This document shows, piece by piece, positions 1 through 64,000 of a stretch of DNA of 64,000 nucleotides. The position numbers and the translations under genes are program-made. Source of the stretch: Desulfosudaceae bacterium (GTDB taxonomy: Bacteria; Desulfobacterota; Desulfobacteria; Desulfobacterales; Desulfosudaceae); the NCBI GenBank assembly GCA_963674745.2, contig CAXXDV010000001.1:1696001-1760000 (forward strand). Reading direction: 5' to 3'. Each line of letters begins with the position of its first letter. Position 1 is the stretch's first letter. The notes under the pieces were generated by a model. It did no database searches and was not told where the DNA came from. It saw only the letters and a program-made list of their open reading frames with translations.

Positions 1-193
1 CCGAACAGGCGTAGCTCTGGATATGCCGGTCGGCATCGTTGACATGGGGTACGACCTCGGCCAGCCCCCACAGAACAAACGGGGTCATTCCCAGGCTGTG
101 CAGCAGTTCCAGCGGAGGGTAAAGCGGCATGCACCCGATAACGGGTCGGGAGCCGTTTTTCAGTCGGGTCAGTGCTTGCAGAGGTGTTTCCAT
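1..193 (-). CDS. 2-hydroxyacyl-CoA dehydratase family subunit, N-terminal part (runs off window)
   Basis: Manual translation METPLQALTRLKNGSRPVIGCMPLYPPLELLHSLGMTPFVLWG...ADRHIQSYACS; AAAGGA RBS; downstream of acyl-CoA dehydrogenase. Confidence 0.6.
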   Translation of the reverse strand, partial: METPLQALTRLKNGSRPVIGCMPLYPPLELLHSLGMTPFVLWGLAEVVPHVNDADRHIQSYACS

Positions 194-270
194 AAATCGC
201 GGTTCCTTTCAAGTTCCATTGACAGACAGAATCCAGATTGCCAAACAATCTTTCAGCCGTTCATCCTGTA

Positions 271-1896
271 TCATGCGGCGGTTTCCGCCTCGGCCAATGC
301 CAGATCCTGATAAGCATGGAAAAACCGGTCACAGAAATCGTCCCACTGTTCACAGGCGCGGATCGTCTTTTCATCCATATCAAAAAAATGCGGGATGTTC
401 ATCAGTTCTACCAGTATACGGGTATATCCGTCAATAATTGCCGTATCCGTGCCCTTTAATATACGACCGACAAATTCTTCCGGCGGATACCACTGCCTTA
501 CTTTCTGAAAGTCCAGAAAGAGCTGGGTCAGCAGAACGTTTCGCGGGCCTTCCCATAATTCATTGACCATGCCGTCCCGGAACATGCGGGGAAAGCTGGA
601 AAAATCCTCCATGACACCGTGTCCGCCGAAGGAGCTGATGCCCAGCCGTGAAAGTTCGATGGCATCCCGGGCCACGGTAATTTTCTGCAGCAGAATCAGC
701 TGCCGGACGTCAAAACGATGTTTGCGCATTTCCAGGGGCTCGTCGGTTTTCGAGCTGACCGACAGGCCGCCTGAATCCAGTCCCACGGAAAGGCCGCCGG
801 GAAGTTCGATAAACGCCTTGTAGACCTTGAAATTACCGGCTATGGTTCGTTTGACAAAATGGGCGTTTTTTAAATACTGACCGGCCATCATGGGGAAATC
901 CTTAAGTTTGAAGCCAAAGGCAGAGCGGAATTCCCCGTATTTTTCAACTTCCCGCAGACCTTTGGACATACCGCCGGCGGATCCAATGGACAGGGCCAGG
1001 CGGGAGCAGGTCAGCACAATGCCGACCACGTTGGCCACCCCCCGGTTAAGCGGGCCGAGGGGATAGGCCAGGGCGCCGTTGTAGGTCATTTCGGCCGTGG
1101 GCAGTTCGACCGTGCCCATTTTCCATTTCAGGCGGTCGATGGTGTAGCCGTTGCGAATCTCTTTTGTTTTATTCCCCTCAAGCCAGCTAGGTACGACAAA
1201 CAGGGCCACGGTCTCCGCCCCACGGGGCTTGGCGGTTACCACGGAATAATCGGCATGGGCCGCGGAACAGAAAAACTTGGTACCGTACAAACGCCATTGA
1301 CCGTCCTCTTGTACCGCTTCCAGGAGGTTGGCGGGTACGTCCGAACCGCCCTGAATTTCGGAGACAAACTGGGCGCCGATGGCAAAATCACCGTTCCGGC
1401 CGTCTCTGACATGTTCCAGAATGGCGATGGTTTCCGGGGTGTCGGCGTATTTTTCCAGCAGTTCCGCCAGTCCCCAGGTGCAGATCAGCGGACATGCCAG
1501 TCCGGCTTCGGAGTTCTGGCTTAACAGGTAGAGTTTGACAAACCGGTCCCAGTCGGAGGTGGTTTTCGCAAACCAGGCCTCTCCAAAGACCTCTTTTTCC
1601 ATTACTTCCAGGGCGAAAGGGCGCACAATACGATCAATCCGGTTTTTGTGACCGTCATGATGCATCATGTATGGCCGGTTGTCGGGGGTGACAATTCGTT
1701 CGGTCAGGTCCCGCCAGCGGAAAGACGCTTTTTCGGAAAATTCCCGGGCCCGCAAGATGACTGAATCGGCTTCATCACCGGCATACAGCCGGATCATTTT
1801 CTGCAAAAACGGATCTGCTTCAAAATAATCGACATTTTGGCGCCATTCCAGATATGGGTTGAAGGTGTAAGGGTTGTTTCGGTCCGGATAAGACAT
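271..1896 (-). CDS. Acyl-CoA dehydrogenase (AidB-like)
   Basis: Motifs AQFVSEIQGGSD, LYGTKFFCS, IDRLKWKMGT, FGGHGVMEDF, LWEGPRNV. Confidence 0.85.
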   Translation of the reverse strand: MSYPDRNNPYTFNPYLEWRQNVDYFEADPFLQKMIRLYAGDEADSVILRAREFSEKASFRWRDLTERIVTPDNRPYMMHHDGHKNRIDRIVRPFALEVMEKEVFGEAWFAKTTSDWDRFVKLYLLSQNSEAGLACPLICTWGLAELLEKYADTPETIAILEHVRDGRNGDFAIGAQFVSEIQGGSDVPANLLEAVQEDGQWRLYGTKFFCSAAHADYSVVTAKPRGAETVALFVVPSWLEGNKTKEIRNGYTIDRLKWKMGTVELPTAEMTYNGALAYPLGPLNRGVANVVGIVLTCSRLALSIGSAGGMSKGLREVEKYGEFRSAFGFKLKDFPMMAGQYLKNAHFVKRTIAGNFKVYKAFIELPGGLSVGLDSGGLSVSSKTDEPLEMRKHRFDVRQLILLQKITVARDAIELSRLGISSFGGHGVMEDFSSFPRMFRDGMVNELWEGPRNVLLTQLFLDFQKVRQWYPPEEFVGRILKGTDTAIIDGYTRILVELMNIPHFFDMDEKTIRACEQWDDFCDRFFHAYQDLALAEAETAA

Positions 1897-1941
1897 GGGG
1901 GCCTCCTTCTGGTTAAATAAACCGGTTTGCGGTTATGAAAC

Positions 1942-2018
1942 AAAATCCACAACCGGTAAAAAATATACAGCCCGCCGGGCCGGGGTGTCAAGAAAAAAAT
2001 CCACAACCGGTAAAAAAT
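1942..2018. promoter_or_regulatory. Two 23-bp direct repeats AAAATCCACAACCGGTAAAAAAT (1942-1964, 1996-2018), probable operators
   Basis: Exact repeat between divergent ACAD and TetR genes. Confidence 0.6.
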
Positions 2019-2056
2019 GTTTGTTCCCCCCGGTTTTTAATGGTAATCTTCAAAAT

Positions 2057-3418
2057 ATGGCAGATGAAAAAGTTTCCAAAGGAGAAGAAACCCGGGCTCG
2101 CATCCTGGCCGCGGCCCGTGATGTTTTTACGACGAATTCGTTTCAGGCCGCCAGCATCAGGGCCATTGCCAATAAAGCCGGCGTGCGGCATCCGCTGGTG
2201 GTGCATTACTTCAAGTCCAAAACCGCGTTGTTCGAAGCCGTATCCTCACAAATCCAGCAGGACCTGCTGGAAAGCCATGCCGGTTTTTACCATCACCTGA
2301 CGGCGTTGGCGCCGGACCGGCGCCTGGATGTTTACCTGGAAGGTGTCATTCGTCAGGGGTTACGGGAGACCGATGCCTATCGTATGATTCTGCTCAACAC
2401 CATGGAAATGATTGTCCCCCATAAACCCCTGCCCGGTCTTGACCGGATGGCCGGGATTTATCAAAGAACCTGTTCGCTGGTCGGCGATTATGTCCTTCAA
2501 GGGGCTTCCGGGGACCACATCGACATGTTCATGACCGTTTTTACCATGACCGCGGCCCACTTTTTCGGCGGCCGGGCCTTTCATCAAAAGGTACTGGGGC
2601 TGGTTTCGGACGCGGCATATGAGCGCTGGGTCGGCGCCACCTTCAGGCAGATTTTCAGGCCGGTGCTGGAGGCATTGTCCGGGGACAGGGCATTGTCGAT
2701 GGATAAATACATGTCACGATGGCAGGAAACACATGGCTCCGGCAACAGGGGTTTTCCAGGCGGCCGATCGGGCATCAAATCTGAAGAAAACAAATCCCTG
2801 CTCCGGGGCGACATCACCCGGCAGCGCATTATCGAGGCCGCCTGCCAGGTTTTTGCCGTCTATCCCTACGACCGGGCCACCATCCGCATGATCGGCGAGG
2901 CCGCAGGATTTGATTTTTCCCGAATCCACCACATGTTTCCCACCAAGGCGGAATTATTTGAAGCCGTGATCCATGCGAATTTTAAAGCATTCATGAACGT
3001 TGTCTCCGACTGGCAGGAGGGTACGGCCGGAATGACGCCTGAGGAGGTGTTTGTTCACTACCTTCAAAAAGGGTTGTTTTATTGTTTTGAGAATCGCGAA
3101 ACCCTGGGCATGCTGGTGGTCAATATCGCTCATTATGAGAACTACCGGGACGTTTCGGGTTTTCCGTTTATGGCCCGGGTCCATTCCAATATGCTGGAGA
3201 TGGTGAAGCAGAGTGCGCCGGCCGGCGTGCCTTATGAAAAGGTGAGCAGCTGGCTGTACACGATTGTCATGATGGGCTATACCTTTGCCGGTGCGCCCGG
3301 ATATCCGGCCCGGATGATGGGCTTGGAACCAGATTCAGACGCCTACCGGCGACGGGTGTTTGAAACGCTGTTGTATGTTTTTATGCCGGCATTATTGAAA
3401 AACGTGGAACGGTTGTAA
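2057..3418 (+). CDS. Tandem double TetR/AcrR regulator
   Basis: Two TetR HTH motifs (ILAAARDVF...IRAIANKAGV...HYFKSK and IIEAACQVF...IRMIGEAAG...MFPTKAELF); start moved to MADEK. Confidence 0.85.
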   Translation: MADEKVSKGEETRARILAAARDVFTTNSFQAASIRAIANKAGVRHPLVVHYFKSKTALFEAVSSQIQQDLLESHAGFYHHLTALAPDRRLDVYLEGVIRQGLRETDAYRMILLNTMEMIVPHKPLPGLDRMAGIYQRTCSLVGDYVLQGASGDHIDMFMTVFTMTAAHFFGGRAFHQKVLGLVSDAAYERWVGATFRQIFRPVLEALSGDRALSMDKYMSRWQETHGSGNRGFPGGRSGIKSEENKSLLRGDITRQRIIEAACQVFAVYPYDRATIRMIGEAAGFDFSRIHHMFPTKAELFEAVIHANFKAFMNVVSDWQEGTAGMTPEEVFVHYLQKGLFYCFENRETLGMLVVNIAHYENYRDVSGFPFMARVHSNMLEMVKQSAPAGVPYEKVSSWLYTIVMMGYTFAGAPGYPARMMGLEPDSDAYRRRVFETLLYVFMPALLKNVERL

Positions 3419-3466
3419 AATGCAGCAGAGCCTGGCTGCTTCGACCAAGCGCAGGTCGTGACTCGC

Positions 3467-3575
3467 GTAGGGGCACCCCCCTGTGGGTGCCCTTTTATCG
3501 GGCGGCCACAGGGGGCCGCCCCTACAACATTGGCGAATGGTCGTGAACGCACGTAGGGGCACGGCGTGCCTGCCC
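3467..3575. repeat. GTAG-type REP-like palindrome cluster
   Basis: GTAGGGGCACCCCCCTGTGGGTGCCC, inverted partner GGGCGGCCACAGGGGGCCGCCCCTAC, third copy GTAGGGGCACGGCGTGCC; between convergent genes. Confidence 0.65.
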
Positions 3576-4180
3576 TAAAGGGTGATAACCTTGTCGGCCA
3601 GCTGCATGGCCGTAACAATATCCAGCATGTTGGTGGTCTGGCCCACCTGTTTTTTGTCCAGAAGGTCAAAATGGTCCAGGCAGGTGCCGCAGACCAGGAT
3701 GGTCAGGCCGTTTTTTTCGTAACCTTTTAAGTCGTCGAGTACGGCCGAGCCTTCAATGGCCATCTTGACACCGTTGTTGACCAGTACCAGGCGCCAGAGG
3801 TCATCGCCCATTTCCTTTAAGGTGCGGATATAGTTCACCATCAGTTTCAGCCCCAGGGCGTCGTCACCAAACCCCAGGCGATCGGTGGCGCACATGACCA
3901 TGATGCGGGTCTGCTCCTCCGGTGATTCAGTCGATCCGGCGGATGGTCCGGGGGCGGGGGCTGCCGCTGCGTCACGTGAAGCGGTGAGGAGAAAATCGTC
4001 TCCCTGCTCCTGAACATTGATGGTAAATCCCTGTGACTCCAGAAAGCGGAGCACGTTCTGCAGGGAGGCCTTGTTATCCACCAGAACATTAACGGCATTG
4101 AGCGGTTCTGATTCAATGGCGGCCTTGGTCTGCAAAACCGGGGCGGGGCAGGAAAGCCCCCGGGCATCAATCTGCTTCAT
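3575..4180 (-). CDS. yedF: Sulfurtransferase-like selenium metabolism protein (TusA + DsrE domains)
   Basis: IDARGLSCPAPV N-terminus; LVCGTCLDHF, VGQTTNM C-terminus. Confidence 0.85.
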   Translation of the reverse strand: MKQIDARGLSCPAPVLQTKAAIESEPLNAVNVLVDNKASLQNVLRFLESQGFTINVQEQGDDFLLTASRDAAAAPAPGPSAGSTESPEEQTRIMVMCATDRLGFGDDALGLKLMVNYIRTLKEMGDDLWRLVLVNNGVKMAIEGSAVLDDLKGYEKNGLTILVCGTCLDHFDLLDKKQVGQTTNMLDIVTAMQLADKVITL

Positions 4181-4193
4181 CTGATCATCTCCT

Positions 4194-4817
4194 TCAATGA
4201 TTTAATGCCGGGGCATACACATCATGCCGGTCGGGAATTTCAGGCCGGCATCGTCCGTCGCGAATGGCGTCAATCAAGTCCTGCCGGTTGTGAATCGGTG
4301 TTTCAAAACGGGTTACCACACGGCCGACCTCAGCCGGCGAGTGGGCGTCGCTGCCGCCGGTTTCAACAAGATGATACCGGTTCCGCCACTGGCTGGCCTG
4401 AAGATTTTCAATGACGGTATTACGGCCGTTGACGCTTTCCATGGCCGGGCATAGGCCAGCCGCAATCGGGTGTTCGGAAACCGGACGTATTTTTCGAAAG
4501 GGGTGTGCGGCCACGGCCACGCCGCCGGTGTTCCGGACATGGATCAGCAGGTCATCGGCGGCCATGTTTTTGGGGAGTTCTTCATACGGGCCGAAAATCA
4601 GAAAATCACCGTCGGCCGTGGTATATTCCATACCAAAAATAACCGTCAGGCCGTTTTCCTGGCGGCCCTCTGTCAGGTGGTGGCGGATGTTCATGGTCTG
4701 GTGATCGGTGACACAAATGCCATCGATACCGGCCAGCGCAGCGCTTTCCAGCAGTGTGTCAGTGCCCAGCACGCTGCACGGAGACAGGTTTGTGTGTATG
4801 TGAATATCAAACAACAT
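4194..4817 (-). CDS. PHP-family metal-dependent phosphoesterase
   Basis: DIHIHT, VTDH, AHPFR, GGSDAH motifs. Confidence 0.85.
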   Translation of the reverse strand: MLFDIHIHTNLSPCSVLGTDTLLESAALAGIDGICVTDHQTMNIRHHLTEGRQENGLTVIFGMEYTTADGDFLIFGPYEELPKNMAADDLLIHVRNTGGVAVAAHPFRKIRPVSEHPIAAGLCPAMESVNGRNTVIENLQASQWRNRYHLVETGGSDAHSPAEVGRVVTRFETPIHNRQDLIDAIRDGRCRPEIPDRHDVYAPALNH

Positions 4818-4933
4818 AATTAAATAATGATATCGGAAGGGTGAAAAATCAAATTGATTGTTTCAATGCGCAGTGGCGTTTGTATAGAAAAAGCCGATGA
4901 ATTCGGGAAAAGGCCGGAATCGGTGCCCCCGGT

Positions 4934-6160
4934 TTATCTCCGCCGCTTCAGGTCCTGCTTTTCAGCGGCACTGAAGATGCCCGGCAGTTGCCGGATACCT
5001 TCCACAACCATGCTGTTGATGTTGAAAAAGGTGATGCCGCGATTGCTCCCCAGGTGTTCGGTGATGGCGGACATGGGCCATTTGGCCATGCGTACATAGA
5101 TATGGCTGCTGTTAACGTCCCGGGCCAGGATCATGGCGGCGGTAATGTTGCCGATATCATCATCCGTACACAGAAAAAAGGCTTTTTCAGGGCTGTCCGT
5201 CAGGTGCAGGGTCTGGATGCAGGCCTGAGAAAAAGTCACCCGGTCGGCCAGATCCAGGTCGGCCGCCAGGGAAGCGACTTCTTCGGTCAGGTCCCGGGTG
5301 TCGATAATTTCAAAGCTTCGTGCTTTCGGGTTACGCATATCCCGGGACAGGACGTCAAGCAGGTCGCGGCCGAACTTGCCGAAACCGAGAATGGTAATAT
5401 GTTTGATATCCCGGCGAGTGTCCCGGTTAAAATGCCGGGCAATCATGTTGGTGGCGGCAATGCGGTAGGTATCAAAATAACGAATGCCCAGCACCCCTTC
5501 GGTACGAAAGATCCGGCGCGCGGTTTCAGCCAGTTTTTCATTGGCGATATGTGCCCAGAGGAGGCGTATCCGGCCCTCGGGTGCCCGCATCCAGTCATAG
5601 GCACCGACAACCCCTTCGAGGTTGGCCAGGTCGTCACCCGACGCGAAAATCATGGCCCGGCAACGCGCCGCGCCTGCCTTTTCGAGCACCAGCCGGGAAT
5701 GAAAACTCCCCTGGATCATGGAAACATGGTGCTCGGCGCACCAGTCATCAAAGCATTCCGGATCTCCCCAGTCAATTCCGACCACCCTTACCCCGGCCTG
5801 CTTGAGGGTTTCGGCCAGCAGTTTACCGGTCCGGCCGACGCCGCAGATCAACACATGCCCCTTCAGCCAGCGCGTGGCCAGCAGCGGAGAATGCTTTAAA
5901 AAATAGGAGATGGCCGTGCCCGCGGCCGACAGGGCAATTGCCGGTGCGAAAAAATAAATAAAAATCAAAGGCGGATGGGATGGAAAGGCCGGCAGATCAT
6001 GTTCCAGAATAAACAGGCGGATGGTAAAATAAAGCGCCCCCCAGAAGTCCAGTCCCGGGCTCGCTTTTGGAAAGTAAATGATCCCGATGACCATTACCAA
6101 GGTGATACTCAGCGTCCAGGCCATGATCTTAAGGGACAGTTTGCGGTTGGTGTTTTTCAT
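4934..6160 (-). CDS. Potassium channel-like protein with two TrkA-N (RCK) domains
   Basis: N-terminal TM/pore segment; ICGVGRTG and ILGFGKFG Rossmann motifs. Confidence 0.7.
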   Translation of the reverse strand: MKNTNRKLSLKIMAWTLSITLVMVIGIIYFPKASPGLDFWGALYFTIRLFILEHDLPAFPSHPPLIFIYFFAPAIALSAAGTAISYFLKHSPLLATRWLKGHVLICGVGRTGKLLAETLKQAGVRVVGIDWGDPECFDDWCAEHHVSMIQGSFHSRLVLEKAGAARCRAMIFASGDDLANLEGVVGAYDWMRAPEGRIRLLWAHIANEKLAETARRIFRTEGVLGIRYFDTYRIAATNMIARHFNRDTRRDIKHITILGFGKFGRDLLDVLSRDMRNPKARSFEIIDTRDLTEEVASLAADLDLADRVTFSQACIQTLHLTDSPEKAFFLCTDDDIGNITAAMILARDVNSSHIYVRMAKWPMSAITEHLGSNRGITFFNINSMVVEGIRQLPGIFSAAEKQDLKRRR

Positions 6161-6280
6161 ACCGGCGTCCGAATATGTAAAAGATTATTCAGGGTATGAT
6201 ATCTTTTTCCATGCGATTGATAAATGCAATAATGAACAGGAAAAATAAAATATTCATCAGGAAAAGGTTCTTCCGCAATG

Positions 6281-6994
6281 TCAAGATTGCCGAAGCCTGC
6301 CTTGTGAATCCAGCGCTGCATGCATTCTGCTCCGACTTTTCGCTTCAGCTTCTGGAACAGGGGCTCGTTTTTCATCACTATCTACTGGAATTAGAATCTC
6401 ATTGCGTCGCAGGAACCATGGCGTGAAAGGCGGGTTGTAACGCGCCCAGACCGGTTCGCCCAGAATTCTGAATCCGTTTTCTGCAATCCAGGCCTCAAGT
6501 TCCTTCAGGTATCGAAGGTAGCGCTTCTCACTCCATGTACCGGAATACCGTACGCAGGCCATCCGGCGTGCTTTTATCCGGCGCAACTTGACATCCGGGT
6601 TATTCGGGACCGGTAAGGTCTCCAGTGTATATGACATGGGCATCATGAATGAAACCAGCCACCCTCCGGCCGTGGGTTTCTGTCCGACAGGTGCTGTCAT
6701 GGCGATCTTTTCTGATGACGGTTTCTGGGTTACCGGCGACGTCATCGATATGCTTTGCCGTGATTGATTCTCACCGGATATGTAATTAAACAACCGTTTG
6801 AAAGCCTTGTCTCCGGCATCCTCAAGAGGGCCCCCGACTTCGGTCTCCGCTATAATATAAGGTGGATAATCGCGGAGTTCAAAATTATTTGTCTGTCTCA
6901 GGAGTTTGTATCTGGCCTCCTCGACTGAGGTGGCACACCCTGCCGCAAAACCCGTCAGCAGGATTAAAACAATGATTGATTTTATGTGCTGCAT
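6281..6994 (-). CDS. SOUL heme-binding lipoprotein
   Basis: Lipobox AAGC; FKRLFNYISGEN, IAMTAPV, ARYNPPFTPWFLRRNEI. Confidence 0.85.
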   Translation of the reverse strand: MQHIKSIIVLILLTGFAAGCATSVEEARYKLLRQTNNFELRDYPPYIIAETEVGGPLEDAGDKAFKRLFNYISGENQSRQSISMTSPVTQKPSSEKIAMTAPVGQKPTAGGWLVSFMMPMSYTLETLPVPNNPDVKLRRIKARRMACVRYSGTWSEKRYLRYLKELEAWIAENGFRILGEPVWARYNPPFTPWFLRRNEILIPVDSDEKRAPVPEAEAKSRSRMHAALDSQGRLRQS

Positions 6995-7022
6995 TACAGT
7001 TACCCCCCTTGATCGTTTTGCC

Positions 7023-7083
7023 GATTAACGCTGCTTATCAGCGGCGCGGGTTGCCGGCGTCAGCTGAAACGCTTTTGTTCGCC
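7023..7083 (-). mobile_element. attC-like site (61 bp)
   Basis: Minus strand GGCGAAC-AAAAGCGTTTCAGCTGACG...CGCCGCTGATAAGCAGC-GTTAATC, imperfect hairpin directly after serine hydrolase stop. Confidence 0.55.
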
Positions 7084-7097
7084 CGATATCGTTTCGA

Positions 7098-8423
7098 TCA
7101 CTGTTTCATAAGATATTCGGCTACGGCCTGATAGGCCGGCAGCGAGGTCGGGTCGATCTTAGCATTCTTTGCCACGGGAAAAGAGGAAAAGCGTACGATT
7201 ACCATCTCTGCGGCCGGGTCTATATATATCGTCTGCCCGTGTACCCCCCGGGCGGCAAAAGCCCCGTGCTTATTATGAAAAACCCACCACATACTGCGAT
7301 AGCTGCCGCCGGCGAGGGTTTTGTAACCCGCCCTGGCAAAAGCAGCCCTGTCGCCTCCGGCCCGGATCTTGTCGGTAACCGCTTTCTGGAACAACCGTTG
7401 TCCATTGATCTCGCCGCCGTCAAGCATCAACAGGCCGATGCGTCCCAAATCCCGCAAACCGGCGCTGAGCCCCCCGCCCGCGAATGGCGTACCCTTGGCG
7501 TCCACCGTCATATACCCGTCCTGTTCCGCACCCATCCTGCTCCAGATGCGCTCTGACAGCAGTTGTGCCAGGTCCTTGCCGGTTGCCCGCGAGACAATCC
7601 ATCCCAGGGCATCCGTATTGACGGTTTTGTAGCCAAAAGTGTCGCCATGAGCACCCTTTTGTTTGACGGTTTGGAGATATTCGAAATAGCCATTGGGGCC
7701 TATGTAGCCCCCGGGTTTGGGTAAAGGGCTTGCCGCTTTTGAATATACCCAGATGTCGGCTTCGGGGTCGGCGTAGTCCTCGCTGTAATCAAGAGCGGTG
7801 GTCATGTCCATGATCTGGCGCACGGTGGCACTCCCGAACGCGCTTTCCTTGAGCTCGGGAACCAGGGTTTCAACCCTGGCCGTTTCATCAAGCCGGCCCT
7901 CTGCCACGAGAATCTCGGCCAGGAGCCCTGTCAGGGACTTGGTCATGGACATGGCCGCATGCTTACCCGCCTCGTTCAAAGCGCCGAAGTATCGCTCATA
8001 AACGACGTTACCCTTGTGAATGATGAGAATCCCGTCCGTGTAGTTCGCCGATAGCGATTCCTTCCAGGTCATCGGATCTTTGCCGCCGATGGGCGTAAAG
8101 GTCAGCTCATCGATTCCCTGTTTTAAGGCGTACTTCAGCGGTACCGGTGCGCCGATGCCCCGGCTGACTTGTTTTGTGGGCATGAGTTCACGGATGTGGC
8201 ATACGGTCCAGCGCAGTTTCGGAAAGCTGAAGAAGTCGGATTCCGGCTGCATGATCAGCTTTTCGGCCGGCGGCGGAAAACCCTTCATCCAACCCAGTAC
8301 GGCCGGGTCGGACGCTTCTGCGCTCAGCGGATTGACGGTTTGCGCATAGGCACCGCCCGATATGGCCAGCAGGACAATCCCTCCGATGAGTCCCAGCAAA
8401 GACGTTCGATTAAGAAGCAACAT
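7098..8423 (-). CDS. Serine hydrolase, beta-lactamase fold (NylB/6-aminohexanoate-dimer hydrolase-like), exported
   Basis: SMTK (SxxK), FGYKT, ARGVHGQ motifs; signal peptide. Confidence 0.8.
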   Translation of the reverse strand: MLLLNRTSLLGLIGGIVLLAISGGAYAQTVNPLSAEASDPAVLGWMKGFPPPAEKLIMQPESDFFSFPKLRWTVCHIRELMPTKQVSRGIGAPVPLKYALKQGIDELTFTPIGGKDPMTWKESLSANYTDGILIIHKGNVVYERYFGALNEAGKHAAMSMTKSLTGLLAEILVAEGRLDETARVETLVPELKESAFGSATVRQIMDMTTALDYSEDYADPEADIWVYSKAASPLPKPGGYIGPNGYFEYLQTVKQKGAHGDTFGYKTVNTDALGWIVSRATGKDLAQLLSERIWSRMGAEQDGYMTVDAKGTPFAGGGLSAGLRDLGRIGLLMLDGGEINGQRLFQKAVTDKIRAGGDRAAFARAGYKTLAGGSYRSMWWVFHNKHGAFAARGVHGQTIYIDPAAEMVIVRFSSFPVAKNAKIDPTSLPAYQAVAEYLMKQ

Positions 8424-8447
8424 GTTCTTTCCTTCATGTTTACCGTG

Positions 8448-8543
8448 GGTTAACGGCGTCTGAAGTCAATGGCAGCCAGGGCTTCCACCGACTTTTCTGG
8501 ACCCGAATGCCCTGGCTGTCCACTTGAGCTTCGTCAGTTCTTA
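8448..8543 (-). mobile_element. Degenerate attC-like site, same family as 45813-45936
   Basis: GGACAGCCAGGGC...GCCCTGGCTG stem shared with attC at 45813; ends GTTAACC; overlaps stop of upstream gene. Confidence 0.55.
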
Positions 8544-9115
8544 ATTATTTCAATATCAGGTAAATTGTCAGCCACTTCCTGAAATGAGTTTGATGATTCC
8601 AGAACTTCCTTGATTTCAGGTAGTGGGTCTGACCATATTTCTTGTAAATCTGCCTCACCCTCATTAACGATTTGGAAAGCAAGTTTTTCTACGGGAGGTA
8701 TGAATTCTGTAAAGATATCTTCTTTATTCCCTCTTGCATCAATGCGATACCATCCAATATCTGGTAAATATACAGCATTGAGGCCATGTAAGCAGAATGG
8801 CGGCTTATCATTTTCAACGGTAAGCCGCTGATAACAGAGTCCTGTCGGGATTCTGTTTGCTCTGAGCAAAGCGGCCAATAGATGACTTTTGGCATAGCAA
8901 AATCCTGTTTTGTGTTCGAGTACATCTGAAGCTTTGCATGTAACAGGATTGAGTTGGTAATCGTTGCTATGCTTTATTTCATCACGGACATATATAAAAC
9001 ATTTTTTTGCGATTTCCACTGAACGATCAATGCCTTGAGCAAGAGCCTTTGCTTTCGTCAAGACTTTGGGATTATCCCAGTCAATGATTGCACTTGATAT
9101 CAAATATTTGTTCAT
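8534..9115 (-). CDS. Transglutaminase-like protein
   Basis: GFCYAKSHLLAALLR, CLHGLNAV, WYRIDARG (C-H-D triad); AT-rich. Confidence 0.85.
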   Translation of the reverse strand: MNKYLISSAIIDWDNPKVLTKAKALAQGIDRSVEIAKKCFIYVRDEIKHSNDYQLNPVTCKASDVLEHKTGFCYAKSHLLAALLRANRIPTGLCYQRLTVENDKPPFCLHGLNAVYLPDIGWYRIDARGNKEDIFTEFIPPVEKLAFQIVNEGEADLQEIWSDPLPEIKEVLESSNSFQEVADNLPDIEIIKN

Positions 9116-9516
9116 AAGTTCATTTTAGCATGGGCGCTGACTTTATTATTGTGATTTTCGTTTTTCGTGTGGAAAAGTATTCTTTTAGCAGTTAAATCAA
9201 TATAAAAACTTATGTCAATAAATTAAAATTCAATAAAACAAATCCGTTGATCTATAATTTATGAACTTTTATAACGGTTGAGATTAAACGCCGGGGGCAC
9301 AGACCCGGAGTCGTGATCATGGTTTGAATAATCTGATAATATGGCTGCCGGTTAATACAGAACAGAAATTTTGGTCGGCTGAAATTTGGCGGTATTTAGA
9401 TAAGAAAAAAGATATCGATGCCCAGGGCCATGAAGTTTTTTATGTTTGTGTTGTGGTATGGTAATATTAAATAAGCACTTTTACTCACTGTTTTGGAATT
9501 AATCTTGGAAGTCGGT

Positions 9517-10827
9517 ATGGCCCGAAAATGTATTCTGATACTACTGGATGGTCTGGGTGACCGGTCCTATCGGCGTCTGGGCGGCCGGACCCCGCTTCAG
9601 GCCGCCGATACCCCGAACCTGGATCGTCTGGCGGCAGCCGGTGCCAACGGGTTGTATCATGCCGGCACGATCGGCCAGGCCCTGCCCAGTGAAAACGCGC
9701 ATTTTTCCATGTTCGGCTATGACATGGCCGATTTCCCGGGCCGGGGCGTTCTCGAGGCTTTAGGCGCGGGCCTGGAATGCCCGCCGGAGGCGGTGTTTCT
9801 GCTGTCCCATTTTGTCAGCCTTAAACAGGTCGGGCAAACCCTGGTGCTGGAGCAGAACAAACCCGAAATGACCGCAAAAGAGATTGCGGCACTGACCGAC
9901 TGTATCCGGACTTTTGAACATCCTGACGGCACGGTGACGTTTCATCCCATGAACGGTATCCGGGGCATTCTCCGTTTGGACGGCCGGGTGTCGCCGCAGA
10001 TAACGGATTCTGATCCGTTTGCCGACGGCAAGCCCCTGGTGTCGGTGCTTCCCTGGCGGACAGCGGCCGACCGGGAGGCGGCAGAAAATGCTGCCCGAAT
10101 TCTGCGCGCTTATCTTATCCGGGCGTATGAAAAACTGGCGCGTCATGAGGTGAACAAAAAGCGGCGGCCGGCCGGCCAAATGCCCGTAAACGGGCTGGTG
10201 ACCCAGCGGGCCGGGCAGTTGAAGACAGTTGTTCCGTTCCGGAAAAAATACGGCCTGCGAGGGTTGATCATGGCTTCCGGCCCGGTTTACTGGGGCCTGG
10301 GAAGCTATCTTGAAATGGCGGTTAAAAAAGTAAAGGACAGCCGTGACCCGGGGGCGGATCTGGCCGAACGGCTGAATACGGCCCGCGCAGAATCAGCAGA
10401 ATATGATTTTGTCCATGTGCATACCAAGGCGCCGGATGAAGCTGCCCACACCAAGGACCCCGTCCGGAAAAAAGATGTTATCGAGTCCCTGGATGCCGGA
10501 CTGGGTCTGTCCCTGGAACCGTTTTTAAACGACCCCGACCTGCTGACAGTGGTCACGGCCGATCACTCCACGCCCAGTGCCGGGCCACTGGTCCACTCCG
10601 GAGAAAGCGTGCCCCTGGCCATGGTCGGGCCGGGTATCCGGCAGGACGGCGTGAAACGTTTTGACGAGGTCAGCGCGGCGCCGGGGGCGCTGGGCATGAT
10701 CCGGGGAAGGGAGCTCATGCTGCTGATTTTAAACCACCTGGACCGGGCCAAGCTGGCCGGCATAATGGATACGCCCGAAGACCAGCCGTACTGGCCGGGT
10801 GATTATGAACCTTTTACAATCGATTGA
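9517..10827 (+). CDS. ApgM-type cofactor-independent phosphoglycerate mutase / alkaline-phosphatase superfamily
   Basis: LLDGLGDR, TPLQAADTPNLD, LPSENAH, HTKAPDEAAH, TADHSTP, HSGESVP. Confidence 0.8.
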   Translation: MARKCILILLDGLGDRSYRRLGGRTPLQAADTPNLDRLAAAGANGLYHAGTIGQALPSENAHFSMFGYDMADFPGRGVLEALGAGLECPPEAVFLLSHFVSLKQVGQTLVLEQNKPEMTAKEIAALTDCIRTFEHPDGTVTFHPMNGIRGILRLDGRVSPQITDSDPFADGKPLVSVLPWRTAADREAAENAARILRAYLIRAYEKLARHEVNKKRRPAGQMPVNGLVTQRAGQLKTVVPFRKKYGLRGLIMASGPVYWGLGSYLEMAVKKVKDSRDPGADLAERLNTARAESAEYDFVHVHTKAPDEAAHTKDPVRKKDVIESLDAGLGLSLEPFLNDPDLLTVVTADHSTPSAGPLVHSGESVPLAMVGPGIRQDGVKRFDEVSAAPGALGMIRGRELMLLILNHLDRAKLAGIMDTPEDQPYWPGDYEPFTID

Positions 10828-10849
10828 TAACGGAATATTTTGATCTGCC

Positions 10850-11458
10850 ATGTCAGACCATAAAAACATAGACCCGGTCGAGGTGGGCGTCATTCACGGC
10901 CGATTTCAGATATTGCACAATGACCATCTCAAATATCTTCTGGCCGGCAAAGACTGCTGCCGCAGGCTGGTGGTGGGGATCACCAACCCCGATCCCCGCT
11001 TGACCGCAAAAGAAGCCAGCGCTCCGGAAAGGGATAACCCCCTGGCCAACCCCCTGACCTATTATGAAAGGCAGTGCCTGGTCACGGACGTGCTTCAGGC
11101 GCAGGGCCTGTCAGCCGCCGATTTTTCGGTGGTTCCGTTTCCGATTAATTTTCCCGAGTTGTACCGGTATTATCTTCCCCTGGAGGCCCTGTTTTTTCTG
11201 ACCATTTATGATGACTGGGGCAGGACCAAGCGCGACTATTTCAACTCCCTGGGTCTGCAAACCCGTGTGTTATGGGAGGTGCCGCCCGAGCAGAAAGGCA
11301 TCAGTGCTGCTGATGTGCGCCGGCGGTTGATGACCGGGCAGGCCTGGGAACACCTGGTGCCCCCGGTCGTGGCGGAGCGTCTTAAAGAGTGGCATGTTGC
11401 CGGGCGCCTGGCGGCATTGAACCGCCAGGCAACAGCACAAAACCGCCCAAAACGTTAG
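10850..11458 (+). CDS. Cytidylyltransferase-like / NMN adenylyltransferase-like nucleotidyltransferase
   Basis: HGRFQILHNDH (HxGH-like), NPLTYYER, ISAADVR. Confidence 0.75.
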   Translation: MSDHKNIDPVEVGVIHGRFQILHNDHLKYLLAGKDCCRRLVVGITNPDPRLTAKEASAPERDNPLANPLTYYERQCLVTDVLQAQGLSAADFSVVPFPINFPELYRYYLPLEALFFLTIYDDWGRTKRDYFNSLGLQTRVLWEVPPEQKGISAADVRRRLMTGQAWEHLVPPVVAERLKEWHVAGRLAALNRQATAQNRPKR

Positions 11459-11539
11459 GCCTGTTGACATATAGACCCGATTTTGTTATATATAATACAA
11501 CATAAACGTTCTCCCCCGGCCGATAATTAGATTGCGAAC

Positions 11540-14500
11540 ATGATGGTGGATCCTGACAGCCTGAAAAAAGACGGTTTTGATCTCTACAAAAAAGGCGACC
11601 ATGAGGCGGCCCTCCGGCAGTTCAACGCTTCCCTCAATATGCAGCGGCATAATCCAGAAGCCTGGTATGGAAGGGCCAACTGCCTGATTCGGCTGGGGCG
11701 TCTCAACGACGCGCTTAACAGTTATGACCGTGCCGTTGATGGTGCCCCGTTTTATGCCAAAGCCTGGTTCGGCCGGGCCGTTGCCCTGCAGAAACTGGGT
11801 TTCCAGGACCAGGCCTTTATCTCTCTTAAGACATGCGTCGTCTATGCCCTGGACGGCGATACAGCTCAGAAAAAAAAGGCGGCCGAAGCGGTTGAGAAAT
11901 ATATCAAAAAAGGGCTCGAGCCCGTTCCGGACAGTGCCTTTGTGCTCATCGTACAGGGGTATAACCTGGCGGCGGATCATCAGGATTTTGTTCAATCCAT
12001 CGAATGTTTCGACAAAGCCATTCAGCTGAGCCCCGCTGTTTCCAAAGCCTGGCAGTTCAAGGCCATGAGCCTGAGCGCCCTGGGCCGTCTGGATGAAGCC
12101 ATTGCCGCTTATGAACAGGCGGTGGAAATCGAAGAACATAACGCGATCTACTGGTACAACAAAGCGGTCCTGCACAAAAATGCCGGACAGGCGGACAATG
12201 CTTGTCAGGATTTCATAAAAGCCATCGCGCTTTGCCCCGATTACCTCGAGGCCCTGAGCAACCTGGGTAATCTGCTGGGCATCATCAATCGGCCCGAAGA
12301 ATCTCTCAAATATCTCAAGCAGGCGGTGGAGATTTCGCCCGATGCTGAAAACCCCTGGTTTAACAAGGCCATGACCGAAGACCAGCTGGGCCTGACAGCC
12401 GAGGCGGTTTATTCCTATCAGCAGTTTCTGGATCTGGCGTCACCTGCCAATGCCAAACAGATCGAGCATGCCCGGGCCCGTATCCAGGCCCTGTCCGGCG
12501 ATTTTCAGAAATCCGCCGTAGTTACGGAGCAGGCGCCTTCAGGAAAACCGACCCCCCCGCCGCTGCCACAGGAAACAGACGCAGCGGCTGATCCGGAGGC
12601 GTCCGCTTTCTGGAACAGCAAAGGCATTGAATACTTTGAGCAGAACAACTTGAATGAGGCCATCGCCTGTTTTGACCGGGCCATAGACCTCAATCCCGCT
12701 TCGTTCCGTCCCCTGATGAACAAGTCCATTGCTTTAAGTGACCTGGGCCGTCATGAAGAGGAGCTGGCCTGCCTTGAAAAAGCGGTCAAGCTGGCCCCCG
12801 AAGAATTTGCCATCTGGCTTAACCTGAGCTCGGCACTGACCAATCTCGACCGTCTGGAAGAAGCCCTGGAAGCTGTTACCAGAGCACTGGCACTCAATCC
12901 GGACGACGGCCTGTCCTGGTATAACAAGGGTAAGATCCTGGTTGACCTGGATCGGCTGGAGGAAGCCCTGACCTGTTATGACCGGGCCCTGAAAATCGAC
13001 CCCCGGGACACCCATGCCCTGAACAACAAGGGCACCTGCCTGCTCCGCCTGGGCGACTACTACAATGCCAATGCCTGTTTCGAACAGGTAACGTCCATCA
13101 AGCCCGATCATATCTTTGCCTGGAACAACCAGGGAGAGGCCTTGAACAAGCTCAAGCGGTTTGACATGGCCATCAGGTGCTTTGAAAAGGCGCTGTCCTT
13201 AAGGGATTATGCCTCGCCCTGGTGCGGCAAGGGCGAGAGCCTTTTGAGCCTGGGCAAGCCGGAAGAAGCCCTGGCGGCGTTTACCAAAGCCCTTGACCAT
13301 CATTACATTTACACGGATGCCTGGCTGGGCAAAGCCCGGTGTGAAGAGCAGCTGGGCCTGGAAAGTGACCGGATCAACTCATTGAAGCGCTATATCGGAT
13401 TTGCGGCCGCGAAAAAAAGCGGTTTTGACGGGACCCAGGAGGACCTCGACAGGGCACGGCAGACCCTGCTCGACCTGGGGTTGCCGGAAGCGGAGCTGGA
13501 CGCGGAACTGGCCGACATCCGCGCCGTGGCCTTGACGCCGCCCAGAAAGCCCAAATTACGAGGCGGTTCCGGGGATTTTATCGGGCAGAAATATGAAGTC
13601 TACCGGGTCCTGGGCAAAGGCGGTTTCGGCGTGGTGTATCATGTTTTCAACCACGATACCGGACAGGTTCTGGCCTTAAAGACCTTCCGCGACGAGTATA
13701 TGAAGGATGAAAAAACCCGGGATCTGTTTAAAAAGGAGGCCCAGATCCTGGTGGATATGGATTCGCATCCCTTTCTCGTGGAAGATTATTTTGTGGATGA
13801 AGTTGCCGGCCGGATTTATATCGCCATGGAATACGTGGCCCCTGATGAAGACGGATTGAATACCCTGGAGGATTATCTGCGGCGTAAACCGCCCGACCTG
13901 GCCCTTTCCCTGCGCTGGGCCGTCCAGTTCTGCCTGGGCATGGAATTTACCGCTTCCCAGGGCATGAAGTGCCACCGGGACATCAAACCGCCCAACATCA
14001 TGATTACCCCGCAGAAAGACGTCAAGATATCGGACTTCGGCCTGGCCGGCATCGTGTCCGCCATTTTCCCGGCACCGGGCGGTGACGCAGGCCAGGTGCA
14101 GTCAGGCGCGGCCGTCCAGACCATGATGGGCGACAGTTTCGGCACGCCCACCCACATGCCGCCCGAGCAGTTTACCAACGCCGCCGCCTGTGATGAACGA
14201 AGCGATATTTATTCCTTCGGTATTGTGCTGTACCAGATGGCCTCGGGCGGTTCGTTGCCGTTTATGGCGCCTTACCCCAAAGACAACTCGCCCGCGGAAA
14301 TGAACCGGTTCTGGAAACAGATGCAGGAACTGCACGCGCTTTCTGCGCCGCCGCAACTGGATTCCCCGCTTTTACCCGTTATCCGGCGCTGTGTTGAAAA
14401 AGAGCCGGACAAGCGTTATCAATCCTTTGCCGATTTGCGGGCCGAGCTCGAACCCCTGCTGATGGAGCTGACCGGCGAAACCGTCATCCCGCCGGAACCG

Positions 14501-15388
14501 GCCGAGATGAATGCCGCGGCCTGGCTCAACAAGGGACTGAGCCTGAAAAACCTGGGGCAGCTTGATGAGGCCATTGCCTGTTATGACAGGGCCATTGAAA
14601 TGAATCCGCCCGCCCGCTCCATCTCCCTGGCCTGGAACAACAAGGGAAACTGCTTTCTCAATCGGGGCCGGAGCCAGGAGGCCCTGCAGTGTTTTGAGAC
14701 CGCCCTGCAGCACAATTCCATGAATGAAAAAGCCTGGTGCAACAAGGGGTTTGCCCTTCACAACCTGGGCCGGTTCAGCGAGGCCCTGGAGTGTTATGAC
14801 AAGGCCCTGAAAGCCGAGCCCGCCTACGCCATTGCCTGGGCCAACAAGTCAAACACCTATTTGAGCATGGGTGATTATGAAAAAGCCATCATCTGCGCCG
14901 ATGAAGCCATCAAGTTTGATAAAGGCAATGACGCCGCCTGGAACAACAAGGGCGCGGCCTACTTCGCCTCCGGTTATCTGCCCGAGGCCCTGACCTGTTA
15001 CCAGAACGCCCTGGCCGTCAATCCCAACGAGATGACCACCCATTACAACATGGGCCTGGTTTTTAATAACATGAAAAAATACAAGGAAGCGATTGAATGT
15101 TATGACCGGGTTCTGGCCATAAGGCCGAACTACGCGCATGCCTGGTGCAACAAGGGCAATACCCTGATGATTTTAAAAGAGTATGAACAGGCCATGGCCT
15201 GCCTGGACCGGGCCCGGCAGGCCGATCCCAAATATACTACGCCGCTTTATTACAAGGCCTATGTCATGCTGAATATGAAAAACAATAAGGAAGCCAAAAA
15301 GTACTTTGAGGCGTTTTTAAAGGTCACGCCGCCGAACAGCCCGGGCAGCGCGGTCGCGGATGCCAGGCAATGGCTGGCAAAATTATAA
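11540..15388 (+). CDS. TPR - Ser/Thr protein kinase - TPR protein
   Basis: LGKGGFGVV, ALK, HRDIKPPN, DFG, GTPTHMPPE, SDIYSFG; many TPR repeats on both sides. Confidence 0.9.
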   Translation: MMVDPDSLKKDGFDLYKKGDHEAALRQFNASLNMQRHNPEAWYGRANCLIRLGRLNDALNSYDRAVDGAPFYAKAWFGRAVALQKLGFQDQAFISLKTCVVYALDGDTAQKKKAAEAVEKYIKKGLEPVPDSAFVLIVQGYNLAADHQDFVQSIECFDKAIQLSPAVSKAWQFKAMSLSALGRLDEAIAAYEQAVEIEEHNAIYWYNKAVLHKNAGQADNACQDFIKAIALCPDYLEALSNLGNLLGIINRPEESLKYLKQAVEISPDAENPWFNKAMTEDQLGLTAEAVYSYQQFLDLASPANAKQIEHARARIQALSGDFQKSAVVTEQAPSGKPTPPPLPQETDAAADPEASAFWNSKGIEYFEQNNLNEAIACFDRAIDLNPASFRPLMNKSIALSDLGRHEEELACLEKAVKLAPEEFAIWLNLSSALTNLDRLEEALEAVTRALALNPDDGLSWYNKGKILVDLDRLEEALTCYDRALKIDPRDTHALNNKGTCLLRLGDYYNANACFEQVTSIKPDHIFAWNNQGEALNKLKRFDMAIRCFEKALSLRDYASPWCGKGESLLSLGKPEEALAAFTKALDHHYIYTDAWLGKARCEEQLGLESDRINSLKRYIGFAAAKKSGFDGTQEDLDRARQTLLDLGLPEAELDAELADIRAVALTPPRKPKLRGGSGDFIGQKYEVYRVLGKGGFGVVYHVFNHDTGQVLALKTFRDEYMKDEKTRDLFKKEAQILVDMDSHPFLVEDYFVDEVAGRIYIAMEYVAPDEDGLNTLEDYLRRKPPDLALSLRWAVQFCLGMEFTASQGMKCHRDIKPPNIMITPQKDVKISDFGLAGIVSAIFPAPGGDAGQVQSGAAVQTMMGDSFGTPTHMPPEQFTNAAACDERSDIYSFGIVLYQMASGGSLPFMAPYPKDNSPAEMNRFWKQMQELHALSAPPQLDSPLLPVIRRCVEKEPDKRYQSFADLRAELEPLLMELTGETVIPPEPAEMNAAAWLNKGLSLKNLGQLDEAIACYDRAIEMNPPARSISLAWNNKGNCFLNRGRSQEALQCFETALQHNSMNEKAWCNKGFALHNLGRFSEALECYDKALKAEPAYAIAWANKSNTYLSMGDYEKAIICADEAIKFDKGNDAAWNNKGAAYFASGYLPEALTCYQNALAVNPNEMTTHYNMGLVFNNMKKYKEAIECYDRVLAIRPNYAHAWCNKGNTLMILKEYEQAMACLDRARQADPKYTTPLYYKAYVMLNMKNNKEAKKYFEAFLKVTPPNSPGSAVADARQWLAKL

Positions 15389-15423
15389 CGGCCCCCAAAA
15401 AATACAAATTTGTAGGTTGTTTT

Positions 15424-18330
15424 TCAGGCGACAAGATATTTATCCCGGATTTTTAAAACAGCCGACCGGTGATCCGTATATTCGGCAGCAGGTACCATGG
15501 GCGGTTTTTCCTGCAAGTTTAATTTGTGGACTTGTGCCCGGAGGGCGACATAGGCTGCTTTGAGCTGTCCGGCTGATGACGCGTCAATGATGTAATTTGC
15601 CGCCATGGTTTCAAGAATCCGGATGTTATCGGTCCACCGGGTCACTTCCGGATGTTCATGGGCGTTGGCAAGCACCAGGTACTGGACCAGAAATTCAATA
15701 TCAATGATCCCGCCTTCGTCCTGCTTGAGATGAAAAAGGGTTTTGTCCGTGTTACCGTGCTCGGTTCTTATTTTTTCCCTCATGGATGTGATTTCTTCTA
15801 AAAGTACCGCCCGGTCTCTTTTTTTGCACAGGATGGCTTTGCGGATGCCTTCAAACCGGGCAAAAAGGTTCCGGTCTCCGCATAGCGGTCTGGCCCGCAC
15901 CAGCGCCTGGTGTTCCCATGTCCAGGCATCGTTTTCGTAATAGTCACCAAGTGATGTGATATGGCTGACAATCATGCCGGCATCCCCGCTGGGCCGAAGC
16001 CGCATATCCACTTCGTACAGACGGCCGGCAGTGGTCCGGGTGGTCAAAAAATGAATGATTTTCTGGCCAAGCCGGAAGTAAAAGAACGAATTTTCAGTGG
16101 ACTCGTCTCCACCGGTGGTATTGCCGTTTTCTCCGGCATGAATAAACACCAGGTCCAGGTCGCTGCCGTAACCGAATTCAATCCCGCCCAGTTTGCCGAA
16201 TCCGAGAACGGCAAAACCGGTATACGCGGCTTCGCCGTTGCTGATGCCTGACGGGAAACCGTATTTTTGCGTCATCTCCTGCCAGGTGGTGTGATAAACG
16301 TTTTCGATAATCACTTCCGCGATGTCCGTAAGGTAGTCGCTGACCTTCATCAGCGGAAAGGCGCCGCTGATGTCGGCCACGGCAACACGGAGGGTGTTGA
16401 TCTGCTTGAAAACACACATTTCCACGATCATGTCTTCAAGATCGGCGATGGATATTTTCCGCAGCCGCAGTTTCAGCTCTTCTGCGATCCGGTCTTTTCC
16501 CGGTGGACCAGAATTCATCCGGTTGTCTAAAAGCTCATCTAAAAGAACCGGATGCCGGGTTAAATAGGAGATGATCCAGGGACTTTCACTGGTCAGCTTT
16601 ATCAGGTGGTCGATGACCGAAGGGTTTTCATTTAGAAGGGCGATGTAGCAGGTGCGCTTTTCAATCGTAAGGACAAGGTCGATCAATTTGCCGATCAACC
16701 GGACCGGGTCTTTCCGGGACAAGAGCTTTTTTAAAATGATCGGGATGAGCTTGTTGACTCTTTCAATGCCGTCGCGGCTCATCGTTCGGGTATGAGAGTG
16801 GTTTTTCAAATCGTCGAGTAACCGGTAAATCGGCAGGGGCGGATCAAATCCGGCCTGGCCAAGGTCCTCGACGGCCTGCTCCTTGTCGTCAAGCGTTTCC
16901 CAGGCGTGTTTCAGCAGCAGGTCCACATCGTCAGCCGGCACGGCGTCATCTGCGGCACCGAGGATCTGCGTAAAATGGTGATGGACCCGTGCCATGTGTT
17001 TTTCCAGCAGGGCCTGAAAGTCCTCCCAGCCGGTAAACCCCATGGCGGCGGCCAGCCGGGCTTTGCCCGGGTCGTCTTCGGGAAGGGTGTGGGTCTGCGC
17101 GTCCGCATACTCCTGGAGCCGGTGTTCGGTATACCGGAGAAAGGTATAAGCGTCCGTCAATTCCCGGCTGACCGCCTGAGGAATGTGGCCGCCGTCGACA
17201 AGCAGGTCCAGTATGGTAAGAAGTTTTCTGTTCCTCAGGACCGGTTCCACGCCGCCCCGGATCAGTTGAAAAATCTGCCCGAAAAATTCGATCTCCCTTA
17301 TGCCGCCGGCCCCGATTTTAATATTGTTCTTTAGCCCTTTGCGTTTGATCTCCGTGACGATACTCTGCTTCATCTCTCTTAATGAATCGAAACTGGCGTA
17401 ATCAAGGTATTTGCGGAAGACAAAGGCATGCAGGATTTCCTCAAGGCGGATAATGTCGTTTCTGTTTCCGGTTATGGCGCGGGCTTTGATATAGGCATAC
17501 CGCTCCCATTCTCTTCCCTGGGCCACCAGGTAGTCTTCCATGGCATCGATGCTCATCACGACCGGTCCGGAATCGCCATATGGCCGCAGTCTGAGGTCGA
17601 CCCGGAAAACAAAGCCTTCAGCTGTGGCCTGGTCCAGTATCTTTGTCAACCGTCTGGCCAGCCGGGTGAAAAATTCTTCATTGGTGACGGTTTTTTGCGG
17701 GGGTAATTCAATGCCCCTGTCCGCATCCGGCCGCGTCCGGCCGGCATCGGGATAGACCAATATCAGGTCGATATCGGATGAGAAATTAAGCTCATGGGCG
17801 CCCAGCTTGCCCATGCCCAGGGTGATCAGTTGCGCTTTTGTCCCATCGGCGGAAAACGGGGCACCGAAATCATTCTCAAGAAAAGCATATAGCCGGCAAA
17901 TCGTGGTCTGTATGCAGGCGTCGGCGAATAGAGAAAGGTCTTTTAAGGTTTCGGAAAGATCGGCCTGTCTGCACAGGTCGCGCCAGGCGATTCGGACCAT
18001 TTCCCGCCGGCGGAACCTTCGCAGGATGCTCCCGATTTCGTCATCGCCTTGCGCCGGCTCGAGTGCTTTTTCAATGCGGTTGAAGTATTCCTGTTCATGA
18101 TAAACGCGGGATACGTCACCGCTTTCAAAAAGGTCGGCCAGGATTTCCGGATGGTTCATCAGGGTCCGGTGGACAAACTCGCTGAAGGTAAGAACCGTTC
18201 TGATTTGATGGGCCTGGTTTTCATCCGGCCTGAAAAAGAGCCCTTTTTCAGCGAGTTTTTCCAGAAGGACGTCTGTTTTTTTTCGGGAATCGGATGTCAG
18301 CTCTTCGGTAAACGGTAATTTTGATGTCAT
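15424..18330 (-). CDS. glnE: Bifunctional glutamine synthetase adenylyltransferase/deadenylylase
   Basis: GMGKLGAHELNFSSDIDL, RVDLRLRPYG, second NT domain GKLGGIEFGYGSDLDL; next to glnA. Confidence 0.95.
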   Translation of the reverse strand: MTSKLPFTEELTSDSRKKTDVLLEKLAEKGLFFRPDENQAHQIRTVLTFSEFVHRTLMNHPEILADLFESGDVSRVYHEQEYFNRIEKALEPAQGDDEIGSILRRFRRREMVRIAWRDLCRQADLSETLKDLSLFADACIQTTICRLYAFLENDFGAPFSADGTKAQLITLGMGKLGAHELNFSSDIDLILVYPDAGRTRPDADRGIELPPQKTVTNEEFFTRLARRLTKILDQATAEGFVFRVDLRLRPYGDSGPVVMSIDAMEDYLVAQGREWERYAYIKARAITGNRNDIIRLEEILHAFVFRKYLDYASFDSLREMKQSIVTEIKRKGLKNNIKIGAGGIREIEFFGQIFQLIRGGVEPVLRNRKLLTILDLLVDGGHIPQAVSRELTDAYTFLRYTEHRLQEYADAQTHTLPEDDPGKARLAAAMGFTGWEDFQALLEKHMARVHHHFTQILGAADDAVPADDVDLLLKHAWETLDDKEQAVEDLGQAGFDPPLPIYRLLDDLKNHSHTRTMSRDGIERVNKLIPIILKKLLSRKDPVRLIGKLIDLVLTIEKRTCYIALLNENPSVIDHLIKLTSESPWIISYLTRHPVLLDELLDNRMNSGPPGKDRIAEELKLRLRKISIADLEDMIVEMCVFKQINTLRVAVADISGAFPLMKVSDYLTDIAEVIIENVYHTTWQEMTQKYGFPSGISNGEAAYTGFAVLGFGKLGGIEFGYGSDLDLVFIHAGENGNTTGGDESTENSFFYFRLGQKIIHFLTTRTTAGRLYEVDMRLRPSGDAGMIVSHITSLGDYYENDAWTWEHQALVRARPLCGDRNLFARFEGIRKAILCKKRDRAVLLEEITSMREKIRTEHGNTDKTLFHLKQDEGGIIDIEFLVQYLVLANAHEHPEVTRWTDNIRILETMAANYIIDASSAGQLKAAYVALRAQVHKLNLQEKPPMVPAAEYTDHRSAVLKIRDKYLVA

Positions 18331-18567
18331 GGATGGCTATGATCTGAATAGTGTGTGTTTTTTAAAAAACCATATCAAAACTGGTATGGACTGTCGATAT
18401 TGTTTTTGGCCTTTCTATATTTCTATTAAACCTGATCTCCAAAAATGACCGGTTAGACGCTGATCACATAATCACTTAACCACATAATCACTTCAGCTTC
18501 ATACAGATTGCGTCCCGCGCCTTGCAGAAGGGGCCAGGGCCTGAATTGTCCGTGGGCATCCTCTTAT

Positions 18568-18618
18568 AAAAAAAGGCCGAAGGCTTGCGGTTTATTCAAC
18601 CGCGACACCTCCGGCCCT
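18568..18618 (-). terminator. Rho-independent terminator after glnA
   Basis: GGCCGGAGG...CCTTCGGCC stem followed by T-run on minus strand. Confidence 0.6.
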
Positions 18619-18642
18619 TCCGGAAAACAGCGACGTTATTGG

Positions 18643-20055
18643 TTATATGTCATAGTACAGATAGAACTCATGGGGGTGCGGACGAAGTTTAATGGGATTG
18701 ACTTCGTTTTCCATCTTATACTCGATCCAGGTTTCGATGACGTCTTTGGTAAACACGTCGCCCTTGGTCAGGAACTCGTGGTCACTTTTAAGCGCTTCTA
18801 AGGCTTCATCAAGAGAGCCCGGCGCGGATTCGATGTTGGCCAGTTCTTCTTTGGGCAGATCATAAATGTTCTTATCAAGCGGATCGCCCGGATCAATTTT
18901 GTTTTCAATGCCGTCAATGGCTGCCATAAGGACAGCGGAAAAGGCCATGTAGCCGTTACAGGACGGATCAGGGGTACGGAATTCGATCCGTTTGGCCTTG
19001 GGCGATCCGGAATACATGGGGATACGCACGGCCGCGCTTCTGTTCCGGCTGGAATAGGCCAGGTTGACAGGGGCTTCAAATCCCGGAACAAGTCTTTTGT
19101 AAGAGTTGGTGGTGGGGTTGGTAATCGCGCACAGGGCCTTGCAGTGTTTTAAAATACCGCCGATGGCATACAGGGCTTCCTGGGAAACGCCGGCGTATTT
19201 GTCGCCTGCGAACAGGGGGTTGCCGTCTTTCCAGATACTCAGATGGGTATGCATGCCGGTACCGTTATCCTGGAACAGGGGTTTTGGCATAAAGGTCACG
19301 GTATGGCCGTATTTATAAGCCACGTTCTTCAAGACATACTTGAACCATACCAGCTGATCGCCCATCTGAAGAAGCGGTTTGAAGCGCATGTCGATTTCTG
19401 CCTGGCCGGCGGTGGCCACTTCGTGGTGCTGGCATTCGACGTCAATGCCCAGGTCCTCAAGGGTCAGCATCATTTCGGTTCTTAAATCCTGAAATTTGTC
19501 AAGCGGCGGAGTCGGGAAATAACCTTCTTTATGCCTGGGTTTGTAGCCCTGGTTGGGGCCTTCTTCACGGCCGGTATTCCAGGTGCCCTCGACCGAGTCG
19601 ATCTCATAGTATGCCATATTGCTGGCGGAATCGTATTTGACATCATCAAAAATAAAGAACTCCGCTTCAGGGCCGATGAAGGCGGTGTCGCCGATACCGG
19701 TGCTTTTCAGAAAAGCCTCGGCTTTCATGGCGATGTTTCTGGGGTCACGGGAGTAAGACGCACGGGTAATCGGGTCGGCAATGTTGCCGATGAGCACCAG
19801 TGTGGGTTCTTCGAAAAAGGGGTCCATCTTGGCGGTGGTGGCATCCGGGATGACCAGCATGTCGCTTTCGTTGATGGGCTGCCAGCCACGGATACTTGAA
19901 CCGTCAAAACCGAATCCATCTTCAAAGCTGGATTCCTCAAGTTCGCCGATGGGAACGGTAAAATGCTGCCAGATTCCCGGGAAATCCATAAAGCGGATAT
20001 CCACAACCCTTACCTTGCTCTCTTTGGCCATGTTTAAGACTTCTTTTGGTGTCAT
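18643..20055 (-). CDS. glnA: Glutamine synthetase type I
   Basis: [21 protein letters not shown]...[18 protein letters not shown], adenylylation site KNIYDLP. Confidence 0.97.
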
Positions 20056-20169
20056 GATCTGTTCTCCTTAAATGGTTTTTTACAATCCGTCTTCATATTT
20101 TTTTATGCGCCGGCCTTCTTGCCGGTATAACATTGCATGCAGGCATCTGAGGACCGATGCTATTACTAA

Positions 20170-20185
20170 AGCAATAGCTGTGCCA
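20170..20185 (-). promoter_or_regulatory. sigma54 (-24/-12) promoter of glnA
   Basis: Minus strand TGGCACAGCTATTGCT matches TGGCAC-N5-TTGCW. Confidence 0.8.
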
Positions 20186-20475
20186 GACAGCATTTTTTTC
20201 ATATCTAACTGATATATTGTGTAAAAATGATTTTTTTATGAATTTTGAAAAACGTTTCTGGGTTACAGATTTGTAGTTTTCAAACGAAAAAGCTTACATA
20301 TTTGTTATTATGGCATTTCCCTTTTAACGTTTTTGTAACAGGCGGCAGCCGAAAAAAGATTGATTCACAACTCCGGTATTGCTATCATTATCATATATAA
20401 AAACAAATTGTTACCATTTTCATTGATTTCCATTCAATATGGTTATTTTTTAAAAATTAGAATTTTGGTGAATTA

Positions 20476-22839
20476 ATGAAACCACTCTCTTCTGCGCTTA
20501 ATATGGTCTGGAACATCGCCGTGCACGAGGCGGCGGCGGTCAGGTCCCAATACATCGAAAAAGAACATGTCTTTATCGGGGCTTTCAGCCTGGACAAGGT
20601 CGTTGTTCTGCCGCCTGACCAGCTCCGGATCAACCCTGCGGACATGGCTGATATCAAAACCGAACATGACCGGCTGGCTGCCGTGCTGAAAGGACTAAAG
20701 GCGGTCATGCCCGTTGTCCGTCACGCGGTGCGGTCCGCGCTGGCTCCCGGTAACTACAGCCATACCCCGGGCGGTGTCATCCACAGAAGCCCGGCCTGCA
20801 AGGAAATGTTCAAATCCGCGGCGACCATGTCCACTTCGGCCAGGATCACCGTGACAGATATTTTGGCCGCCATTCTCGAAGCCCCGGGCGACACCATCAG
20901 CGCCGCGCTCGAGAAAACGGGCCTGACCCCGGCGGCCCTCAAGCAGTCCCTCTACCCGGCCAATGTAAACGCCGCTGCGCCGCCCTTCGTTCCCGGTAAA
21001 AAAGAACCGAAGCCGGCCACGCCCACCCTGGACACTTACGGCCGGGACCTGACCCATGAAGCCGCCCAGGGCAACCTGGGGCCGTTTGTGGGCCGCCGGG
21101 ATGAGCTGCTGCAGATCATCCAGACCCTGGCCCGGTCCAAGAAGAACAATCCCGTTATCGTCGGGGAGGCCGGGGTCGGCAAGACGGCGGTGGTGGAAGC
21201 CCTGGCCGTCAGAGGGGTTGCCGGCAAGGACGCGCATGTGCTGGGCGGCAAGCGGATCATCGAACTGAACCTGGGCGCGCTTCAGGGCGGCACAAAATAC
21301 CGCGGCGACTTTGAAGAACGGCTGGACAATATCATGAAAGAGGTCCGGGAAAACAAAAACATCATCGTCTTTATTGATGAAATTCATAACCTCATGGGCG
21401 CGGGCAGTTCCGGCAATAATATGGACGCGGCCAATATCTTAAAGCCCGCCCTGGCCCGTGGCGATTTCAATTGTATCGGCGCCACCACCATCGATGAATA
21501 CAGGAAACATATTGAAAAAGACCCTGCTCTGGCCAGACGGTTTGAAATGATCATGATCAGCGAGCCGGAGCGGGACGAGGCCGTCCAGATACTTAAAGGC
21601 ATCCGACCCCGGTGGGAAAAGCACTACCAGGTCAGCATAACCGATGCCGCCATCGAGGCGGCCGTGGACCTTTCCCTGCGTTTTGTTTCCGACCGCCGCC
21701 TGCCGGACAAGGCCATCGACCTGGTCGACCGGGCCGGCGCCCGGGCCAGGGTGCCCATGCTGAGCATGGTGGCCGGGGCGCCGGTTCCGGATGCCGAACC
21801 CGCTTCCGGCGGCACGATTACCGAACAGGCCATCGCCCGGGTGCTTTCCGAAAAAACCGGCATCCCCTTTGAGATTATCGCCGGCCATGGCGGGGATAAT
21901 GCCGGGGCCCGGATCCTGGAACTGGAACCTTACTTAAAACAGCATATAATCGATCAGGACCGGGCCGTTGATGTGATTACCCGGCGTTTGAAGATCGCCT
22001 TTTCCGGCCTTTCCGGCGGCAGCGGCCCCTTGGGCGTGTTCATGTTTCTGGGCCCCACCGGCGTGGGCAAAACCGAAATGGCCAAAGCCCTGGCTGCTTT
22101 TTTGTTCGGCGGCCCGGACATGATGATCCGGCTGGACATGTCCGAATTCATGGAAGAGCATTCCGTGTCAAAATTGATCGGTTCGCCGCCCGGCTATGTC
22201 GGCCATGAAGATGAAGGCCAGCTGACCGGCAAACTGCGGACGACCCCGTATGCCGTTGTTCTGCTGGACGAGGTGGAAAAGGCCCATTCCCGGGTGTTTG
22301 ACATTTTCCTCCAGGTGTTTGATGACGGCCGCCTGACCGATGCCAACGGCCGGACAGTCAAGGCCGATAATGCCATTTTCATCATGACCTCCAACCTGGG
22401 CACCAAGGCCGACAATGAAAGAAACCTGGGGTTCGTGGGCAACAATGATCGGGATGAATCCAACGGCCGGCCGGACATCAGCGCCCTGACCGGGTTTTTT
22501 CGCAAGGAGTTTCTCAACCGGATCGATGAAATTATTGTCTTCGACCACCTTTCCTACGCGGGCGTCAAAAAGATCGCCGTCCTGATGTGCGAAGACCTGC
22601 TGTCGACCTTAAAAGAAAAATACGGTGTCATCCTGGACCTGGCCGACAGCGCCCCGGATCTGCTGGTGTCAAAAGGGTTCAGCACCGAATTCGGGGCCCG
22701 GGAATTAAAACGGACCATCGACCGGCTGCTCCAGGTGCCGTTGAGCACCCTGGTGCTGGAAGGGAAATTCATGACCTGCAAACAGTGGCAGGTCACGGCC
22801 GAAAACGGTGAACTGGTTATCATGCCCGCGGTTGAATAA
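20476..22839 (+). CDS. ClpA/ClpC-type AAA+ ATPase
   Basis: Clp-N region; two Walker A motifs ([16 protein letters not shown]); [10 protein letters not shown]. Confidence 0.9.
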
Positions 22840-22865
22840 TATTATTGGGTGCCACGGGCAAATGA

Positions 22866-22917
22866 AGGGGCGACCGGCGGTCGCCCATGTGCAAGGGCGA
22901 CCAGCCGGTCGCCCCTT
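22866..22917. repeat. REP-like inverted palindrome pair
   Basis: AGGGGCGACCGGCGGTCGCCC...GGGCGACCAGCCGGTCGCCCCT. Confidence 0.55.
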
Positions 22918-22997
22918 CAGGGCGTGGTGGGATGACAGATTATGTAAGGCTGTGAAGCCCTCCGCTACAAAAACAAAAACGCTGTGTTCAAAAACAA

Positions 22998-24332
22998 ATG
23001 AAAAGTGTTCTGGTTGACGATATCTTTCACCTGCTGCAGACCGCGGGTGATTTTCAGATCGGCCTGGTCGTGCGCCCGGCCGCCCCCCTGGACGCGGACA
23101 GGCTGGGCCGGGCCCTGTCGCAGATAATGGCCGCCCTGCCGGTGCTGGGATGCGCTTACGTACCCGGCTGGCGGCGGGGGCACTGGGAAGAAATCGACCA
23201 TGCCGACAGGCAGGCCTTGACGGTTGCGCCTGCCGGCACCATAGACGACCAGATCAATGCTTTTTTCACCTGCCCCGTTGATCCTTATGCCGGTCCCCAG
23301 GTAAAAGCCCTGCTGCTTGAAGGCCGGCAAAATGTCCTGTGCCTGAACATATCGCATTTTGTGGCGGACGCGGCCGGGGTCAGGGAACTGGCCTACATGC
23401 TCTGCCGGGCATACAGCACGCCGGATTTGCAAAAATCGGGTAAACACGACCGCGGCCTGGACGTTCTGTTCAAACATTTTTCATGCCGGCGGAAACTGGG
23501 CGTCCTGGGCAGGACGATCCGGGACGTGGCCTCCCAGCCCGGGTTTCCGCCGTCAGCCACCCTGCCGGGTGTTCGCACAAAACAGTTTGACCGTCAATAT
23601 GTGATCCAACACATGGCGCCGGATGTTGTCCGTCATTTAAAAGACCTGGCCGCCGCATACCGGGCCACGCCCAATGACGTGCTCATGGCCGCTTTTCTGC
23701 GGGCCATGATGCCCCTGGTGCCGTCCGGGACCAGAACGGCCTGGCGGCTGGTGGTGACCGCGGACCTGCGGCGGCACCTGCCACCCGAAAAACAATCCGG
23801 TCAGATCCGCAACCTGTCCGGCTGGGTTTTTACGGCTTTCGGTCGGAAATTGGGGCAGAATCTGGAAGAAACCTGCGGCCGGGTGTCGGCGCAAATGAAC
23901 CGCCTCAAGGACGGCTGCCTGGGCCTGGGCATGATTCCCCTGACATGGCTGGCTGTCCGAAGTCTGCCGCTGGCCGTTGCCAGGGCGGCCGTCAAAAAGC
24001 TGTCACCGGCAGTATTAAGGCATTTGGCCCCGGCCCCGTCACTCACCAACATGGGCCGGATCGACCATCAGTCCCTGGTGTTTGACGGCCAGCCCGTTGA
24101 ACATGCCTATCTGCTGGCCCCCATCGTCTTTGCCCCCATCCTGGGCGTGGGCGTCAGCGCCTTTGAAGAAACCATGACCATCAGCGCCGGTTTTAACGTG
24201 CCGGGGTTTGATCCGGCCGACATTACCGCCCTTCTGGACGGCATGGCCACCGAAATCCAGGCGGCCCTCCCCTCGTCATCCCGGGCAGTGGATCCAGGCG
24301 GAATCCTGGATCGATTCCAGGACAGGCTCTGA
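22998..24332 (+). CDS. Condensation-domain / CoA-dependent acyltransferase
   Basis: SHFVADAAG (HxxxD), TPNDVLMAAF, ADLRRHL, LTNMG. Confidence 0.75.
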   Translation: MKSVLVDDIFHLLQTAGDFQIGLVVRPAAPLDADRLGRALSQIMAALPVLGCAYVPGWRRGHWEEIDHADRQALTVAPAGTIDDQINAFFTCPVDPYAGPQVKALLLEGRQNVLCLNISHFVADAAGVRELAYMLCRAYSTPDLQKSGKHDRGLDVLFKHFSCRRKLGVLGRTIRDVASQPGFPPSATLPGVRTKQFDRQYVIQHMAPDVVRHLKDLAAAYRATPNDVLMAAFLRAMMPLVPSGTRTAWRLVVTADLRRHLPPEKQSGQIRNLSGWVFTAFGRKLGQNLEETCGRVSAQMNRLKDGCLGLGMIPLTWLAVRSLPLAVARAAVKKLSPAVLRHLAPAPSLTNMGRIDHQSLVFDGQPVEHAYLLAPIVFAPILGVGVSAFEETMTISAGFNVPGFDPADITALLDGMATEIQAALPSSSRAVDPGGILDRFQDRL

Positions 24333-24560
24333 CCCGGGGTTAAGTATAAAATTGATTTTATACATTAACATTGACACACAAGCCCGGCCTTGTTAGAGAT
24401 GATGAGTATAAAAGCAGGTTCTTTTCCTTTTCTTTTTAGGCGCCAAACCGCCGCTATGCGGTTAATCAACAGATCTTTTGAGTTTTTAACAAACCATCTG
24501 TCAAGGAGGATGAGCTCGTGAACAGTGTCCGCACTGTTAAGAGGCCATCAAGGAGGATTT

Positions 24561-25871
24561 ATGAAAAAATTATTGTTAGTGCTTCCCCAGCACCAAAAAG
24601 GGTACTGGGGGCATATTTCCAAATCCGGCAAAGCCGGTATGGCCCGGCTCAGCCTGCCGGTCGTCGCTTCTCTGACACCTCCCGGCTGGGACGTCCGTAT
24701 TCATGACGCCCGTATCCACCCCGTCGATTTCAAAGAAAAGGCAGATCTGGTCGGCATTACCGCCTTTACCGCCGAAGCGCCCAGCGCTTATGGCATCGCC
24801 GACGGATTCCGGGAGCAGGGCCTTCCGGTGGTGATGGGCGGGTTTCACGCCTCGGCCATGCCCGATGAAGCGTTACGGCATGTCGACAGCGTGGTGGTCG
24901 GAGAGGCCGAAACCGTCTGGGCACAACTGCTGGAAGATCTGGAGAACCAGAATCTGCAGCCCATTTACAAAGCTGAGCAGTTGATGGATATGCGGGACAT
25001 GGCTGTTCCCCATCGTCATCTTCTGAACCGGAATACTTACTCCACGGGATTCAATACAATCCAGGCGACCCGCGGCTGCCCTTACAATTGTGAGTACTGC
25101 GCGGTCAGCGCTTTTTTCGGTAAAAAATACCGGATCCGTCCGGTCGACCAGGTCATTGATGAAATTCGACAGTTTGATACCCGGGATTTTTTCTTTGTGG
25201 ATGACAATATTACCGGTCGGAAAGCATACGCCAAAGAGCTTTTCCGGGCCTTGATGCCGTTAAACCTTGCCTGGGGCGGGCAGACGGACATCAATATCGC
25301 CGATGACGAGGAACTTCTGGGATTGTACGCAAAAAGCGGGGGGCAATACGCGTTTATCGGATTTGAGTCCCTGTCTGAAGCGAATCTGGAACGGATGAAC
25401 AAATCATGGAACTCTCCGGATCGATATCGCAAGGCAATCAAACGTATCCGCAAGGCCGGGGTGAGTATCCTGGGGAGCTTTATTTTCGGGCTGGACGATG
25501 ATGATCCGGGCGTGTTTGAGCGGACAGTCGATTTTATCAAGACCAGCGGCATGGACGCCGCCCAGTTTCATATTCTGACACCGCTGCCGGGCACCCGTTT
25601 GTATCGGGACATGGACACTGCCGGCCGCATCGTCGACCGGGACTGGAGCAATTATCATACCGGCCAGGTGGTCTTCGAACCCAAAGGGATGACGGCGGAG
25701 GAGCTTCAGAATGGCTACTGGTGGGCTTTTCGCCAGGTTTACGGGAAGACCCGTACCCTTAAGCGGTCCTTAAGCGGCATCAGGGGGTTGAAATACCGGG
25801 TGGCCCTGAACCTGGGTTATCGTAAAAAAACGCTGTCCATGCCGGCCGGGGCATTGAATCCGGCGGCCTGA
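24561..25871 (+). CDS. B12-binding radical SAM protein
   Basis: VVMGGFHAS, RGCPYNCEYC; AGGAGG RBS before MKKLL. Confidence 0.9.
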   Translation: MKKLLLVLPQHQKGYWGHISKSGKAGMARLSLPVVASLTPPGWDVRIHDARIHPVDFKEKADLVGITAFTAEAPSAYGIADGFREQGLPVVMGGFHASAMPDEALRHVDSVVVGEAETVWAQLLEDLENQNLQPIYKAEQLMDMRDMAVPHRHLLNRNTYSTGFNTIQATRGCPYNCEYCAVSAFFGKKYRIRPVDQVIDEIRQFDTRDFFFVDDNITGRKAYAKELFRALMPLNLAWGGQTDINIADDEELLGLYAKSGGQYAFIGFESLSEANLERMNKSWNSPDRYRKAIKRIRKAGVSILGSFIFGLDDDDPGVFERTVDFIKTSGMDAAQFHILTPLPGTRLYRDMDTAGRIVDRDWSNYHTGQVVFEPKGMTAEELQNGYWWAFRQVYGKTRTLKRSLSGIRGLKYRVALNLGYRKKTLSMPAGALNPAA

Positions 25872-26058
25872 AACGCCTTGACCCCTTGAATCCTTGCACC
25901 CTGTGGCCCGACTGAATTGAAGCAGAGCCCGAATCTTTTCAGGCCTTATGCGATAAGTGAAAAACCTTGCATTTCAAATTTGTACAGTGGTATAATTCTC
26001 ATTATTTCCGGAAAGTCTCGCGAAAAGCTCATAACGTCCACAAAAAACGGGGGCCGTC

Positions 26059-27747
26059 ATGTCAGCACAAGCCATCAGAAAAATTCATTTCGTGGAGTTC
26101 AATGCCAAGATCAACACCCTGATGCACGCGCCGGTTTTTCCCAAATACGGCACGCCCCTGCTGGCCACCATCATGAAGGAGAAAGGCTATGACGTAAAAA
26201 TGTACCTGGACGGTGTCAGCCGCATGAACTTTGAAGAACTGGTCGACTGCGACTGCCTGTGCCTGCCCCTGGTTATCCCGGCTTACAACAAGGTCAAGGC
26301 CTTTGTACGCCGGGTCAAACAGGAACGGCCCGATCTGCCGGTAATCATCGGCGGCCCCACCGCCATCATGTATCCCGAACGGGTGGTGAATCTGTGTGAT
26401 TATACCGTGCGCTGCGAGGGGGACGAAGTCCTGCCCGAACTGATCGACACCCTTGGCACCGGCGGTGATGTCAGTCAGGTCAGGGGCATTTCTTTTAAAC
26501 AGAACGGCGAGGTGATCAAAACGCCCGACCGGCTGCCCCCGCAGATTCCCAAAACCATACCCGACTATTCCCTGATCCAGGGTATCCGGCGCCTGACCTA
26601 TGGCCCGGGCCGGCTGAACAACCTGGTCAACACCCTGCAGACCTCCCGGGGATGCACTTTCCGGTGCGCCTTCTGCCCCACGCCCCACCTGTTCGGCTAC
26701 ACCTTCCGCAACCGGGACATCGACAGCATCATCGCCGATATCAAGCACAAACAGCAATACAATGACTGGTTCCTGGTGGTGGACAACAGTTTCTTCGGCA
26801 ACCGCCAGAAGGCCCGGGAACTGCTCCACCGGTTGATCGAAGAAGACCTGGGCGCGGAACTGACGGTTTTCGAGCGCCACGAAATCGGGTTTGACAATGA
26901 AATGCTCGACCTCATGAAACGGGCCGGCGTCCGCTGCCTGATCGTGGGCGTGGAGTCCCTGGTCGACGAAAATTTAAAAGCATTCAACAAAAAGCAGACC
27001 ACCCTCAAGGCCATGCAGTCGATTAATAACATTAAAAAACACGGCATTCATGTCATCGGCACCTTTGCCTTCGGATTTGTCGGCGACACAAAGGAAAAAG
27101 CCGGGGAACTGGCCGCGTTCATCAAAAAAACCGGCCTGAGCCTGAACGTGTTTATCCTGCACGATGTGCACATGGAAGAAAGCGATGAACTGATCATCCC
27201 CTTGAACCGGCGCTTTATGACCTACTACCAGCAGACCGATCCGGACAATACCGATTACCTGGATTACGCCACCGGCAGTTTTCTGACCTATTTTCCCGAG
27301 CAGATGAAACCCAGCACCCTTCAAAAATGCATCGTGGATATCTATAAACAGACTTACACCCATCGCTATATCTTAAGCTTTCTGTTTCGCAAAAACGTGT
27401 TTGAATCCCTGATGGGGATTGTCCACGGCTACGGCATCCGCCGCATGAATAAAAGCATCGAACGGATCTGCAATGATTATTATTATGACTACCTCAAACA
27501 GGTCGAAGAGGGCCTGTACGATGAAAACGAGCAACTGCAGGCGGACAAACTCCAGGCCTTAAAAACCATTCCCATGCCGAAACCCGTGGAAGAAAAGGTG
27601 GACATGTTCTCCTACCAGCCCCTGATCATGCTGGTCATCGGCCCGGCGTTTTTCCGCTACCTCCTCCAGAAACTCCGCCGCCGGTTCCGCCGCAAGGCCG
27701 CGCCCCCAAAGCTGAGCCCGGTGGCCGGACCAGAAACACACGTATAG
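26059..27747 (+). CDS. B12-binding radical SAM protein
   Basis: IIGGPTA, RGCTFRCAFC. Confidence 0.85.
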   Translation: MSAQAIRKIHFVEFNAKINTLMHAPVFPKYGTPLLATIMKEKGYDVKMYLDGVSRMNFEELVDCDCLCLPLVIPAYNKVKAFVRRVKQERPDLPVIIGGPTAIMYPERVVNLCDYTVRCEGDEVLPELIDTLGTGGDVSQVRGISFKQNGEVIKTPDRLPPQIPKTIPDYSLIQGIRRLTYGPGRLNNLVNTLQTSRGCTFRCAFCPTPHLFGYTFRNRDIDSIIADIKHKQQYNDWFLVVDNSFFGNRQKARELLHRLIEEDLGAELTVFERHEIGFDNEMLDLMKRAGVRCLIVGVESLVDENLKAFNKKQTTLKAMQSINNIKKHGIHVIGTFAFGFVGDTKEKAGELAAFIKKTGLSLNVFILHDVHMEESDELIIPLNRRFMTYYQQTDPDNTDYLDYATGSFLTYFPEQMKPSTLQKCIVDIYKQTYTHRYILSFLFRKNVFESLMGIVHGYGIRRMNKSIERICNDYYYDYLKQVEEGLYDENEQLQADKLQALKTIPMPKPVEEKVDMFSYQPLIMLVIGPAFFRYLLQKLRRRFRRKAAPPKLSPVAGPETHV

Positions 27748-27756
27748 GTACCTGCC

Positions 27757-28416
27757 ATGTGCGGCCGCTTTGCCATGCCCATACCCGTATCGAAAATCGC
27801 CGCCGCCTTTTACGTGGACCATAACTACTGCCGGGCGAAACCCGGCTATAACATCGCCCCCGGCCAGAACATCGCCGCCGTCATCCAGGATGCCAGCCGC
27901 AAACTGGTCAGCTTTAAATGGGGCCTGGTGCCGTCCTGGGCCAAAGACCCGGCCATGGGCTATAAAATGATCAACGCCCGGGCCGAAACCGTCCACGAAA
28001 AACCCAGTTTCAAAAAGCCCTTTCAACAACACCGCTGCCTCATCATCGCCGCCGGATTCTACGAGTGGCAGAAAACCAACAACGACAAACGCCCCTTTTA
28101 CATCAAACCCAAAACAACAGAGCTGTTCTGCTTTGCCGGCCTCTACGACATCTGGCACGCCCCGGACAACACCCGCCTGGACACCTGCACCATCATCACC
28201 ACCACCGCCAACGCCGCCCTCCAACCCATCCACCACCGCATGCCCGTCATCATTCCCGAAGACCACCACGCTCTCTGGCTGGACACCACTGTCCCGGCAG
28301 CCCGCCTCCTGCCCCTGCTCAAACCATTCCCGGACAACGACCTGGAAATCTACCAGGTCTCAAACAAGGTCAATTCGCCCAGGAATGATTCTCCGGAGTG
28401 TATTGAGCGGGTTTGA
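27757..28416 (+). CDS. SRAP (YedK/HMCES) abasic-site protection protein
   Basis: MCGRF N-terminus, INARAET, GFYEW, IHHRMPVI. Confidence 0.92.
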   Translation: MCGRFAMPIPVSKIAAAFYVDHNYCRAKPGYNIAPGQNIAAVIQDASRKLVSFKWGLVPSWAKDPAMGYKMINARAETVHEKPSFKKPFQQHRCLIIAAGFYEWQKTNNDKRPFYIKPKTTELFCFAGLYDIWHAPDNTRLDTCTIITTTANAALQPIHHRMPVIIPEDHHALWLDTTVPAARLLPLLKPFPDNDLEIYQVSNKVNSPRNDSPECIERV

Positions 28417-28521
28417 TATAAAATTCTTCGCTTGACATTCGGATTATGGTTGATTATTTAAATTTTTAGTTTCAGGAGGAAAACGAATTCCACAGGAAAA
28501 AGACCCACGGAGGGGGGAATC

Positions 28522-31500
28522 ATGTTTACACGTTTAATATCTGCCTTATTCGCAATCTTTCTTATCGTTTGTCCGCTTTTTGCTCATGCAGCAGAAAACA
28601 CCTTGCTTGATAAAACCATTTCCATCGGCTGGTGGCACAATGCCACTGCCTATTATAAGTTTTCAGCAAATGGCCTGTCAGAAGCTGCCCTGACAATTAC
28701 CAACATCACGCCGGAACAATACTACCGGGGTTGGATGGCTATAAACGGTAAATGGTATCAGCTGGATAATGAAGCGTCATTTTCCTGCGACATTACGCTT
28801 AAAGAGAGCAATAGAATATTTGTCGCGTTTTTTGGCGCTCCGGATACACGGCTTAACTTGAAAGTCGCACCGCCAGGCCCGCCTGCACCCGAAGTGATCG
28901 CTTTTACAGCGTTGCCTGAGACAATTGCTCAAGGTGAAGTGTCCACTTTAAGCTGGGAAACCGAAAATGCGGAATTGGTAACCATTGAACCGGATATCGG
29001 TCCTGTTGACGTCAATGGAATACATCAAGTCGTGCCCGGGGATACCACCACCTATACAATTGTTGCCACCGGTCCCGGTGGTACAGCCACTGGACGTGCT
29101 ACTGTCAACGTAATATGGCCTGCCCCTGAGGTCAGTATTACTGCGGAGCCGGATTCGATTTCTTATGGAAACAGCGCCACACTTTCCTGGGCCTCAACAA
29201 ATGCCGAAACATTGATTATTGACAATGGCGTAGGTGATGTGACCACTTCCGGGAGCCTGGAAGTCTCTCCTGAACAGCCTACCACCTTTACTATTACCGC
29301 AAACGGTCCGGGCGGAACCGCAACCGCTGATGCTTCTGTATCAGTGACTTATGTTACACCGGAAGTCTCCTTTAGCGCGACCCCGGCCGCCATCAGGGCC
29401 GGTGGACGGATTCTTCTGGAATGGACAACCACGGGTGCGACAACCTGTAGCATTGAACCGGATATCGGCAATGTGGCTTTAAACGGGGCAAAGTGGGTTT
29501 ATCCCACCCAAAGTACCACTTACACAATTACTGCCGGCACGCCTGATCCAAATGCTGTGGCAACAGCCGCTGTGTCTGTAATTGTCAACCAGCCGCCCCG
29601 TGTCAACCTGAGCATTTCTGATGAGGTCATCAATTATGGCGATACCGTTACATTAACCTGGAGCGCAGCCCCCGCACAAAAAGTGATTTTTAATCATGGC
29701 ATCGGCCAGGTGGCCCCCAGCGGCAGTATGCTTCTGACACCTGAGTATACGACCACCCATACCATGACGGCGGTTAACACAACCGATGATGACATCACTT
29801 CCGTAAATCATACCATATCGGTCAAAGTGCTTGGCAACCCACCCGACTCTCAGCCCGAAGGAACCTTCGGCGCCCAATATAATGATCTGATACCTGAAGA
29901 CGCCAGTCTTGAATACTATGACCCGGAACGTTTTGTGGTTGTTACCGGCCTCGTAAACGACATTAATGGAAATCCTCTCCCGGACGTCACCGCTTCGATT
30001 ATTGATCACCCGGAATATGGCACGGCTAAAACCGACGAAACCGGCCGGTATGCCATCCCGGCCGAAGGCGGTTGCCTTGTAAAATTGTGTTTGGATAAAA
30101 CAGGTTATTTGAAGTCGCACAGAAAAAAAGAAGCAAGCGTCCTGGATGTGATCGTTATGGATACCGTTACACTTTTATCCCGCGATCCGGCTGCAACGGT
30201 TATAAACTTTGACGGTAATCCGGAGACCGTCATGACACATCAAAGCACTGAAGTCAGCGACGAATTCGGAACCAGAAAATGCACCATGGTTTTTACCGGC
30301 GACAATCAGGCATATTCCCTTGACGAGTATGGTAATGTTCTGACCCAGCTTTCGTCTATTACCACCAGGGCTACCGAATATGAGATACCCGCGTCAATGC
30401 CGGCCATCCTGCCACCGACCTCCGCATATACGTATTGTGTTGAGCTGGAGGCAAATGGCTTTGAGCGAATTAAATTTGACAAGCCGGCCATCTGTTTTGT
30501 GGATAACTTTTTGAACTTTGATGTGGGGACCATTGTACCGGTTGGGTATTATGATTTTTACAGAACGACGTGGGTCGCGTCTGAAAACGGTCAGACTGTG
30601 ATGTTGCTCGATACGGACAGCGACGGCAATATTGATGCGCTTGACGCAGACGGTGACAATTTGCCGGATGATATTGATAATGACGGTTTAACAGCAGATG
30701 AAGTCGCGGGGCTGGACACAGACACCTGTCTGCCGGGTGCGACTTACTGGCGATTCAGCATAGATCATTTCAGTACAGTGGATTGTAATTTTCCTTATGG
30801 CCCTCCGGAGGATGCAACTATTCCGGGTGAACTCTTATTGCTCCAGATAGACAATTTAGAAGAGCTTCCGAAAGCCTGCCCCACACCGAGTGGCTCTTAT
30901 GTAAACGATAGAAGCCGGATCATGCAGGAAGATATTCCCATTCAAGGTACCGGCATGACCCTTCACTATGCTTCTAACAGGGTAATTGATTACAAGACAG
31001 TGATTGATGTCCCGGCCAGCGGAGATTCAGTGCCGGCTTCATTAAAAGAGATTATCGTAAAGTGTGAAATTGCCGGACATGTATGGAAAAAAACATTAGC
31101 AGCCTGGCCGGACCAGAAGGCAACGTTTATTTGGAATGGTCTGGACTTCCTGGGAAGACCCGTAAAAACGGCTGTCGAAGCACATTTCAGAATTGGATAC
31201 GTGTATGATGGTGTGTATTATGAGACAGAGGAGAATAAAGCCTTTGCCTTTGCCCAGGCAGGCGACCTGCCTACTTTTATTGAAACAAGAGAAGAGCTTG
31301 TCTATTGGACAGAGAGAAAAATAAGAATTTATCGTCAGCAGGCGATAAGCACGGATGAACTGGCATCCGGCTGGACAATTTCATCCCATCATCACCAGAA
31401 CCTGTCAGATCTTTCAACTCTTCATAAGGGAGACGGAAGTAAAATCAAAAACAATATTGATATGATAACTACTGTAGCGGGGAAAGGTGGGCCTACATAT

Positions 31501-34500
31501 AAAGGCGACGGTGGCCCGGCGACAGAAGCATATCTCTACGGGCCGGAAGACATCGCCATAGACAGTCAGGGCAATCTTTATATCGCAGACACGCATAGCA
31601 ACTGCATACGCAAAGTAGATATAAATGGTATCATTACGACCTTTGCTGGAGAAGGTGGTGCGATACACAATGGCTTGAGCGGGGACGGCGGACCGGCGAC
31701 AGAAGCCCGGCTTTATGAGCCAAAAGGCGTAGCAGTTGACGACCAGGGCAATCTGTATATCGCGGATACCCGGAATAACCGTGTACGCAGGGTGGATGCC
31801 AACGGTATTATAACGACTGTAGCGGGAAAAAGCCTTTTTAAAGAAACAGGCGACTACAGCGGTGATGGCGGCCCGGCAATAGCGGCTGAGCTTCATTGGC
31901 CCATGGGGCTTGCCCTTGATCATGAAGGTAATCTTTTTATTGCTGACCGCTATAATCATTGCGTAAGGAAAGTGGATACCAGTGGTATCATCTCCACCGT
32001 GGCTGGAACAGGTGCTTACGGATACAGTGGCGATGGGGGACCGGCCACGGAAGCTAGATTTGAATATGTTGATGATGTCGCAATAGATAACGAGGGTAAT
32101 CTTTTAATCGCAGATAGCGGTAATAATCGCATACGAAAGTTGGATGCCAGCGGAATTGTAACTACCGTCGTAGGGACAGGCGCTTGGTATTGTCTTGGTG
32201 GCGACGGCGGTCCCGCAACTGAAGCGATTATTAATAGTCCGCATGGCATGGTGGTTGATAATCAGGGTAATCTGTTCTTTTCTGACACCGGAAACGAGTG
32301 CATTCGAAGAGTTGACAACTGCGGTATTATTGCCACTATATCCGGGCCCGGTCCTTACGCCTACCTTGGAGACGATGACACGGCAATTGAAGCCGGGTTT
32401 ATAAACCCCAGAGGCCTGGAAATAGACAGCCAGGGCAATATTTTGGTCGCTGATTGTGGCCATAACCGCATTCGCAAAATTGGCCCCCCGTCGATTTTCT
32501 CAACCAGCACTAATTCCGGAGATGTCAGTTTTGCTGACGAAAACGGTTTGGGTTACATAATCGATAGTACCGGGCAACACAAGAAGACAATAGCGCTGAA
32601 TACGGGCACGACACTCCTTACATTCAGTTATGATACTTTTGAGGGGCAACCCTGCCTGACGTCTATCACCGACCGGTTTAACAGGGTGACCCTTATCAAC
32701 CGATATAGTGATGGGACGCCTTATTCAATTGTCTCACCGGACGGCTTGGACACGCTTTTGTCTGTTGATGCCAATAATCATCTTGACCGTATTACCCAGG
32801 CGGATGAAGGAATATACGATTTTATCTATTCCGCAGGAGGCTTGCTGACAAAAAAAACCGAACCGGAAACGACTCATGTATATAATTATAGGTATAACGA
32901 AAACGGCCGGCTGACAGATACCTATGATAACCGGGGAGGTCACTGGAATTTTGGCCGCTATATTGATGAACAAGGGCGGGCGCATACCCGTATCCTCACA
33001 GCTGAAAACAATTTGACAACATACGTGGATCAAAAATACTCCACAGGCCGATTTGCTTCGACCATAACAGGCCCGTCAGGCGGAACGACATACTATAACG
33101 AGTCTGCCGGGGGGTTAACGGTTCAAAAAGAGATGGATTGCGGAATGAACCTTGATTTTATTTATGATGTTGATCCGGAATACAGGTATAAATTTATAAA
33201 AGAGATGACCGAATCAACCCCATCAGGCCTGGTAAGATCAACCCAAAAAAACAAAGACTATCAGGATACCAATGATGATGAAGCCCCTGACATCATCACG
33301 CAAACGGTAACCATGAACGGAAAAACCGCACAGCAGGAAGCTGACCTGCTTGCTTCTGTCATAACAATTGACACGCCTGAAGACCGAACGTTAATCAGCA
33401 CATTTGACCCGGATACCCTGCAGACCACCAGTACCCGGACACCGGGGTTTAACCCGACCGTTTATGCTTATTATACAGATGGCAGATTGGCATCTATCAG
33501 CACAGGCGCCCGCAAGACATCGTTTTTCTATGACCCTGACGGGTACCTTGACGCCATTACGGACCCGAATCATAATACAACTAATTTTGAAAATGATAAG
33601 GCCGGAAGGATTTTGAATATTGACCGGCCGGATACAACCAGCCTGGATTTTTCTTATGATAATAACGGAAACATGATTGTATTAACCAATCCTTCTGACG
33701 TAGATCATGGATTCTCTTTCAATGAAGTCGACCTGCCCGACGCTTATGACACCCCGCTCAGCGGCAGTTATCGTTTCGTCTATGATAAGGACCGCCGGTT
33801 GATCAGGAAGGATTTCCCTTCTGGCAAGTCTATCTATTGGGATTATGCTGATCCCATGAATTCTTCCGATAAGTCGCGGTTATGGCAAATCCAAACACCG
33901 GAATACAATATCGATTATACCTATACCTGTGGCAGCAAGATAGACACCGTAACAAAGGATAACGAATCGATTAATTACAGTTATGACGGCCGACTGATCA
34001 CTTCGGAGACCCTCGCCGGTACGCTCGATCAGACGTTGGCACGCACTTATAATAATGATTTTAATCTGTCGTCCTTGACCTATGCCGGCGCAACCGAAAA
34101 TTGTGCATACGATAATGACGGCCTGCTGACAGGTGCGGGAGATTTTGTCATATCCCGGTTTAACGATCCCGGTATCAATGAAACCGGACTGCCCTATCAT
34201 GTCAGCAATGGTAATTTCAGCCTGAACAGGTCATTTAACGGCTACGGCGAAACCAGCAGTGAGAACGCTGTTGTTAACAGCCAGGATGTGTGTTCCTGGA
34301 ATGTGTTTGCCCGGTATGACGACGGCAGGATCAAAACAAAAACCGAGACCATTGGCGGGGTGACAACCACTTTGGATTACACCTATGATCCCTTGGGACG
34401 GCTTGCAACTGTCACCAAAGACGGTTCTTTGGTTGAAGCGTATGATTATACCAGTCTGCCATATGGCACTTGCACATATCAGATGAACACCCAAAGAGGT

Positions 34501-35601
34501 GTTGCCGGCCGCAGCCTGGATTATGATGATGAAGACCATCTGCTATCAACGGGAGGTGCCAGTTACCAGTATGATTTGGATGGTTTTTTACAGTCCAAAA
34601 CCACGATAGCAGGCACCACCGGTTACGATTATTCATCCCGAGGTGAACTGTTGAGTGTAGATTTGCCGGACGGCACGGCTATAGAATATATTTATGATTC
34701 CTTAGGTCGTAGAATTGCCAAAAAGGTTGATGGGATAATAATTGAAAAATATCTGTGGAGCGGCCTGACGACTTTATTGGCGGTTTATGACGGTGCGGAC
34801 AATCTCCTGATGCGATTCAAATATGCGGATAGTCGCATGCCGGTTGGTCTTGAAAAGGCTGGTGTGGTATATTATCTGACATACGATCAGGTCGGCTCCC
34901 TGCGGGCCGTGGCCGATGCCTCGGGTGATATCGTAAAACAGATCGATTACGACAGCTTCGGATATGTTTTAAACGATACCAACCCGGGCTTTGAAGTGCC
35001 GTTCGGGTTTGCCGGAGGATTGTGTGATCGGGATACAGGACTGGTCAGGTTCGGATACAGGGATTATGATCCGGATACAGGCAGATGGACCGCAAAAGAC
35101 CCGATCGGTTTTGCCGGGGGGGATAGTGATCTTTATGGTTATTGCCTGAATGATCCGATTAATCTTATTGATCCTTACGGACTTGTAAAGTGGGGATCGG
35201 TATTCCAAGGTGGCTTTGCGATGGTAACAGGAGGATTTGCAGTTTGGTTTGGCTCTGCTGCCTCGGCTACAGGGATTGGCGCCATCGGAGGGGTCCCCGC
35301 TGTCATAGGAGGAGCAGCCACATTTGGATGGGGAATGACCGAGTTTATAACCGGGTTTCTCGACTCTGAGACCGATATTGCGACCCCATGTACTGCATCA
35401 TTGACTACATTAGTTATTACAGGTGATATGGAAGCTGCAAAAAAAGCAGATTTAGCTCAAGATATAATATTTTTAGGTTGTGGTTGGGGAAATTTTCTGG
35501 GTAGCCCTCCAACAAATTCAACGTTTTTGGAATTTGGAGGGAAAATCAGTGAATCCGTATACGTTGCTGGAGAAAGCACTGTCCTTGATTCTGGCGAGTA
35601 A
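28522..35601 (+). CDS. Secreted teneurin-like RHS/YD-repeat protein with Ig-like and NHL repeats and variable C-terminus
   Basis: Signal peptide; Ig-like repeats; NHL repeats (GDGGPATEA...IAD); YD shell; RHS core RDYDPDTGRWTAKDPIG...DPYGL. Confidence 0.85.
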   Translation: MFTRLISALFAIFLIVCPLFAHAAENTLLDKTISIGWWHNATAYYKFSANGLSEAALTITNITPEQYYRGWMAINGKWYQLDNEASFSCDITLKESNRIFVAFFGAPDTRLNLKVAPPGPPAPEVIAFTALPETIAQGEVSTLSWETENAELVTIEPDIGPVDVNGIHQVVPGDTTTYTIVATGPGGTATGRATVNVIWPAPEVSITAEPDSISYGNSATLSWASTNAETLIIDNGVGDVTTSGSLEVSPEQPTTFTITANGPGGTATADASVSVTYVTPEVSFSATPAAIRAGGRILLEWTTTGATTCSIEPDIGNVALNGAKWVYPTQSTTYTITAGTPDPNAVATAAVSVIVNQPPRVNLSISDEVINYGDTVTLTWSAAPAQKVIFNHGIGQVAPSGSMLLTPEYTTTHTMTAVNTTDDDITSVNHTISVKVLGNPPDSQPEGTFGAQYNDLIPEDASLEYYDPERFVVVTGLVNDINGNPLPDVTASIIDHPEYGTAKTDETGRYAIPAEGGCLVKLCLDKTGYLKSHRKKEASVLDVIVMDTVTLLSRDPAATVINFDGNPETVMTHQSTEVSDEFGTRKCTMVFTGDNQAYSLDEYGNVLTQLSSITTRATEYEIPASMPAILPPTSAYTYCVELEANGFERIKFDKPAICFVDNFLNFDVGTIVPVGYYDFYRTTWVASENGQTVMLLDTDSDGNIDALDADGDNLPDDIDNDGLTADEVAGLDTDTCLPGATYWRFSIDHFSTVDCNFPYGPPEDATIPGELLLLQIDNLEELPKACPTPSGSYVNDRSRIMQEDIPIQGTGMTLHYASNRVIDYKTVIDVPASGDSVPASLKEIIVKCEIAGHVWKKTLAAWPDQKATFIWNGLDFLGRPVKTAVEAHFRIGYVYDGVYYETEENKAFAFAQAGDLPTFIETREELVYWTERKIRIYRQQAISTDELASGWTISSHHHQNLSDLSTLHKGDGSKIKNNIDMITTVAGKGGPTYKGDGGPATEAYLYGPEDIAIDSQGNLYIADTHSNCIRKVDINGIITTFAGEGGAIHNGLSGDGGPATEARLYEPKGVAVDDQGNLYIADTRNNRVRRVDANGIITTVAGKSLFKETGDYSGDGGPAIAAELHWPMGLALDHEGNLFIADRYNHCVRKVDTSGIISTVAGTGAYGYSGDGGPATEARFEYVDDVAIDNEGNLLIADSGNNRIRKLDASGIVTTVVGTGAWYCLGGDGGPATEAIINSPHGMVVDNQGNLFFSDTGNECIRRVDNCGIIATISGPGPYAYLGDDDTAIEAGFINPRGLEIDSQGNILVADCGHNRIRKIGPPSIFSTSTNSGDVSFADENGLGYIIDSTGQHKKTIALNTGTTLLTFSYDTFEGQPCLTSITDRFNRVTLINRYSDGTPYSIVSPDGLDTLLSVDANNHLDRITQADEGIYDFIYSAGGLLTKKTEPETTHVYNYRYNENGRLTDTYDNRGGHWNFGRYIDEQGRAHTRILTAENNLTTYVDQKYSTGRFASTITGPSGGTTYYNESAGGLTVQKEMDCGMNLDFIYDVDPEYRYKFIKEMTESTPSGLVRSTQKNKDYQDTNDDEAPDIITQTVTMNGKTAQQEADLLASVITIDTPEDRTLISTFDPDTLQTTSTRTPGFNPTVYAYYTDGRLASISTGARKTSFFYDPDGYLDAITDPNHNTTNFENDKAGRILNIDRPDTTSLDFSYDNNGNMIVLTNPSDVDHGFSFNEVDLPDAYDTPLSGSYRFVYDKDRRLIRKDFPSGKSIYWDYADPMNSSDKSRLWQIQTPEYNIDYTYTCGSKIDTVTKDNESINYSYDGRLITSETLAGTLDQTLARTYNNDFNLSSLTYAGATENCAYDNDGLLTGAGDFVISRFNDPGINETGLPYHVSNGNFSLNRSFNGYGETSSENAVVNSQDVCSWNVFARYDDGRIKTKTETIGGVTTTLDYTYDPLGRLATVTKDGSLVEAYDYTSLPYGTCTYQMNTQRGVAGRSLDYDDEDHLLSTGGASYQYDLDGFLQSKTTIAGTTGYDYSSRGELLSVDLPDGTAIEYIYDSLGRRIAKKVDGIIIEKYLWSGLTTLLAVYDGADNLLMRFKYADSRMPVGLEKAGVVYYLTYDQVGSLRAVADASGDIVKQIDYDSFGYVLNDTNPGFEVPFGFAGGLCDRDTGLVRFGYRDYDPDTGRWTAKDPIGFAGGDSDLYGYCLNDPINLIDPYGLVKWGSVFQGGFAMVTGGFAVWFGSAASATGIGAIGGVPAVIGGAATFGWGMTEFITGFLDSETDIATPCTASLTTLVITGDMEAAKKADLAQDIIFLGCGWGNFLGSPPTNSTFLEFGGKISESVYVAGESTVLDSGE

Positions 35602-35624
35602 TTTTATAATTTGCGAGTAAAATT

Positions 35625-35825
35625 ATGGATTATTTTATAGCTATCAGCTCATTAGTGTTCTCAATTTATTCTTTGCTTTTATCAAAAAGTAAAAGAAATT
35701 TTTCAAGACTTGTTGAAAATGGTGGTCATGAGTTCGCCCTAAAAACCACAAAAACATTACAGATATGTGGAACCGTCTTGTTTATATTCTCAATGGTATG
35801 GTTCTTAATAGCATTTATAGGGTAA
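35625..35825 (+). CDS. Small 2-TM protein, candidate immunity protein
   Basis: AT-rich, starts 24 bp after RHS stop. Confidence 0.5.
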   Translation: MDYFIAISSLVFSIYSLLLSKSKRNFSRLVENGGHEFALKTTKTLQICGTVLFIFSMVWFLIAFIG

Positions 35826-36159
35826 AGGGACAGTTTGTTTTTGAAACGCCTAAAACGTAAAAATGCCCTTAACTAATGACCTTATACCGCTTTGTTTTTG
35901 GGATGGCGGGCGTGAACAGATAATAAGGTGCCACCGCCGGATCCCCAGTTACATAGAGCCGCCTGGCGGGGAGCGTGGTGCCTTATGACATAATCAAAAT
36001 TATCGGTCGTTGCTGCATTAACGTTTTTTCAAACGATGCAATTGGACGGGAAATAGTGGCCGTGTTGACAAATTATACAAACCATCCTCTCAAGTACTCC
36101 TTCCAAAATGGATAAATGTTGGAGAAAATAATTAGAACAGGTAAATAGGAAATAAAACG

Positions 36160-36449
36160 ATGCCAAGAGGAGCATGACTGGATGCGCCGGGCACATTGCA
36201 TCATGTCATGGTGCGTCGGATCGAGAGGCGCAAAATTATCGACGATAGAGCTCGTTTTATCTCAAGGGCCGGGGAAATTGCACTGTACACCGACAATTCG
36301 GAAGCCGCCGGCACCCGATGCCGGATTTAAGAAAAAGGCTTGCCTGGGAGTTTGTTGGGGACTATGACGTTTCGCTTGCACAGGCCGCTCGCTATCTGGG
36401 CCTGTCAACTTCCGGAGTCGCCCAGATATTGAGGAGAAATAAACATTAG
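36160..36449 (+). pseudogene. Internally deleted REP-associated (Y1 HUH) tyrosine transposase remnant
   Basis: MPRGA*LDAPGTLHHVMVRRIERRKI N-terminus with in-frame stop, joined out of frame to C-terminal HTH VSLAQAARYLGLSTSGVAQIL. Confidence 0.65.
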
Positions 36450-36505
36450 TTTGTATGTTTTGTTAACAACGTTTCCAACAACCCTGTTAAAAAAAGGATT
36501 CTTCA

Positions 36506-36988
36506 ATGTCAGAAAATAAATCTCAAGTTACCAAAGCCTTCCAGTCCTGGGTTATCACCTTTTCAGTCTTATTCTTCGCTCTGTCAGGGACAGTTTTAGC
36601 CCTTGTATGTATATACGCATTACCAGATAAGACAGTACGTCCTTTTTTAGGCGGTTTGATTTTTTGTGGAGGCTCTTTTGTCTTAATCGCACTTCTGATT
36701 ATCCATTGGAAAAAAGATATCGCCATACTTCCAAACAATCAAATCATGGTTAAAGAAAATCTGTCCGATAAAATCCTTAAGTGGATTACAACTCTTTTTT
36801 GTTTTGGTTTTTCGTTTTGGGGACTCGCTATAGCGCTTATTTGTATTTATGCTCTGCCAGACAAGACCTTTCAACCTAAAACAGGGGCTATTTATTTTTT
36901 GGGAAGTGCTTTTGTCATAGCAAGCCTTGTTTTTGTAGTATGGAAAAACTGGAAAACAAAAATAGGGTGTCATAGCGTGAAAGAATAA
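36506..36988 (+). CDS. Hypothetical 4-TM membrane protein with internal duplication
   Basis: CIYALPDKT occurs twice; RBS AAGGA. Confidence 0.65.
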   Translation: MSENKSQVTKAFQSWVITFSVLFFALSGTVLALVCIYALPDKTVRPFLGGLIFCGGSFVLIALLIIHWKKDIAILPNNQIMVKENLSDKILKWITTLFCFGFSFWGLAIALICIYALPDKTFQPKTGAIYFLGSAFVIASLVFVVWKNWKTKIGCHSVKE

Positions 36989-37453
36989 GGGCCGTTCTTT
37001 TCAAAACACAAAAAATTGCGCTCATTTACACCTACGACATTTTATTGAAAATCGTTTAATCTTTGTCCTTTCACAAAGTTAGTTTCTGATGGGGGTAAAA
37101 TTGTAATATTCCTTCAAAGAAAGAGATGGTCATGGAAATAGCACAAGGCATAACCGAATCTAAACGGCCCATAAATTTTGATTTCTGAAGGAATGGTCAT
37201 AAATGAAAATTAGGGGAATAATTAATTTAATAGGGGCATTAGCTGCATTTTATGCCTCCTGGAAATTTTATTGCTACTATACCGGTTGTTTAAAATTATC
37301 GGATGAAAAATAAAAGCGGCGTCAGATAATTGTGAGTAAATATGGATGGCTTCTTGTATTAATAATTATCGTCATTTTAATTGCTGGTTTAGACCTCTTA
37401 ACATTAGCGTTTTAGACGGGGGGAGGGACGTGTAATCTCCCGGGTTTAATTTT

Positions 37454-37717
37454 TTATTTGAGAAATGCCCTGATCTTCTCTTCCAGATCCTCTGCAAAAA
37501 CGTTACATGTCGTTTGTATCTGGAGTTCCAGTTCGGCCGGATCGTTTCCGTATTCTCTATGGAGTCCGGAAGCCATAAGACTGGCAATAAAGACCGTAAC
37601 GGTATTGTAAATCAGCTGTTCATCAGTTCCATCTATATCCATGTTTTGAAACAGCTGGCCAAAGGCATTAAAGAGTTGGTCAAGGTCGATTTCAATACCG
37701 TCCATATCGATTATCAT
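37454..37717 (-). CDS. Hypothetical acidic protein
   Basis: AAAGGA RBS; 87 aa. Confidence 0.5.
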   Translation of the reverse strand: MIIDMDGIEIDLDQLFNAFGQLFQNMDIDGTDEQLIYNTVTVFIASLMASGLHREYGNDPAELELQIQTTCNVFAEDLEEKIRAFLK

Positions 37718-37852
37718 AGGGAGTCCTTTTGGTGGTTTAGTTTAGGCGTTTAGGATATAATCAGGAGAACATAGTTTGAGTAGAGATTCAAGTTAATTGT
37801 AAAGACCGTAACGCAGTTGACACTCTGAAGAAGTTCAAGGGCATCAAAACTC

Positions 37853-38146
37853 ATGGCGTGGCATATTTACATCCTGCGGAATGATAGAAACGCTCTTTAT
37901 ACCGGCGTCGCCATAAACCCCGTTGCCAGATACTACGAGCACCTTGAGGGCGGCAAAAAAGCGGCCAAATACACGAGATCTTCCAGATCACTGGAACTGG
38001 TTTATACCATTGCGGCGGATTCAAAAAGTGATGCCTACAAAATCGAATCGGCAATCAAGCGCCTGACAAAAGATCGAAAAGAATATATCGTCGCCATGCA
38101 GCCAGACCTAACGGGACTCAAAGGTATTCTTTTTACAAAGACATGA
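37853..38146 (+). CDS. GIY-YIG nuclease family (UPF0213)
   Basis: WHIYIL...LYTG...H...AAKYTR, E..IKRL. Confidence 0.85.
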   Translation: MAWHIYILRNDRNALYTGVAINPVARYYEHLEGGKKAAKYTRSSRSLELVYTIAADSKSDAYKIESAIKRLTKDRKEYIVAMQPDLTGLKGILFTKT

Positions 38147-38414
38147 AATCGAAACACACATCAGCTTTTTACATGAGATGGGCGTTTCGGGCGGCGCCTC
38201 CTCCCCTCCGCTCCCAGTTGACACCCCCGCCATAATCAATTATAGAAATCCTATCGGGGGATGAAAAACAATCCAATCAAAATAAGAGACAACCAAGGAG
38301 GGCGTGTTTTTGAACAGCCGGGGGGTTGAAACATTAACCATTTTTAAGTCAGTCTGTGGAAGCCCTGGTGCCCTCTGGCTGAAGACTTTCAGGAGTGCTT
38401 ATATAAAGAGAGTA

Positions 38415-39266
38415 ATGAACAAAACAATAATTACTACAACTGCTCTGCTTTTCTGTCTGAGTCTTTATTTAACAGCCTTTGCCGTATCTACACAAGTTAG
38501 GATTGATAGTGATCTTTCCAAAGGCAAACCTATTGTTATTCAGGTCTCGGTTGCTCTCGCGGATAACAAAAACCAATGGATAGTACCTGTGCCAGAAGAA
38601 ATCGGGAATGGCCAGGATCCTCGAACAAACCTTTATTGGGGTGCTCTATACGGTTTAAAAACCTATATGACAAAAAAGGCGGGCTGGAAAAAACTAGCAT
38701 CCGTTCAAGTCAATGACGAACGAATTTTGGAAAGATTGGTTCTGAAGAAGCATTTCATACGTAAAGGGAAATCAGTTCTTGTCTATCTAGTTGCTGACGC
38801 TTGGGATGGAAAATATATTGTCGATACGATCAAACAATTTATACGTTACAACGCAGGTTATGATGTGTTTAGTGTGAACGCGGATGGCAAAAAAATATAT
38901 GCTGGCGGGAAAGCACATCTAATAGTGTACATAGGACACAATGCACTAATGGATTATGGGGGGATAAAAAGCATTCTGTTTTCTGAGCAAGAATCAGCAA
39001 AAGACAATCCAGATAATGATTCCATAGTGCTGGCCTGTAAAAGCCAGCCATATTTTTCCTCTCGCTTAAAAGAAGTTAAGGCGCATCCCTTAGTATTGAC
39101 CACAGGCCTCATGGCTCCGGAAGCGTATTCACTTCATTCGGCAATTGAACAATGGATTGCCGGTGCCAGTGATGTTCAGGTCAGGAAAGCGGCTGCTGGC
39201 AGCTACAGCAAATATCAAAAGATTTCTGTTAAGGCGGCTGAACGATTGTTCGGCGGCAGGCAATAA
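38415..39266 (+). CDS. Hypothetical exported protein
   Basis: Signal peptide from MNKTII; NLYWG, YIGHN, LACKS, LMAPEAY. Confidence 0.6.
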   Translation: MNKTIITTTALLFCLSLYLTAFAVSTQVRIDSDLSKGKPIVIQVSVALADNKNQWIVPVPEEIGNGQDPRTNLYWGALYGLKTYMTKKAGWKKLASVQVNDERILERLVLKKHFIRKGKSVLVYLVADAWDGKYIVDTIKQFIRYNAGYDVFSVNADGKKIYAGGKAHLIVYIGHNALMDYGGIKSILFSEQESAKDNPDNDSIVLACKSQPYFSSRLKEVKAHPLVLTTGLMAPEAYSLHSAIEQWIAGASDVQVRKAAAGSYSKYQKISVKAAERLFGGRQ

Positions 39267-39384
39267 ACAACGCAGGCCGGTCAGGGCAGTCGGGCAAAAA
39301 CGAATTGAAGGCTTTAAATGATGAAAAGGGCAATTTAATAAAATATTCTGCTGTTAATTAAGTGGAAGGGCTGTCTGGTTTCGC

Positions 39385-40509
39385 ATGTACAAATTCGTTA
39401 ATATTTACATTGTTTTTTTTCTGGTCAGCGGCATCTTACCCCTGGTAGAGGTTATGCTGTATCAGCTTTTCTGGATTCAGCGGTTACCGGCAATTTCCTG
39501 GACTGTGGCCCTTCTCCCCCTGATTCTTTCCTTCCCGATCTACCTTATTCTTGGCTGTATGCGCAACTTTCCTAAACGGGTTGTGTTGCCTATGGCCTTG
39601 TTCATGGCCTGGAAGCATCTCTTTTATGCGCTGCCTGTTCCGTTTTTTCTGGGCTTTAGCAATACCAATATCCTTTTGACGCTGATGCACCCTTGCCTGG
39701 GTATCGTGGCGCTTGTCCTTTTGAGATACGCCGGAGAAAACGGTCATTGGCTATACAGACGGTCGGATTTTGAACACGTGAGGTTTCGTTGGAAACGATT
39801 ATGCGGTTTCGCCGCTGCAAATGTACTTCTCATTATCCCTTTGGTCGGAGTCTATCTTGCCGTTTCTCTCAGTGTGGGGCTTTCTTATCTGTCTCATGGG
39901 TTTTTGCATTTCGGGTTTGAAGGGATCTCGGTCGAGGCCCGCACGTATCTTTATCAAGGAAAGAATATCATTCTCCTCCCCACGGCTCATATTGCCAAAG
40001 CGGATTTTTACGATAAGCTGGTTGCGTCTTTGCCTGCAGGAAACACCGTGGTGATTCCAGAGGGCGTTACGGATAAGAACAAACTGCTTGAGCATGGATT
40101 GAACTATGAAAAGCTGGCGGGCAGTCTGGGGCTTGAGGCTCAGGATAATCAAAAGATAGTAGCTGATCGACACACGAAACAATGTGATGTTGATATCAGT
40201 GATTTTTCCTGGGAGATAATCGATTGTCTTCGTTCGTTTTCCAGCGCATCCCGATACTGGTCGTCCGGAAAACGGCTGAGGGCTTTGCAGCAGTTCTTTT
40301 CCACTCCGAATCCGGATCCAGAATTGTTTTTCCGGGAATTGTTGGAACTTCGAAATCTTCGTGTTACTGAATGCATTGCTGATTGTCTGCAAGCGTATGA
40401 TAATATAGTCATTCCCTGGGGTGCTGCACACATGCCCGGTATCGAAAGAGCTATTCTGGCATGGGATGGTATTATTGCAGAGCGCAGAACAATCCTGATT
40501 TGGGGGTGA
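39385..40509 (+). CDS. Hypothetical membrane protein with C-terminal soluble domain (TraB/GumN-like motifs)
   Basis: Several N-terminal TM helices; AHIA...FY, PEG, WGAAHMPGI. Confidence 0.55.
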   Translation: MYKFVNIYIVFFLVSGILPLVEVMLYQLFWIQRLPAISWTVALLPLILSFPIYLILGCMRNFPKRVVLPMALFMAWKHLFYALPVPFFLGFSNTNILLTLMHPCLGIVALVLLRYAGENGHWLYRRSDFEHVRFRWKRLCGFAAANVLLIIPLVGVYLAVSLSVGLSYLSHGFLHFGFEGISVEARTYLYQGKNIILLPTAHIAKADFYDKLVASLPAGNTVVIPEGVTDKNKLLEHGLNYEKLAGSLGLEAQDNQKIVADRHTKQCDVDISDFSWEIIDCLRSFSSASRYWSSGKRLRALQQFFSTPNPDPELFFRELLELRNLRVTECIADCLQAYDNIVIPWGAAHMPGIERAILAWDGIIAERRTILIWG

Positions 40510-40650
40510 TTCTCCCAAGGACAAGAATTGCCAAACTCACATGAGCCGCCCGGATCACGTCAACTACGAATGGTCATCCAAGACCAAAGTTTGGCTTGAA
40601 TGTCTGTTGGGCAGTCTCCTTGTTTATACCGATCCCCCCTTTTTCACCTC

Positions 40651-40686
40651 AAACTCAATATATAATAGCCATAATATATTGAGTTT
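40651..40686. repeat. 13-10-13 palindrome AAACTCAATATAT-N10-ATATATTGAGTTT
   Basis: Perfect 13-bp arms; degenerate copy at 46934-46969. Confidence 0.6.
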
Positions 40687-41048
40687 CGACCATTTTTTGC
40701 CGTAACTGGCTGTTTTTCGGTGGCAAATCGACAAAAAACTCAATACAAAACGATATGGTTATTTTATAGAGAATCCATAGGTCACAAAATTTGATTCTCT
40801 TCACACCTCTTTAAGCTCTGCCTAACAGGGCTATTAATAATAAAAAACCGGAATTAAAGAGTCGGTCTGTATAACATCCCAAATCGGCACAAAACACAGA
40901 CCGGTTGAACAATGCTCACTGTGTCAAGTGACGTTACATTTCTTATAATGGTTTGATAACAAAAGATATCGTTGATTTCTTCGAAATGATGTGATTTTAT
41001 TTAATAACAACTTTAAATCTTCACTAAATCAGAAAACGGGACAAAAGG

Positions 41049-41079
41049 CAGACCGACTACATAATTACTAATGTTAGGT
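41049..41079 (+). mobile_element. Putative attI-like first junction of cassette array
   Basis: G/TTAGGTG at 41073 is complementary to CACCTAAC ending cassette 1; no attC hairpin upstream. Confidence 0.5.
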
Positions 41080-41088
41080 GACCAATAA

Positions 41089-41394
41089 ATGTCACTATTT
41101 TCAAAAAAGATAATACAGCAAGATGATCCAGAATTAATCGATGCCCTGCAAAAATTTGTAGGTGCATTCGAAGTTGTGTTCCGTCATGATTGGGAATACA
41201 CCAAAATAATGATTGGGGATGAAGAAAAAGGATGTAACTTTATCGAGCCCGGGTTGGAAGACGAAACAGAGGACTGGGGTGCAAGAGGAGCCTTGTTGGA
41301 AAGTTATCGTCATCTTCTCAAATTAATGTCACAACGAGAAATAGAACCCATCTTACCATTTCCAATCAGCGACTTTCTAAAATTAAATAAATGA
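41089..41394 (+). CDS. Cassette 1 hypothetical protein
   Basis: ORF fills space between GTTAGGT and attC1. Confidence 0.7.
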   Translation: MSLFSKKIIQQDDPELIDALQKFVGAFEVVFRHDWEYTKIMIGDEEKGCNFIEPGLEDETEDWGARGALLESYRHLLKLMSQREIEPILPFPISDFLKLNK

Positions 41395-41397
41395 ATC

Positions 41398-41522
41398 ACC
41401 TAACAACGCCACTCACACAGACTCGCAGGGGCGGCCTGCCTTAGTCTTGGCATAGTGTGGTGTTGAAATAACATTTAGCGAAGTCCGCAAACCCTGCTCG
41501 CCGGTGGTGGCGGACGTTAGGT
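41398..41522 (+). mobile_element. attC1 (125 bp)
   Basis: ACCTAAC-AACGCCACTCAC...GCAGGG...CCCTGC...GTGGTGGCGGAC-GTTAGGT. Confidence 0.88.
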
Positions 41523-41528
41523 TCCAGA

Positions 41529-41849
41529 ATGGAAGAATCGGAAAAATTTTTTGCGAGAATCATCTTTGGATGGACATGGCGTAGGTTTCTCACCTTATGC
41601 TTTACCATTAGCGCTATAGCTATATTGGTTTTCGCTACGTTTTCCCTTTTACCATCCGAATCTCATAAAACGACAAGTTGGAAAGAGATTCTTTTGCTTT
41701 CGCTACTCTTGGGGCCATTGGTGACAACCACCATTTTTCTATATTTTCGTTTCATCAAAGGCCCAATTTTATTATCGAGGCTGCAATCGAAAGGCAAAAC
41801 TGATACTATCGAGTTTTGTAATGAATTAATCAATAAAAACGGAACCTAA
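41529..41849 (+). CDS. Cassette 2 hypothetical 2-TM protein
   Basis: Bounded by GTTAGGTTCC / GGAACCTAAC; stop codon lies in R''. Confidence 0.7.
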   Translation: MEESEKFFARIIFGWTWRRFLTLCFTISAIAILVFATFSLLPSESHKTTSWKEILLLSLLLGPLVTTTIFLYFRFIKGPILLSRLQSKGKTDTIEFCNELINKNGT

Positions 41850-41966
41850 CAACACCATGCACTTGACTCGCAGGGGCGGGCTGCTTTTCAATTATCGAGG
41901 TTCGGTGTTAACGTGGCTTTGCAAAAGTCACCTTTCCCTGCTCCCAAGTGACGGTGGACGTTATGT
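41844..41966 (+). mobile_element. attC2 (123 bp)
   Basis: ACCTAAC...CACTTG...GCAGGG...CCCTGC...CAAGTG...GTTATGT. Confidence 0.88.
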
Positions 41967-41981
41967 GTATGAAAGGTTCGA

Positions 41982-42335
41982 ATGGATATAATCTTTGAAG
42001 CGAAAAAAGTATCCTATAATGAAGCCTTAGGTGGAGATATTGTCCAGATTTCATTTGACCAAGATGATCATGATGACATCCTTGAAAATCCGTATAAATA
42101 CCTTCTTATCTCTATCAATTATGAATTCCCTCCATTTGAGCCATCATTTGAGTGGTATGACGGCACTGAGTATGATGGCGGTGATGAAATCAAAAATTAT
42201 TCTTTTCAGCCTGATCATTTAATGATGCAATTGGAAAACGATTTGGTTTTTGATATTTCTTTTAAAATCGAAAAACCTCTTTTCGAAAAAATAGATCAAT
42301 TTTTTAAAAAGGTATTTAAAAGATTAAACACATAA
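41982..42335 (+). CDS. Cassette 3 hypothetical acidic protein
   Basis: Bounded by GTTATGTGT / ACACATAAC; stop codon lies in R''. Confidence 0.7.
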   Translation: MDIIFEAKKVSYNEALGGDIVQISFDQDDHDDILENPYKYLLISINYEFPPFEPSFEWYDGTEYDGGDEIKNYSFQPDHLMMQLENDLVFDISFKIEKPLFEKIDQFFKKVFKRLNT

Positions 42336-42390
42336 CGAACAAGGATAGATCGTGCGAGGTAACGAGCCACGATCTTATCCGGGGTTGAAC
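42330..42390 (-). mobile_element. Short attC-like site (61 bp) of the inserted element, inverted relative to array
   Basis: Minus: GTTCAAC-CCCGG-ATAAGATC-GTG..CAC-GATCTAT-...-GTTATGT; extra base in the minus-strand 5' arm. Confidence 0.65.
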
Positions 42391-42584
42391 AAGCCCGCTG
42401 AACTTTCACTATAAGAAAATATTTAATTTGGGATAGAGGGCAAAAGGCGTGAACCTGGAAAGTGCTTTTTTTGCAGGGCGCAGGGATCCCTTAACCTGAA
42501 GGCAGGTTTTAAAAAGACAATTTTGTTCATGGGTGTGATTGCCTCCTGTTTTTTGTTGTGCCGGGTCATAACCGGGGCAGCGTT

Positions 42585-43640
42585 TTATCCCGGCTTCCAG
42601 GCCGCGTAACGGAACCCTTTGATGACCATCGGGATGTGGCAACGGGGGCACTTTACAGCAGGTCTCGGGCGTTGGATCTTTATTCCTAGCCGGACATGCA
42701 GGATCAATTGCACCAGTTGCAACGTCTTTTTGGCGTTGCCGTGGAGGAACCCGTAATCACGTACCCTGCGGAAGCCCTTGGGCAGGACATGCTGCAGAAT
42801 AAGCTGGAGAAAATTTTCTCCGTCAAGCGTGCGATAACGGGTATGGCCGGTGTTGCTTTCCGTGTATCGGAAGGTGACCCGGCCATTTTCATTGGCCACG
42901 ATGTTCTTTTCACTGATGACGCCCCGGTATAAGTACCGGGACAGGTACTTTATGGCCGGGAGCCCGTTACCGACCTTTTCACAATCCACGACCCATTTTG
43001 CAGGTGTATTTTTAGGCACATAAAGGCCGGCTTTTCTTAAAGCGGCCAGAAAACGGGCACGAAAGACCGTGGCCAGGTTAAACTCATTAAACAGATATTT
43101 TCCTTTTTTCTTTTTCCATTGTCGCCGGCGCTTATCAATCCCGCCGCCGGGCACCACCACATGGATATGAGGATGATAATCCAGACTTCGGGTGTTCGTA
43201 TGCAGAACCATGGTCAAACCGATTTCTGCGCCCATTTGCTTCGGGTTTAAGCCAAAATCCTTGAGTGTTTCGGACACACAGGAAAAGAAGATTGAATATA
43301 CATCCCGCTGATTGTTCCAGGCCAGCGGACGGAGTTCAAACGGCAGCGTAAACGTCGCCATAAAGTAAAGCACCGGAAGCAGTTTCTCCTGCTGCCGGTC
43401 GATCCACTGACTGGCCTCATGATTCTGGCATTTGGGGCAGCTCCGGTGCCCGCAGGACATTGGTTTCCATTGTCCATGTTGGCAGCCGGGGCACTGAACG
43501 TAAAATTCTCCGGAGGCAGGAGTGCGGCACCTGCGTATGGCACGCAAGGCTTTAAGATGCCCCGGCAAGGCTTTTTGGCCGTGCTTTTCCATAAACCTGT
43601 CAGCGTACTGATCAATAATTGATGCCAGTTCCATAATCAT
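42585..43640 (-). CDS. IS91-family rolling-circle (HUH/Y2) transposase with Zn-binding domain
   Basis: CRT...CPGC...[16 protein letters not shown] (HUH), YLSRY (Y2), [14 protein letters not shown]. Confidence 0.92.
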
Positions 43641-44541
43641 ACCTTTCTAAAATCAACATGGATTGTATTTATCAACTCATTTAAGACAGTCAGGCTGTCC
43701 TGCTCCGTTATATCGCTTAGATGCGTATAACGTGCTGTTGTGGAGGGACTGGCATGGCCAAGCAGGGCCTGGATGTGACGGAGGCTTAAGCCGCGTTCAA
43801 GCAGGTGGGTGGCAAAACTGTGACGCAGGGAGTGAATGGATACTTTTTTTTAATGCCGCATTCGGCGACGACCACTTTCATGGCTCTCTGACAGCCGCCT
43901 TTATCCATAAAGTTGGTGGCCGCCCGGATGGTTTCTAAAGAACCCTTGCAATTGGGGAATAACAAATTAGGATGACGATGCTTACGCCAAAGCTCCCGCA
44001 GGCCCTCCAACGTAAGATCCGGCAATGGCAGCATTCGGTCCTTATGACCTTTACCCCGGCGGATATGGACCTTTTTGCGTTCAGCATCAATGTCCCCGAT
44101 CTGAAGGGACAACGTCTCTTCCAGACGCAATCCCATGGAATAGGTTGTCAGCAGAAATACCCGGTAACGCAATTTCTTGGTTTTGCCGATGATCCGTTCA
44201 ACTTCGGAAACGGTAAGAATGTCCGGTATGGTTTTGACTTTCGGCGGTTTGACGATCTTGATCCATTCCCAGTCCTTTCCGAGCACATACCGCCAGAAGA
44301 ACTGCAAGCCGTTACGGTCAACCCTGACCGTGCTCCAGGAATGGCTATCCACCAGCTGAGAGAAATAACCTTCCAACTGTTCCGGACGCAAATGGTCGGG
44401 ACAACAATCAAAATGGTTACGAATGCGGCGGACTGAACGGGCATAGAGATCAATGGTCCTCGGACTCATCCCCTGAAGCTTGAGCAACTCCAGGTGCCGC
44501 TCATAAAGCCGGTTGAAACGTTTTACTTCCGAATCGTTCAT
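43637..44541 (-). CDS. Tyrosine recombinase (SAM-like N-domain), complete only via -1 frameshift at 43843-43851 (~301 aa)
   Basis: Frame 1 has GLRLEE and GKGHKDR; -1 frame continues [17 protein letters not shown]...[15 protein letters not shown]; stop overlaps transposase start (ATGA). Confidence 0.88.
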
Positions 44542-44628
44542 GGTATACTCCTTTTATTGGGGGTGCCCGTAATTGAGCACGTATTGGAGTATACCTTGTT
44601 TTTTATTAATCCGCCGCGTAGCGGCTTC

Positions 44629-44752
44629 GTTCAACAACGCCACTCACACTGACTCGCAGGGGCGGGCTGCTTTTTAATTATCGAAGTTCGGGGTTAACGT
44701 GGCTTTGCAAAAGTTACCATTCCCTGCTCGCCGGTGGTGGCGGACGTTATGT
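44629..44752 (+). mobile_element. attC4 (124 bp; probably the original attC of cassette 3)
   Basis: GTTCAAC-AACGCCACTCAC...GTGGTGGCGGAC-GTTATGT; central part close to attC2. Confidence 0.85.
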
Positions 44753-44776
44753 TTCGAAAAATATTAGGAGGTCCAC

Positions 44777-45061
44777 ATGGGATCAGATGATATTCAAGAA
44801 CAGCGTATTAATGGAGCAAAAGGAATTATTTCAAGTGCCAATATCTTAGCAATTGACGCTGGAATTGAGATTAATGACTCCATTTGGAATAAACGTCAGG
44901 GGATTGACAATCGAGAGTTACATACACTCGAACTTGTTAGAGATGGAAAAACAGTAAGTGGTGAATTCGACGTGGAGGAATTGGAAGACTATCCGGGTAA
45001 AGTTGGAACCGAAAAGACAGATTCCAAATTACGAACAATGATCCGTGAATTAAGCAAGTAA
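44777..45061 (+). CDS. Cassette hypothetical protein
   Basis: AGGAGG RBS; bounded by GTTATGTTT / AAACATAAC. Confidence 0.7.
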   Translation: MGSDDIQEQRINGAKGIISSANILAIDAGIEINDSIWNKRQGIDNRELHTLELVRDGKTVSGEFDVEELEDYPGKVGTEKTDSKLRTMIRELSK

Positions 45062-45125
45062 AACGATAGAACAACAATACACCGCAACTTTTTATGTTTG
45101 ATAAATAATTGAAATAAGAGAGAAA

Positions 45126-45249
45126 ACATAACAACGCCACTCACACGGACTCGCAGGGGCGAGCTGCTTTTGTTTTGGCGTAATTTGGAGTTGAACTCAC
45201 TTTAGCGAAGTCCGCAAACCCTGCTCGCCGGTGGTGGCAGACGTTCGGA
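45126..45249 (+). mobile_element. attC5 (124 bp)
   Basis: ACATAAC-AACGCCACTCAC...TTTAGCGAAGTCCGCAAACCCTGCTCGCCGGTGGTGGCAGAC-GTTCGGA; close to attC1. Confidence 0.88.
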
Positions 45250-45254
45250 CCAAT

Positions 45255-45818
45255 ATGAATCTTACTCCAGCAGACGATCTTAAAAATTTACTTAGCGAGC
45301 CGCAATATTGGATAAATAAAGCTGAAGCCCTTCGTGCGTCTGCTGGTGCAATATGGTATTGTCAACATTCCGTTCAGCATACTGATATCAATCAGGCGCT
45401 TGGCACCGATCCTCCAATTCAAATTAGCGGAGATATTTGGCAAGTTTATAGAATGTTATGTGGCATGTCTTTAGAGCTTGCCTATAAGGCCAGCCTTATC
45501 GCATTAGGCAAAGATATAAAAACAACACACAATCTAGTTTGGCTTGCTGAACAAGTTTGCTTTTCTTTAACCCAAAAAGAACACGGGTTACTCGCATTAC
45601 TATCAGAGTGTGTTATTTGGCAAGGCCGATATCCTGCTCCCAAAGATGATTTATCATTGGAATATTTTGTATATCTCCATTATGAAAATTTGTTTCGTAA
45701 GGTCACCACTGGTAATCTTACAGTCCTAAAGCCCTTAGAACCAGACCCTTTAGATTGGGAAGGTTATAATGAGCTATGGAAATCAGCAATTGCAGCATAT
45801 GAATGGCATAAATCCTAA
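45255..45818 (+). CDS. Cassette protein, HEPN-like
   Basis: SLELAYKA...THNLVWLAE...WQGRYP pattern; stop codon lies in R''. Confidence 0.5.
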   Translation: MNLTPADDLKNLLSEPQYWINKAEALRASAGAIWYCQHSVQHTDINQALGTDPPIQISGDIWQVYRMLCGMSLELAYKASLIALGKDIKTTHNLVWLAEQVCFSLTQKEHGLLALLSECVIWQGRYPAPKDDLSLEYFVYLHYENLFRKVTTGNLTVLKPLEPDPLDWEGYNELWKSAIAAYEWHKS

Positions 45819-45936
45819 CCAGAAAGCGCAAAGGACAGCCAGGGCAGGCTTTGTTGTTCAACCCTGGTAATTTGAAAGTTTAAACTATAATCAAGTCAGG
45901 TGTGGCCCTGGCTGTACTTGGCTTCAGAAGTTCTAC
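45813..45936 (+). mobile_element. attC6 (124 bp, second sequence family)
   Basis: TCCTAAC...ACAGCCAGGGC...GCCCTGGCTGT...GTTCTAC. Confidence 0.7.
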
Positions 45937-46063
45937 AATAAAAAAAAGGGGGGGGGTGTGATGCCCCACCGAAAGTTCTGGTTGCCGAGAAAACATAGTA
46001 GTCATAATGTATAGAAGAATAATCCATCCAGATAGAACGATAAAAATTCAAGAGCATTTCAAA

Positions 46064-46858
46064 ATGCCTACTGTCTACCTCGACCATTGGGCGTTAAACG
46101 ATATTGCCCTTAATGAAGAGTTGCGAAAAAAGTTTATTCAAGTCATGAATGAAAACGGTGGGACTTTTCGCCTTTCCGTCGTTAATATGACCGAATTGTC
46201 GAAACAAGCTGACAGATCTCAAATTGATTCAATTCTTGATATGATCAATAGCATTTTTGACTGTGGCCTCATAAATATAGATCCTAGTGAAGTAATAAAG
46301 AAAGAAAACATCTTAATAGATGATCTTGATTCAATTGCCCATGTCATGAACCCTTCTGCAGAGTTAGATTTTGTTTCAACATATCTCATGGCCCATAACT
46401 ATCCAACACATTGGCATGTTTCGGAGATAATCAAAACGGTTATCGGGGAACTACCATCAAAACGCCTTACTAAAAGCAATGAAAAATTTTTGGAAGACAT
46501 GCAGAATCTTCTTAAAATTGGCCGAAATGATTTAAGTAGTTTGAATAGGGCAAAGTCTAGGTTTCATAGACTAAAAAAAAGTGGCCCTAAGTATCAAACA
46601 GCAACAAGAGAACTCTTACAAATGGCAGTTGGTTTTGTGATGCGAAACCAGAATATGAAAATGACTCAGTACAGTGAGTGGGACGATCTTTTTCATCTAA
46701 TCGTTCCGGTATCATATTGTGATATTGTTCTGCTAGATAGACGGTGGAAAACATTTATAAATCAAACTGGGTTTTCGTTTCCTGATATTGCGATGGTATT
46801 CGATAAACGAACAATCGCTGATTGCTTTAAAACCATTTCAGAATGGAACCTAAGCTAA
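46064..46858 (+). CDS. Hypothetical protein, PIN-like motifs
   Basis: VYLDHWAL N-terminus; DLFH...YCDIVLLD C-terminus; start could be 46007. Confidence 0.5.
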   Translation: MPTVYLDHWALNDIALNEELRKKFIQVMNENGGTFRLSVVNMTELSKQADRSQIDSILDMINSIFDCGLINIDPSEVIKKENILIDDLDSIAHVMNPSAELDFVSTYLMAHNYPTHWHVSEIIKTVIGELPSKRLTKSNEKFLEDMQNLLKIGRNDLSSLNRAKSRFHRLKKSGPKYQTATRELLQMAVGFVMRNQNMKMTQYSEWDDLFHLIVPVSYCDIVLLDRRWKTFINQTGFSFPDIAMVFDKRTIADCFKTISEWNLS

Positions 46859-47221
46859 TTATAGTTTTGTTCTGGGGTTAACTGGCGCTGGTCAAGCCAC
46901 GTATTCAGGTTAGAGGATTGAGAGGAAACAACAAAACTCAATATATTATTGTACATATCTATTGGGTTCGATCTTCAGAAAGGGAAAGTCAGCCTTGAAA
47001 ACTTTTCGTCAAACGATATCAGCGCAGTCTTGCACCTGCCGCTAAAATCCGCTTAAATCATCATAATAACTAGCAATATCAATTACTAAAGCCCTTTTGG
47101 CTGTTTTCACACACATTTCATATTAAGTTCATAATTATTCCAAAAACATCAATTATGCTTTGGTTAAAGATGAGACGAATAAAGGGTGAGGAACCGAAAA
47201 ATTAAAAAAGTGGAGGTAATT

Positions 47222-48556
47222 ATGAATGAGAACAACATGTTAAGTGATTCGCCGGGAGAAACAAACAATTCTGTTGGTTTTAAGATGGTAATAATTTTTG
47301 TTTTGATTCTTGCCCTGTTAATTCCCTCTGCAATGGTTAAATCACTGATACGGGAAAGGGAAAGCAGAAAGCATGATGTGATTAACGAAATCAGTTCAAA
47401 ATGGGGGGAGGCTCAGACCATAACAGGTCCGGTCATATCAATACCGTACAAACATCATGTAATTGATAAAAATGGAAAAAGAACTGAAACAACAAAGTAT
47501 ATGCACTTTCTGCCGGACAGATTAGACGTGAAAAGTGAGATATTACCGGAAATCCGCTACAGGGGAATCTACGAAACAGTATTGTATAATACAAAAACAT
47601 TATTAAACGGTAGTTTTTCATATCCTGAAGTTAGCGAAATGAATGTTCCAATCGAGGACATCGTGTGGACAGGCGCGTTTATATCTGTCGGGATATCAGA
47701 TATGCGTGGTATTAAAGATCAGATTACCGCGAGCTTTAACAAAGATGTCATCACAATGAATCCCGGAATTGAAACAAATGATGTCATCTGTTCAGGCATC
47801 AGCTCAAAGATCCGTCTTCATGATCAGACAAAAGAATATAAGTTCAGTATGGCAATAAACCTGAACGGAAGCCATATTTTAAACTTCGTTCCTGTCGGCG
47901 AAACAACATTTGTGTCTATGAATTCAACCTGGCCGGATCCAAGTTTTGGTGGCGCCTATGTCCCAAATACTTATGATGTCAGCAAGGATGGGTTTAAAGC
48001 CGAATGGAAGGTCCTGCATCTGAACAGGAACTATCCTCAGCACTGGACCGGAGACAGATATAATCTGAACGCTTCATCTTTCGGCGTTAAACTATTCATG
48101 CCCGTGGATACTTACCAGAAAACGGACCGGATCGCGAAATACGCTTTAATGTTCATTGTTTTCACCTTTTTGGCATTCTTTTTTTCTGAAGTTATGAACA
48201 AACTGAGGGTTCATCCGATACAATATCTGCTGGTCGGATGTGCTATCGTTATTTTTTATTCACTCCTTATATCCATATCAGAACACATTAACTTTAACCT
48301 CGCTTATCTGATTTCAAGCTTGGCAACAGTTATCCTTATTACAGGCTACGCAAAAAGTATCCTTAAAAGTAAACGTTTGTCCAATATGGTTGGCGCTGTC
48401 CTTACGTCCCTTTACATATATATGTATATTCTGCTCCAGCTTGAAGATTACGCTTTGTTAATGGGCAGCATGGGGCTTTTTGTTGTGCTCGGCATAATCA
48501 TGCACCTGACACGCAGGATCGACTGGTATTCAATTAAACTTGAAACCAGTAAATAA
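47222..48556 (+). CDS. creD: Inner membrane protein CreD
   Basis: LIRERESR, RYRGIY, WPDPSFGG, RIAKYALMFI, VHPIQYLLVG, LSISEH-like motif. Confidence 0.9.
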   Translation: MNENNMLSDSPGETNNSVGFKMVIIFVLILALLIPSAMVKSLIRERESRKHDVINEISSKWGEAQTITGPVISIPYKHHVIDKNGKRTETTKYMHFLPDRLDVKSEILPEIRYRGIYETVLYNTKTLLNGSFSYPEVSEMNVPIEDIVWTGAFISVGISDMRGIKDQITASFNKDVITMNPGIETNDVICSGISSKIRLHDQTKEYKFSMAINLNGSHILNFVPVGETTFVSMNSTWPDPSFGGAYVPNTYDVSKDGFKAEWKVLHLNRNYPQHWTGDRYNLNASSFGVKLFMPVDTYQKTDRIAKYALMFIVFTFLAFFFSEVMNKLRVHPIQYLLVGCAIVIFYSLLISISEHINFNLAYLISSLATVILITGYAKSILKSKRLSNMVGAVLTSLYIYMYILLQLEDYALLMGSMGLFVVLGIIMHLTRRIDWYSIKLETSK

Positions 48557-48704
48557 AATGAGGACAGAACCAAATGCTTGTCATGATGTATCTACGAACT
48601 GACGAACTGTGGTCGGACCAAGCGAACATACTGATTTAAACAATACAAGTCCAAACAATGCAAAATAAGGCTTAGAATGCTCTTTTGGTGGCGTTTAGGA
48701 AAAT

Positions 48705-49196
48705 ATGAAGAATTTTCTATTTATAATCGTATTCATCCTTCCCTTTATTGCATGGGCAGAAGATGTGTTGCCTACTGCGGATAAAGTCCTGGTTGATAAA
48801 TCTAGAAAAACAATGTGGCTTATTGCGGATGGAAATCGTTACCGAGAATACAAGATTTGTTTAGGTGACAATCCTGTTGGGCACAAACAAGAGCAAGGGG
48901 ATGAACGGACGCCAGAAGGCAATTATATAATAGATTACAGAAATCCTAAAAGCAGTTACCACCTATCCCTCCACATCAATTATCCTGATAAACAAGATAA
49001 AGAAAATGCCAAAAAGAAAGGGGTTGACCCAGGAGGGGATATCTTTATTCATGGTCTTCCCAATGGATTTGGAAAAATGGCATTCATTTTTAATGGCCGG
49101 GATTGGACTGATGGTTGTATCGCAGTGACAAACAAAGAAATCGAAGAAATATGGAAGCTGGTAAATAATAACACTCCGATTGAGATACTTCCATGA
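48705..49196 (+). CDS. L,D-transpeptidase (YkuD family)
   Basis: GDERTPEG, IFIHG...WTDGCIA. Confidence 0.88.
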   Translation: MKNFLFIIVFILPFIAWAEDVLPTADKVLVDKSRKTMWLIADGNRYREYKICLGDNPVGHKQEQGDERTPEGNYIIDYRNPKSSYHLSLHINYPDKQDKENAKKKGVDPGGDIFIHGLPNGFGKMAFIFNGRDWTDGCIAVTNKEIEEIWKLVNNNTPIEILP

Positions 49197-49340
49197 TTCT
49201 ATTGGTCACGTTTGTAGGGGAACAAACTTTGACCTGGTGCTTTCGGTGCAACAAGAATAAAAAATTATTTCCGATGACTAAAAATCTTTTTTGTTGTTAA
49301 TGAAAAATGATATACCTTTAATGAAGAATAAACAGAAAAA

Positions 49341-49826
49341 ATGGAAAAGCAAACCATGAATGAATTCAATAAAAGCCAACGCCTTAAACCAGGGAATCAG
49401 AAACCGAAGAGTCAATCGCGAGGCAACGCCCGAAAAAAACAAACAACAGACATTCCCCCTTATTTAAAATTTCTTTTGGATGAGCTGGCCCCGGCCATCA
49501 AGAACTATTTGAATCAGGCGGCGGAAAGCAAGGCACGGGTTGCAGAAGCCAGGGAAAAAAGCGCTGAGGCTGTTGAAAAACTAGTGGAAAATCTGCCTGA
49601 GATTATTCAGCAGACGGCTCCCACCAGAAGCATACCGAGCAGAAGAAAAATTAGCCCTAAAAAACAAGAGGTGCTGGACCTGATAAACAAACTCCGTGAT
49701 GAAGAAGAGATGACCTACGAAGAGGTGGCGGCCTACCTTATAGAGAACAACATCCCCACTTTTTCCGGGAGAGGTCGCTGGCATCAACAGACCATTCACC
49801 GGTTGTATATGTATCCACCTGATTAG
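49341..49826 (+). CDS. Coiled-coil protein with C-terminal recombinase-type HTH
   Basis: MTYEEVAAYLIENNIPTFSGRGRWHQQTIHR; paralog at 56498. Confidence 0.65.
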   Translation: MEKQTMNEFNKSQRLKPGNQKPKSQSRGNARKKQTTDIPPYLKFLLDELAPAIKNYLNQAAESKARVAEAREKSAEAVEKLVENLPEIIQQTAPTRSIPSRRKISPKKQEVLDLINKLRDEEEMTYEEVAAYLIENNIPTFSGRGRWHQQTIHRLYMYPPD

Positions 49827-49887
49827 CAAACGCCTGATATTTTCTACATATGACTCAAGGAAATTGATTGTTGGAGCAAAAAGGCGG

Positions 49888-50652
49888 TTAATCGAAATGT
49901 TCTTTTCCCAGCTTCTTTTTAACTTTTGTCCGCAGGCTGATCATTACGTTCTTATATTCCAGGGCCAGCTTGTGTAAATCTTCGGACATGCCGCTTGAAA
50001 ATTTCTGGAACAGTTTGATTTTGATGTGGGCGTATTCCTGCAGGTCCTCTTGGCTCATGTGGCCGATGAAAAATTTCAGCATTTTTTCCCTGAGCGGCCG
50101 GGATGAATTAAACAGAAGCATCAGGACCATGTTGTCGGCCATATGGGCGATGAGTTCCTGGCTTTCAAGTTCATAGAAAGCGGCCATATCTTCGTCATCA
50201 ATGTGTTCCAGGGCCAGCTCGAGAAGGTCTTTCATTTTTTTCAGGTCACGGGGAGAGGCTTTTTTCGAGGCCAGAAGGATGGCCTGGGGGAAGAAAAATT
50301 CCCAGAATTCGGACAATTCATCAAAAACATATTGATTGAAAACAACATCGTCCCGATTAATTTCCCGGGGCGCAAGGGCCAACATCCGCAAAAAGTCCAG
50401 GCCGGCGTTTTCAAGATAGTCTTTGACGTATATGCCGTCGCCCTGGCGTATTTCCAGCAGCTGCATCCCCTCGAGCTGTTTTAAGGCAACACGCAGCGAC
50501 GTTCGGTCAACACCGGTTTCCCGGGTCAGCTCTTTTTCCGTGGGAAGCTTTTCGCCGGGTTTTAATTCCCCGGTAAAAATTCTGGACATCAGCTCGCCGG
50601 CGACCACTTCATGTCGCTGCGTGTTCTTCAGCGGTTTCGATTCTTTATTCAT
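49888..50652 (-). CDS. GntR/FadR family regulator
   Basis: GELKPGEKLPTEKEL...VDRTSLRVALKQL...RQGDG; start uncertain (up to 50718). Confidence 0.85.
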   Translation of the reverse strand: MNKESKPLKNTQRHEVVAGELMSRIFTGELKPGEKLPTEKELTRETGVDRTSLRVALKQLEGMQLLEIRQGDGIYVKDYLENAGLDFLRMLALAPREINRDDVVFNQYVFDELSEFWEFFFPQAILLASKKASPRDLKKMKDLLELALEHIDDEDMAAFYELESQELIAHMADNMVLMLLFNSSRPLREKMLKFFIGHMSQEDLQEYAHIKIKLFQKFSSGMSEDLHKLALEYKNVMISLRTKVKKKLGKEHFD

Positions 50653-50829
50653 GATGTCAGGGTTCCCGGTTAAACCGTTCTTAAAGTTTTTTGCTTGACT
50701 AAATACATATGACGCCATAAAAATGAAATCAATAAATTTGTTTAATCAATTTTATCGATTTGTTTAATACATTAAAAAATCAGATTTTACAATTTTTATT
50801 TTTCAGGATCAACCAATTAAGGAGGGGAC

Positions 50830-53808
50830 ATGAAAGCGATCAGGATATCCCGCAGAACATTTTTAAAGGGCTCGAGCGCCGCTGTGGCCCTGCTTTCCCT
50901 TAACTCTCTGGGGTTTTTAGGCGGCAACAGCAAGGCCAATGCCACTGAAAAAGTTCTCGAGGATTGGCAATACAGCGGCTGGGAAGACCTGCACAGAAAT
51001 GAATGGACCTGGGATAAAGTGACTTACGGCACCCACCTGGTAGACTGCTATCCCGGCAACTGCCTGTGGCGGGTGTATACCAAAGACGGCATTGTCTTTC
51101 GCGAGGAGCAGGCCGCCAAGTATCCGGTGGTCGATGCCTCCGGCCCGGACTTCAATCCCCGGGGATGTCAGAAGGGGGCTTCCTACAGCCTGCAGATGTA
51201 CAACCCCGACCGGTTGAAATACCCCATGAAACAGACCGGCGAACGGGGAAGCGGCAAGTGGAAGCGGTTAAGCTGGGACCAGTGCCTGACCGAAATCGCC
51301 GAAGGCATTGTGGACGGCCTGGACAGCCAGGGACCGGAATCGATCATTTTTGAAACCGGGCCGGGTAACGGCGGCTATGTCCACCTGTTGTCCGTCGGCC
51401 GCCTGTTCGGGGCTTTAGGCGCAACCATGCTCGACCTGGACTCCACCATCGGTGATTTCAACCGGGGTATTTATGAAACATTCGGCAAGTTCCAGTTCAT
51501 GGATTCGGTGGACGGCTGGTTTTTCGGAAAACTGCTGCTCATCTGGCATATGAATCCCGCCTATACCCGCATCCCCTCCTTTCATTTCATATCCGAGTCC
51601 CGGTACAACGGGGCTGAAGTCATTTCCATCGCGCCGGATTACAACCCCAGCTGCATGCATGCCGACGAATACATCCCGGTTGAAATGGGTTCCGATGCCG
51701 CCCTGGGGCTGGCCGTGTGCCAGGTGCTGATTGAAAAAGACTGGGTGGATTACCCTTTTGTAAAAGAGCAGACCGACCTGCCCATGCTGGTCAGGACCGA
51801 TAACCACCAGTTCCTTTCCGCCGCCGACATTGAAAAGGACGGACGGGCCGACCAGTTCTGCTTCTGGGATACAGCCAAAAACAGCGTCACCAAAGCCCCC
51901 CTGGAAACATTGAAACTGCCCTGCGATCCGGCCCTGGAAGGCACCTATCCGGTGAAACTGTTAAACGGTCAAACCGTCGACGTCCGGCCGGTATTTCACA
52001 GCATGAAAGCGCTGCTCAATCGTGAGTACACGCCGGAACAAGCATCTGAAAAATGCAAAACCAACCCCGACACGATCCGGCGGCTGGCGGAAAAATGCTA
52101 TAAAGCCAGCGGCGGGATCCAGGTACTGGTCGGCTGGAATTCTCCCAAATATTATCACGGTGATCTGATCGAGCGGGCCATGTGCCTGATTCTGTCCCTG
52201 ACCGGCAGCCTGGGGAAAAAAGGCTGCGGCATCCGGGGCTGGAACGAGTCTCTGTTTGAAGGCGCCCTGACCCAGCCCGTCAAAGAGAAAATCGGCCTGG
52301 CAACGACCACCAAGCTGCTGCCGATCATCCAGGGTATCTGGAACAAATTCAAACGGGAAGACCCGACCATTTCCGATGAAATGGCCTCCATTCTGCAGGA
52401 ACGGGTGGCTGACCGCAATATGTTCAACTCTACTATTCCCGCTTTTTTGTATTATAACCATTCCGACTACAAAAAAGCCTGGGACAAAAAAGAGTGGCAC
52501 TGCCCCACCATGAAACGGGAATTTTCGGAATATTTTCATGAAGCGGTTTCCAAGGGCTGGTGGGACGGCTTTATCAAGCCCGCTGCCGATCAGCAGCCCA
52601 CGGTATACTGCTGGATCGGCACCAACCCGGCCCGGAAAAACCGGGGCTGGACAAAAAATATTCTGGGCTCGCTGTGGGACAAATACAAGCTGACCTTCGG
52701 GTTTGAAACCCGTTGGTCCACCACCGTGCTGTACGGCGACTACGCCCTGCCATGTGCCGGATTTTATGAAAAACTGGACACCCGCTTTCCCACGCCCCAC
52801 GTGCCCTGGCTGACCCTGACCGAGGACGCTGTAAAACCGTTGGCTGAGTGTAAAACCGAATGGGAGATCAGCCGCCTGCTGGCCGAAAAGATCGAGGCGG
52901 TGGCGAAACAACGGGGTAAAACCAAATTTCCGCCCCGGGTGCCGCCTCAAGAAGAGTACGCCGCCTTTATCCGGTACTTTAGAATGATACGGGATAAAGA
53001 ATTCAATGTTGATCTTTCCAACCTGGTCAAGTGGCAGAACATGAACGCGGATACGTTTGAGGAAATCATGGAAGATGCCCTCCAGTCCAGTGTTTTGATG
53101 GGCAACCTGCCGCCCGGAACCAATCTGGAATATATGAGAGAACACGGTATTGTCCGGTTCGTCGATGTCTCCATTTTTGACCCGGTGACCATGAATCTGG
53201 CCACGGACATCAAGCCGGATGAACCCATTATCCCGCTCACCTGGCATACCGGGGAAAAAAAGGTGCCATACCCCACCTATAACCGGCGCATCACATTCTA
53301 CATCGACCATCCCTGGTTCCTGGAGGCCGAAGAAGCCCTGCCGGTTCATAAAGACAATCCCAGGATCGGCGGTAATTACCCCTTGCGCATGACCAGCGGT
53401 CATCAGCGCTGGAGCGTTCATTCCATCTGGATCGGCAACCAGCAGCTGTTAAGGACCCACCAGGGAAGGCCCTTTATGTTCATGAGCCCGGAAGACGCAG
53501 GCAAACGGGGGATCAGGGACGGCGACCTGGTCCGGGTGTTCAACGACTTTGACGAATTTAAGGTGCACGTGAAAATTACACCGTCAGCCCGGCCTGAAAA
53601 GAGCGCCGCCATGCCCGGCCAGGTCATCATTTATCATGCCTGGGAGCCGTACATGTTCCCCGGTTGGAAAAGTTACGACGCCGCCATACCGGGCATGATC
53701 AAGTGGCTGGACCTGGTCAACAATTACGGCCATCTCAGGTACTGGCGCTGGAACTGGTGCGCCCAGCCGGTCGACCGGGCCATCAGCGTGGAGGTGGAAA
53801 AGGCCTGA
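50830..53808 (+). CDS. Type II DMSO-reductase-family molybdoenzyme alpha subunit (EbdA/S25dA/AhyA-like), Tat-exported
   Basis: SRRTFLK Tat motif; HLVDCYPGNC...PRGCQKG FS0 motif; IGDF Asp ligand; HQRWSVHS. Confidence 0.8.
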   Translation: MKAIRISRRTFLKGSSAAVALLSLNSLGFLGGNSKANATEKVLEDWQYSGWEDLHRNEWTWDKVTYGTHLVDCYPGNCLWRVYTKDGIVFREEQAAKYPVVDASGPDFNPRGCQKGASYSLQMYNPDRLKYPMKQTGERGSGKWKRLSWDQCLTEIAEGIVDGLDSQGPESIIFETGPGNGGYVHLLSVGRLFGALGATMLDLDSTIGDFNRGIYETFGKFQFMDSVDGWFFGKLLLIWHMNPAYTRIPSFHFISESRYNGAEVISIAPDYNPSCMHADEYIPVEMGSDAALGLAVCQVLIEKDWVDYPFVKEQTDLPMLVRTDNHQFLSAADIEKDGRADQFCFWDTAKNSVTKAPLETLKLPCDPALEGTYPVKLLNGQTVDVRPVFHSMKALLNREYTPEQASEKCKTNPDTIRRLAEKCYKASGGIQVLVGWNSPKYYHGDLIERAMCLILSLTGSLGKKGCGIRGWNESLFEGALTQPVKEKIGLATTTKLLPIIQGIWNKFKREDPTISDEMASILQERVADRNMFNSTIPAFLYYNHSDYKKAWDKKEWHCPTMKREFSEYFHEAVSKGWWDGFIKPAADQQPTVYCWIGTNPARKNRGWTKNILGSLWDKYKLTFGFETRWSTTVLYGDYALPCAGFYEKLDTRFPTPHVPWLTLTEDAVKPLAECKTEWEISRLLAEKIEAVAKQRGKTKFPPRVPPQEEYAAFIRYFRMIRDKEFNVDLSNLVKWQNMNADTFEEIMEDALQSSVLMGNLPPGTNLEYMREHGIVRFVDVSIFDPVTMNLATDIKPDEPIIPLTWHTGEKKVPYPTYNRRITFYIDHPWFLEAEEALPVHKDNPRIGGNYPLRMTSGHQRWSVHSIWIGNQQLLRTHQGRPFMFMSPEDAGKRGIRDGDLVRVFNDFDEFKVHVKITPSARPEKSAAMPGQVIIYHAWEPYMFPGWKSYDAAIPGMIKWLDLVNNYGHLRYWRWNWCAQPVDRAISVEVEKA

Positions 53809-53904
53809 TGTCCCATCAAAATTGACACGCAAGCGCCGACTTGCTATATATAATGGTCGAAAAAGCAGGTTCTTATCTTTGAAACCATTGGCCGGGGTGT
53901 CATT

Positions 53905-55047
53905 ATGATCAAAGCTTTAAGATGCTTCTTTTGTTTTTCGCTGATAGCGTATGTCGTTTTTCCTTCATCCCTTTTCGCAGCGGCCATCGGCGAGTTTTCG
54001 TCCGTCATCGGCACGGTCACCCAGACAAGAGGGAAACAGGTCATCAAGCCGGTTGAAACGTCTCCGATCCAGGTAAAAGACATTGTTATTACCAAGAAAA
54101 ACGCCACCGCCGAAATGGCTTTTTTCGATGACAGCACGATCAGGCTGGCCCAGAACTCGAAACTGCAAATCAATCAGTTTCTGTTCAAGAAACAATCCCG
54201 CGTGGTGTCCTTTCTTTTTTACATCGGTAAAATGACGGTCAATGTCGGCAAATTTATCGGCGGTGATAATAAATTTGAAGTTCAGTCACCGACCTGTGTT
54301 ATCGGTGCCAGGGGAACAGCCTTTGATCTGGTTGAGACCAGGGCGGCCGGCAAGACAAAGGCCACGGTCAGCTGCACGAAAGGGGCTCTGGATATATCGG
54401 CCCTGTCGGATACCGGAACCGTGGTTTCCACGGCCGTACTGGAAGCCGGCCAGATGGCCGTTATCAGCGGTGGTGTCATTACGGTTTCCCTGATCAGCGC
54501 GACCGTGGCGGCAGGAGGCGGGACAGCCGCGGCTGCGGGGGGCGGAAGCGGTGCAGCCGCCGCTTCCGGTGTCGGCCTTTCAACCGGTGCAATCGTCGGC
54601 GCCTCGGCCGCTGTGGCGGCCGGTGCCGGAGTGGCCGTGGCAGCATCCGGTGGCGGTGGCGGCGGAGGAGATGGTGAAAAGGATAAATCGGATTCTACCA
54701 CCCTATACGATGCTACGGGTACCTGGAAATGGGCCGACACTTATGAAGAAAGCAATTGCAGTGACCCTTCCGGGCCGCCCTATGACAACGGCACGATGCA
54801 GATCGTACAAACAGGCACAACATTTGCCGGTACTGACAGTGACGGCAGCAGTTTTACCGGAACCGTCAGCGGCGCTGTCTATACCTACACCGTTGTCACT
54901 CAGGAAGATTTCGGGACGATGACGGAAAATGTAACCGCCACCTTAACATCAGACACGGAAGGGACCTATACGATTGACTGGGTCTGGAGCGAAGGGTCCT
55001 ATTCGTGCAGCGGCATCACCCAGGGCACGATGACCAGGGTGCCGTAA
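53905..55047 (+). CDS. FecR-domain exported protein with Gly/Ala linker
   Basis: FFDDSTIRLAQNS, VQSPTCVIGARGT. Confidence 0.7.
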   Translation: MIKALRCFFCFSLIAYVVFPSSLFAAAIGEFSSVIGTVTQTRGKQVIKPVETSPIQVKDIVITKKNATAEMAFFDDSTIRLAQNSKLQINQFLFKKQSRVVSFLFYIGKMTVNVGKFIGGDNKFEVQSPTCVIGARGTAFDLVETRAAGKTKATVSCTKGALDISALSDTGTVVSTAVLEAGQMAVISGGVITVSLISATVAAGGGTAAAAGGGSGAAAASGVGLSTGAIVGASAAVAAGAGVAVAASGGGGGGGDGEKDKSDSTTLYDATGTWKWADTYEESNCSDPSGPPYDNGTMQIVQTGTTFAGTDSDGSSFTGTVSGAVYTYTVVTQEDFGTMTENVTATLTSDTEGTYTIDWVWSEGSYSCSGITQGTMTRVP

Positions 55048-55065
55048 ACGCGTTTAGTTGTTTTC

Positions 55066-55431
55066 TTATACGTCATCTCTATGGACGGTATCCGGTGAAA
55101 ATGCCGGCCGGCAAACGGCGATGTACTCGGCCCCTTCATCACCGGGCGTGCTGTACTGAACCCACTCATTCGCTTTTACGATAACGGCTTCACCCGCGTA
55201 AACATCGAGAACCCCGGATTTTGTGTTAACGCGCAGCATGCCTTTTAGTACAATGGTATACTCTGTAAATTCCGGGGTCTGCCCGGGTTCTTCCCAGCCC
55301 GAAGCGCTGACCATGCGGGCGATGCTCAAGTCCGGTGTATTGGAATTTACGGCGCCGATATACTCTTCTATCCTTTTGGGAATATTACCGGCCGCTTCAA
55401 CAATTGTCGGTTTGTTGATTTTTATCGGCAT
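55066..55431 (-). CDS. Cupin (EutQ-like)
   Basis: IEEYIG, GWEEPGQTPEFTEYT, AFSPDTVHRD. Confidence 0.75.
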   Translation of the reverse strand: MPIKINKPTIVEAAGNIPKRIEEYIGAVNSNTPDLSIARMVSASGWEEPGQTPEFTEYTIVLKGMLRVNTKSGVLDVYAGEAVIVKANEWVQYSTPGDEGAEYIAVCRPAFSPDTVHRDDV

Positions 55432-55461
55432 ACGGTTACCTTTTTCCGGGTGGAACAATAA

Positions 55462-56349
55462 TTAATGTGCCCCGGTGCCTCCGGACTTGGCTAAATGCGC
55501 TTTCAAAGCGGCGGCAATTTCATTGGCACAATTTGTAATGACAAGTTCAAACCCTTTGTCCAGGCCGTTCATTACGGCAGCGTTGTATCTTTTTGTTGTC
55601 GGTTTGTTTAAAAACGCTTCGTATTCAGATAAGCTTTCTTCATCAATAGATTGATATGTATAAAGATTGGAAATCAGCACAAGCTGCTGAGCATCGTCTC
55701 TTGTCTTGGCCGTCATGGTCTTCAAGTATGCTTTGTAGGCTTCTATATCCAGTGGTTTGTCGGGTTCCCTGGCCGTTAAAACTGCTGAAAAAACGATAAG
55801 TCCGCTGAATTCTTTTAAGTTTATTAACCTGTCGGTGAGGTTCATCATCGAATCCAACCTTTTTGCAAACGCCACCCGTTTGGTGTTTTTCAGCAATTTC
55901 TGCGCGCTGTTCATCATCTCCCGATAGGCTTCTGGTTTGGCGGCTTTTTCTTCCGCTTGCGTAATCCGTTTTTTCAGGCTGGATTCATGCCATTTGAATA
56001 TTTCCTTAATTCCATCTGTACTTATTTTTTTCTCAATCGACAATCTAACCTGATCAAGGACGATAGACGGTAATATCGTTCTGTCGACGGTTTCAAGCAT
56101 TATTTGTAAATGCTCTCTGGGGATTGGCGCACCACTCTGAATGGCACTATTTATACCCGCCTTAATCAGACCGGGAAATTCTTCAACCTGTTCGGTCAAT
56201 CCGGATAATTCAAGAAGCTTATTAATGGACCCGGCTGAAGGTGTCGATGCGGATGGGTCGGAAAACATGGTAGCGGGCTCTGCTGATTCAAAAATAATCG
56301 CACCCAGGAATAACAGAACGCAGATAATTTTGAATGTATGTTTTACCAT
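55462..56349 (-). CDS. Hypothetical exported helical protein
   Basis: AAGGAG RBS, signal peptide, 295 aa. Confidence 0.6.
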   Translation of the reverse strand: MVKHTFKIICVLLFLGAIIFESAEPATMFSDPSASTPSAGSINKLLELSGLTEQVEEFPGLIKAGINSAIQSGAPIPREHLQIMLETVDRTILPSIVLDQVRLSIEKKISTDGIKEIFKWHESSLKKRITQAEEKAAKPEAYREMMNSAQKLLKNTKRVAFAKRLDSMMNLTDRLINLKEFSGLIVFSAVLTAREPDKPLDIEAYKAYLKTMTAKTRDDAQQLVLISNLYTYQSIDEESLSEYEAFLNKPTTKRYNAAVMNGLDKGFELVITNCANEIAAALKAHLAKSGGTGAH

Positions 56350-56497
56350 TGTTTCTCCTTACGAAGTGGTTTTGTAAAAAGTCAGTTCCTTTTTGATAAC
56401 CGCCGTCTTCGTAGGATCCAGTGCTTATAGTTTGTGCCAAACATCAAGGTAAAAAAATATCAAAGAAAGAGGAAAACAGGCGATAGGCTCTGTCTGA

Positions 56498-56967
56498 TCA
56501 GGGGTAGTACATGTACAGTCGATGAATGGTCTGGGCATGCCAGCGGCCGCGACCGGAAAAAGTGGGAATATTGTTTTCCTGGAGATGGGCGGCAATTTCC
56601 TCGTAGGTCATGTTTTCATCCCGGAGTTTATTGATCATATCAAGAAGCTCCTGCTTACGGGCTGTGATTTTTCTTTTCCGGGGTTCCGCTCTGGCGGGGA
56701 TTGACTGCTGAACAATCTCCGGCAGGTTCTCCATCAGTTTTTCCATAGCCTCGGCGCTTCGTTCTCTGGCTTTTGCAACCCGCATCTTGCTTTCAGCTGC
56801 CTGATTCAAATAGTTTTTGATGGCCGGGGCTATTTCGTCAAGAAGGGACTTTAAATAGGGCGGCATGTCAGCGGCTTTTTCTGTGCGGGCTTTGCTGCGC
56901 GGCTGCCCTTTTTGCTGTTTCTGATTCCCCGGGTTGTTGAGCGGGGGGGGGTATTGAAATCACTCAT
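56498..56967 (-). CDS. Paralog of 49341-49826; 5' end out of frame at a C9 tract
   Basis: PPYLK...APAIKNYLNQAAESK...SGRGRWH; GGAGG RBS before ATG 56967. Confidence 0.65.
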
Positions 56968-57199
56968 GGTTTATGCCTCCACTGTTTTGATACTTTGATA
57001 ACAAAATATCAGAGGTTTTGAACAAGGCCAAGCGGAAAATGGTTTAAGTGAAATATATTTGGACGGGTAGACTACTTCATTGGGACTGGTTTATGCTTTG
57101 ATGCTGTTAATTACTTTTATCTTGTCGATACAAAGGATGGTACGCATTTGGGACGATGGCTTGATATGCAAAGCGGGCTTTGATATAAATTGATAACTG

Positions 57200-57790
57200 A
57201 TGGCAGAAAAGAAAAGCAAAAAGCGGCCAAAGGGCCGCGACGAGGTTGTCGAGGCGTTGATTAAGTCCGCCGCGGAGCTGTTCGCGGAACGGGGGGTGTC
57301 CGGCGTTTCTTTACGGGAAATCGCCGCTCACGCGGGTGTGAATCATGGCCTTATCCACCGTCATTTCGGTTCCAAGGAGAATCTGCGCAAAAAAACCCAG
57401 GAATACCTGGCCAAAAAAGTGCGGGATGATATCGGAACGCCGGATAACCTGATCGATATGTTGGCCCAGGCGGAAACCGCGGTTCAGAAACATCCGCTGT
57501 TCTGGAAAGTCATGGCCCGAAGCTTTCTCGATGGTACTGTAGAAGGCGATGTGCAGAGCGAGTTTCCTTTTGTGCGGGATTTTGTCGAATTGGTAAAGGC
57601 GGTTCAGGAGCAGGGCTTGATCATCCTCGATATGGACCCGCGATATATTGTGGCGGCAATCTGTGCCTACGGGCTTGGTATCCGGGCGTTTGAAAGATAC
57701 ATCATGGAAGCCGCCGGCCTGGGTGATGAACCGGTTGAAGAAGTGCTGGCCGAAATCCGCAACCGCTTTCTGGCAATTTGCCTGAAGTAA
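57200..57790 (+). CDS. TetR/AcrR regulator
   Basis: AAELFAERG...SLREIAAHAGVNHGLIHRHFGSKE. Confidence 0.9.
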   Translation: MAEKKSKKRPKGRDEVVEALIKSAAELFAERGVSGVSLREIAAHAGVNHGLIHRHFGSKENLRKKTQEYLAKKVRDDIGTPDNLIDMLAQAETAVQKHPLFWKVMARSFLDGTVEGDVQSEFPFVRDFVELVKAVQEQGLIILDMDPRYIVAAICAYGLGIRAFERYIMEAAGLGDEPVEEVLAEIRNRFLAICLK

Positions 57791-57877
57791 ATACAGTCCG
57801 ATTGGCAACGATTTTTCCCTTTTTTCCCGTCTTGCGTTTCCGGCCGTTTGATCTGTTAATTTTTTTTGAAAAAACAC

Positions 57878-57904
57878 TTGACATAGTGTATCCATTTGTA
57901 TACA
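57878..57904 (+). promoter_or_regulatory. TTGACA -35 followed by palindrome TGTAT-N8-ATACA (probable TetR operator)
   Basis: TTGACATAGTGTATCCATTTGTATACA. Confidence 0.5.
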
Positions 57905-57975
57905 AAAAGTGTAGTCAAGCGGGTACACTTAAAATCTTTTTAACAATTGTCGTCATGGCAATCCAGGGGGGAATT

Positions 57976-59502
57976 ATGAAAAGTTGTAAATCAATCCTGA
58001 CACGATCCGGTCTTATCGTCGGTGTTCTTTTGCTGGCTTCCGGCCTTGCTTTTGGCAGGGGCTCAACGCCGCCTGTACCGGAACCGGATTTTAACCATGA
58101 ACCCCCGGCAAACGTCTTTTTGGCGGATTCTCCCTGGCCCATGACGCACCGGAATCCATACTGCCAGGCGTCTTCGCCCTATGCCGGCCCGCAGAAAGGC
58201 GGCTTGAGCGCGGATTCAGATTTTAATCTGGGCACGCCGGGCCTGATCACCCTGGCCGAGTCAGCCCCGTATCCGGATGGAAAGCGGGTGCTGTGGGGCA
58301 GTTCCTCGACCATGGTGTTTAAAGCGGACACCGCCTTGAACTATCTGGCCGTGATCCTCAAAGAAGACCTGAAACTCACCTCGATGTTCTCCACCGATGA
58401 AATCCTTTCGGGCGCTTACACCCTTGTGGACAAGAATAATGTTTTTTATATGCCCCGATTCACAGCGCTTTATGCCTTTGGCGACGCGGTGGCCGGGGAC
58501 CGGAAATCCGCCGTCGAAGTCAAGCGGGTGTTTGAAATTCCGGCGGAAAACATCGTCGATCCGGCCGAAAAAATCGTCGGACTGACCCTGACCTATGACG
58601 GCATGCTGGCCTTTGCCACCAACCAGGGATTGGTCGGCGTCGTGTCCCGGTCTTTTGAGACGGCACATTATTACCGGTTCCCCCCGGAAGAAGCGATCTC
58701 CAACTCCATTGCCTGTGACGAGGATGGCGGTATTTATGTCGCCACCAGCGAAAAGATGTACCGTGTTCAGTGGACCGGCAGCGAACTCACGATTGACCCG
58801 GCCAAAGGCGGCTGGAGTGCCGGATATGAGACCGGCGAGGGGTCCGGGGTTCGTCTCGGGGCCGGTTCGGGTTCCACCCCGACCTTGATGGGGACGGGAA
58901 ATGAGGATAAATTTGTGGTTATTACCGATGGCCAGGATCTCATGCACCTGGTGCTTTTCTGGCGTGGTGAAATTCCGGCCGACTGGCAGCAGATTCCCGG
59001 CACAAAAAGCCGGCGGATCGCCGCCCAGGTGCCGGTTACCTTCGGTGACGCGAATGCGCAAGACACGCTGTCGGAGCAGTCGGTGTGCATCAGGGGGTAT
59101 GGCGCGCTGGTGGTCAACAACCAGTTGAAAGTGCCTCTTGACAACCAGGTTATCAGCATACTGGTTTCCGGTATCGTACCGGTTGCGCCATATGGCGCCG
59201 AGCGCTTTGACTGGGATCCGTCAACCCGGACCCTGAAAAGCACATGGGTGAATAAGCACGTCAGTTATCCAAACGGCATTCCCTGCATGAGTGCCGCGAC
59301 AAATCTGATTTATGATGTCGGCCAGAGCCTGCTGGGCGGGTGGACGTTTGAGGCCCTTGACTGGGACACCGGAAAATCGGTGTTCAGTTATAGATACGGG
59401 ACTTCGCCGATATTCAACAGCGCCTATGCCGGCACGGAGATTTTGTCCGGTCGTTGTCTGTACAGCGGTACCATGCTGGGCATGGTAAGAATGAAACCGT
59501 AG
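57976..59502 (+). CDS. Hypothetical exported beta-propeller-like protein
   Basis: Signal peptide from MKSCK; SPWPMTH, GSGSTPTLMG. Confidence 0.65.
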   Translation: MKSCKSILTRSGLIVGVLLLASGLAFGRGSTPPVPEPDFNHEPPANVFLADSPWPMTHRNPYCQASSPYAGPQKGGLSADSDFNLGTPGLITLAESAPYPDGKRVLWGSSSTMVFKADTALNYLAVILKEDLKLTSMFSTDEILSGAYTLVDKNNVFYMPRFTALYAFGDAVAGDRKSAVEVKRVFEIPAENIVDPAEKIVGLTLTYDGMLAFATNQGLVGVVSRSFETAHYYRFPPEEAISNSIACDEDGGIYVATSEKMYRVQWTGSELTIDPAKGGWSAGYETGEGSGVRLGAGSGSTPTLMGTGNEDKFVVITDGQDLMHLVLFWRGEIPADWQQIPGTKSRRIAAQVPVTFGDANAQDTLSEQSVCIRGYGALVVNNQLKVPLDNQVISILVSGIVPVAPYGAERFDWDPSTRTLKSTWVNKHVSYPNGIPCMSAATNLIYDVGQSLLGGWTFEALDWDTGKSVFSYRYGTSPIFNSAYAGTEILSGRCLYSGTMLGMVRMKP

Positions 59503-59532
59503 TAGACCCTTCTTACAGGTGCCAATGATGGT

Positions 59533-59571
59533 AAAAACAAGGCCGGGGGAACTCCCCGGCCTTGTTTTTTT
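59533..59571. terminator. Bidirectional rho-independent terminator
   Basis: AAAAACAAGGCCGGGG-GAACT-CCCCGGCCTTGTTTTTTT between convergent genes. Confidence 0.8.
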
Positions 59572-59574
59572 GTA

Positions 59575-60228
59575 TTATTGTGTTTTTTGCGGCGATACCG
59601 GCTGGCTGGTGGCGGGATAAACGGCCTGCTGCTTGACCCGTATGGGTTCACCGGGGCGCCACTGGCGTATGCCCAGGGCCTGGTAGTCGCGTTCCAGCTC
59701 GGCATCAAACAGCGGGCATTTATCGCCGGGACGTCCGGCCAGCTTGGAAAAAGGCACTTTCATATAATGCGTGACAGCATCCTTTCTTTTGTCCGCGGCC
59801 AGTTTTTTGCAGGAAACGAAGCGTTTGTCGCCTTTGAAGGTTACGTTCAGGTTCGACGGGTAACCGGTGGGTTCGAAGTTGATGTCCCGAATGCCATATC
59901 CGGCCTTGTAGATTCTGACTTTCGGCGGCGGCATATTGCGGAAGAAATTTCGGCCCTTGCCGGGAATGGTGAATTCGCCGTTTTCATCCGTCAGGGTCTC
60001 GAAATAATCATAATACCGTTCTTCGGGCTCGATGGTAATCCGGGTGTGCTCGGTGACCCACAGGGCCATCACCACGACACCCGCAAGGGGTTGCCGGGTA
60101 TCACCATCTATGATCTTTCCGTAAACGTCTTTGTCGTATCGAAAGTAATTGCCGGCCGATAAAGGTGTTGCAAGTGTTGCCAGAAAAATTAAAAACACTG
60201 AAACCCGAAAAAGAAAATATCGCCGCAT
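59575..60228 (-). CDS. Exported protein with carboxypeptidase-regulatory-like domain
   Basis: GKIIDGDTRQPLAGVVV...TDENGEFTIP; AGGAGG RBS. Confidence 0.6.
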   Translation of the reverse strand: MRRYFLFRVSVFLIFLATLATPLSAGNYFRYDKDVYGKIIDGDTRQPLAGVVVMALWVTEHTRITIEPEERYYDYFETLTDENGEFTIPGKGRNFFRNMPPPKVRIYKAGYGIRDINFEPTGYPSNLNVTFKGDKRFVSCKKLAADKRKDAVTHYMKVPFSKLAGRPGDKCPLFDAELERDYQALGIRQWRPGEPIRVKQQAVYPATSQPVSPQKTQ

Positions 60229-60511
60229 GATTTTTCCTCCTACCCCTGAATTTCGTGTCGTTTCGATCGTATTATGTAAAGGATTAATATTTTAACATGT
60301 TATCCGGTCAGCCCTTCCCACGGGGATATTCCGAAATCTCCCTGGATACCATTCCTTCTGTTTCCTGGTGAAAACATAACGGTGATTATCCTTTCGGCAT
60401 GCGTGATTCAAAGATTTTACGTCTTCCTTATCTTGTTTTTTTATCCGAATTATGGTTTTCTGGGCCTGCCCCGAAGGTTAATAAATCATGATACCCGGTA
60501 AAGGACTTGTT

Positions 60512-62287
60512 ATGACCATCTCGAATACCTCATCGTTCAAGGGACATCTGGCGCCATTAATCTTTCTTGTCATAATGTCCTGCGGGCTGTATGTGAATAC
60601 CCTGCCCAACGATTTCATGTGGGATGACACCAATCTTATTCAGCATAACCGGCACATTCAATCGCTTGCCAATACACCGCTTTTTTTTACCCCCCATTAC
60701 TGGAACGATCTGCATCCTTATCCCGGCCTGGGCCAGTACCGGCCCGTCCGAACGGTGACATTCGCGTTGGATTATGCCCTCTGGGGATTGGCACCCTCCG
60801 GTTATCATACCACCAATCTGTTGTTGAACATAGTGATGGTCCTGCTGGTCTATTTTTTTGTTTACCGGCTCGGAGCGGCACACAGCTTCGGCGCAGCCGA
60901 AAAGCGCCCTTTCGGCCACATGCTGCTGCCTTTGTCAGTGGCGGTTATTTTTGGCGCCCATCCGGTGCATGTTGAATCAGTGGCGTATGTGAAGAACCGG
61001 TCCGACCTGCTGGCCCTGATATTTTGTCTTTGCGCCTTTTTGTTGTTTATGGCATATCCCGGCCGGAAGCAACGGAAAGAACGCGTTACCGTTTATATCG
61101 GGGCGCTGTTCTTTTTCGTTCTGGCCCTTCTTTCCAAGGAGATCGCCGTCACTCTGCCTTTGTTACTGATGGCTTATGTCTATTGTTTTCTGCCGAAAGA
61201 GGAGTGGGCGGGCGGCTTTATCCGAACGGTCCCTTTTTGGGGCGGTGTGGCGCTGTTTTTCTGGTTTCGGCACGTTTTTCTGGAAATCCTGAGTGAAGAG
61301 AACGTCCATTTCAACGCCTTTCAACATCTGCTGGTTGTTGTTAAAACAATGGGCTGGTATTTTCAAAAGCTGATTTGGCCGGTCCACCTGAATGCCGAAC
61401 ATGTTTTTATTGTTCCCGATTCCGTTCTGGAGCCGGCCGTTTTTTCGGCTGTTATTGGATTGTGCGTTTTTGGCGCGGCATTGATTTTCGGATTGAAAAA
61501 ATCAAAATGGGTTTTGTTTGCCCTGTGCTGGCTTTTATTAACCCTTGCTCCCGTGTCCAATATTATTTTTCTGGCATCACGCCCTATCGCCGAGCAGCGC
61601 CTGCTTTTTCCCTCGCTGGGGTTCGGCCTTCTGTTAGGGTTGGGTTTTATGAAAATCATGGACCGGAATACCCGGTCGATTTATCGAGACGGCCCGGTCG
61701 TGGGGGGATTGTTGGCCATGGCGCTTTTGCTCGGGTTTTATTCCATTCAGACCGTCAGGCGGAACGCGGACTGGCAGGATCCCCTGACATTTTACTCGAA
61801 AACGGTTGCGGATTCCCCGGACAGTTCCCGCGCGCAGTTAAATTTAGGCGTCGCCCTTGCGGACCTGGGGCGGCTGGACGAAGCAATGGACCGCTATCGG
61901 AACGCCCTGAGGCTTAAGCCGGATTATGCCATGGCATATTACAAGATCGGTAACGTGTTAATGAAAAAAAATCGGTTGGCGGAAGCGGTCGAATATTACG
62001 AAAAAGCGATCAAAATAAGACCTGGTTATGCCCATGCCTACAATAATAAGGGGGTGGCCATGATGCGACTCGGCCGGATCGAACAGGCGATACCTTTTTT
62101 TTCCAAAGCCACCGCCCTGATGCCGGATTATGTCGAGGCCTGGAATAATTATGGGGCGGCACTGGCAAACACCGGTCAATACAGGCAGGCGGCGAAATGT
62201 TTTGCCAGGGCATTGGAAATTGATCCGGAGTCCAGGGAGGCCGCTGGAAATTTAAGAAAGTTGAGCGGAATTAAATTTGAAAGATAG
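60512..62287 (+). CDS. TMTC-like membrane glycosyltransferase with C-terminal TPRs
   Basis: FMWDD, YRPV, HPVHVESVA, LLSKE, AEQRL, TPR tail. Confidence 0.8.
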   Translation: MTISNTSSFKGHLAPLIFLVIMSCGLYVNTLPNDFMWDDTNLIQHNRHIQSLANTPLFFTPHYWNDLHPYPGLGQYRPVRTVTFALDYALWGLAPSGYHTTNLLLNIVMVLLVYFFVYRLGAAHSFGAAEKRPFGHMLLPLSVAVIFGAHPVHVESVAYVKNRSDLLALIFCLCAFLLFMAYPGRKQRKERVTVYIGALFFFVLALLSKEIAVTLPLLLMAYVYCFLPKEEWAGGFIRTVPFWGGVALFFWFRHVFLEILSEENVHFNAFQHLLVVVKTMGWYFQKLIWPVHLNAEHVFIVPDSVLEPAVFSAVIGLCVFGAALIFGLKKSKWVLFALCWLLLTLAPVSNIIFLASRPIAEQRLLFPSLGFGLLLGLGFMKIMDRNTRSIYRDGPVVGGLLAMALLLGFYSIQTVRRNADWQDPLTFYSKTVADSPDSSRAQLNLGVALADLGRLDEAMDRYRNALRLKPDYAMAYYKIGNVLMKKNRLAEAVEYYEKAIKIRPGYAHAYNNKGVAMMRLGRIEQAIPFFSKATALMPDYVEAWNNYGAALANTGQYRQAAKCFARALEIDPESREAAGNLRKLSGIKFER

Positions 62288-62349
62288 TGTCATGCCACTT
62301 TGTCGGTTTTTAAAACGCTAAAAGAAAAAGTTGCAGGAAGGCAAGTCCG

Positions 62350-62793
62350 TCAGAAGGCCCCGGCCGTCATAATCAGCAGGGCATATCGAAAGGCTTTGCC
62401 GCAAATCACCCAGAACAGAAAAATAACCAGATTGAGCTTCAATCCTCCGGCCACAACGGTTAATGGATCGCCGATTACCGGGACCCAGGCAAAGAATAAA
62501 ACAGGTGAGCCCCACTTCTGAAAATGATTTTCAACATTCTGACGTTTATCGGGATTCACGGTGATATAACGTGAAAGGATAAAGTCTGTTCCGTACTTGC
62601 CGACATAATAATTAAGGACCGCACCAAGGGTGTTGCCTGTTGTGGCTGTGGCAAAGACGATGAACGGGTTGTAGCCCAGAAGCGTCATGGTGACGACAAA
62701 AATCTCAGAACCAATCGGCACCAGTGTGGCTGCCAGAAAGCTGACAATAAAAAGCCCTGCGTATCCGGACTGAAAAATCAGGTCTTCCATCAA
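62350..62793 (-). CDS. YqaA / DedA (VTT) family membrane protein
   Basis: SFLAATLVPIGSE, GNTLG, WVPVIGDPL. Confidence 0.85.
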   Translation of the reverse strand: MMEDLIFQSGYAGLFIVSFLAATLVPIGSEIFVVTMTLLGYNPFIVFATATTGNTLGAVLNYYVGKYGTDFILSRYITVNPDKRQNVENHFQKWGSPVLFFAWVPVIGDPLTVVAGGLKLNLVIFLFWVICGKAFRYALLIMTAGAF

Positions 62794-62950
62794 CCCGGTA
62801 CGTTCCCTTGGATGTTGTTGAAGGCGTTATTGCTTCGGCGTTTCATGCGGACGGTGTACGTGCGTCAATAAATAAGGGCACCACTAAAAAAGTATTTTTA
62901 GAGATGCCCTTAAGTTTTAAAAGTATGTCACGGTAATGGAGTATAAGAAA

Positions 62951-63235
62951 TTACTCGCCGGTTACGACAACGGTGACTTTCTGGACAATATTAAGAAAGT
63001 TTGACACCTGGACATCGACGGTCGAGATCCGGGTAATATTCCCGTTTCTGGCGGCAGCCGGGATGTTGGCGCCCGAAGCGTCTCCGAACAAACCAAAGTA
63101 GATGTTGTCACTGGCCCGTCCGACTTTGGGGCCGAGTTCGTTTCCGGTGGCCACCATGGGAAAGGGGTACGTCGCGCAAGACGCCAGTGTAACCACCATT
63201 AACAGGCAACCGATAACTGCGATTATTTTTTTCAT
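62951..63235 (-). CDS. TRL-like small lipoprotein
   Basis: MKKII...LASC lipobox; KVGRA...AAARNGNITRISTVD...VTGE. Confidence 0.7.
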   Translation of the reverse strand: MKKIIAVIGCLLMVVTLASCATYPFPMVATGNELGPKVGRASDNIYFGLFGDASGANIPAAARNGNITRISTVDVQVSNFLNIVQKVTVVVTGE

Positions 63236-63386
63236 ACTTTTCCCCTTATATTTGCGTATTGATAAAAAAATATGATGATTTTTTACTATAAATGATTCAG
63301 GTTTGAAAATACAAGATTTTATTGGCGGAATGGGTTGGTAACGGAAACGTTTTCCGGCTGTATAACAGTTGGTGAAAAAAAATCGT

Positions 63387-64000
63387 CTACAGGTAGTCAT
63401 GCCATGACCAGAGGACCCGGCCGCTGTCAAAGTGGAAGACAAAACTGTCTCTGCTTTTCGCCCATTGAAGTGCCTGGACCACCCGTGCGGCATCATATTC
63501 GGTAAGATGACAGACCCGTTCGGCCAGTGTATTCAGCAGGGCTTCTTCATCGGGCTTGTCCCCTTCGCCGATCGCCCAGGTGCCGTATTCTTCCAGCGCG
63601 GATGTCATCATCAGGTCATAGAGGATGACGGTATTTTCAAGGCCGATTAATGACCAGGCCTCTTCCTCGGTGGCGGTACCGGCTTTTATTTTTTCTTTCA
63701 CGTCACCCAGGTACAAATCGTATTCATCCTTCCACTGGCCGGCAATCCGGTCCATCAGGGCGGCGTCGGCCCGGTCGGTCTCGACAATGGCCTTGTTGGC
63801 ATGATATTCCCGCCAGTCATGGCTGAGAATATGAATGCCCAGCTCTTCGGCCCGGTCCCGGATCTCAGTCCCGGGAAAAGGCGCCAGCAGATGAAAGCCG
63901 TAAGAGGCGCCCATGGCCTTGATCTTTTCGCCGAACAGCCTGGTTTCTTCTATGGTTTCCGGGGTTTCGCCGGGAAGCCCGAGAATGAACGAGACATGGG
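63387..64000 (-). CDS. B12-binding radical SAM protein, C-terminal part (starts outside window)
   Basis: SFILGLPGETPET, FHLLAPFPGTE. Confidence 0.7.
   Translation of the reverse strand, partial: HVSFILGLPGETPETIEETRLFGEKIKAMGASYGFHLLAPFPGTEIRDRAEELGIHILSHDWREYHANKAIVETDRADAALMDRIAGQWKDEYDLYLGDVKEKIKAGTATEEEAWSLIGLENTVILYDLMMTSALEEYGTWAIGEGDKPDEEALLNTLAERVCHLTEYDAARVVQALQWAKSRDSFVFHFDSGRVLWSWHDYL

What the first reader, a model, noticed from the sequence alone, without database searches (positions are those of the whole stretch)
42330..44752. Candidate self-mobilising integron cassette: tyrosine recombinase + IS91-type HUH transposase with its own attC, inserted inverted into an attC R'' box
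Seen: on the minus strand the unit reads like a cassette: G/TTGAAC (44635), recombinase, transposase, then a 61-bp attC-like hairpin (R'' GTTCAAC ... R' G/TTATGT) with its extra base on the minus-strand 5' arm. Deleting 42336-44634 restores ACATAACAACGCCACTCACAC, identical to the start of attC5, with no target duplication beyond AAC. In the circular form the ends AGCGGGCTTGTTCAAC / GTTGAACGAAGCCGCT pair and extend the attC stem. Known: IS91-family members with an upstream tyrosine recombinase exist, IS91 transposases make ssDNA circles, and attC recombines as a ssDNA hairpin. Inference: the HUH enzyme makes a ssDNA circle whose folded attC is integrated at GTT cores by the element's own recombinase, so it could colonise or reshuffle arrays without IntI.
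Basis: partly seen in the sequence, partly recalled or inferred. Interest (0 to 1): 0.9.

Follow-up and report, generated by a model that had tools for sequence, protein, structure and literature searches.

The report
attC-targeting IS91 element with frameshifted recombinase
This is an intact copy of a widespread two-gene jumping element (a rolling-circle transposase plus its own recombinase) that lands at one exact base, in one orientation, in the hairpin recombination sites of integron gene-cassette arrays, a target rule I could not find described in print.

Summary
Window 42337-44635 (minus strand) is a 2,299-bp element with an Xer/IntI-like tyrosine recombinase and an IS91-family Y2 transposase. 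It sits directly after the AAC of an attC R'' box, with no target duplication.

- **Copies:** the genome holds four copies (96-100% identical), all at the same attC position and orientation.
- **Relatives:** 53 relatives from other genomes share the same ends. A more distant relative splits the canonical aadA1 attC of a class 1 integron on an E. coli IncC plasmid at the same base.
- **Hairpin:** the 61-bp hairpin travels with the element, shows compensatory changes, and is absent from the orthologous cassette of a sister genome.
- **Ends:** they follow IS91 rules, with terIS GTTG..., an oriIS hairpin and a GTTN flank. Joined in silico, they fold into an attC-like two-stem shape.
- **New here:** the recombinase's catalytic C-terminus lies in the -1 frame after an invariant A8-9 run, in 70 of 79 loci examined.

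I read it as an attC-homing member of the recombinase-bearing IS91 subgroup (ISAzo26-like). Which enzyme performs the insertion is not settled. Earlier agents of this scan reached the same reading on other genomes. My literature searches found no published description.

The parts
42330..42336 (+). Host attC R'' box (ACATAAC). It contains the TAA stop of cassette ORF 41982-42335. The element follows its last C.
   Evidence: intact paralogous attCs
42337..42399 (-). Right (oriIS-type) end of the element. On the plus strand: a 6-nt tail GAACAA (42337-42342), a 12-bp hairpin with one bulged base (arms 42343-42354 and 42368-42380), GGG, then the subterminal repeat GTTGAAC-AAGCCCGC (42384-42398).
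   Evidence: Conserved in 57 of 84 loci where both ends were found. In 47 sequences 98.4% of cells are paired and 3 of 12 pairs show compensatory changes. Fold.
42585..43640 (-). tnpA: IS91-family Y2 HUH transposase, 351 aa, with an N-terminal Zn-binding domain. By eye it carries an HPHIH (HUH-type) motif and a YLSRY motif.
43637..43851 (-). C-terminal, catalytic part of the recombinase in the -1 frame ([10 protein letters not shown]..., Tyr in TTARYTH). Its TGA stop (43639-43637) overlaps the tnpA ATG (43640-43638).
43843..43851 (-). Slippery run: A8 followed by G on the minus strand (A AAA AAG in the zero frame). This is the site of the conserved -1 shift.
   Evidence: An A-run of 8 or 9 is present in 78 of 79 loci examined. 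GIKKK is invariant in alignment A1.
43786..44541 (-). Zero-frame recombinase ORF, 251 aa: SAM-like N-terminal domain plus the first part of the catalytic domain. It lacks the HxxR and Tyr residues.
44560..44635 (-). Left (terIS-type) end. The terminus on the minus strand is GTTGAAC (44635-44629). A small palindrome GCCGC-3 nt-GCGGC lies at 44613-44625, followed by the leader to the recombinase ATG.
44636..44752 (+). Remainder of the interrupted host attC (AACGCC... to R' GTTATGT at 44746-44752).

Best explanation
Window 42337-44635 is an intact, recently active insertion sequence of the IS91 family. It belongs to the subgroup with a tyrosine-recombinase gene upstream of the Y2 HUH transposase gene (the ISAzo26-like organisation). 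This clade is specialised on integron attC sites.

**Shown**
- The element has IS91-type functional ends. The left (terIS-type) end begins GTTG(A/G)AC, followed by a small palindrome.
- The right (oriIS-type) end, downstream of tnpA, has a subterminal repeat, a conserved bulged hairpin and a 6-nt tail.
- On the coding strand the right end always abuts GTT(A/C/G). On the cassette strand the element lies directly after the YAAC of the R'' box. There is no duplication, and the element is always inverted relative to the cassette genes.
- The full-length recombinase needs a -1 shift at an invariant A8-9 run.
- The stop of the shifted frame overlaps or abuts the tnpA start.

**Inferred**
- As in IS91, IS801 and IS1294, the transposase nicks the cassette-side strand after the flanking YAAC at the ori end. 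It displaces that strand to the CAAC at the ter end and joins it after a YAAC in a target.
- The target is chosen because an attC offers YAAC, a few bases, then a hairpin. This is the same geometry as the element's own ori junction.
- The recombinase keeps its catalytic residues, so it is needed. Its step is undetermined. Candidates are target or end selection, resolution of tandem or circular products, or the integration step itself.
- The abundant truncated 251-aa product probably acts as a DNA-binding regulator.
For: **Identity**
- NF033538 transpos_IS91 scores 387 bits against a cut-off of 125. Pfam finds Zn_Tnp_IS91 and Y2_Tnp.

**Ends**
- Both ends were found in 57 of 84 loci, at lengths of 2186-2421 bp.
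- With the E. coli copy added, the 3' flank is G in 58 of 58, T in 55 of 57 and T in 57 of 57. The 5' flank is T at -2 in 50 of 53 and T at -1 in 40 of 53.
- IS91-family rules, from passages of PMC13181058: the target tetranucleotide is adjacent to oriIS, terIS carries a similar tetranucleotide, both ends have subterminal palindromes, and there is no duplication.

**attC targeting**
- 4 of 4 own copies sit at the same base, and intact paralogues confirm the empty site.
- The canonical aadA1 attC in an E. coli class 1 integron is split after GTCTAAC.
- 19 of 46 loci pass a shape test, against 57 of 649 control GTT positions.
- 33 of 43 loci have a converging ORF whose stop lies within 60 nt of the 3' junction.

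**Hairpin**
- It is under structural selection.

**Frameshift**
- 100 of the 120 listed homologues are exactly 251 aa.
- 70 of 79 loci examined have the catalytic part open in the -1 frame.

**Accessory-protein precedent**
- In IS91, orf121 occupies the same upstream position, its stop overlaps the tnpA start, and it governs precise terIS cleavage (PMC13181058, abstract and passages).

**Recent activity**
- The copies are 96-100% identical and have intact ORFs.
Against: - A four-base target cannot by itself explain the attC specificity. No IS91-family transposase is known to read a hairpin in its target.
- Conservation of the recombinase's catalytic residues argues that a recombinase-catalysed strand exchange is part of the life cycle. 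The transposase-only scheme does not need one.
- The junction data fit cleavage after AAC and cleavage between AA and C equally well. The latter is the position an integron-type recombinase would cut.
- One locus (L023) lacks the terminal G of the left end. That is easier to explain by cleavage between G and TT.
- About half of the foreign loci did not pass my crude attC-shape test. At least one insertion (L015) is not in an attC.
Confidence: 0.6

Rival explanations
1. Two-enzyme cassette mimic. The HUH transposase only produces a single-stranded circle of the cassette-side strand. Its ori-ter junction folds into an attC-like site with three parts: an R box (GTYCAAC paired with GTTGRAC), an unpaired spacer, and a second stem with a bulged base. 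The element's own Xer/IntI-like recombinase then exchanges one strand with the 5' box of a host attC, as IntI does with cassettes.
For: - The in-silico junction pairs the two 7-mers in 49 of 52 distinct elements on the strand that IS91 rules predict to be displaced.
- The 7-mers fit the integron core consensus (RYYYAAC / GTTRRRY) and co-vary: 32 A/T, 17 G/C, 7 A/C and 0 G/T combinations.
- The bulged base lies on the 3' arm of that strand. From recall, that is where attC bottom strands carry theirs.
- The recombinase's catalytic residues are conserved.
- Its best database neighbours are Xer and IntI. From recall, these are the only recombinases known to act on folded single strands (integron cassettes, CTX phage).
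- The excised state would restore perfect R boxes in both the circle and the host attC.
- L023 fits cleavage between G and TT.
Against: - Canonical IS91 members insert with the transposase alone and have the same end logic (PMC13181058).
- Inverted-repeat covariation is equally expected for protein-bound double-stranded repeats.
- The observed mismatched combination is A/C and never the G/T wobble. That is not what single-strand pairing predicts.
- Recombinase-bearing relatives with similar ends live outside integrons.
- The recombinase is below every family cut-off. Its matches to the IntI model leave positions 180-249 unmatched.
Confidence: 0.3
2. The host integron integrase moves the unit as an ordinary cassette, and the two encoded enzymes are irrelevant to its spread in arrays.
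For: - After insertion, host R'' plus the ori module forms a small attC-like site.
- The ter end supplies a new RYYYAAC box to the old attC, so IntI could in principle excise it (inference).
- The genome has three intI genes above the family cut-off.
Against: - Both genes and both ends are conserved down to 64% recombinase identity in 80 foreign loci.
- The insertion point is the R'' side, not the G/TT crossover of R' that IntI uses.
- The window copy and one other lie in arrays without a nearby intI.
- One insertion lies inside a gene (L015).
Confidence: 0.04
3. The recombinase gene is simply broken by a frameshift and is decaying. The element is a plain IS91-type IS.
For: - The zero-frame ORF stops after 251 aa and lacks the catalytic His/Arg and Tyr.
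- No conserved stimulatory RNA structure was found downstream of the run.
Against: - The same break at the same A8-9 run is kept in 78 of 79 loci examined, down to 64% identity.
- The -1 frame stays open, with HxLRH and Tyr motifs, in 70 loci.
- Lysine codons in the run never drift to AAG within it.
- Relatives at 53-56% identity have one contiguous 296-aa gene.
Confidence: 0.03

Closest known systems
IS91 family (IS91, IS801, IS1294, IS1294b)
   Same: - Y2 HUH transposase with a Zn-binding N-terminus.
- Different ori and ter ends with subterminal palindromes, and no target duplication.
- The target tetranucleotide abuts the ori end and resembles the tetranucleotide at the ter end (GTTN and GTTG here; GTTC and GTTC in IS801 and IS1294).
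- An upstream accessory ORF whose stop overlaps the tnpA start, as in IS91 orf121 (PMC13181058).
   Different: - The accessory gene is a catalytically intact tyrosine recombinase.
- The target is not any GTTC or CTTG but the R'' boundary of attC hairpins, in one orientation.
- Recombinase expression depends on a -1 shift.
ISAzo26-like IS91 elements with an upstream tyrosine recombinase (Aromatoleum aromaticum EbN1 plasmid 2; Rhizobium pTi copies)
   Same: - Same two-gene order.
- A similar left terminus (GTTGGAC or GATTGAAC plus a small palindrome), and a right end with a subterminal repeat and a hairpin.
- PGAP names the transposase 'IS91-like element ISAzo26 family'.
   Different: - Only about 30-33% identity in both proteins.
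- Not in cassette arrays.
- The recombinase gene is contiguous.
IS1111-attC elements (IS110 family) and group IIC-attC introns
   Same: Mobile elements that home to attC sites in a fixed orientation. Their properties are recalled here. PMC9229058 (passages) mentions both as attC invaders. A group II intron lies next to the Photobacterium copy.
   Different: The enzymes are unrelated: a DEDD transposase with a guide RNA, or a ribozyme with reverse transcriptase. Here the enzymes are an HUH nuclease plus a tyrosine recombinase.
Integron gene cassettes with IntI
   Same: - The joined ends fold like an attC: 7-bp R box of consensus sequence, unpaired spacer, second stem with an extrahelical base, variable loop, about 60 nt in all.
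- GTT/AAC lies at the exchange point.
- The recombinase is of the Xer/IntI type.
   Different: - The recombinase is not an IntI: 89.7 bits against a cut-off of 265, and the region of the IntI-specific insertion is unmatched.
- The element enters at R'' of the cassette strand, not at the G/TT of R'.
- It carries an HUH transposase.

Membership tests
IS91 family | Y2 HUH transposase with an N-terminal zinc-binding domain | tested here: met
   NF033538 at 387 bits (cut-off 125). PF14319 and PF04986. HPHIH and YLSRY motifs seen by eye in the translation.
IS91 family | No target-site duplication | tested here: met
   Intact paralogous attCs show YAAC directly followed by the sequence that follows the element. 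The same holds in the aadA1 attC.
IS91 family | Distinct oriIS (downstream of tnpA) and terIS ends, each with a subterminal palindrome | tested here: met
   Right-end hairpin with compensatory changes. Left-end GCCGC/GCGGC palindrome conserved in relatives, with ACCGC/GCGGT in ISAzo26.
IS91 family | A specific tetranucleotide flanks the ori end and resembles the ter tetranucleotide | tested here: met
   Flank GTT(A/C/G) in 55 of 57; the element begins GTTG.
IS91 family | Rolling-circle transposition with single- and double-stranded circles, and one-ended transposition | not testable with these tools
   Only assembled contigs of public runs were available, and no circle junction was seen. One possible read-through or duplication at L035 is ambiguous.
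Recombinase-bearing IS91 subgroup (ISAzo26-like) | A tyrosine-recombinase gene directly upstream of tnpA, co-oriented and inside the ends | tested here: met
   Both proteins find the same six closest plasmid records.
Integron integrase (IntI) | Score above the TIGR02249 cut-off, and the IntI-specific additional domain | tested here: not met
   89.7 bits for the 251-aa part and 137 bits for a read-through homologue, against a cut-off of 265. Model positions 180-249 are unmatched.
Integron attC site (for the element's own end) | R''/R' boxes of consensus RYYYAAC/GTTRRRY that pair, an unpaired spacer, an L stem with extrahelical base(s), 55-140 nt overall | tested here: inconclusive
   The shape is present only when the ends are joined in silico (49 of 52). 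The standard attC covariance model (IntegronFinder) was not available. Recognition by any integrase is untested.
Integron gene cassette | Mobilised by IntI through the G/TT crossover at R' | not testable with these tools
   The insertion lies at the R'' side, which is not where IntI-inserted cassettes join.
IS1111-attC (IS110 family) | DEDD-type IS110 transposase | tested here: not met
   No such domain was found. The two ORFs are a tyrosine recombinase and a Y2 transposase.

The most novel reading that the evidence does not exclude
The element is a natural hybrid of two single-strand DNA systems. An HUH transposase peels off a single-stranded circle. The joined ends of that circle fold into an attC mimic. 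A frameshift-rationed Xer/IntI-like recombinase then pastes the mimic into the non-canonical (cassette-side) strand of host attC sites. It would be an integron-independent 'self-integrating cassette', able to invade, split and reshuffle cassette arrays, including clinical class 1 integrons.
Probability: 0.3. Interest if true: 0.9.

Novelty: new variant of a known kind. Interest (0 to 1): 0.7.

Why it matters
- **Biological role:** integron cassette arrays are a main store of adaptive and resistance genes. Only two kinds of mobile element are known to home to their attC sites. A third kind would be a common, overlooked parasite and remodeller of arrays. It splits R'' from the rest of the attC, creates two hybrid attC-like sites, and seeds arrays with 2.3-kb repeats. 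It is abundant in sediment Desulfobacterota and Gammaproteobacteria and is present at least once in an E. coli IncC resistance integron.
- **Mechanism:** it makes two open questions testable. The first is what the tyrosine recombinase of this IS91 subgroup does. The second is whether an HUH transposase, or a non-IntI recombinase, can read DNA hairpins as targets.
- **Frameshift:** the conserved -1 shift adds a case of recoding that controls a site-specific recombinase.

Tried and rejected
1. **Public sequencing runs.** Only assembled contigs were served. No contig joined the right end to the left end, and none bridged an empty site. This says nothing about circles.
2. **Sequence similarity of the 5' flank to other attCs in the same locus.** Only 6 of 36 loci had a further copy. 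Foreign arrays are too divergent for this test, so it was dropped.
3. **Folding 150 nt of 5' flank and counting long-range pairs.** The measure is noisy. The bona fide aadA1 attC scored low, so it was not used.
4. **First attC test with strict R-box complementarity.** It was too strict (9 of 46) and was replaced.
5. **Conserved RNA structure downstream of the slippery run.** The consensus energy was -3.55 kcal/mol and no pair showed compensatory change. There is no support for a stimulatory structure, so ribosomal and transcriptional slippage cannot be told apart.
6. **Junction sequences to separate cleavage after AAC from cleavage between AA and C.** All but one locus fit both.
7. **Pfam on seven flanking cassette ORFs.** No families were found, apart from CreD outside the array.
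8. **Two reviews sought by PMC id were not held.** The end sequences of IS91 and ISCR could therefore not be compared letter by letter.
Full report
**What is there**

Window 42337-44635 is a 2,299-bp unit whose genes lie on the minus strand.

- **Recombinase.** The first gene (43786-44541) matches the phage-integrase SAM-like and catalytic domains.
- **Transposase.** The second gene (42585-43640, 351 aa) matches Zn_Tnp_IS91 and Y2_Tnp. It also matches NCBI's IS91 transposase equivalog at 387 bits against a cut-off of 125. Its translation shows an HPHIH motif and a YLSRY motif (read by eye).
- **Placement.** The unit lies between ACATAAC, which contains the stop codon of cassette ORF 41982-42335, and AACGCC..., the rest of a 120-nt attC that ends in GTTATGT at 44752.

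**Is the placement more than chance?**

The genome (5.55 Mb, 3 contigs) holds four full copies, 100, 99, 97 and 96% identical to the query.

- All four follow (C/T)(A/T)TAAC and precede the inner part of an attC. Three different attC sequence types are involved, and the orientation is always the same.
- Dozens of intact paralogous attCs show YAAC directly followed by the same inner sequences (AACGCC..., AATCAAGC..., CATTCAGCG...). The insertion is therefore precise, with no duplication or loss. Over the four copies the junction is ambiguous by one base, the C.
- The genome has about 232 attC-like places in ten or more arrays. It has three integron integrases above the TIGR02249 cut-off.
- The window's array (window 38308-45250, five attCs) has no integrase nearby.
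- A sister genome of the same genus carries the orthologous cassette (84% identity). There it is followed by an intact attC without the hairpin. The hairpin therefore belongs to the element, not to the cassette.

**Relatives**

A search with the 251-aa ORF returned 4,016 proteins at E <= 0.001 among 4,277 candidates. A scan of species-representative genomes found 303 encoding stretches, of which the best 80 were kept. Most are Desulfobacterota and Gammaproteobacteria MAGs.

- **Shared ends.** Both ends could be located in 57 of the 84 loci (4 own plus 53 foreign), at lengths of 2186-2421 bp. The left terminus is GTTG(A/G)ACGAAGCCGC plus a small palindrome. The right end is GGGCT(T/C)GT(T/C)CAAC, 2-4 nt, a bulged 12-bp hairpin, then TT(A/G)TTC.
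- **Assembly breaks.** Several contigs begin exactly at GTTG(A/G)AC. This fits a repeat boundary in assembly.
- **Target consensus.** With the E. coli copy added, the 3' flank is G (58 of 58), T (55 of 57), T (57 of 57), then A/C/G. The 5' flank is T at -2 (50 of 53) and T at -1 (40 of 53). On the coding strand the target reads TT|GTTRKRY, which is the complement of an integron R'' box plus two bases.
- **Shape test.** 19 of 46 usable loci pass a crude attC-shape test, against 57 of 649 control GTT positions in the same loci. By eye at least six more (L010, L020, L022, L035, L049, L083) have the long imperfect hairpin.
- **Orientation.** In 33 of 43 loci with enough 3' flank, a converging ORF ends within 60 nt of the junction. 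The element therefore sits at the gene-proximal (R'') end of the attC, inverted relative to the cassette genes.
- **Exceptions.** L015 lies inside a methylase-like ORF at TATA|GTTC, about 70 nt from an attC. L025 and L087 lack GTT in the flank.

**A textbook attC**

Recombinase homologues at 53-56% identity occur on six plasmids. The same six records are the transposase's best hits.

- On E. coli IncC plasmid NZ_LT985243.1 the element sits in a class 1 integron between aadA1 and qacEdelta1, inverted relative to the cassettes.
- It splits the aadA1 attC exactly after GTCTAAC, before AATTCGTTCAAGCC.
- Only this plasmid record holds that copy.
- In Photobacterium pPHDD1 a related copy abuts a group II intron.

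**The hairpin and the repeats**

- **Structural selection.** In 47 distinct right ends the 12-bp stem is paired in 98.4% of cells. Three pairs show compensatory changes (13, 6 and 1 sequences), and the bulged base is invariant. No shuffle of 500 reached the observed score.
- **Repeat covariation.** The left 7-mer and the subterminal right 7-mer co-vary. There are 32 GTTGAAC/GTTCAAC and 17 GTTGGAC with GTCCAAC or GTCCGAC. Seven are A-with-C mismatches and none is G with T.
- **Joined ends.** Joined in silico, the ends fold so that the two 7-mers pair in 49 of 52 distinct elements on the cassette-side strand, and in 44 of 52 on the coding strand. The fold has an outer stem, an unpaired 6/3-nt spacer, the bulged inner stem and a loop.

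**How the ends compare with IS91**

Passages of PMC13181058 state the family rules.

- Members have different oriIS and terIS ends with subterminal palindromes and make no duplication.
- A target tetranucleotide lies adjacent to oriIS (CTTG or GTTC). A cleavage tetranucleotide lies at terIS (CTCG in IS91, GTTC in the others).
- Single- and double-stranded circles form with ori and ter abutted.

The present element fits each rule that can be read from sequence. It begins GTTG and abuts GTTN. On the strand predicted to be displaced, the flank is YAAC and the element ends CAAC. The GTT/AAC microhomology is therefore what any IS91 member shows. It does not by itself point to a recombinase.

What is unusual is that the target is YAAC followed by a few bases and a hairpin. 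This is the geometry of the element's own ori junction.

**The recombinase**

- **Family placement.** It scores below every curated cut-off. The best models are integron integrase, XerA, XerD and XerC. The best solved relatives are a XerC-like protein, XerA and IntI4. Matches to the IntI model leave positions 180-249 uncovered. It is Xer/IntI-like but not an IntI.
- **Split gene.** The zero-frame ORF ends after 251 aa. The HxLRH box and the catalytic Tyr lie in the -1 frame after an A8G run (A AAA AAG in frame).
- **The split is not decay.**
  - 100 of the 120 listed homologues are exactly 251 aa and 13 more are 247-253 aa. Only one (P0110) runs on into the catalytic part.
  - Of the 84 loci, 5 were too short to examine. 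Of the other 79, 78 have an A-run of 8 (59 loci) or 9 (19 loci).
  - The catalytic part is open in the -1 frame in 70 loci, in another frame in 3, and broken in 5. One locus has no run at the expected place.
- **Contiguous relatives.** The 53-56% relatives have a contiguous 296-aa gene without the run.
- **Slippage mechanism.** No conserved downstream RNA structure was found. Ribosomal and transcriptional slippage remain equally open.
- **Coupling to tnpA.** The stop of the shifted frame overlaps the tnpA start in the window (ATGA). In 44 of 73 loci a TGA stop overlaps an ATG, GTG or TTG. IS91's orf121 shows the same coupling, and its product controls precise terIS cleavage and inhibits transposition (PMC13181058, abstract and passages).
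- **Related precedent.** One title, seen only in a reference list, reports that the Tn916 integrase directs cleavage by an HUH-type nuclease. This would be a precedent for a recombinase acting as a specificity factor.

**The subgroup is known; the target rule apparently is not**

- PGAP annotates 'IS91-like element ISAzo26 family transposase' behind a tyrosine recombinase on Aromatoleum aromaticum EbN1 plasmid 2. Rhizobium pTi plasmids have the same pair. Their ends resemble those here but lie outside integrons.
- Seven full-text searches found no paper describing IS91-type insertion into attC.
[quoted passage not shown] It states that no IS interrupting attC was detected.
- ISfinder and TnPedia could not be consulted.
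- Earlier agents of this scan reported the same kind of element at attC sites in several other genomes. None mentioned the frameshift.

**Verdict**

The economical reading is an attC-homing IS91-family element whose 'own attC' is its oriIS together with the terminal repeats. The transposase is the likely inserting enzyme (about 0.6). The recombinase-integration model is a live rival (about 0.3), because the recombinase is catalytically conserved and the junction mimics an attC.

Noticed in passing
G000 C3:1912983-1913005 (own genome, outside the window): A 23-nt fragment identical to the start of the element's ori end lies directly after CATAAC, behind an ORF and in front of an antitoxin-like gene. 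It looks like a deletion remnant of a fifth copy.
   Followed up: partly
G000 C3:1001330-1001345: A solitary 16-nt exact copy of the left terminus (GTTGAACGAAGCCGCT) lies outside any recognisable attC. Too long for chance in 5.5 Mb. Origin unknown.
   Followed up: no
L088:3347-3409: A solitary, diverged 62-nt ori module (subterminal repeat, hairpin, TTGTTC) with no genes behind it lies directly in front of a full element. The full copy therefore landed at the GTT behind another element's hairpin.
   Followed up: partly
L057:1592-2486: An 894-bp deletion derivative with both ends. The deletion runs from the A-run of the recombinase gene to an A-rich stretch near the right end. It is possibly a non-autonomous form.
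   Followed up: no
L035 and L077, 5' flanks: In L035 an 18-nt stretch spanning the attC-element junction is duplicated with GTTC in place of GTTG. This could be read-through to a surrogate GAAC or a slippage duplication. In L077 five tandem GTTGGGTTT units precede the left end.
   Followed up: no
L100:1300-1560 (sister genome G002) versus window 41982-42336: The orthologous cassette (84% identity) carries an attC of a different sequence type from the one interrupted in the window. The window's attC may be a chimera, for example made by recombination between element copies.
   Followed up: no
L098 (Photobacterium damselae pPHDD1): A group II intron (ltrA) lies directly next to the left end of the related element. 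Two different attC invaders may occupy one site.
   Followed up: no
window 38304-45818: None of the seven flanking cassette ORFs tested has a Pfam family, as is usual for chromosomal cassettes. CreD (47186-48556) marks the end of the array region.
   Followed up: yes
places 42397 and 44633: In public-run contigs many different sequences continue beyond 42397 and before 44633, and word depth is several-fold higher over the two ends than over the interior. The samples may hold further elements or derivatives that share only the end modules.
   Followed up: no
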